DNA from: a virus
Lineage: Duplodnaviria > Heunggongvirae > Uroviricota > Caudoviricetes
IMG/VR virus record: IMGVR_UViG_3300029742_000228
Span: 1-10,144 of that record
Length of the DNA: 10,144 nt
Direction: 5' to 3' (one strand)
Shown here: piece after piece, positions 1 through 10,144 of the stretch
Position numbering within the stretch: position 1 is the stretch's first letter
How the letters are laid out: each line of letters starts with the position of its first letter
Program-made: the position numbers and the translations under genes
The notes under the pieces: model-generated
The model's database searches: none
The model's input: only the letters and a program-made list of their open reading frames with translations
What the model was told of the DNA's origin: nothing

Positions 1-584
1 ATCATCCACCCAACTTAACTGAAACCAGGATGAAGTATATGCATATAAAGTTCACTTTGCCAAACGTCAGTATAAAAAACCACATAAAAAATAGGGTGTG
101 ATAAAAAATACCGTAACAATAAAGCAAAGGATTATAAATTCCGTTACAGTTACAAATGATACTCAAGAAACAATTCCTTAGGAAAAACTTATTTACAGCC
201 AATAAGTAAGACACTTATATGATATCAAGTTTTCATAAAACATAACTAGGCTAAATAGCTGCGCCTAATACCGCTACACTTTTGCCAGCCCATGTTTGCC
301 TCCGGGTATTGACCCCTTCTCTACGCAACTTCAGTTCCCACCACCAACTTTGCGGCAGCTTTGTAGGATCAATGTCTAAAAGAATAATGGTGACCGATAA
401 GAAAACGACTGAATAACTGCAAATTTTCGCTCAAAACCTTCCTGTCAGATCCATAGCGAATCAAGTGCTGAATGTCACAGTATCAAACAGAAAACAGTGA
501 CGATCTAACCCTTCAAGAATATTCTACGATTGTTCTGTTTAGGAAAAGCAAGGCGGGAAGTCGGGAGATAAGTCATTGATAAAG

Positions 585-646
585 TGGCGGAGAGAGGGGG
601 ATTTGAACCCCCGGTAGAGTTGCCCCTACTCCGGTTTTCGAGACCG
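585..646 (-). tRNA. Partial tRNA-Ser (anticodon CGA, serU-like): 3' portion only, from anticodon loop through variable arm, T-arm and acceptor CCA; 5' half absent. Interpreted as the att core duplicate at the prophage end.
   Basis: Reverse complement of 585-646 reads CGGTCTCGAAAACCGGAGTAGGGGCAACTCTACCGGGGGTTCAAATCCCCCTCTCTCCGCCA: anticodon loop CUCGAAA, long variable arm typical of tRNA-Ser, T-arm GGGGGTTCAAATCCCCC, 3' CCA. It matches my recollection of E. coli serU. The match stops at 646/647, so the D-arm and 5' acceptor strand are missing. Confidence 0.75.
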
Positions 647-1075
647 ATGATACAGAGTCGAAAAATCAAAGAGTTAAAAATTTCTCTTGGAATAAATGTC
701 TTAAAATTGTACACGAAAAATCAATGAATTACATAACATTAAAGAAGAATATTCCAAGCCTTCTTGAGGCTACCACCTGTTTTCAGGTGTCATTCAGACG
801 TGATTTGCCCCAGATTGGGAAAGCACGCTTTTTTCTCAGCTATCGCCCTCTTATTTTGCCGTTACATTTCTTTTTGCACTCTAATGATTAATTTACAATA
901 ATAATATCGGTAATTATTGAGTAATAATAAATTGATTATTGCAAATGTAATTTAATTCCATCTTCGCGTTATATTCCAATCTTTAATCTCCGCATGGAAC
1001 AAGTTGCATGCGTGACTATATTAAGACAACTTATAACCACCAAAACATTTGCTTTGCAAGCAAAAACAGTGACCA

Positions 1076-1104
1076 TTGACTCTAAGAAAATTCCGATCTA
1101 TTGT
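1076..1104 (+). promoter_or_regulatory. Candidate sigma70-like promoter: -35 TTGACT (1076-1081), 17-bp spacer, -10 TATTGT (1099-1104)
   Basis: Hexamers read directly from the sequence, located about 35 nt upstream of the small ORF at 1139. AT-rich context makes chance matches common. Confidence 0.2.
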
Positions 1105-1138
1105 TAGGATCATCAAAGTTACTTAACAGTATTCCGAA

Positions 1139-1240
1139 ATGAAAATACAAAGCAAGCTAATTGTCTTATTAAACATTATCATTGCATTTATATTATTTGA
1201 GCTTTTAGCTCAAAAATTTGGTTTGAGTACATTATTTTAA
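1139..1240 (+). CDS. Hypothetical 33-aa hydrophobic peptide (MKIQSKLIVLLNIIIAFILFELLAQKFGLSTLF); possible small membrane protein or type I toxin-like moron, or a chance ORF in AT-rich DNA
   Basis: ATG at 1139, TAA at 1238-1240. Lys-containing N-terminus followed by a roughly 18-residue hydrophobic stretch. No strong Shine-Dalgarno. Candidate promoter upstream and a plus-strand terminator downstream. Confidence 0.2.
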   Translation: MKIQSKLIVLLNIIIAFILFELLAQKFGLSTLF

Positions 1241-1389
1241 AGCAAGATAAACAATATCGGGCACTCTAGTTTTTATAATTAACAATTAAACGTCCATAAA
1301 ATGTTATTTACTTTTCTTCGCTATTGTCATATCTTAATATAGTGGCTTACGCCACTCTACTTTCATCACATTTTGTACGTTTATGTACT

Positions 1390-1422
1390 CGCCATGAAGC
1401 TCTTTCATGGCGATTTTTTATT
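1390..1422 (+). terminator. Rho-independent terminator-like hairpin (stem CGCCATGAA / TTCATGGCG, loop GCTCT) followed by ATTTTTTATT
   Basis: Perfect 9-bp stem at 1390-1398 and 1404-1412 followed by a T-run on the plus strand. The minus-strand side lacks a U-run, so it appears to be plus-oriented. Confidence 0.5.
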
Positions 1423-1505
1423 CTTAATCCAAGAACATACTCCCTACCTATAGCAAAATCACTTTTTTAACAAAAGAATAACGTATTTAGGTAATCATTA
1501 CGAAT

Positions 1506-1640
1506 TTACCCTATAGGTGCTACTGGCCATTCAATATCCGGTGCAGTTGATGTATCAACACGGTTCAGCAACACCCGATACTTTTTCCAGGCTTCCAGCA
1601 ACGAGTTTTCTTCCTCCGTTGCGATCTCCAGCTCAACAAC
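1506..1640 (-). pseudogene. tfa: 3' remnant of a tail fibre assembly (Tfa) gene: last ~45 codons only, with no start and no N-terminal domain
   Basis: Minus-strand translation gives ...[42 protein letters not shown], stop at 1506-1508. This matches the conserved C-terminus of lambda-family Tfa proteins as I recall it. It lies in the same frame as, and immediately after, the TGA stop of the upstream fibre ORF. Confidence 0.6.
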
Positions 1641-1685
1641 AGTCTGAACGTACCAGGAACAGCCTCCTTCAGGGCTTGAAGGATA

Positions 1686-3863
1686 TCAATGTTCGCTTCC
1701 TGTTAACTGCCGGACAAGTGCAACCAGTTCGCTTACCTGATTTTCCAGAGTGCTGATCCGGGTGCCTGCTGTTGCCAGATTTTGACGTAGCGTTGTGTTT
1801 TCCTCTTCCAGCGCGGTAACGCGATCATCTGTTTCACGGGCGACCTGAACAAGTAAACCTGTCACGGCAGAGTAGTCAACATTAAGATAGCGCGTTTCTT
1901 CGCGTAGCTCGTTGCCGTCAACGGTCGGACCTTGCAACTCTTCACCGTAATGAGTAAACGATCCCACAGCTTCTGGTATCGCCTCCATTACTTCCTGTGC
2001 AATAACGCCAGCATAAGGCATCCCGTTGTCCTTGAACGTGTAGGTGTATCCGTTCATTTTACGGATTGCTTTCGTCGCGTCGCTGATAACGAGAATATCG
2101 TCTTTAAGGTCGCGGTCTGATGACTGATTCAGCGTTGTGCAATTAATAGCGCCATTTACATCAAACAACTGGCCTGCTGACGTTTTTTGCGCATAAAACA
2201 GATACGCAGCAGACGTTCCAACCTCAAAAACGTTTTGTCGATCACTTGATCCCCATACTTTTGCGGCAAATGATAGTTCTGTATTACCTAAGTTCTGTAA
2301 AACAAAACGATTGCCAGTCCCTGATTGCTTTGTAAGGGTTAAATCAACAGTTGAGTTAACCTCATCCTTGTTGATAGTGAGCGCCTGCGCTTTAGCCCCG
2401 TTAACAGCACCTGTTTTGAGTTGAACCGCGCCGTCATTACCATTTAGCAGTATCTCAGCTCCGCTAAAGAAATTTTTTAGCGACAGCATCTTACTTACGC
2501 CGACTGATGAACCCAACGCCCACGCGAGAGAATTACCGGTGCTATCAAACCCACGTACAAAGCAATCCATTTTGCTATAGTCTGACGTGCTTCCAAGGAC
2601 ATCAATTCGCCCTCCGCCAGATTTTACCGGGTTAGATGTGGTTAATGACCTGACAGCAAGATCGGTAGATGCATTGAGATCGTCTACTGTTAATAGTCGT
2701 TTCCATCCCTTATCAACCCCAGCCTCAAAGCTTCTTGCCCAAAATTTGGAGTTGCGACCGGCGAATTGTGTGACGTAATTACCGCTAAATTGAGCATGGA
2801 ATCCGCCAACAACCATTGTTCCGTCAGGACCGCCTGCGCTCCCTGCTATTGGCTTAAACTTATTTACATTCTCTGTATGTTGAGTGCTCCAGTTTTGCCC
2901 TGTGTGAACAACCAATCCCTGATAAGAACTGAAGGTACCATCAAGGTTAAAATTAAAGAACTTACTGTTCCCTGAATTATTTATGTCCCTGACAACAATT
3001 TCACCAGAAGCGTTAGCGGCCCTTAGTTCAGTTTGATCGACAACCGGACCTCCTTCGGATTGTAATCTTTGAGAAACAAATGTTCTGTTTGAAGCGTCCG
3101 TACCGTACGCGGTGAAAGATTGTGTTGCTTTAATCTGACCATTGTTTACAAATATAGGAATAGTGACGGTAAAATTTTTGTCAAAACTCAGGCCATTTGT
3201 TAATGCAATCCTTTCTGACACCCCTTGTCTGAACGGAAGGTTGCTGTAGAAGCCATGTTCACCGCCAGTGAAGTCAAGAACATTTTTAACAAAGTTCTTG
3301 TCGTTATCCTCCGTTGACGTTGATACACCAAACTTATATCTAACCCCGTTGTCACCAATTACGTAGTCTTCTGTTGGAACCTTAACTTTTGCCTTGTAGC
3401 CAGTTTGCACAACGACAGGAAAAGCGCTTTTATGGATGTAGAAAGCTACATGCTGCGCATAATCTCTTTGCGACGCTTTAATGCAAAGTATCCCGAGTTC
3501 ATTTTTTTCATAGCAAACAAATGACCCGTAAGCCACATCGCGAACGTCACTCCAGCCACCGCATCGAAAATATCCACTAAATGTATTGCTATTAAGCGGG
3601 TCTGATGATAAACGTCCTGCTGTTTTTATATCAATAGGACATGTCAGGTTGCCGTAACCTTCCATTGCGGATGTGTCTATTATGACAGGGTAGTATTTGC
3701 CATCCACTGCACCACCAGGTGCATTAATGGTCATCGCTTTTGTTAACCCACCCTCAGGGATTTGCAAATTAGTTTTGGCGTCATCAAGGCTATTTGCGCC
3801 AGTGCCACCATGAGAAACATCAAGTGGTATCCATTTTTTTGTGTGTCGCTGTAACACCCCCAT
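1686..3863 (-). CDS. Tail fibre / tailspike distal (receptor-binding) protein with a C-terminal intramolecular chaperone auto-processing domain (Peptidase S74 type), 725 aa
   Basis: Long minus-strand ORF. The C-terminal ~144 aa contain S-D-R-D-L-K (Ser-Lys dyad spacing), GYTYTFKDNG, GVIAQEVMEAIPEAV and a terminal coiled-coil-like segment, the hallmark of self-cleaving fibre chaperone domains. The N-terminus contains a GGTGA-type fibre motif. This stretch looks more AT-rich than the J region. Confidence 0.8.
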   Translation of the reverse strand: MGVLQRHTKKWIPLDVSHGGTGANSLDDAKTNLQIPEGGLTKAMTINAPGGAVDGKYYPVIIDTSAMEGYGNLTCPIDIKTAGRLSSDPLNSNTFSGYFRCGGWSDVRDVAYGSFVCYEKNELGILCIKASQRDYAQHVAFYIHKSAFPVVVQTGYKAKVKVPTEDYVIGDNGVRYKFGVSTSTEDNDKNFVKNVLDFTGGEHGFYSNLPFRQGVSERIALTNGLSFDKNFTVTIPIFVNNGQIKATQSFTAYGTDASNRTFVSQRLQSEGGPVVDQTELRAANASGEIVVRDINNSGNSKFFNFNLDGTFSSYQGLVVHTGQNWSTQHTENVNKFKPIAGSAGGPDGTMVVGGFHAQFSGNYVTQFAGRNSKFWARSFEAGVDKGWKRLLTVDDLNASTDLAVRSLTTSNPVKSGGGRIDVLGSTSDYSKMDCFVRGFDSTGNSLAWALGSSVGVSKMLSLKNFFSGAEILLNGNDGAVQLKTGAVNGAKAQALTINKDEVNSTVDLTLTKQSGTGNRFVLQNLGNTELSFAAKVWGSSDRQNVFEVGTSAAYLFYAQKTSAGQLFDVNGAINCTTLNQSSDRDLKDDILVISDATKAIRKMNGYTYTFKDNGMPYAGVIAQEVMEAIPEAVGSFTHYGEELQGPTVDGNELREETRYLNVDYSAVTGLLVQVARETDDRVTALEEENTTLRQNLATAGTRISTLENQVSELVALVRQLTGSEH
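1689..2120 (-). other. Peptidase S74 / intramolecular chaperone domain of the fibre protein; predicted autocleavage at the Ser encoded at 2118-2120
   Basis: The motif SSDRDLKDDI is encoded at about 2090-2125 on the minus strand (tca tca gac cgc gac ctt). Everything downstream to the stop would be the released chaperone. Confidence 0.7.
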
Positions 3864-5287
3864 GTTGATCCGGTTAAACCCAGGCGCATGGATTTATCAT
3901 GGTTATATAACCATGTTTCGCTATTCCATTGGTCAAGACGGTCCACTTCATTTTTGCGAGCGTGGCGTGTCCATTGCGGGCCTGTTGTCGGACTCCAGCG
4001 ATAGGTATAAAGCGAGCGAGTAGTCCATCCCTGAAATACACCTGTATACGCTGGAGTTCCATCTACCTGACTAATAAACCCCGTAAGACTGCTTTCACCG
4101 GATGCAATAGACGGGAAACCTGTTGCATCAGCCATGATGCGCATAAAGCCAATATAACCTGATGGATTTCCTGAGATGTCAGAGCAACCACGCGGTGATG
4201 ATCCCAAACCGATGTTAGTACCAACAATACCCTGGGCCTGGTTGCGATAATTAAGTGCGTCCGCCGCAGATTTCGCCGCGTTTGTTTCACTGGATTTAGC
4301 ATTAGTTTCGCTGGCTTTAGCGTTTGTTTCGCTGCTCTTTGCTGCTGCCTCGCTATTTTTCGCGTTGGTTTCTGATTTTTTGGCTGCTGTCGCGGAGTTT
4401 GCCGATGCAGTTTGTGAGTCTGCTGCCGCCTGTGCGCTGTTATCCGCATTCGTCTCAGACGTTTTTGCGGCCTTCGCGGAATTTCCTGCCGCCGTTGCCG
4501 AGGAAGCTGCACTACTGGCACTTGATGATGCGTTCGTTTCTGATGATTTCGCTACCTCTTTTGAGGCCGCCGCATCCCGGGCTGAGGTGGCAGCTTCTGA
4601 CGCTTTCGTGGTCGCGGTGGATGCAGAAGTAGCTGCAGATTTTTGTGACACTGCAGCATTCGTTTCTGACGTTTTCGCCGCACCGGCACTGGTGGCCGCC
4701 GCGCTTTTTGAGGACTCTGCAGCGGCAGCACTTTTTGATGCTTCAGTGGCCTTTGTTGATGCCGTTCCTGCGCTGGAAGACGCTGACTGAGCCGACGACG
4801 CGGCCTGTCCGGCTGACGTGCTGGCTGCGCGTGCTGAGCCTGCAGCATCAGTCGCATGGGTTGCCGCCTCACGGGCTGATGTGCCGGCATCGCTGGCTGA
4901 CTTCTTCGCGGCTGCCGTGTTCTGTGCCACTGCGGACGCGTTACGCGCCACCTCTTCCACCATCAGTTCAAAGCGGCGCAGTGCCTCCGGACGGGCATCA
5001 TCCTCCGTCATGGCACCGAGAAAATCATTCAGCGTACCCGGTTGTGAGTCTTCATACACGGTGATGGTCCCGGCATGCGATGGCGGGAAGCCTTCCACCA
5101 TCAGAATAACGCTGTACTGACCGTACTCAACGTCCATGCTGTAACGCCCGGCTTCATCCGGATTTTCTGAGGCCACCGTGTTCACCACCACCGTGGTGCT
5201 GTTACGTTTTGCTTTCAGCTGGATTGTGCAGTTCTGTACCGGTTTACCTGCACCGTCTTTCAGTACACCTGAAATCTTTACTGCCAT
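3743..5287 (-). CDS. stf: Side tail fibre protein, N-terminal/shaft part: lambda Stf-like N-terminus, then an Ala/Ser/Thr-rich heptad repeat region, then a non-lambda segment. Its last ~40 codons overlap the next ORF out of frame.
   Basis: Translation begins MAVKISGVLKDGAGKPVQNCTIQLKAKRNSTTVVVNTVASENPDEAGRYSMDVEYGQYSV..., near-identical to my recollection of the lambda Stf N-terminus. ATG at 5285-5287, preceded by GGGGTG. The ORF track's start at 5293 is an upstream GTG. Confidence 0.8.
   Translation of the reverse strand: MAVKISGVLKDGAGKPVQNCTIQLKAKRNSTTVVVNTVASENPDEAGRYSMDVEYGQYSVILMVEGFPPSHAGTITVYEDSQPGTLNDFLGAMTEDDARPEALRRFELMVEEVARNASAVAQNTAAAKKSASDAGTSAREAATHATDAAGSARAASTSAGQAASSAQSASSSAGTASTKATEASKSAAAAESSKSAAATSAGAAKTSETNAAVSQKSAATSASTATTKASEAATSARDAAASKEVAKSSETNASSSASSAASSATAAGNSAKAAKTSETNADNSAQAAADSQTASANSATAAKKSETNAKNSEAAAKSSETNAKASETNAKSSETNAAKSAADALNYRNQAQGIVGTNIGLGSSPRGCSDISGNPSGYIGFMRIMADATGFPSIASGESSLTGFISQVDGTPAYTGVFQGWTTRSLYTYRWSPTTGPQWTRHARKNEVDRLDQWNSETWLYNHDKSMRLGLTGSTWGCYSDTQKNGYHLMFLMVALAQIALMTPKLICKSLRVG
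3898..3915. repeat. Perfect 18-bp palindrome CATGGTTATATAACCATG
   Basis: Read directly from the sequence. It lies 35 nt upstream of the ATG of the distal fibre ORF, inside the 3' part of the stf ORF, and causes the mirrored HGYITM peptides in the spurious ORFs on both strands. Confidence 0.9.
4253..4936 (-). repeat. Low-complexity tandem repeat region inside stf encoding Ala/Ser/Thr-rich 7-residue units (e.g. KSSETNA, KASETNA, KNSEAAA); about 21-nt DNA periodicity
   Basis: Repeated GCGAAAC(T/A)AA(T/C)GC-type units are visible on the plus strand around 4262-4400. The protein shows heptad periodicity across roughly residues 118-345. Confidence 0.6.
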
Positions 5288-5297
5288 ATTCACCCCA

Positions 5298-5325
5298 CAA
5301 AAAAGCCCGCCTGAACCGGCGGGCT
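5298..5325 (-). terminator. Rho-independent terminator downstream of lom (stem AGCCCGCC / GGCGGGCT, then U-run on the minus-strand transcript)
   Basis: Plus strand shows AAAAAAA then GCCCGCC-TGAACC-GGCGGGCT. On the minus strand this is a GC-rich hairpin followed by TTTTTT, sitting between the lom stop (5352) and the stf start (5287). Confidence 0.5.
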
Positions 5326-5351
5326 GTCATAACACTGTGTTACCTGGCTAA

Positions 5352-5951
5352 TCAGAACTTATAACCGACACCCACGATGAAACCGTCAGTGCGCCAGTCG
5401 CCACTGCCGGAGCCTTCATAAGCAATATCAATGGCCACGGATTCGGTCGGGTTAAACTGCACGCCAGCCCCCCACGCCAGAGACGTGTTGCTGCGGCGAC
5501 CGTCATCACTTCCGGTCAGCACTTCGTGCGTTTTCCCCTTGTTGTCAGTTACGCGGAGATAATCCCCGGAGAAAGTCGAAATACGGCTGTAAGCCACACC
5601 CGCCATCGCATACGCGCTGAACCATTCATTCACGCGCACAGACGGCCCCGCCATCACGCTGAACCAGCGGTTACGCACGGAATCTTCATGCCAGCGGGTA
5701 TCGCTGTAATGAGTCAGCTGGCGATTCTTGTCTTCTGCATAGCTGAATGACGTCACCATCCCCAGCGTGTCCGTAAACTCATAACGGTATTTCACGTTAA
5801 TCCCGTTAAGATCATCACTGCCGGGAACGTTGGTCCGGGCATGAAGATACCCCGCGCTCAGCGTGGACTGATGTTCAGACGCCCATGCAGGCGCACAGGA
5901 TACGGCCAGACAAATGGCTGCGGACAAAATGGCGGCATAAAGTTTACGCAT
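5352..5951 (-). CDS. lom: Lom, Ail/Lom-family outer membrane beta-barrel protein (lysogenic-conversion moron), 199 aa with signal peptide
   Basis: Translation MRKLYAAILSAAICLAVSCAPAWASEHQSTLSAGYLHA...DGFIVGVGYKF matches lambda Lom as I recall it, including the C-terminal aromatic residue typical of OMPs. Shine-Dalgarno GAGAGG upstream of the ATG at 5949-5951. Confidence 0.9.
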   Translation of the reverse strand: MRKLYAAILSAAICLAVSCAPAWASEHQSTLSAGYLHARTNVPGSDDLNGINVKYRYEFTDTLGMVTSFSYAEDKNRQLTHYSDTRWHEDSVRNRWFSVMAGPSVRVNEWFSAYAMAGVAYSRISTFSGDYLRVTDNKGKTHEVLTGSDDGRRSNTSLAWGAGVQFNPTESVAIDIAYEGSGSGDWRTDGFIVGVGYKF

Positions 5952-5974
5952 AATTACCTCTCGCTTTTCTGCAA

Positions 5975-5999
5975 TAAAAAAGGCGTCATTTCTGACGCC
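5975..5999 (-). terminator. Rho-independent terminator-like hairpin between the J stop and lom start (stem GGCGTCA / TGACGCC, loop TTTC, then U-run on minus strand)
   Basis: Plus strand reads AAAAAAA-GGCGTCA-TTTC-TGACGCC at 5975-5999. On the minus strand this is a hairpin followed by TTTTTT. Confidence 0.5.
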
Positions 6000-6017
6000 C
6001 GTTATGGGTTATAAAAT

Positions 6018-9412
<3,395 letters not shown>

Positions 9413-9472
9413 TCGTCATGCTCCATAAACGATAAAACCGCCCGGAGGCGGTTTCACATAAAACATTTTGCA

Positions 9473-10144
9473 TCAGCGACCAATCACCACAACCTGACCA
9501 CCATCCCCTTCGTCTGCCGTGCTGATCTCCTGAGAAACCACCCGCGACCCCACGCGCATTTCACCGTACAGAACAGGCAAAACATTGCCCTGGGCAACCA
9601 TGTTATCCAGTGAGGAGAAATAGGTGTTCTGCTTACCGTTATCCGTTGTCTGTGTACGGGGAGTTCTGGCTTTCGGTGCCAGCATCTGCGCCACACCACC
9701 GAGCACCATACTGGCACCGAGAGAAAACAGGATGCCGGTCATACCACCAGCCCCAATGGCTGCCCCCCATGCTGCAAGGGTGGCTCCGGCGGTAAAGAAT
9801 GATCCGGCAATGGCGGCAGCCCCCAGGACAATCTGGAATACGCCACCTGACTTGGCCCCGGCGACTCTGGGAACAATATGAATCACAGCGCCATCAGGCA
9901 GAGTCTCATGTAACTGCGCCGTTAACCCGGACGTGCTGACGTCCCGCCCGGCAATCCGTACCTGATACCAGCCGTCGCTCAGTTTCTGACGAAACGCCGG
10001 GAGCTGTGTGGCCAGTGCCCGGATGGCTTCAGCCCCCGTTTTCACACGAAGGTCGATGCGGCGACCAAATCGTTGTAAATCCCCGTAAAGGCAGATGCGC
10101 GCCATGCCCGGTGACGCCAGAGGGAGTGTGTGCGTCGCTGCCAT
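9473..10144 (-). CDS. I: Tail assembly protein I (lambda gpI-like), 223 aa, complete; start codon at the last bases of the window
   Basis: Translation MAATHTLPLASPGMARICLYGDLQRFGRRIDLRVKTGAEAIRALATQLPAF... matches lambda gpI as I recall it. Stop at 9473-9475, ATG at 10142-10144. Confidence 0.9.
   Translation of the reverse strand: MAATHTLPLASPGMARICLYGDLQRFGRRIDLRVKTGAEAIRALATQLPAFRQKLSDGWYQVRIAGRDVSTSGLTAQLHETLPDGAVIHIVPRVAGAKSGGVFQIVLGAAAIAGSFFTAGATLAAWGAAIGAGGMTGILFSLGASMVLGGVAQMLAPKARTPRTQTTDNGKQNTYFSSLDNMVAQGNVLPVLYGEMRVGSRVVSQEISTADEGDGGQVVVIGR

Follow-up and report, generated by a model that had tools for sequence, protein, structure and literature searches.

The window analysed in this study is a 10,144-nt stretch of phage DNA that carries, close to its left end, a short piece of a bacterial tRNA gene (Table 1). 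From position 647 onward it leads into phage tail genes, with I, J, lom, stf and an S74-type fibre gene all lying on the minus strand. To the left of the tRNA piece we found chromosomal DNA of E. coli, the remnant of an insertion sequence and the upstream region of a regulator gene. The context beyond the left edge was deduced from near-identical genomes, mainly from that of E. coli TUM1887, which is 99.97% identical to the window over positions 1–9645. The homology to TUM1887 is gone after 9645, and the tail protein genes of that genome are annotated as partial there; the window therefore derives from a prophage that is nearly identical to this one but less degraded.

Table 1. Features at the left end and along the phage side of the window, with strand and the basis of each assignment
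Feature	Position	Strand	Basis
Promoter/5' region upstream of an AraC-family regulator gene carried by the phage	1–250	-	Adjoins the AraC CDS in every context examined
Terminal 56 nt of an IS630-family (ISEc33-like) element	251–306		93–98% identity to the ends of transposase genes annotated as IS630-family
Captured E. coli chromosomal DNA, 278 bp directly downstream of serU toward yodB	307–584	-	97.1% identity to K-12 (L003 3191–3468)
serU 3' fragment, tRNA-Ser(CGA) nt 29–90 with CCA; fossil attR core	585–646	-	Exact match to serU
Anticodon stem-loop segment, inferred original strand-exchange site	628–646	-	Lies between host-allele positions (616, 627) and phage arm at 647
Phage-side arm ('arm A') of serU-type attachment site	647–841		Matches attR-proximal arm of serU prophages
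AT-rich (~31% GC) stretch without long ORF, end of phage b region	842–1505		Composition, ORF list; shared with serU prophage of 47-1826
Tail fibre assembly (tfa) 3' remnant	1506–1637	-	Annotated as partial in TUM1887, NC22, strain 673 and 47-1826
Side tail fibre gene with C-terminal S74 peptidase/chaperone domain	1686–5293	-	Overlapping ORFs 1686–3863 and 3743–5293

Read on the minus strand, the tRNA piece is CGGTCTCGAAAACCGGAGTAGGGGCAACTCTACCGGGGGTTCAAATCCCCCTCTCTCCGCCA. It is identical at 62 of 62 positions to the 3' part of the 90-nt serU gene in both K-12 MG1655 and TUM1887. It retains four out of five bases on the 5' side of the anticodon stem and, beyond these, the anticodon loop (CGA), long variable arm, T arm, 3' acceptor strand and CCA end. 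The 5' 28 nt of serU are missing, and the likeness to the gene ends at 646/647. Within 585–646 there is no complete cloverleaf of acceptor stem, D arm and anticodon arm, as a functional tRNA would have. ARAGORN reported no tRNA genes in the whole window, and a search of the window against Rfam (E up to 1) returned no tRNA-family match; the by-products that it gave, one partial match to tmRNA and one match to a plastid family antisense to trnS, fell on the T-arm region only. The initial annotation, which had described no more than the 3' 62 nt of a tRNA-Ser(CGA) gene, a divergence exactly at 647 and a phage side with tail genes beyond it, was correct in all of this, and the closer look for a full tRNA that it proposed yielded none. 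A second copy of the 62-nt core does not occur within the window.

The match to serU is not a matter of chance, because the 62 nt are embedded in a 340-bp block (307–646) that is 97.1% identical to K-12 (L003 3191–3530) and 97.4% identical to the serU locus of TUM1887 (E ~1e-165). Lambdoid phages are known to carry tRNA genes of their own at other places, as SerU-LTIIb does, and one might consider the piece a degraded phage tRNA gene, a chance similarity or the product of a chimeric assembly. Its perfect identity to serU together with 278 bp of flanking chromosomal homology, and the recurrence of this arrangement in independent phage records as well as in over 100 complete genomes, make the probability of any of these negligible.

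The flank to the left of the fragment is composite. Its homology to the chromosome breaks off sharply at 306/307, where the insertion sequence begins. The outer end of the IS630 remnant lies at ~251 and faces the AraC side, whereas the element is broken internally at 306, with host DNA from there on. The IS630 inverted repeat, CTAAATAGCTGCGC, is present at the opposite end of the IS as aligned to NZ_CP048920.1. Within 1–250 we found no homology to the serU region of either K-12 or TUM1887. The AraC CDS itself occupies L001 19257–20000 (minus strand) in TUM1887 and the window starts at L001 20001, its start codon abutting position 1. The earlier view that all of 1–584 is host DNA can be kept for 307–584 only; positions 1–306, made up of the IS630 remnant and AraC upstream DNA, show no serU–yodB homology.

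Some further observations concern this side of the window. The gene for the 247-aa AraC-family regulator is a constant companion of the fragment, just left of window position 1, and fragments of IS2/IS3 lie on either side of it. By the position of its O157:H7 homologue in the thrW-proximal island, and in the light of a review (PMC10877973), the regulator is probably PatE (z0321, OI-8). PatE is a prophage-encoded activator of acid resistance (PMC10877973). One candidate for a 'parental' AraC module without the tRNA fragment, in H215, had to be discarded: its apparent break at window position 206 is an IS1 insertion. Capture simply mediated by the IS, with an IS terminus as the left junction, was rejected as well. 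The joint is at 306, inside the IS630 remnant and not at an IS terminus, which excludes simple transposition.

What kind of attachment site does the fragment represent? In the variable arm the core in the window has the host allele GGTAGAG/CCCCTACT, as in K-12. At attL of the true serU prophages in strains 47-1826 and LH85-a, where an intact tRNA is followed by the phage P' arm and the integrase gene, we found instead the phage allele GGTGGAG/CCCCCACT with two compensatory changes in the variable arm. Because the fragment combines the host allele with chromosomal downstream DNA, it has the signature of an attR and not of an attP or attL. The features expected of the attR scar of a serU phage were all found here, namely a truncated 3' tRNA segment, an adjoining phage-side arm homologous to that of true serU prophages and a host-allele core. 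The original strand exchange would have taken place in the anticodon stem-loop, 13–15 nt of which form the sole tRNA identity in related sites of other elements.

The arm on the phage side leads to the same assignment. Positions 307–841 form a block that shares 97.8% identity with the corresponding stretch in the LH85-a serU prophage, and 647–762 are 95% identical to phage SerU-LTIIb (KU052038), whose depositors had marked these 62 nt, beside yodB, as a pseudo-tRNA-Ser. Arm A also contains an 18-nt direct repeat (659–676 and 714–731), and the two copies may be candidate arm-type integrase sites. The attR sites of SerU-LTIIb, 47-1826 and LH85-a all resemble the window in the 62 nt, in the phage arm (647–762 or up to 841), in the first 278 bp of host flank and in the host-allele core. 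In contrast to them, the host flank here stops after 278 bp, and the junction lies within a prophage that is integrated elsewhere and that has, as judged in TUM1887, no cognate attL, tRNA or integrase.

Strain 47-1826 (NZ_CP184839.1) is especially instructive. Its true serU prophage is collinear with window positions 307–10144 at 96% identity, with 94% query coverage in three pieces. The order there is zinT, yodB, the 278 bp, the 62 nt, arm A, the AT-rich spacer, the tfa remnant, the S74 fibre gene and the rest of the prophage, followed by a frameshifted integrase, an intact serU and mtfA. This is likely the ancestral state. The initial annotation had explained the fragment as an att core duplicated when a phage integrated into the 3' end of a tRNA gene, and as to origin this explanation stands: a lambdoid phage integrated into serU, and the predicted layout is found exactly in 47-1826, where the model of an att duplicate at the current boundary is literally true. 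Compared with 47-1826, the window has only 278 bp of the host DNA, joined to IS630 and AraC sequences, and belongs to a prophage with a different integration site.

It is at the boundary of this prophage that the earlier interpretation fails. The prophage was thought to end at about 585–646, with the intact tRNA and an integrase at its far end. In TUM1887 the segment adjoins ybhB–bioA and not serU. The 15-bp lambda core GCTTTTTTATACTAA is present on the same strand at both ends of the TUM1887 prophage (L001 18245–18259 and L007 12683–12697). The left copy, beside ybhB, is the actual boundary and lies outside the window, 1742 bp (1.74 kb) to the left of position 1 and ~2.3 kb to the left of the fragment. 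The second copy is 36 kb from the first, between a lambda-type integrase and ybhC, so that the far end consists of lambda Int, lambda core and ybhC without any tRNA-Ser. This integrase is near-identical to lambda Int and matches lambda Int structures over its full length (789 bits to PDB 5j0n). With a core repeat at the ybhB/bio and ybhC/gal ends and a lambda-type Int, TUM1887 has a lambda-type attR outside the window. The gal–bio site is the boundary of this prophage lineage in NC22 and GPEC1054 too, and it is unrelated to the tRNA fragment.

The 64 kb spanning the TUM1887 prophage yielded neither a tRNA nor, with up to 3 mismatches allowed, another copy of the 62-mer. On that chromosome the only other 62-nt copy is that of the resident serU (1,976,504–1,976,593), which is flanked by mtfA and yodB as in K-12, intact and unoccupied, and lies 1.23 Mb from the fragment in inverted orientation. 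At the fragment, the host flank does not run on uninterrupted into yodB and zinT, the homology ending at 307.

It might still be argued that the fragment is the current attR, with 1–584 as host DNA and an intact serU and an integrase at the far end of the same prophage. After all, serU is a recognised site for lambdoid prophages (PMC7067040), and 47-1826 and LH85-a show this very layout with a closely related prophage. However, the DNA at 1–306 is not that of the serU–yodB region, and in TUM1887, the nearest genome, the prophage occupies lambda att while serU is empty. Moreover, a query joining window 100–646 to the 5' part of an intact serU and to mtfA was matched at ≥80% coverage in 0 of 5426 complete genomes. 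This explanation is therefore highly improbable. We are instead rather confident that the fragment is a fossil attR and not the present prophage–host boundary in this lineage.

The same module occurs in several unrelated contexts. In the phage records mEp332, ev099 and PhiR70_1, window positions 1–1648 or 1–1700 are found as one internal stretch at 98–99% identity. The ev099 record, which is in vegetative order, runs from tail fibre and tfa through the fossil, the AraC gene and IS2 fragments to the lambda attP core, int and xis. mEp332 is a plaque-forming lambdoid phage of K-12 (PMC3442831), and hence a hybrid att site with contiguous host DNA, as in specialised transduction, is found inside the packaged genome of a viable phage. 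At the lambda site of the chromosome we found the module in NC22 and GPEC1054 as well. In strain 673 it lies next to argW/intS and in O157:H7 strain 7636 in the thrW–proA island. None of the fossil occurrences that we examined was at serU. As a separate observation, in strain 673 (NZ_CP141196.1 2385815–2389927, L012) argW–intS borders immediately on the AraC gene, after which come the fossil and the tail-fibre genes. An int next to the b region within a chromosome, as in an attP, suggests a deleted or rearranged prophage.

How could the scar have come into these genomes? We infer the following route from the arrangement of the sequences. A lambdoid phage would have integrated into serU by a tyrosine-integrase crossover in the anticodon stem-loop, producing the usual attR of phage arm, host tRNA 3' part and host downstream DNA. 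Later this attR, with 278 bp of the flanking chromosome, would have become joined to a phage genome, either that of the serU prophage or of a derivative. The capture was probably an aberrant excision like that of lambda bio, or else some other illegitimate joining or recombination event, with the left joint inside the IS630 remnant. The segment would then have become established in the b region, which is dispensable, with the tail-fibre genes on one side and the AraC-regulator cargo gene on the other. By the usual modular recombination it would have spread to genomes with lambda att, argW/IntS or thrW/P4-like integration modules.

Specialised-transducing phages such as lambda bio and lambda gal, whose genomes are formed by aberrant excision, provide the closest parallel. 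As in these, a hybrid att and the adjacent chromosomal DNA lie by the b region of a viable phage genome, with one illegitimate joint. Unlike in lambda bio and gal, only 278 non-coding bp have been captured here, and the phage is not integration-defective, having a lambda-type int/attP ~2.3 kb away. The illegitimate joint, in addition, is situated in an IS630 remnant beside the AraC cargo and additional steps are therefore needed. The 306/307 joint is internal to this remnant and is followed by the AraC cargo and then by a foreign lambda-type int module. Capture intermediates, either direct ones or phages that have the whole IS630 or a longer piece of host DNA, were not found.

An alternative is that the capture happened by chromosomal rearrangement of neighbouring elements. 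For example, an IS630-associated deletion or recombination could have joined an AraC-carrying element to a serU prophage at its attR flank, and phages integrating at lambda att could later have picked up the product by homologous exchange in the tail and b region. Such an event would fit the presence of an IS630 remnant precisely at the left joint, of IS2/IS3 fragments around the AraC gene and of the module in degenerate islands as well as in phages. The internal position of the joint, on the other hand, is not that of a simple transposition product. In addition, no genome was seen with AraC/IS630 downstream of an unoccupied serU: the joined query gave 0 of 5426 at ≥80%, and the 25-mer across the 306/307 junction had no match in a collection with one genome per species. 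On the same two results we rejected an AraC/IS islet as a resident insertion downstream of serU. The 25-mer was found in 29 IMG/VR contigs. We regard a rearrangement of this kind as possible, if not very likely, and retain capture by aberrant excision or illegitimate recombination as the probable route.

Two well-known classes meet in this fossil, which belongs to both: att scars made of tRNA fragments, and host DNA captured beside att by imprecise excision. Fragments of the 3' part of tRNA genes are relics of past integrations and have been used to map genomic islands and tandem arrays. The sublocations of integration within tRNA and tmRNA genes have reportedly been treated in the work of K. 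Williams. As in other such relics, the 3' fragment marks an old integrase crossover, the sublocation here being the anticodon stem-loop. Whereas such relics usually lie at the tRNA locus itself, the scar described here is mobile. It is found at lambda att, argW and thrW as well as in phage genome records, and its presence at unrelated loci and inside viable phages is what makes it unusual.

Does the scar still have a function? With no tRNA possible and no cognate integrase present, we consider it likely that the fragment is functionally inert. It nevertheless remains a 340-bp patch of chromosomal homology and, by its structure, a complete serU-type attR. Elements that share the unique 306/307 junction continue after 646 with one of two unrelated sequences. 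Arm A, the form in the window, begins with ATGATACAGAGTCG. Arm B begins with GTCCAATCATCAAACG or ACCCGATC and is followed by a GIY-YIG gene, as in O157:H7. The presence of two different right arms on the same left junction shows that recombination has taken place at the site after the capture, and this would agree with a more active role.

Among 5426 complete genomes, 517 have one or the other form of the fossil (≥80% of window 150–760). The arm-A fossil is present in ~122 of them and the arm-B fossil in ~415, the latter being an estimate (428 at ≥80% minus 13 at serU). Arm A with the core (≥80% of 560–762) was found in 884 of the 5426, a number that includes the fossils. The count in IMG/VR contigs was 7 for the arm-A fossil and 23 for the arm-B fossil. 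Each arm is also found at true serU attR sites (arm B in 13 of the 5426 genomes) and, in IMG/VR, with a phage-allele core and P' arm, which is the true attP configuration. Furthermore, each of the two arms is joined to a cargo flank with a Dcm methylase and a restriction enzyme (contigs L043 and L109), where only the 15-nt anticodon stem-loop is shared with serU. Since both arms are joined to both flanks, all four combinations of arm and flank exist.

It might be possible that the scar is a live recombination site, at which RecA acting on the 340-bp homology or serU-type Int/Xis acting on the intact attR core repeatedly exchanges the DNA to the right of 646 among phages and islands. The unique 306/307 junction is joined at exactly 646/647 to either arm, both arms are found at true serU attR sites, and the arm and flank combinations, including that with the Dcm/restriction-enzyme flank, are complete. 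Yet the A/B pair could be accounted for by a single past homologous exchange with a resident serU attR, and the TUM1887 prophage lacks the cognate serU-type integrase. We judge a live site of this kind to be unlikely. The A/B pair is most simply explained if the fossil exchanged DNA once or a few times with resident serU elements by way of the 340-bp homology, although an integrase-mediated exchange at the core may also have produced it. An argument for site-specific exchange, according to which arm B never occurs at serU, was dropped in view of the 13 genomes with arm B at a true serU attR.

In a wider form of this idea the captured attR would act as a portable exchange joint in phages whose integration specificities are unrelated, with serU-type Int/Xis or RecA swapping tail-fibre and cargo arms between co-resident elements or rearranging the chromosome between the prophage and serU. 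Such a joint would be expected to leave behind all four combinations of two right arms and two left flanks, joined at the same few bases; we nevertheless consider this role doubtful, and continue to see the fragment as a probably inert fossil. There are further sites of a similar kind. In L043 and L109 (site ~L043 9659–9683) and in L049 (2397–2421) the arms adjoin unrelated cargo, consisting of a Dcm-type methylase and restriction enzyme or of GNAT and XRE-regulator genes by a P4-like integrase. The joints of these contigs have only 13–15 nt of the serU anticodon stem-loop in common. They may be attP sites with a short core or products of recombination at secondary sites.

For the reading of prophage genomes the fossil has a practical consequence. 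The usual logic of tRNA fragments would misplace the end of this prophage by ~2.3 kb and would wrongly predict a phage integrated at serU. About 10% of complete E. coli genomes carry the fossil away from serU, among them most O157:H7 strains, in which it lies beside the AraC-family regulator gene. It records a phage that picked up its own attR together with flanking host DNA, as well as the swapping of integration modules among lambdoid phages, from serU to lambda att, argW or thrW, and the assembly of cargo at the end of the b region. If it is true that the scar still recombines, this would be one concrete mechanism for lambdoid mosaicism. The fossil changes no principle. We found no paper that describes it, and no paper that mentions ev099.

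Several minor features were noted on the phage side of the window. The AT-rich stretch at the end of the b region is conserved in mEp332, ev099 and the serU prophage of 47-1826. It contains no ORF of more than 55 aa, and has a strong terminator-like hairpin at 1389–1413 (plus strand) with an 11-bp stem and a T run. It could hold a small transcript; Rfam had no match in 842–1505. Further on, Rfam matched IS009 at 1546–1746 (minus strand) with 93 bits, which does not reach the gathering score of 117. This match overlaps both the tfa remnant and the tail-fibre gene at its 3' end, and is probably due to conserved coding sequence of tfa and tail fibre, not to a small RNA.

The side tail fibre gene, split in the window, has been annotated in TUM1887 as one CDS with a frameshift and is a single ORF of 1260 aa in a related IMG/VR contig, L043; the split is probably that of a pseudogene or due to a sequencing frameshift. 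In its Ala/Ser-rich central part, at 4278–4678, a 23-nt motif occurs in five copies with a spacing of 84 nt (126 nt before the last copy), and it forms an in-frame protein repeat of 28 residues. Within gene J, a run of 32 N (masked bases) at 7641–7672 splits the reading frame artificially into ORFs 6018–7622 and 7577–9412. The counterpart in TUM1887 is one intact 3.4-kb gpJ gene.

Follow-up and report, generated by a model that had tools for sequence, protein, structure and literature searches.

The AT-rich DNA between the tail genes and the end of a lambda-like prophage raises a simple question, namely whether a gene is hidden there. In the window, i.e., the whole stretch of 10,144 nucleotides that was analysed, this DNA occupies positions 647–1505, and an earlier note on it had proposed a promoter, a 33-codon open reading frame (ORF) and a terminator that might together form a small-protein or small-RNA moron. 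The likely answer is that a segment from about 963 to 1425 is a self-contained moron cassette of lambda-like E. coli prophages, located where their late operon ends and encoding a diverged paralogue of the small membrane protein YncL. The parts of the locus are given in Table 1.

Table 1. Position, strand and basis of assignment of the features discussed in the text
Feature	Position	Strand	Basis
Captured host DNA, yodB-serU intergenic	307..584	.	With 585–646, aligns to NC_000913 2043190–2043529
3' 62 nt of serU tRNA-Ser(CGA), relic att junction	585..646	-	Alignment to annotated K-12 serU
End segment specific to serU-type prophages	647..927	.	Repeats; recurrence at serU-site prophage ends
Upstream part of shared unit	963..1075	+	Alignments between lineages
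Predicted sigma-70/sigma-S-type promoter TTGACT-17-TATTGT	1076..1104	+	Promoter scan and conservation
yncL-like gene, 33-aa single-pass membrane peptide MKIQSKLIVLLNIIIAFILFELLAQKFGLSTLF	1139..1240	+	ORF list, homology, selection
3' UTR with hairpins and intrinsic terminator	1241..1424	+	Fold, scan, conservation
Truncated tail-fibre-assembly (tfa) gene remnant	1506..1637	-	RefSeq annotation of identical E. coli TUM1887 locus

Setting of the Locus and the serU Relic

The description of 647–1505 as AT-rich and lacking an internal ORF of 60 aa or more was borne out by the GC windows and the ORF list. The GC content across 601–1500 is 0.26–0.375 (200-nt windows) and that of the tail-fibre DNA at 1501–2100 is 0.45–0.52; the YncL-like unit has 0.26–0.32 compared with 0.45–0.52 in the tail genes. 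A 69-aa GTG frame on the minus strand (505–714) overlaps the left edge of the region; it spans a tRNA relic and was rejected as a gene. Three small ORFs at 724–891, 994–1107, and 1324–1470 were rejected as their frames are not conserved; the second is intact in 19 and the third in 11 of 38 distinct variants. The correspondence to the b region of lambda that had been suggested is right, the unit being located between tfa and the cargo/att end of a prophage that occupies the lambda site beside bio and adjoins bioA-ybhB; farther left lie IS remnants and a gene for an AraC-family regulator. The tfa remnant, which is convergent with the unit, forms its right boundary.

The left edge of the region, on the other hand, had been taken for an att core and is instead a fossil serU junction, not the attachment site of the present prophage. 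Positions 307–646 are 97% identical to the K-12 yodB-serU intergenic region followed by the 3' part of serU, and the intergenic part is contiguous in the junction of a prophage located at serU (L013). Judged from this alignment, 585–646 is what remains of the att junction of a prophage that integrates at serU. The same relic is carried internally by the free phages ev099, mEp332, and PhiR70_1. ARAGORN found no complete tRNA over the window, and Rfam gave a sub-threshold tmRNA/tRNA-like match at 596–613. The adjoining 647–927 is probably the att-proximal arm of the serU-integrating phage, likewise carried as a relic. It contains direct repeats (659–676 and 714–731) and an inverted repeat (686–705/739–758) and no conserved ORF; 660–841 recurs beside serU-site prophage ends in genomes without the YncL-like unit, and the homology breaks off at 841, inside the 724–891 ORF. 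A permissive Rfam search also returned a sub-threshold match to IS009, located outside 647–1505.

Distribution of the Unit

The segment from about 963 to 1425 travels as one unit beside tfa in four prophage contexts, which are distinguished by their left neighbors (serU type in 27 cases, ydfJ type in 22, sitD type in 5, and MFS-sit type in 4). It was found in 827 of 5,426 complete E. coli genomes (about 15%) and on 48 IMG/VR contigs, mostly in copies that are more than 95% identical, and the terminator accompanies the ORF in an equal number of genomes (827). One natural carrier is E. coli IAI1 (NC_011741), whose positions 853179–853419 match 1060–1300 without a difference. The C-terminus of tfa is encoded 260–310 nt past the ORF stop, in convergent orientation, in 62 of the 64 loci with enough sequence. 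Among phages, ev099, mEp332, and PhiR70_1 carry the unit, whereas Ayreon, mEp460, and other relatives with the same tail-fibre DNA lack it. Its left homology boundary lies at about 928–963, varying by lineage, and homology between lineages ends just 3' of the terminator. Both 963–1037 and 1426–1500 are recombination tracts; in the former, the most diverged allele (allele C, see below) and the ydfJ type differ at 1 of 75 positions. An upstream island at 979–1038, which looked like a constrained element, was rejected as such, because it belongs to a tract that the ydfJ-type lineage has in common through recent recombination.

No annotated feature lies under the match in the roughly 100 RefSeq rows that were inspected, and none at the ORF in three phage records. 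A search of 185,579 species-representative genomes gave no match to the prophage-type peptide, and a relaxed pattern found only canonical yncL orthologues and chance frames in them. Similarly, a full HMMER scan of 1.84 billion representative proteins yielded, apart from the peptide itself, a single frameshifted form, and among 15 billion predicted proteins the peptide has been called about a dozen times and never named. A tblastn search of phage and plasmid collections returned nothing, the low-complexity filter probably masking the peptide, as three phages encode it. The literature searched held nothing on the peptide, its DNA or a YncL-like protein, homolog or paralog, and no transcript, ribosome-footprint, peptide or phenotype data for the unit. 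The gene was overlooked because it is absent from K-12, and annotation routinely passes over small membrane proteins.

Evidence for a Coding Sequence

The 33-codon ORF of the earlier note was found in its place, and its coding potential is supported by purifying selection. The predicted peptide is hydrophobic over residues 7–25 (best 19-aa window 2.54). Most informative is allele C, the deeply diverged lineage of a sit-type prophage (L009/L007), in which the DNA around the ORF differs at 45% of positions and contains indels, while the ATG, the stop and all 33 codons are kept despite 18 nucleotide changes. These changes are distributed 7/1/10 over the three codon positions and amount to eight synonymous and five conservative codon changes. 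When the same number of changes was placed at random, no stop and at most five amino acid changes were obtained in 0.02% of trials (p ~2e-4). Allele B carries 3–4 synonymous changes and one non-synonymous change. The dN/dS ratio of the ORF is 0.05–0.09, with about 0.09 for allele C, and the frame is intact in 37 of the 38 distinct variants, neighboring and overlapping small ORFs being often broken. Few independent lineages contribute to the selection signal because the alleles fall into only three groups, each confined to E. coli prophages, and allele C is a mosaic produced by recombination.

Disruption of the frame in relatives, on which doubt about the gene had been made to hinge, is confined to rare cases: a Gln4-stop null allele in 3 of 789 genomes (SNP-spanning search; the stop is seen in L005) and frameshifted 43-aa forms in a few metagenomic contigs. 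A Shine-Dalgarno sequence is absent before the ATG in every allele, the best anti-Shine-Dalgarno duplex being −0.4 or −2.8 kcal/mol compared with −7.2 kcal/mol for K-12 yncL, so translation of the ORF may be weak. On these comparisons 1139–1240 is very probably a real gene missed by annotation.

Homology to YncL

The peptide matches the curated NCBIfam model for YncL (NF000537) with E=1.3e-5 and 25 bits over residues 1–28 of the peptide, the model having 30 positions. All three alleles are matched (E=1.3e-5, 3.7e-5, and 7.5e-5; 22.5–25 bits), below the curated equivalog cut-off of 35 bits, and canonical YncL sequences reach 67–69 bits. In precomputed Pfam data the peptide has a weak match to PF28073 (YncL), the family also assigned to proteins that NCBI names YncL. 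BLASTP against K-12 YncL gave E=2e-7 with 11 of 28 residues identical and in register from Met1. The Smith-Waterman score against YncL is 60, compared with 20 ± 4 and a maximum of 45 for 20,000 composition-matched shuffles; similarly, an HMM of 17 canonical orthologues scored the alleles at 21–23 bits and the best of 20,000 shuffles at 14.8 bits. By these scores the peptide is a diverged homologue of YncL, and because it remains under the 35-bit equivalog cut-off it is classed as a diverged paralogue instead of YncL proper. Nucleotide homology to the yncL locus was not found outside the coding part. As canonical yncL is near-universal in E. coli, the prophage gene is very probably a second copy.

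Predicted Promoter and Terminator

The promoter that had been proposed on the plus strand was recovered by the scan. It has a C directly 5' of the −10 hexamer, and transcription is predicted to start near 1111. The −35 hexamer is the same in 37 of the 38 distinct variants and the −10 hexamer is TATCGT in allele C. Over its whole length the promoter differs from allele C at 3 of 29 positions compared with 46 of 103 in the neighboring non-coding flanks (p=5e-4), which supports the promoter as a conserved stretch within the otherwise strongly diverged core of that allele. The conserved GGAACAAGTTGCAT motif was inspected by eye for sigma-54, sigma-E, and sigma-32 readings, and these were rejected on account of misfitting spacing. 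No significant fold was detected in 963–1075 on either strand. The rho-independent terminator is also located where it had been placed, as a stem-loop at 1389–1413 followed by TTTTTTATTC; it has 10 bp in the fold and a loop of 3–5 nt depending on the tool, and its T run (1414–1419) is followed by ATTCTT.

The caution that AT-rich DNA readily yields promoter-like hexamers was warranted. A pattern scan of 1–2000 found five promoter-like sites with 5.4 expected and two terminator-like sites with 1.4 expected, the expectation being that for shuffled sequence, i.e., the counts alone are no better than chance. The unit is considered real because of the comparative evidence, not because of promoter or terminator pattern counts.

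Alternative Explanations

Some of the same evidence would suit a functional RNA. The product would then be a small RNA of about 85–135 nt ending at the 1389–1422 terminator, made from a weak promoter of its own (a perfect TATAAT at 1274–1279) or cut from the 3' UTR, or else a dual-function transcript that leaves the peptide a minor role. Base-pairing small RNAs usually have a hairpin, an unpaired U-rich linker, a second hairpin and a terminator, and this layout is found at 1330–1424 (hairpin 1341–1356, linker 1357–1374, small hairpin 1375–1388, terminator), which folds with z=−6.4. The divergence of 1299–1425 from allele C is low (14 of 127 positions against 46 of 103 in the flanks; p=9e-9), and one-sided changes in the stems are all switches between G-C, G-U, and A-U that preserve pairing on the plus strand only, the pair 1303/1369 being any of the three depending on lineage. 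In permissive Rfam searches the 3' UTR gave weak, full-length matches to MicC, Aar, and Esr41 that are driven by the terminator and are far below threshold (MicC, the best, 22.8 vs. 90 bits), and in Salmonella the transcript of yncL was likewise listed as a small RNA at first (PMC5437024). However, an RNA alone leaves the codon-position pattern of the ORF changes unexplained. The covariation is not significant, as 165 of 500 shuffles do as well, no Rfam family was matched at its gathering threshold, and the internal TATAAT is without a usable −35 hexamer. In alleles B and C the U run is reduced to UUUCUU, which is poor for Hfq binding and termination, and the low 3' divergence could be a recombination tract like those at 963–1037 and 1426–1500. 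An RNA as the functional product is therefore considered unlikely.

A type I toxin-antitoxin or abortive-infection module, in which a membrane toxin is curbed by an antisense or divergent small RNA, is very unlikely. It would fit a small hydrophobic peptide on a mobile element, the missing Shine-Dalgarno sequence that would hold translation low, and the reduced viability and lowered membrane potential upon production of YncL-family proteins (PMC12542507). A promoter-like ATGACA-18-TAACAT on the minus strand (1330–1301) could moreover give rise to a transcript antisense to the end of the ORF and to the 3' UTR. This −35 is lost in allele C, however, there is no minus-strand terminator, and the search for an antisense unit conserved between alleles gave none. 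Typical type I toxin mRNAs differ in their leaders, that of the prophage gene being short and without strong structure, and PADLOC defence models gave no match. A hok-like fold-back between the arms of a 25-nt inverted repeat (1002–1026/1332–1356), the only long complementarity within the unit, was rejected because the arms do not remain complementary in alleles B and C. In Smith-Waterman comparison with TisB, ShoB, IbsC, LdrD, ZorO, and HokB, used as control sequences entered by hand, the peptide scores 18–35, i.e., below both its score of 60 for YncL and the shuffle maximum of 45, which was itself obtained against YncL. No antitoxin is known for chromosomal YncL either. The earlier suggestion of a toxin-like peptide thus lacks support if toxin is meant in the toxin-antitoxin sense, as no antisense or antitoxin partner was found. 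The least probable explanation, and one already disfavoured, is a chance ORF in AT-rich att-arm or regulatory DNA whose conservation reflects recent descent and phage recombination. Hydrophobic frames and promoter-like hexamers do arise in such DNA at the observed rate, the near-identical copies hold little information, phage mosaicism demonstrably makes islands of near-identity, 647–927 is best read as att-arm DNA, and there is no ribosome-binding site. It is nevertheless hard to see how chance would keep frame, start and stop in a deeply diverged lineage with a third-position bias (p ~2e-4) in surroundings that are 45% different, or give an in-register match to a curated family (E=1e-5) without an equal among 20,000 composition-matched shuffles.

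Proposed Function

The cassette reading, with its own promoter (1076–1104), gene (1139–1240) and terminator (1389–1422) pointing against the tail-fibre genes, implies that a lysogen would transcribe it as an mRNA of roughly 310 nt. Its transcription could be tied to stationary phase or stress, given that the C-TAT form of the −10 region recurs before K-12 yncL and that Salmonella yncL (STM14_1932), which lies inside the "sRNA" STnc1110, is sigma-S dependent (PMC5437024). The peptide would insert into the inner membrane and oligomerise through an invariant mid-helix residue, Asn12. Production of YncL or YohP results in sublethal depolarisation of the membrane, a phage-shock response, less protein synthesis and nucleoid condensation, and expression of yncL rises upon heat shock and in minimal medium (PMC12542507). 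That the region encodes a membrane-active small-protein moron, as the earlier note had speculated, is supported by the homology to a protein whose production partly depolarises the membrane (PMC12542507). By analogy with YncL and YohP, it is possible, if tentative, that the peptide reduces the membrane potential to a sublethal extent and moves the host into a low-metabolism, stress-tolerant state.

A decidedly improbable extension is that the cassette is a two-product device for lysogenic conversion, combining a potential-lowering YncL-like peptide with a base-pairing small RNA which is released from the 3' UTR and retunes host genes. If this were true, the peptide could block entry of superinfecting phage DNA or promote antibiotic or stress tolerance, and the cassette would represent a dual-function RNA that is carried by a prophage, stems from a host stress gene and escapes current annotation.

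The link between YncL and sublethal membrane depolarisation with metabolic silencing is a recent finding, and the present locus shows that this host stress-response small-protein family has a mobile, phage-carried branch. The prophage copy is a natural experiment on the purpose of such peptides, be it stress tolerance, persistence or exclusion of other phages. Its absence from K-12 allows isogenic comparison by means of mEp332 or PhiR70_1 lysogens. Annotation pipelines could be made to name the gene by widening the curated YncL models or by adding a sister model.

Comparison with Known Systems

The closest relative of the peptide is YncL itself (K-12 b4598, 31 aa, "stress response membrane protein"; NF000537, PF28073), which is of similar size and has the same predicted architecture, in which a short basic N-terminus precedes a single transmembrane helix and a short tail. 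The residues in register are Met1, Ser5, a basic residue at 6, Val9-Leu10, Asn12, Ala16, Leu19-Phe20, Leu22, and basic-Phe-Gly at 26–28. Each of the two is located on its own short, sRNA-like transcript unit, as predicted for the prophage peptide, and the C-TAT form of the −10 region is common to both. In contrast, the identity is 39% and extends over 28 residues only, and the tail is GLSTLF compared with GWF[IVA] in canonical YncL, so that the Trp-Phe after Gly28 is not kept. K-12 yncL has the Shine-Dalgarno sequence AAGGTGG, which the prophage gene lacks, and lies between patD and ortT, whereas the prophage copy is found in the b region between the tfa remnant and the prophage cargo.

YohP and the other small stress-induced inner-membrane proteins of E. 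coli are, like the prophage peptide, single-helix peptides of 27–33 aa, and production of YohP-type proteins depolarises the membrane sublethally and silences metabolism (PMC12542507). YohP has no sequence relationship to the peptide, however (Smith-Waterman score 25, within the shuffle range), and its gene is chromosomal whereas that of the peptide is prophage-borne. The prophage peptide may also be likened to the type I toxins Hok, TisB, ShoB, Ibs, Ldr, and ZorO in being small, hydrophobic, putatively membrane-active and encoded on a mobile element, with translation that is probably kept low. The prophage unit differs from them in having neither an antisense partner RNA, nor a long structured leader, nor sequence similarity.

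Phage morons such as bor and lom of lambda, a concept developed on HK97 and HK022, are units of promoter, gene and terminator which are located in the late region and expressed from the prophage. The YncL-like cassette resembles them in having a predicted promoter and terminator of its own, both conserved, in its atypical base composition, in its location at the end of the late operon and in being present in some and absent from other related phages; its orientation is also predicted to let the unit be expressed while the late genes are silent. Compared with classic morons its product is far smaller and has no family in PHROGs.

Evidence for a coding gene

The stretch from 647 to 1505 is AT-rich (26-37% GC against 45-52% in the adjoining tail-fibre DNA) and, as the earlier note had described it, has no ORF that reaches 60 aa; a 69-aa GTG frame that crosses a tRNA relic overlaps its left edge. 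The promoter, 33-codon ORF and terminator which that note had placed here were likewise recovered, the first as TTGACT-17-TATTGT and the last as a terminator-like hairpin followed by TTTTTTATTC in consensus scans, and the ORF with the product MKIQSKLIVLLNIIIAFILFELLAQKFGLSTLF. The scans found five promoter-like sites where 5.4 were expected and two terminator-like sites where 1.4 were expected. As these counts are not above chance, the verdict rests on comparison with related sequences.

Three allele groups exist: the window type, allele B and allele C. Allele C is carried by sit-type prophages (L007, L009). Over the unit (about 963-1425) it has only about 75-80% identity with the window, and it is itself a mosaic, with a left part (963-1037) that differs at 1 of 75 positions from the lineage of prophages at ydfJ, a right flank (1426-1500) that differs at 3 of 74 from allele B, and a core (1038-1298) deeply diverged from the window. 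The changes within the ORF fall 7/1/10 by codon position and amount to 8 synonymous and 5 conservative codon changes, while start, stop and length are unchanged; dN/dS is 0.09 (Nei-Gojobori). When 18 changes were placed at random, only 0.02% of trials gave no stop and at most five amino-acid changes. In allele B a further 3-4 changes are synonymous and one is non-synonymous.

Features of the window, with differences between window type and allele C (Fisher tests against the non-coding flanks)
Feature	Position	Strand	Differences	Fisher p
Upstream region of AraC-family gene	1-560
yodB-serU intergenic region and serU 3' end	307-646
69-aa GTG frame	505-714	minus
18-nt direct repeats	659-676, 714-731
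Imperfect 20-nt inverted repeat	686-705/739-758
Hypothetical protein, ev099 record	724-891	plus
Hypothetical protein, PhiR70_1 record	994-1107	plus
Non-coding flanks	1038-1075, 1241-1298		46/103, with indels	reference
Promoter	1076-1104	plus	3/29	5e-4
Leader	1105-1138		10/34	not significant
33-codon ORF	1139-1240	plus	18/102	4e-5
3' part	1299-1425		14/127	9e-9
Terminator-like hairpin	1389-1413	plus
Truncated tfa	1506-1637	minus
IS009 match	1546-1746	minus
Tail-fibre ORF	1686-3863	minus

The ORF is unbroken in 37 of 38 distinct variants (two seeming length changes being gap artefacts at the stop codon), whereas small frames nearby are disrupted in many. The earlier note had looked to broken copies in relatives as evidence against a gene; such copies exist but are rare. 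A Gln4-stop was found in one ydfJ-type copy (L005, 5213-5314), and a SNP-spanning search detected this allele in no more than 3 of 789 E. coli genomes. A few frameshifted 43-aa forms (P0002, P0019), which diverge around the CAAAAATTTGG run, come from metagenomic contigs or SRA assemblies. Both are rare null alleles of the 33-codon gene, which on this comparative evidence is very probably real. The two neighbouring frames annotated as hypothetical proteins are probably annotation artefacts, as the one in the PhiR70_1 record has lost its ATG or gained stops in half of the distinct variants, and homology to other genomes stops inside the one in the ev099 record, at 841.

Relationship to YncL

The peptide matches NF000537 (NCBIfam YncL, "stress response membrane protein") over residues 1-28 (E=1.3e-5). 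The three alleles score 22-25 bits, below the curated equivalog cut-off of 35 bits, and canonical YncL scores 67-69. Against K-12 YncL (MNVSSRTVVLINFFAAVGLFTLISMRFGWFI) the alignment is ungapped from Met1 with 11/28 identities (E=2e-7, BLASTP), and the two have in common Ser5, a basic residue 6, Val9-Leu10, a mid-helix Asn12, Ala16, Leu19-Phe20, Leu22 and basic-Phe-Gly at 26-28. Composition is not the cause of the match, since the Smith-Waterman score of 60 compares with 20 +/- 4 and a maximum of 45 in 20,000 shuffles. Similarly, an HMM trained on 17 canonical orthologues (Escherichia, Citrobacter, Superficieibacter, Intestinirhabdus) gave the alleles 21-23 bits, where no shuffle exceeded 14.8, and precomputed Pfam assignments in the protein collection place PF28073 (YncL) weakly on the peptide as well as on proteins that NCBI names YncL. 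We therefore assign the gene to the YncL family with good confidence.

It is nevertheless a diverged paralogue rather than YncL itself, because the score is below the cut-off, the C-terminus is LSTLF where YncL has WF[IVA], the gene lies in a prophage and not between patD and ortT as in K-12, and no flanking nucleotide homology joins the unit to the yncL locus. No PHROG or PADLOC family matched the peptide, and no RefSeq row inspected has an annotated feature under the ORF. Among 15 billion predicted proteins it occurs about a dozen times, mostly at contig ends, and is never named. An ORF of 32 or 38 aa with a YncL-like motif (MKKAITLILMNIISALFLFFLIIQNFGFWGHE) was seen in an unrelated AT-rich phage contig (L162, 3428-3544; IMG/VR UViG_2225789004_000194); it was chosen by the search pattern itself, reaches only E=0.03 to the YncL model, and no relationship is claimed.

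Origin and spread of the unit

The sequence of the window recurs unchanged at the end of a prophage in E. coli TUM1887, where bioA-ybhB is followed by IS remnants, an AraC-family regulator gene ending just left of window position 1, the region under study, a truncated tail-fibre-assembly gene (tfa) and a tail-fibre gene that encodes an S74 peptidase domain. The prophage occupies the lambda attachment site and this is its right end, so that placement in the b region was correct. The free phages ev099, mEp332 and PhiR70_1 share this DNA at 98-99% identity, and in them the integrase gene lies further to the left. The AraC-family gene is prophage cargo (L001, 1698-2441) pointing away from the window, and its AT-rich upstream region of roughly 560 nt fills the window's left end.

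What had been taken for an att core is instead the yodB-serU intergenic region with the 3' 62 nt of the serU tRNA-Ser (97% to K-12); ARAGORN found no complete tRNA in the window. In strain LR14 a prophage is integrated at serU, and there the same sequence forms its real junction. The interval 647-1505 is therefore an end segment from a serU-integrating phage; it was captured along with 340 bp of host sequence and today lies within the b region of a phage that uses the lambda site. The presence of this chromosomal DNA in the prophage and the three free phages has the look of a relic left by a serU-integrated ancestor that excised imprecisely or recombined. Directly adjoining the serU core are the inverted repeat and the direct repeats, CGAAAAATCAAAGAGTTA and an 89%-identical copy 55 nt apart, which may be integrase arm-type or IHF sites of a serU-type attP arm (659-758).

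The interval is a mosaic. Its part 660-841 is found again beside serU-type prophage ends in genomes without the rest, and 928/963-1500 is a separate unit present in 827 of 5,426 complete E. coli genomes (likewise 827 when the 3' part is searched alone) and in 48 viral contigs of IMG/VR. In 62 of the 64 loci with enough sequence a convergent tfa has its C-terminal end 260-310 nt from where the unit stops, and the unit's left neighbour is the serU relic (27 loci), the ydfJ attachment site (22), sitABCD (5) or an MFS transporter with sit (4). It is absent from related phages with common tail-fibre DNA, e.g., Ayreon and mEp460.

In the window tfa is reduced to a C-terminal remnant beside the tail-fibre ORF, which ends in an S74 (self-cleaving chaperone) peptidase; in the identical genome RefSeq flags this fibre gene as frameshifted. 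Prophages of the ydfJ and sit types have a second tfa 3' relic on the unit's other side (L009, 3744-3844; L005, 4158-4233), and these relics have the appearance of scars left by recurrent swaps of tail-fibre cassettes. A sub-threshold match to Rfam IS009 (RF02111; 93 bits against a gathering value of 117, E=1.7e-21, full model length) covers the tfa remnant together with the tail-fibre ORF's 3' end; it probably reflects DNA homology to the tfa region of a cryptic prophage and not an RNA gene.

Alternative readings, and the unit as a probable moron

A 3'-UTR-derived small RNA or a dual-function transcript would fit the fold of 1330-1424 (z=-6.4), in which a hairpin (1341-1356), an 18-nt unpaired U-rich linker and a small hairpin precede the terminator, and also the 3' part of allele C, far less diverged than neutral DNA. 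Stem changes are all of G-C/G-U/A-U type and preserve pairing only on the plus strand. However, covariation is not significant (165 of 500 shuffles equal the observed value), as there is too little variation, the U run has decayed to UUUCUU in alleles B and C, and recombination could equally account for the low divergence, which makes such an RNA improbable. A type I toxin-antitoxin module is disfavoured, as neither a conserved antisense unit nor fold-back pairing was found.

With its predicted and conserved promoter, conserved coding frame, stable predicted terminator, odd composition and cassette-like movement, the unit fits the definition of a phage moron as far as sequence can tell. The earlier proposal of a small-protein moron, perhaps membrane-active, is thus supported once its att-core detail is corrected, and the gene appears to add a mobile member to a small-protein family already known; it is common in E. 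coli and unseen by current annotation.

Possible function

The prophage would make an mRNA of roughly 310 nt (about 1111-1422) opposing the silent late operon, and the terminator would keep this transcript from entering tfa antisense. Literature searches found no published expression of the prophage ORF. The main caveat to the proposed action is that no allele has a Shine-Dalgarno sequence (-0.4 or -2.8 kcal/mol against -7.2 for yncL). The peptide has a hydrophobic core of 19 residues (7-25). A mid-helix Asn can be an oligomerisation contact in transmembrane helices, and the invariant one here would likely be so.

The base before the -10 is C in the unit (C-TATTGT) as in K-12 yncL (C-TATACA), and Salmonella yncL sits within the "sRNA" STnc1110, which is sigma-S dependent (PMC5437024); expression in stationary phase or under stress is therefore plausible. 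In E. coli expression of yncL rises on heat shock and in minimal medium, and production of YncL or YohP leads to sublethal depolarisation, a phage-shock response, less protein synthesis and nucleoid condensation (PMC12542507), and YncL is a candidate substrate of RseP (PMC10470546). By homology the prophage peptide might act in the same way, a tentative reading and somewhat doubtful. A prophage with a copy of a host stress peptide would not surprise the specialist, but this one offers a concrete example that lends itself readily to testing.

Follow-up and report, generated by a model that had tools for sequence, protein, structure and literature searches.

The window analysed here is a 10,144-nt stretch of caudoviricete DNA (IMG/VR record IMGVR_UViG_3300029742_000228), and the region considered, with J, lom and stf, closes the late operon of a lambda-like prophage at its 3′ end; all the features lie on the minus strand. 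From 5′ to 3′, stf is laid out as the Stf N-terminal domain, an Ala/Ser-rich shaft, a distal module and an S74 chaperone. The features are listed in window coordinates, with the evidence for their placement in brackets.

6018-7622, minus strand: C-terminus of J (gene order)
5352-5951, minus strand: lom (gene order)
3743-5293, minus strand: upstream stf ORF fragment, 516 aa from GTG, bearing the tail-attachment domain and ending in a short out-of-frame stretch (PF08400)
1686-5287, minus strand: stf, a pseudogene here, about 1200 aa once repaired (PGAP, intact relatives, repaired translation)
3834-3840, minus strand: A7 homopolymer, where a 1-nt deletion cuts stf into ORFs of 516 and 725 aa
1799-4180, minus strand: distal fibre module (nucleotide identity to lateral tail fibres of virulent siphoviruses)
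3000-3600, minus strand: hypervariable stretch, candidate specificity determinant (allele differences)
1689-2120, minus strand: Peptidase S74 domain and C-terminal helical tail (PF13884, alignment with 6f45)
1649-1685, minus strand: spacer of 37 nt between the fibre stop and the start of tfa homology (sequence reading)
1506-1648, minus strand: 3′ remnant of tfa, about 47 codons plus TAA (Caudo_TAP, identity to lambda and ev099)
1-1505, minus strand: lambdoid backbone downstream of tfa (98.4% identity to ev099 over 1648-1)

In relatives, the backbone at 1-1505 leads to an AraC-family gene, and in ev099 the sequence matching it stands after an intact tfa. The tRNA scan of the window and its Rfam scan at the gathering threshold were empty, and a search of the plasmid collection returned nothing relevant.

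A frameshifted side tail fibre gene

The upstream ORF matches phage_tail_N (PF08400, Pfam) with E=1.2e-72 over residues 3-136 and, like lambda stf, follows J and lom; PGAP starts the gene at the ATG at 5287 rather than at the GTG at 5293. The one continuous reading frame expected of a lambda Stf is found in relatives, whereas here it is interrupted by the frameshift in the A7 run. The 725-aa distal fibre ORF described in an earlier note on this DNA does exist (1686-3863, minus strand), but not as a gene standing alone. Read against its relatives, it is the 3′ 60% of an stf gene of about 1200 aa and no separate distal fibre gene, and because stf is frameshifted, the ATG at 3863 is an artefact. 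Once an A is inserted into the A7 run, a single ORF of 1200/1202 aa results with no further stop, and the 1200-aa length is that of the intact relatives. The sole gap in the alignment with W2-5 is the A-run at 3834-3840. Eight A residues are carried by W2-5, 2024CK, mEp460, FritzHoffmann and PhiR70_1, and intact full-length versions are known from W2-5 and mEp460. The shortening of an A8 run by one A would have inactivated stf in this window, and the product to be expected is a truncated N-terminal protein without a functional fibre. The locus of TUM1887, which is 99.95% identical to the window, is named by PGAP 'prophage tail fiber N-terminal domain and S74 family endopeptidase-containing protein, frameshifted', and the label 'frameshifted' is also attached to the copies in A35, A3024 and OkiPb01694. 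When sequence is read at the level of ORFs, the end of a frameshifted pseudogene can pass for a gene in its own right.

Consensus errors classically arise in homopolymer runs, and the A7 run might be an error of sequencing or assembly in a strain that truly carries A8 and encodes an intact 1200-aa self-chaperoning side tail fibre. Every phage copy has A8, and among the 120 complete E. coli genomes with this segment the exact A8 version occurs in 55, with identical flanks, and the exact A7 version in 4. However, besides the window, A7 is found in TUM1887 and in three more complete genomes from different countries, and those three hold a different prophage remnant. The A7 carriers also share one common haplotype of about 1.2 kb around the run (3600-4800), which is absent from the A8 alleles of W2-5 and mEp460 (about 60 nt different). 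A single A7 haplotype argues for an inherited mutation, and a loss of function fits the decayed state of both prophage contexts known from complete genomes; an error in the run is unlikely. Less probable still is a functional slippery site, in which side fibre production would be switched on and off by phase variation or transcriptional slippage at the A8/A7 run. The run lies directly upstream of a conserved WIPLDVSHGGTGA motif, A8 is kept even in the virulent phage FritzHoffmann, and both A7 and A8 occur naturally. Yet with the exact A7 segment in only 4 of 120 genomes and on a single haplotype there is no sign of repeated switching, the run lengths recorded are A7 and A8, and the conservation of A8 is explained well enough by the in-frame Lys-Lys that the run encodes. 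The inherited loss of one A is the reading adopted below.

The distal module and its receptor

The distal module shares 84.4% nucleotide identity over 4180-1799 with the lateral tail fibre of FritzHoffmann (Nonagvirus), and 75% over 3813-1806 with the fibre of the T5-like phage slur09, with a second segment at 82.4% over 4213-3941; it is also matched by positions 512-1210 of the PHROG 6578 profile. Homology to lambda and ev099 covers 5400-4446, in their stf genes, and then resumes at 1648, in tfa. By these alignments, the 5′ edge of the foreign module is upstream of the 725-aa ORF, between about 4446 and 4180. The module swap proposed earlier is thus upheld as a replacement of the 3′ part of stf and about 75% of tfa by a foreign module, whereas its 5′ edge has to be moved further upstream.

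Differences between alleles are concentrated within the module. Against the A35 allele, 118 of the 215 differences fall inside the 600-nt stretch 3000-3600 and the flanks are near-identical; invariant columns are sparse at ORF residues 60-316, and conservation is dense beyond residue 316. This pattern makes the stretch 3000-3600 a candidate for the specificity determinant. AlphaFold2 gave a mean pLDDT of 43.5 for the 725-aa ORF (alignment of 13 sequences) and of 42.7 for the variable residues 35-330 (24 sequences), both models being too poor for a fold search. Sequence and profile searches of the PDB gave no match for the receptor-binding part, the matches being confined to the chaperone domain (6f45, and 4uxe weakly), the Stf N-terminus (9e7m) and the Ala/Ser-rich shaft. 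NCBIfam gave no match for the 725-aa ORF or for the tfa remnant, and a far sub-threshold SMC match alone for the upstream ORF. The lateral tail fibres of virulent siphoviruses have been proposed to bind O-antigen as primary receptor, and by analogy with them the receptor of the stf module is possibly a polysaccharide. For the present prophage, the altered receptor specificity suggested in the earlier note is moot, because stf is broken here.

The S74 chaperone domain

In the S74 family, the C-terminal domain drives trimerisation of the fibre and then cuts itself off at a conserved Ser by means of a Ser-Lys dyad. Peptidase_S74 (PF13884, Pfam) matches ORF residues 582-633 with 50.1 bits (cutoff 22; E=3.4e-13), over positions 1-57 of the 58 in the profile. 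The motif S582-D-R-D-L-K587 aligns with SDRRIK of the solved chaperone domain of S16 gp37 (6f45). Ser582 (codon 2118-2120) and Lys587 (codon 2103-2105) are invariant across 13 homologues, as befits a catalytic dyad, and cleavage is predicted before Ser582, numbered Ser1057 in the 1200-aa protein, Lys587 being its partner. The domain makes up the last 144 residues, at the extreme C-terminus, and is followed through to a helical end, with weak coiled-coil Pfam matches at residues 675-723 and an AlphaFold2 helix at 664-721 with a pLDDT of only 56-74. The S74-type C-terminus with its SDRDLK dyad, read from the letters in the earlier note, is borne out by these results, and the coiled coil noted there has its counterpart in an end that is helical or resembles a coiled coil. 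Homology to PhiR70_1 restarts at 2129, just 5′ of the first codon of the S74 domain. Since the S74 family chaperones itself, a separate Tfa chaperone is unnecessary for its members, and from membership of the family we infer that this fibre would cut itself and be independent of Tfa.

The tfa remnant and the junction

Past the TGA at 1686-1688, the same frame continues for 180 nt (59 codons) without a stop. The Caudo_TAP model (PF02413) matches this segment with E=1e-19 and 71.4 bits, but of its 131 profile positions only 87-130 are covered; the segment is also matched by PHROG families for tail fibre assembly. Its last ~47 codons, the stub, correspond to residues ~147-194 of the 194 of lambda Tfa and possess neither a start codon nor the N-terminal fibre-binding domain, and the PGAP name for the stub is 'tail fiber assembly protein, incomplete, missing N-terminus'. 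In the alignments with lambda and ev099, homology to intact tfa begins exactly at 1648, within the breakpoint interval 1640-1690 that had been estimated beforehand, and the stub matches lambda tfa at 89.5% and ev099 tfa at 92.3% identity. The Caudo_TAP family assignment holds for the stub, whereas a complete ORF with start and N-terminal domain is lacking. Because tfa homology starts only at 1648 and has no start codon, the stub is a remnant and no member gene of the family. The earlier description of an in-frame Tfa C-terminus past the stop, with no start or N-terminal domain, was accurate.

The spacer at 1649-1685 has no similarity to lambda or ev099 tfa in the junction alignment. The proposed course is that entry of the module into the lambdoid backbone removed the 3′ part of stf and the first ~75% of tfa (~146 codons), with a non-homologous junction at 1648/1649, and that the last ~47 tfa codons would have stayed as a non-coding stub. 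Replacement in one step, or insertion followed by deletion, would fit the data equally. Neither the module donor nor the original junction event was found.

Two further readings of the stub were considered and rejected. A hidden small gene is discounted because the spacer, which contains AAGGAGG (1663-1669), offers no usable start codon after it. The in-frame position is not meaningful in itself, as it has a 1-in-3 chance of arising and descends from a single junction: the aligned carriers have no indels from the TGA to the stub, so the frame was inherited from one event. These same points bear on the broader idea that the stub is functional, either as RNA or as a mini-Tfa C-terminal domain made by read-through of the TGA or by internal initiation. 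In its favour, the stub keeps the reading frame of the fibre and is stop-free in the aligned carriers, PHROGs holds short families (78-130 positions) that end in the domain of the stub, and Rfam IS009 (RF02111) scores 93.1 bits over 1546-1746, which is below the gathering score of 117. However, a read-through product would stay joined to the chaperone domain that gets cleaved off, and 47 stop-free codons are uninformative at about 5% divergence and with gene conversion from intact tfa. The IS009 match is good only in the tfa-homologous half of the model, and as the other half aligns poorly, it is explained by tfa homology. Function of the stub is thus highly improbable, and a non-coding remnant is the reading retained.

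Distribution and exchange

Of 5426 complete E. coli genomes, 805 (15%) have the same junction, as do three phages, mEp460, Ayreon and PhiR70_1. The S74 chaperone allele is found in 803 complete E. coli genomes and is tightly linked to the junction; the 5′ end of the present module occurs in 120 genomes and the whole 4.1 kb in 85. Ayreon shares just the 3′ end from 2654 and PhiR70_1 from 2129. PGAP names vary among the allele-bearing proteins ('pyocin knob domain-containing S74 family peptidase' is one). Among the 803 genomes with the allele and the 805 with the junction, no relative was found in which this S74 allele is followed by an intact tfa.

The linkage suggests that the chaperone domain and the stub travelled as one unit, which would now stand behind several receptor-binding regions. 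The stub itself recombines, judging from its sites 1626 and 1539, where all four allele combinations are found among the window, W2-5, Ayreon and mEp460. Experimentally, a third of lambda x Rac recombinants crossed over within the tfa homology region (PMC3945230). Phage Tritos carries, behind a different S74 fibre, a tfa stub that is independent of this one and has its breakpoint elsewhere. From linkage and mosaicism, the stub and the 5′ region of stf probably form two homology arms for fibre exchange. Whether the stub is kept for that reason is a more tentative matter, and we hold with less than even confidence that it persists as the downstream homology arm of a portable chaperone-free cassette (S74 domain plus stub). 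If this is true, a lambdoid phage with an ordinary stf-tfa could gain a Tfa-free fibre by homologous recombination, and the presence of stub and chaperone allele together in about 15% of E. coli genomes would be explained.

Taken as a whole, the locus is very probably a mosaic stf with an S74 module that left a tfa stub and spread as a unit, the copy here being inactivated by the loss of an A. The arrangement is real and its outline was read correctly, yet it is ordinary and already known: RefSeq annotation has names for the gene family, for its self-chaperoning mechanism and for the truncated tfa. With its junction in 805 of 5426 genomes and three phages and annotated by PGAP, the scar is an old and common one that tells nothing particular to the present prophage, and the earlier reading has to be corrected on this point. 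Literature searches found no description of the S74-Stf/tfa-stub arrangement in lambdoid phages. The linkage of chaperone allele and stub across 800 genomes may serve as a marker for tracing the exchange of fibre cassettes.

Comparison with known systems

The closest counterpart is the side tail fibre of mEp460 (YP_007112094.1, NC_019716), which is the same gene at 96.2% nucleotide identity over 5400-1526, and with it in a sequenced phage the locus carries little weight as a discovery. Domain order, stop codon, 37-nt spacer and tfa stub are shared, and a tfa gene is likewise absent downstream. The mEp460 copy differs in having A8 and an intact 1202-aa ORF, and its backbone past the stub is different (DinI and integrase). 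Stf is dispensable for plaque formation by lambda, and for this reason the viability of mEp460 does not prove that the fibre assembles.

The lambda Stf-Tfa module (Ur-lambda, and intact in ev099 on the same backbone) has the same position after J and lom. Its Stf N-terminal domain and first ~850 nt are 88.6-94.7% identical to the window, and the tfa 3′ end and downstream flank are shared too, whereas the window has other sequence in place of the 3′ part of stf and the first ~146 codons of tfa. In lambda PaPa, one frameshift likewise divides stf into two annotated ORFs (orf-401/orf-314), but at another position and in another allele, and the full tfa is kept. The stf frameshift of laboratory lambda has been mentioned in the literature (PMC3945230).

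FritzHoffmann (Nonagvirus, Bas20) and slur09 (Tequintavirus) share the distal ~2.4 kb including the S74 domain, with homology that stops at 1799-1806, before the last ~37 codons, and the tfa stub is absent there. The endosialidase K1F/endoNF, the L-shaped tail fibre pb1 of T5 and gp37 of S16 likewise end in a C-terminal S74 domain with Ser-x4-Lys and then helices; compared with these fibres and spikes, the present protein has an N-terminus of the lambda Stf type and a receptor-binding part for which no similarity in sequence to solved structures was detected. A man-made relative is the lambda-K1F STF chimera, and the K1F fibre carries an S74 chaperone; the present arrangement differs in being natural and in having a tfa stub. 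Brodel et al. (2024; PMC11338833) combined the lambda Stf N-terminus with a K1-specific phage tail fibre, and delivery was successful. The locus described here is a natural example of a lambda Stf N-terminus carrying a module that is predicted to be Tfa-independent and is shared with virulent phages, and as such it is relevant to the engineering of host range.

Organization of the fibre region

All relevant features of the window are on the minus strand, in the order of the end of a lambda-type tail operon, and long ORFs are absent from the ~1.5 kb that follow the side tail fibre region.

Features of the tail operon end
9473-10144, minus strand: I-like ORF
6018-9412, minus strand: J, broken up by 32 N at 7641-7672
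5352-5951, minus strand: lom
1686-5293, minus strand: side tail fibre (stf) region
4446-4180: Ala/Ser/Thr-rich shaft with a short 21-nt repeat
between the fibre TGA and 1648, minus strand: 37-nt spacer without tfa similarity

The tail tip gene J is seen as two ORFs (6018-7622 and 7577-9412) because the masked bases interrupt it. A terminator-like hairpin with a T-run (1389-1413, plus strand) faces the end of the fibre operon. At 588-650 on the minus strand, CGGTCTCGAAAACCGG...GGGGGTTCAAATCCCCCTCTCTCCGCCA resembles a tRNA-Ser with anticodon CGA, as in serU, over its 3' ~60 nt from anticodon stem to acceptor end. ARAGORN found no full tRNA at 588-650 and the sole Rfam match was a T-arm-like tmRNA fragment; the piece probably goes back to an old duplication of the attachment site, carried along in the accessory part of the prophage, and phage ev099 has the same region with 98.4% identity.

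The 725-aa ORF is present at 1686-3863 and its C-terminus is of the S74 type, as the earlier note had proposed: Pfam Peptidase_S74 matches residues 582-633 with 50.1 bits (curated threshold 22 bits, E=3.4e-13). SDRDLK at the start of the domain pairs with SDRRIK of 6f45, the solved structure of the gp37 chaperone domain from Salmonella phage S16, both dyad residues are unchanged in 13 homologues, and the final ~60 residues are helical or coiled-coil-like, in agreement with the C-terminal coiled coil that had been read there. After the TGA stop (1686-1688) the frame remains open for 59 codons, and the Tfa-like tail noticed in it is indeed a 3' remnant of tfa, the tail fibre assembly (chaperone) gene. 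Caudo_TAP (PF02413, E=1e-19) matches it at profile positions 87-130/131 only, as do PHROG tail fibre assembly families, and when the C-terminal end of lambda Tfa is set beside the end of the segment, the stub (1506-1648) is the counterpart of lambda Tfa residues ~147-194. Both the S74 end and the Tfa-like segment are real and far beyond chance.

The spacer between fibre stop and stub contains a perfect Shine-Dalgarno-like AAGGAGG (1663-1669, minus strand), which the sequence follows with no start codon at usable distance; it may be the ribosome binding site of the gene that came after the fibre in the donor. Rfam IS009 (RF02111) matches 1546-1746 on the minus strand below threshold (93.1 bits, gathering score 117), with good alignment confined to the half of the model overlapping the tfa-homologous stub; the family, a candidate sRNA, seems to rest mainly on sequence from the 3' end of tfa.

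The side tail fibre gene is broken

The 725-aa ORF had been taken for a distal fibre gene of its own, a reading that does not hold. It is overlapped by an upstream ORF of 516 aa (3743-5293) bearing the Stf N-terminal domain (PF08400, E=1.2e-72), and over 4.1 kb the alignment with E. coli W2-5 contains one gap, in an A run of seven in the window (A7, 3834-3840) and eight in W2-5 (A8). With one A added the reading frame is continuous and codes for 1202 aa if counted from GTG, or 1200 aa if counted from the ATG at 5287; intact RefSeq WP_072660886.1 and dozens of homologues have this length. The match of the 725-aa ORF to PHROG 6578, a tail fibre profile of 1210 positions, is confined to positions 512-1210, and the PGAP annotation of the E. 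coli TUM1887 locus, 99.95-99.97% identical to the window, is a frameshifted gene. The single gap, the 1200-aa relatives and the PGAP label therefore identify the ORF as the 3'-terminal 60% of a disrupted stf; the ATG at 3863, before which the sequence has no Shine-Dalgarno-like motif, is incidental.

The similarity between TUM1887 and the window, otherwise 99.9%, ends at 9645. Beyond it (9646-10144) TUM1887 has partial tail genes whereas the window has a 223-aa ORF open to the edge, so the window comes from a related, less deleted prophage copy.

Could the short run be an assembly error? Among the 120 complete E. coli genomes holding the 76-nt segment around it, the exact A8 version is found in 55 and the exact A7 version in 4, and all phage copies have A8, including that of the virulent siphovirus FritzHoffmann. 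The three other A7 genomes (E. coli A35, A3024 and OkiPb01694) have the gene in another prophage with extensive deletions, its head decoration gene directly next to lom and an acyltransferase gene downstream. Between these three and the window, stf identity is 95.5% overall, with 1-2 differences over 3600-4800, the surroundings of the run, where A8 alleles differ from the window at ~60 nt. Since this haplotype is common to independent assemblies, the sequences argue for A7 as an inherited mutation in decaying prophages, and an assembly error is considered quite improbable. Such an inherited frameshift would here yield a shortened N-terminal product instead of a receptor-binding fibre.

Breakpoints of the foreign module

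Lambda and the lambdoid phage ev099, both with intact stf-tfa, match the window over 5400-4446 and then not again until 1648, from where the backbone common to ev099 and the window continues to position 1 with 98.4% identity; over 1648-1525 the identity to lambda tfa is 89.5%. In all intact tfa genes of E. coli genomes and phages the match begins no further upstream than 1648, and in most at 1648 itself (query position 153), which places the 3' breakpoint at 1648/1649, within the 1640-1690 range suggested earlier. On the 5' side, the 725-aa ORF begins only well inside the foreign part: the lateral tail fibre of the Nonagvirus FritzHoffmann is 84.4% identical over 4180-1799, and that of the T5-like virulent siphovirus slur09 matches in two segments, 3813-1806 at 75% and 4213-3941 at 82.4% identity. 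A 21-nt tandem repeat of 2.4 copies (4284-4334), coding SETNAK-type heptad repeats of the Ala/Ser-rich shaft, falls between the end of the lambda homology and the start of the FritzHoffmann homology.

Chaperone and receptor-binding regions

In S74 intramolecular chaperones, such as those of endosialidases, T5 pb1 and S16 gp37, folding of the trimer starts from the C-terminal domain, which is freed by self-cleavage. By analogy, the domain described here would nucleate the trimer and be released at Ser1057 (1200-aa numbering), and a domain that folds and releases itself would, from what is established for the family, make Tfa unnecessary. The propagated lambdoid phage mEp460 has an intact stf without tfa, but lambda forms plaques without Stf, and the viability of mEp460 is therefore no proof of fibre assembly. 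An engineered lambda-K1F STF chimera worked (PMC11338833), and both cases are consistent with Tfa independence, short of proof.

PDB sequence and profile searches gave no match for the receptor-binding part, and two AlphaFold2 runs gave models too poor for a fold search (mean pLDDT 43.5 and 42.7). Variation between alleles is concentrated in 3000-3600 and ORF residues ~60-316, likely a specificity region. Relative to the A35-type allele, ~20% divergence is confined to these 600 nt (3000-3600) and the rest of the gene is nearly identical, which suggests that a sub-module was exchanged inside the distal fibre. For lateral fibres, in small siphoviruses as in T5-like phages, O-antigen binding has been proposed as a putative function; by this analogy a polysaccharide receptor, as guessed earlier, seems reasonable.

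Spread and recombination

Among 5426 complete E. coli genomes, a 241-nt junction probe (1560-1800, coverage at least 80%) is covered in 805 and an S74 domain probe (1689-2120) in 803; the same stub thus accompanies this chaperone allele in essentially every case. No copy of the S74 allele with a full tfa turned up among those genomes, in accordance with the scar proposed earlier. The 5' end of this particular distal module is found in just 120 genomes and the whole 4.1 kb in 85. The junction is also present in phages mEp460, Ayreon and PhiR70_1, the homology of Ayreon being limited to 2654-1525 and that of PhiR70_1 resuming from 2129 downward, a short way before the S74 domain begins. Given this partial homology and the varied PGAP names of the host proteins (e.g. 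"pyocin knob domain-containing S74 family peptidase"), the chaperone-plus-stub unit stands behind several different receptor-binding regions. All four allele combinations at stub sites 1626 and 1539 occur among the window, W2-5, Ayreon and mEp460, which indicates crossovers or conversion within the stub; lambda x Rac recombinants cross over experimentally in the tfa homology region (PMC3945230).

Comparison with known systems

A second kind of arrangement is seen in phage Tritos (locus 2823-4335), where a lambda-type stf and a 93-aa ORF precede a separate 346-aa S74 fibre, followed by a 97-aa hydrophobic ORF, a tfa stub and a PinR recombinase; this could be a fibre cassette that is invertible or serves as an alternative. 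Its stub has a different breakpoint, equivalent to window position 1635, and such stubs therefore arose more than once. The feature is real and its earlier outline correct, yet it is ordinary, already annotated and, in the window copy, a pseudogene. The gene is the stf of mEp460 (96% nucleotide identity), its family has its own PGAP name, and the stub is already annotated by PGAP as an incomplete tail fibre assembly protein. A literature search found no paper describing the linkage of chaperone and stub, which is a small comparative-genomics point and not a new kind of system.

Follow-up and report, generated by a model that had tools for sequence, protein, structure and literature searches.

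In laboratory strains of bacteriophage lambda, the gene for the side tail fibres, stf, carries a frameshift mutation that blocks their synthesis and assembly, as reported (PMC12617516) and in agreement with the lambda annotation. The PaPa version of the gene, compared with that of Ur-lambda, consists of orf-401 and orf-314, and the distal half encoded by orf-314 resembles the tip of T4 gp37 (PMC12617516). We analysed a stretch of viral DNA of 10,144 nucleotides from IMG/VR, hereafter called the window, that carries the same gene at the same position (J, lom, stf, tfa) with the same kind of lesion, a frameshift, albeit at a different site. The N-terminal 284 residues of its product are 86% identical to lambda orf-401. 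In contrast, orf-314 has no significant similarity to the downstream open reading frame of the window (ORF2), and the distal modules thus differ. Lambda also has a full-length tail fibre assembly gene, orf-194, adjoining stf, whereas the window has a fibre ending in an S74 domain and a mere remnant of tfa.

The side tail fibre of phage mEp460 (AFM76057.1) has the same neighbouring genes and the same 1200-residue architecture, with 96 to 97% amino acid identity in both halves. mEp460 is a viable phage with a run of eight A residues (A8) in this gene and one 1200-residue fibre protein. This architecture is shared by a RefSeq entry described as 'prophage tail fiber N-terminal domain and S74 family endopeptidase-containing protein' (WP_490187503.1). 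The genes for both proteins have A8 and are intact, whereas the window has seven A residues (A7). The lesion in the stf pseudogenes of Escherichia coli TUM1887, A35, A3024 and OkiPb01694 is identical to that of the window and lies on the same local haplotype.

Indels in poly(A) tracts can be rescued by transcriptional slippage or -1 frameshifting (review, PMC5009743; genome survey, PMC1088944). The window likewise has an A-run with a 1-nt deletion in which one added A restores the frame. Unlike those systems, however, its run is only 7 nt long, with neither a conserved two-ORF design nor a stimulatory element, and we do not count it among them.

Layout of the gene and position of the lesion

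The whole stf gene, a frameshifted pseudogene, lies at 1686..5287 on the minus strand and is 3602 nt long, one base fewer than the 3603-nt intact form. The upstream ORF (ORF1, 3743..5287, minus strand) encodes 514 residues, 484 native and 30 out of frame, followed by a stop; the ORF list extends it to 5293 with a GTG start, the ATG being two codons in at 5287. Its native part comprises a PF08400 anchor domain (prophage tail fibre N-terminal, residues 1-134, E = 4.5e-72, full model length), an Ala/Ser-rich shaft and a proximal globular part. ORF2 (1686..3863, minus strand), which opens with an ATG in the ORF list, encodes 725 residues: eight that lie outside the ancestral reading frame (MGVLQRHT), and the distal 717 residues of Stf, which take in the C-terminal S74 intramolecular chaperone domain. 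The overlap of about 120 nt noted in an earlier, sequence-only reading of the locus is real (3743-3863, 121 nt). That reading also placed correctly the stops that close the distal frame upstream (3894-3899 and 3903-3905) and the two runs recovered by homopolymer scan, a coding-strand G5 run at 3857-3861 and the A7 run at 3834-3840.

When the frame was repaired, the protein carried PF08400 at its N-terminal end and matched Peptidase_S74 (PF13884) at residues 1057-1108 (E = 2.5e-13); an NCBIfam search with it gave no match. The fibre also has a weak match to the chaperone-bearing distal fibre 6f45. The gene order on the minus strand, J, lom, stf and the tfa remnant, is that of TUM1887, RMDEC332, mEp460 and lambda. 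By its PF08400 domain and its place in the tail operon, after J and lom, the gene is a lambdoid stf, and by its C-terminal Peptidase_S74 domain it belongs to the fibres and spikes with an S74 chaperone. In such proteins the chaperone is released by autoproteolysis after trimerisation. The full-length fibre would have a size of about 125 kDa before chaperone cleavage; in the A7 allele, the N-terminal part and the S74 domain do not even belong to one ORF. The remnant of the tail fibre assembly gene, its C-terminal 43 codons, lies just downstream of stf at 1506..1637 (minus strand). It matches tail fibre assembly families of PHROG with E about 1e-17, and PGAP, the annotation pipeline of NCBI, lists it as a pseudogene in TUM1887, A35 and others. 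Nothing in Rfam matched anywhere in the window.

The lesion is a coding-strand A7 run (T7 on the plus strand) at 3834..3840, where intact alleles have A8. Alignment with intact relatives showed flanks that are otherwise identical, the codons CAA AAA AAA TGG (Q K K W) having become CAA AAA AAT GG. In a MAFFT alignment of 15 full-length alleles, the single indel column among 3603 was at the A-run, and all 10 A8 alleles were uninterrupted ORFs of 1200 codons. BLASTP comparisons with mEp460 Stf matched residues 1-484 of ORF1 to residues 1-484 (468/484 identical), with nothing matched beyond, and residues 9-725 of ORF2 to residues 484-1200 (689/717 identical). The homology thus changes frame exactly at K484/K485. 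Both ORFs are certainly coding, as judged from these alignments, because they cover consecutive parts of that protein at 96-97% identity. They also map onto consecutive stretches of one 1210-position PHROG, the match of ORF2 to PHROG 6578 covering positions 512-1210.

The out-of-frame tail of the truncated product is encoded at 3743..3833 (minus strand) and reads NGYHLMFLMVALAQIALMTPKLICKSLRVG before the stop, whereas the same DNA translated in the ancestral frame encodes WIPLDVSHGGTGANSLDDAKTNLQ.... The tail that follows K484 is NGYHLMFLMVALAQIALMTPK, and the junction peptide of the frame-restored, full-length fibre would be ...CYSDTQKKWIPLDVSHGGTGANSLDDAK. The end of ORF1 had been described as non-protein-like over some 40 residues; it is indeed out of frame, but over 30 residues (NGYHL...SLRVG). 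Genuine fibre sequence, which had been thought to begin at the ATG of ORF2, begins at KKWIPLD instead. The shift had been confined to 3863-3893 because this ATG was taken as necessarily kept; a shift anywhere in 3743-3893 is permissible, and by alignment the missing base falls at 3834-3840, in the A-run that had been named only as adjoining. A shift within 3863-3893 or at the G5 run is rejected, as A8 and A7 alleles do not differ there.

In close relatives the gene is thus a single ORF without interruption, and the split is explained by one indel, as expected of a frameshift pseudogene. The comparison with homologs that had been proposed returned single 1200-residue proteins, and of the explanations then offered, the evidence favours a genuine frameshift mutation as in the stf gene of laboratory lambda. 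In all likelihood, the two ORFs represent one stf gene of a lambdoid E. coli prophage, broken by a 1-nt deletion and inherited as a frameshift pseudogene.

Shared descent of the A7 allele

A7 was found on the same local haplotype in the four complete E. coli genomes named above and in an IMG/VR contig (L028). TUM1887 matches the window over 9.6 kb with 100% identity, and its stf copy is 99.94% identical over the gene, without gaps. It is nevertheless a different genome, with a deletion absent from the window that affects gene I, which the window retains. The other assemblies with A7 on this haplotype are from Australia, China and Japan, with an IMG isolate in addition. Only 3 sites in stf nt 300-1740 distinguish the window from the A35 group, with 0 differences in the 300-nt block that holds the tract; from nt 1744 to 2400 of stf the A35 group carries another mosaic, and its tail genes up to J are missing. 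In a comparison over 701 nt, the four closest relatives of the window were the four A7 genomes.

The recurrence of the same allele on the same local haplotype in five other assemblies strongly indicates, at the level of sequence comparison, that A7 is shared by descent rather than a private assembly error. An undercall in the window, the true genome having A8 and an intact stf gene, is unlikely, even though several sequencing platforms commonly miscall A8 and A7 and strain 4012 has a singleton A7, as expected from error or private mutation. The presence of A7 in TUM1887 and in four further assemblies of the same local haplotype argues against it, as does the clustering of A7 by haplotype, which random errors would not produce. 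The sequence-only reading, which had considered a homopolymer error in a draft assembly, had pointed to an N-gap in the window; this run of N is a non-length-preserving gap or mask that lies in gene J, about 3.8 kb from the lesion, and has no connection with it.

PGAP annotates the TUM1887 copy as one 'frameshifted' CDS and gives the same label to the A35, A3024 and OkiPb01694 copies. The stf lesion is probably an ordinary inactivating mutation, and public annotation carries a flag for it in identical sequences. The four complete-genome carriers of the window haplotype have clearly defective prophages with large head and tail deletions, and thus the fibre gene would be under no selection in them.

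A whole-gene neighbour-joining tree splits the A7 carriers of the window haplotype into two clades. We rejected separate origins, as both clades share the local haplotype and are set apart by the downstream mosaic; a single origin across both clades appears more likely from these comparisons. The A7 of strain 4012 is on a haplotype of its own, where the 11 closest copies listed are A8. It looks independent, and the deletion has probably occurred at least twice overall.

Recoding and two-gene alternatives

We surveyed the length of the tract in relatives. Among about 138 E. coli genomes, 5 had A7, and every other copy whose length was seen had A8 with a single ORF. Metagenome contigs all had A8 (8/8), as did 17 of 18 viral contigs, the remaining one having A7. 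A search for lengths of 5-11 nt in the metagenome and viral contigs returned A8 and the one A7 but neither A6 nor A9, and a search of the E. coli genomes for A9 gave no perfect copy. The frequent polymorphism in both directions of a phase-variable contingency locus is thus not seen, only A8 and rare A7; nor do the homologs conserve a two-ORF organisation with a slippery tract, as a programmed frameshift or slippage site would.

These data bear on the possibility that slippage between A8 and A7 toggles the side fibres, or that A7 is read by -1 frameshifting or transcriptional slippage to give both a stump and the full-length fibre. A -1 slip on CAA AAA AAT, or one A added to the mRNA, would recreate the exact ancestral QKKW protein, the deletion has probably arisen at least twice (window haplotype and strain 4012), and 16 nt upstream of the run there is a G-rich sequence, GGGGGU, that resembles a Shine-Dalgarno. 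However, the flanks are the same in A8 alleles, where they merely code for protein, and the A7 carriers are decayed prophages. The efficient slippery heptamer of E. coli is A AAA AAG, whereas A AAA AAU is present here. As AAA is the preferred lysine codon of E. coli, A8 needs no special explanation. No stable RNA structure was found 3' of the run, where 94 nt folded no better than shuffles (z = +1.0), or around it (z = +0.5). Selection against slippage in bacterial genomes is evident from about 9 nt (PMC1088944), and A7 is below that approximate threshold. The locus thus has neither a stimulatory 3' element nor a tract of about 9 nt or more, and ribosomal frameshifting, another of the explanations offered earlier, finds no support as a programmed event. 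We regard a recoding or contingency locus as very unlikely. If A7 were read by slippage, the 'pseudogene' would yield a shaft stump and a working fibre; it is highly improbable that the A8 tract, ~55 nt upstream of the distal-module exchange junction, acts as a low-frequency side-fibre switch or that A7 gives a few per cent of full-length fibre.

A normal two-gene arrangement, in which the distal fibre protein is initiated separately from the proximal one, could invoke the 725-codon ORF opened by the ATG at 3863 and the phages that assemble fibres from several proteins, but it is extremely improbable, as the 10/10 full-length A8 alleles, isolated phage mEp460 included, keep one frame throughout, homologs have nothing that corresponds to residues 1-8 of ORF2 and inspection of the sequence found no convincing Shine-Dalgarno ahead of that ATG. 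It is also refuted by the test set in the sequence-only reading, as the homologs do not show two genes. The earlier suggestion of two separately translated components fails for every relative inspected, since each crosses the junction in one frame, and the ATG at 3863 is fortuitous, not an ancestral start. Relatives annotated with two tail fibre CDSs (strains 673, 41 and DS26-1) do not represent a two-gene design but truncation elsewhere or differences in naming: in strain 673 the N-terminal part is cut short, in strain 41 there is a deletion at the 5' end, and neither changes frame across the junction.

Consequences of the deletion

The inherited 1-nt deletion most likely arose by slipped-strand mispairing while the homopolymer was replicated. 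The intact gene encodes one fibre of 1200 residues, with N-terminal tail attachment, the Ala/Ser-rich shaft, a distal receptor-binding part and the C-terminal S74 chaperone. After the deletion, translation is predicted to depart from the frame at codon 485 and to stop 30 codons on. The resulting 514-residue stump would keep the anchor and the shaft without the receptor-binding half and the chaperone domain, which fibres of the S74 class use to trimerise. Particles, if made, would therefore be without side fibres, like those of laboratory lambda. The distal ORF would be the stranded 3' part of stf rather than a gene of its own. Loss of stf function is expected from the sequence, although slippage on A7, whether transcriptional or -1 ribosomal, might still yield some full-length fibre, at most in traces.

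The locus is best annotated as a single frameshifted stf pseudogene instead of two fibre genes, and the distal ATG should not be called a start. It offers a clear natural counterpart of the lambda PaPa stf lesion, with little significance beyond correct annotation. In host-range prediction or phage engineering, this copy is to be treated as fibreless, although its distal module is intact and recoverable by restoring one A. With probably two independent deletions in about 140 genomes, the coding A8 run represents a recurrent weak point of this fibre family.

Organization of the tail genes and of stf

The distal end of a lambdoid tail operon lies on the minus strand of the window, with gene I (partial, from 9473), J (6018-9416), lom (5352-5951), the side tail fibre gene stf and what remains of a tail fibre assembly (Tfa) gene (1506-1637; C-terminal 43 codons). 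The Tfa remnant, annotated in every relative inspected, lies directly downstream of a fibre with its own S74 chaperone and is probably a scar left when module exchange swapped out a distal end that depended on Tfa. The first 1.5 kb of the window (1-1500) are AT-rich, with a GC content of 31-42% versus 45-60% in the phage genes, and contain no ORF longer than 70 aa and no Rfam match. The counterpart of this region carries no annotation in the 15 E. coli genomes that match best, is conserved at 99% or more in approximately 97 genomes, and abuts an AraC-family regulator gene in strain TUM1887. The stretch may serve as a long region for regulation or H-NS binding, or may hold a small gene missed by annotation.

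In the ORF list, stf is represented by ORF1 (3743..5293 from a GTG, the ATG of homologs being at 5287) and ORF2 (1686..3863, ATG start), both on the minus strand. The overlap of 121 nt agrees with the approximately 120 nt of an earlier, sequence-only reading, and the stops in the distal frame (3894-3899 and 3903-3905) and the homopolymers (G5 at 3857-3861; A7 at 3834-3840) were also found where that reading had put them. The Stf shaft (approximately 4200-4900, minus strand) is highly Ala/Ser/Thr-rich and imperfectly repetitive, with KSSETNA-type repeats; its DNA has a locally high GC content (57-62%) and a strong AT skew, and yields several long spurious ORFs on the opposite strand, e.g., 4365-4790 and 4645-5064.

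Position of the frameshift

A 701-nt query spanning the junction matched 206 complete E. coli genomes. The four best matches (TUM1887, A35, A3024, and OkiPb01694) were of equal length, base for base, and the remaining full-length matches among those listed were all 702 nt. One 3603-nt CDS (1200 aa) covers the region in strain RMDEC332, where it is annotated as 'prophage tail fiber N-terminal domain and S74 family endopeptidase-containing protein', and in the isolated phage mEp460, where its annotation is 'side tail fiber protein', so the homologs are indeed a single protein of approximately 1200 aa, the check that the sequence-only reading had proposed. PGAP annotates one pseudogene noted 'frameshifted' in each of the four best-matching genomes. 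Other forms of stf decay occur, with a truncated N-terminal part in strain 673 and a 5′ deletion in strain 41; in none of the decayed-stf relatives inspected, these two included, does a gene begin at the counterpart of ATG 3863.

ORF1 residues 1-484 align to residues 1-484 of mEp460 Stf (468/484 identical), the rest being unaligned, and ORF2 residues 9-725 align to residues 484-1200 (689/717 identical). The two ORFs match consecutive parts of a single 1210-position PHROG family. The sole difference that matters in the junction alignment is a run of eight A on the coding strand (A8) in intact alleles versus seven (A7) in the window. This run is the only indel column among 3603 in a MAFFT alignment of 15 full-length alleles, in which the reading frame spans 1200 codons in each of the ten A8 alleles and meets a stop at codon 515 in each of the five with A7. 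Addition of one A restores ...GSTWGCYSDTQKKWIPLDVSHGGTGA... and a 1200-aa protein that carries PF08400 (residues 1-134) and Peptidase_S74 (residues 1057-1108). The shift had been confined to 3863-3893 because ATG 3863 was taken as ancestral; the alignment places it at the A-run instead. Nor is ORF2 genuine fibre sequence from its ATG onward, as its residues 1-8 are out of frame. The suspected non-protein-like end of ORF1 does exist as an out-of-frame tail, of 30 rather than approximately 40 residues.

Probable inheritance of the A7 allele and alternative readings

Among 120 complete E. coli genomes with a window-type junction, four matched the A7 sequence perfectly. The other copies among the matches listed were all 78 nt (A8) except that of strain 4012, and an A9 query found no perfect match in 120 E. 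coli genomes. With a pattern allowing 5 to 11 nt, A8 was found in all eight metagenome contigs (A7 in none) and in 17 of 18 IMG/VR viral contigs, the other one having A7. Strain 4012 has different flanking SNPs and a different distal module, and its 11 closest copies listed are A8; its A7 probably arose by a separate deletion, or else that single assembly is in error. This distal module starts right after a conserved HGGTG motif, approximately 55 nt 3′ of the A-run. The A-run is a mild mutational weak point and is not hypervariable.

The A7 is very probably a genuine inherited mutation, one of the possibilities of the sequence-only reading (as in laboratory lambda), since it clusters on one haplotype. 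TUM1887 shares 9.6 kb with the window at 100% identity, A7 included. Its deletion junction, at approximately 9641-9645, is absent from the window, so the two are different genomes; the window continues into tail assembly gene I over 9641-10144, which makes its element the less decayed of the two, at any rate on this side. A7 is also present in A35, A3024, and OkiPb01694 (Australia, China, Japan) and in IMG/VR contig L028, which is 99.98% identical to A35. Over stf nt 300-1740 just three sites separate the window from the A35 group, none of them in the 300-nt block holding the A-run, and past nt 1744 the differences rise to as many as 74 sites per 300 nt, indicating that A7 lies on one shared haplotype later linked to other distal sequences. 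Within stf there are two sharp mosaic boundaries, at 3290-3545 and approximately 3780-3790 (stf nt 1744-2000 and approximately 1500), a case of classic tail-fibre module shuffling.

An assembly error in this particular record is improbable, as A7 is distributed by haplotype and random homopolymer miscalls would not sort into the four A7 genomes, which are the window's closest relatives in the 701-nt comparison. The 32-N run (7641-7672), suspected to betray a poor draft, sits in J and is unconnected to stf. It stands for approximately 36 nt of TUM1887 sequence, its length not being preserved, and this gap or mask is what makes J look like two ORFs, 6018-7622 and 7577-9412; in TUM1887, whose copy is otherwise identical, J is whole, with 3399 nt.

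Functional slippage or phase variation at the A-run is very unlikely. A -1 ribosomal slip on CAA AAA AAU GG, or one A added by RNA polymerase, would restore exactly the ancestral QKKW protein, so that a trace of full-length Stf from the A7 allele is conceivable. Nothing suggests programmed recoding, however. The efficient E. coli slippery heptamer is A AAA AAG, not A AAA AAU. Folding of the 94 nt 3′ of the A-run is no more stable than that of shuffled sequence (z = +1.0), and the same holds for the region around the run (z = +0.5). The A8 alleles have the same flanks, which are plainly protein-coding there, and the two-ORF state is not conserved in relatives. Moreover, the run is 7 nt long, whereas selection against slippage-prone runs in bacterial genomes is evident from approximately 9 nt (PMC1088944). 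A design with separately translated proximal and distal fibre proteins is hardly credible, as the A8 alleles form one ORF and ORF2 has neither an ancestral start nor a convincing Shine-Dalgarno sequence.

Predicted consequences for the fibre and comparison with lambda

Replication slippage would have removed one A from A8, so that translation would exit the frame at codon 485 and end 30 codons on. The 514-aa product would retain the tail-attachment domain and the Ala/Ser-rich shaft and would lack the distal receptor-binding half and the S74 intramolecular chaperone, which fibres of this class use to trimerise. By analogy with laboratory lambda, any particles made would be fibreless. The closest parallel is the stf gene of lambda PaPa, with the same kind of lesion in the same gene; there, a frameshift mutation prevents side-fibre synthesis (PMC12617516). 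Lambda PaPa stf is annotated as orf-401 plus orf-314, and the N-terminal 284 residues of the window Stf are 86% identical to orf-401. In contrast, the lesion is at another site, the distal half is a different module unrelated to orf-314, and the place of a full-length tfa gene is taken in the window by a self-chaperoning S74 end with a tfa remnant after it.

All four complete-genome carriers of the window's haplotype have it in defective prophages. In A35, A3024, and OkiPb01694, lom directly follows the head decoration gene, so that the major capsid gene and the tail genes are missing; in TUM1887, head genes are gone from the interval between the S49 protease and U, as are tail genes from that between U and J. 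A35 has a second, intact (A8) junction copy in another prophage (NZ_CP028740.1, 2434077-2434154), and recombination with it could in principle repair A7. TUM1887 stf, with the same lesion, is 99.94% identical to that of the window across the gene. As sequences with this lesion already stand in RefSeq as 'frameshifted' pseudogenes, there is nothing new here: the window stf is very probably an ordinary pseudogene of a kind annotated before, frameshifted at a homopolymer. In defective prophages like those of the four carriers, no selection acts on a fibre gene, in keeping with a neutral inactivating mutation.
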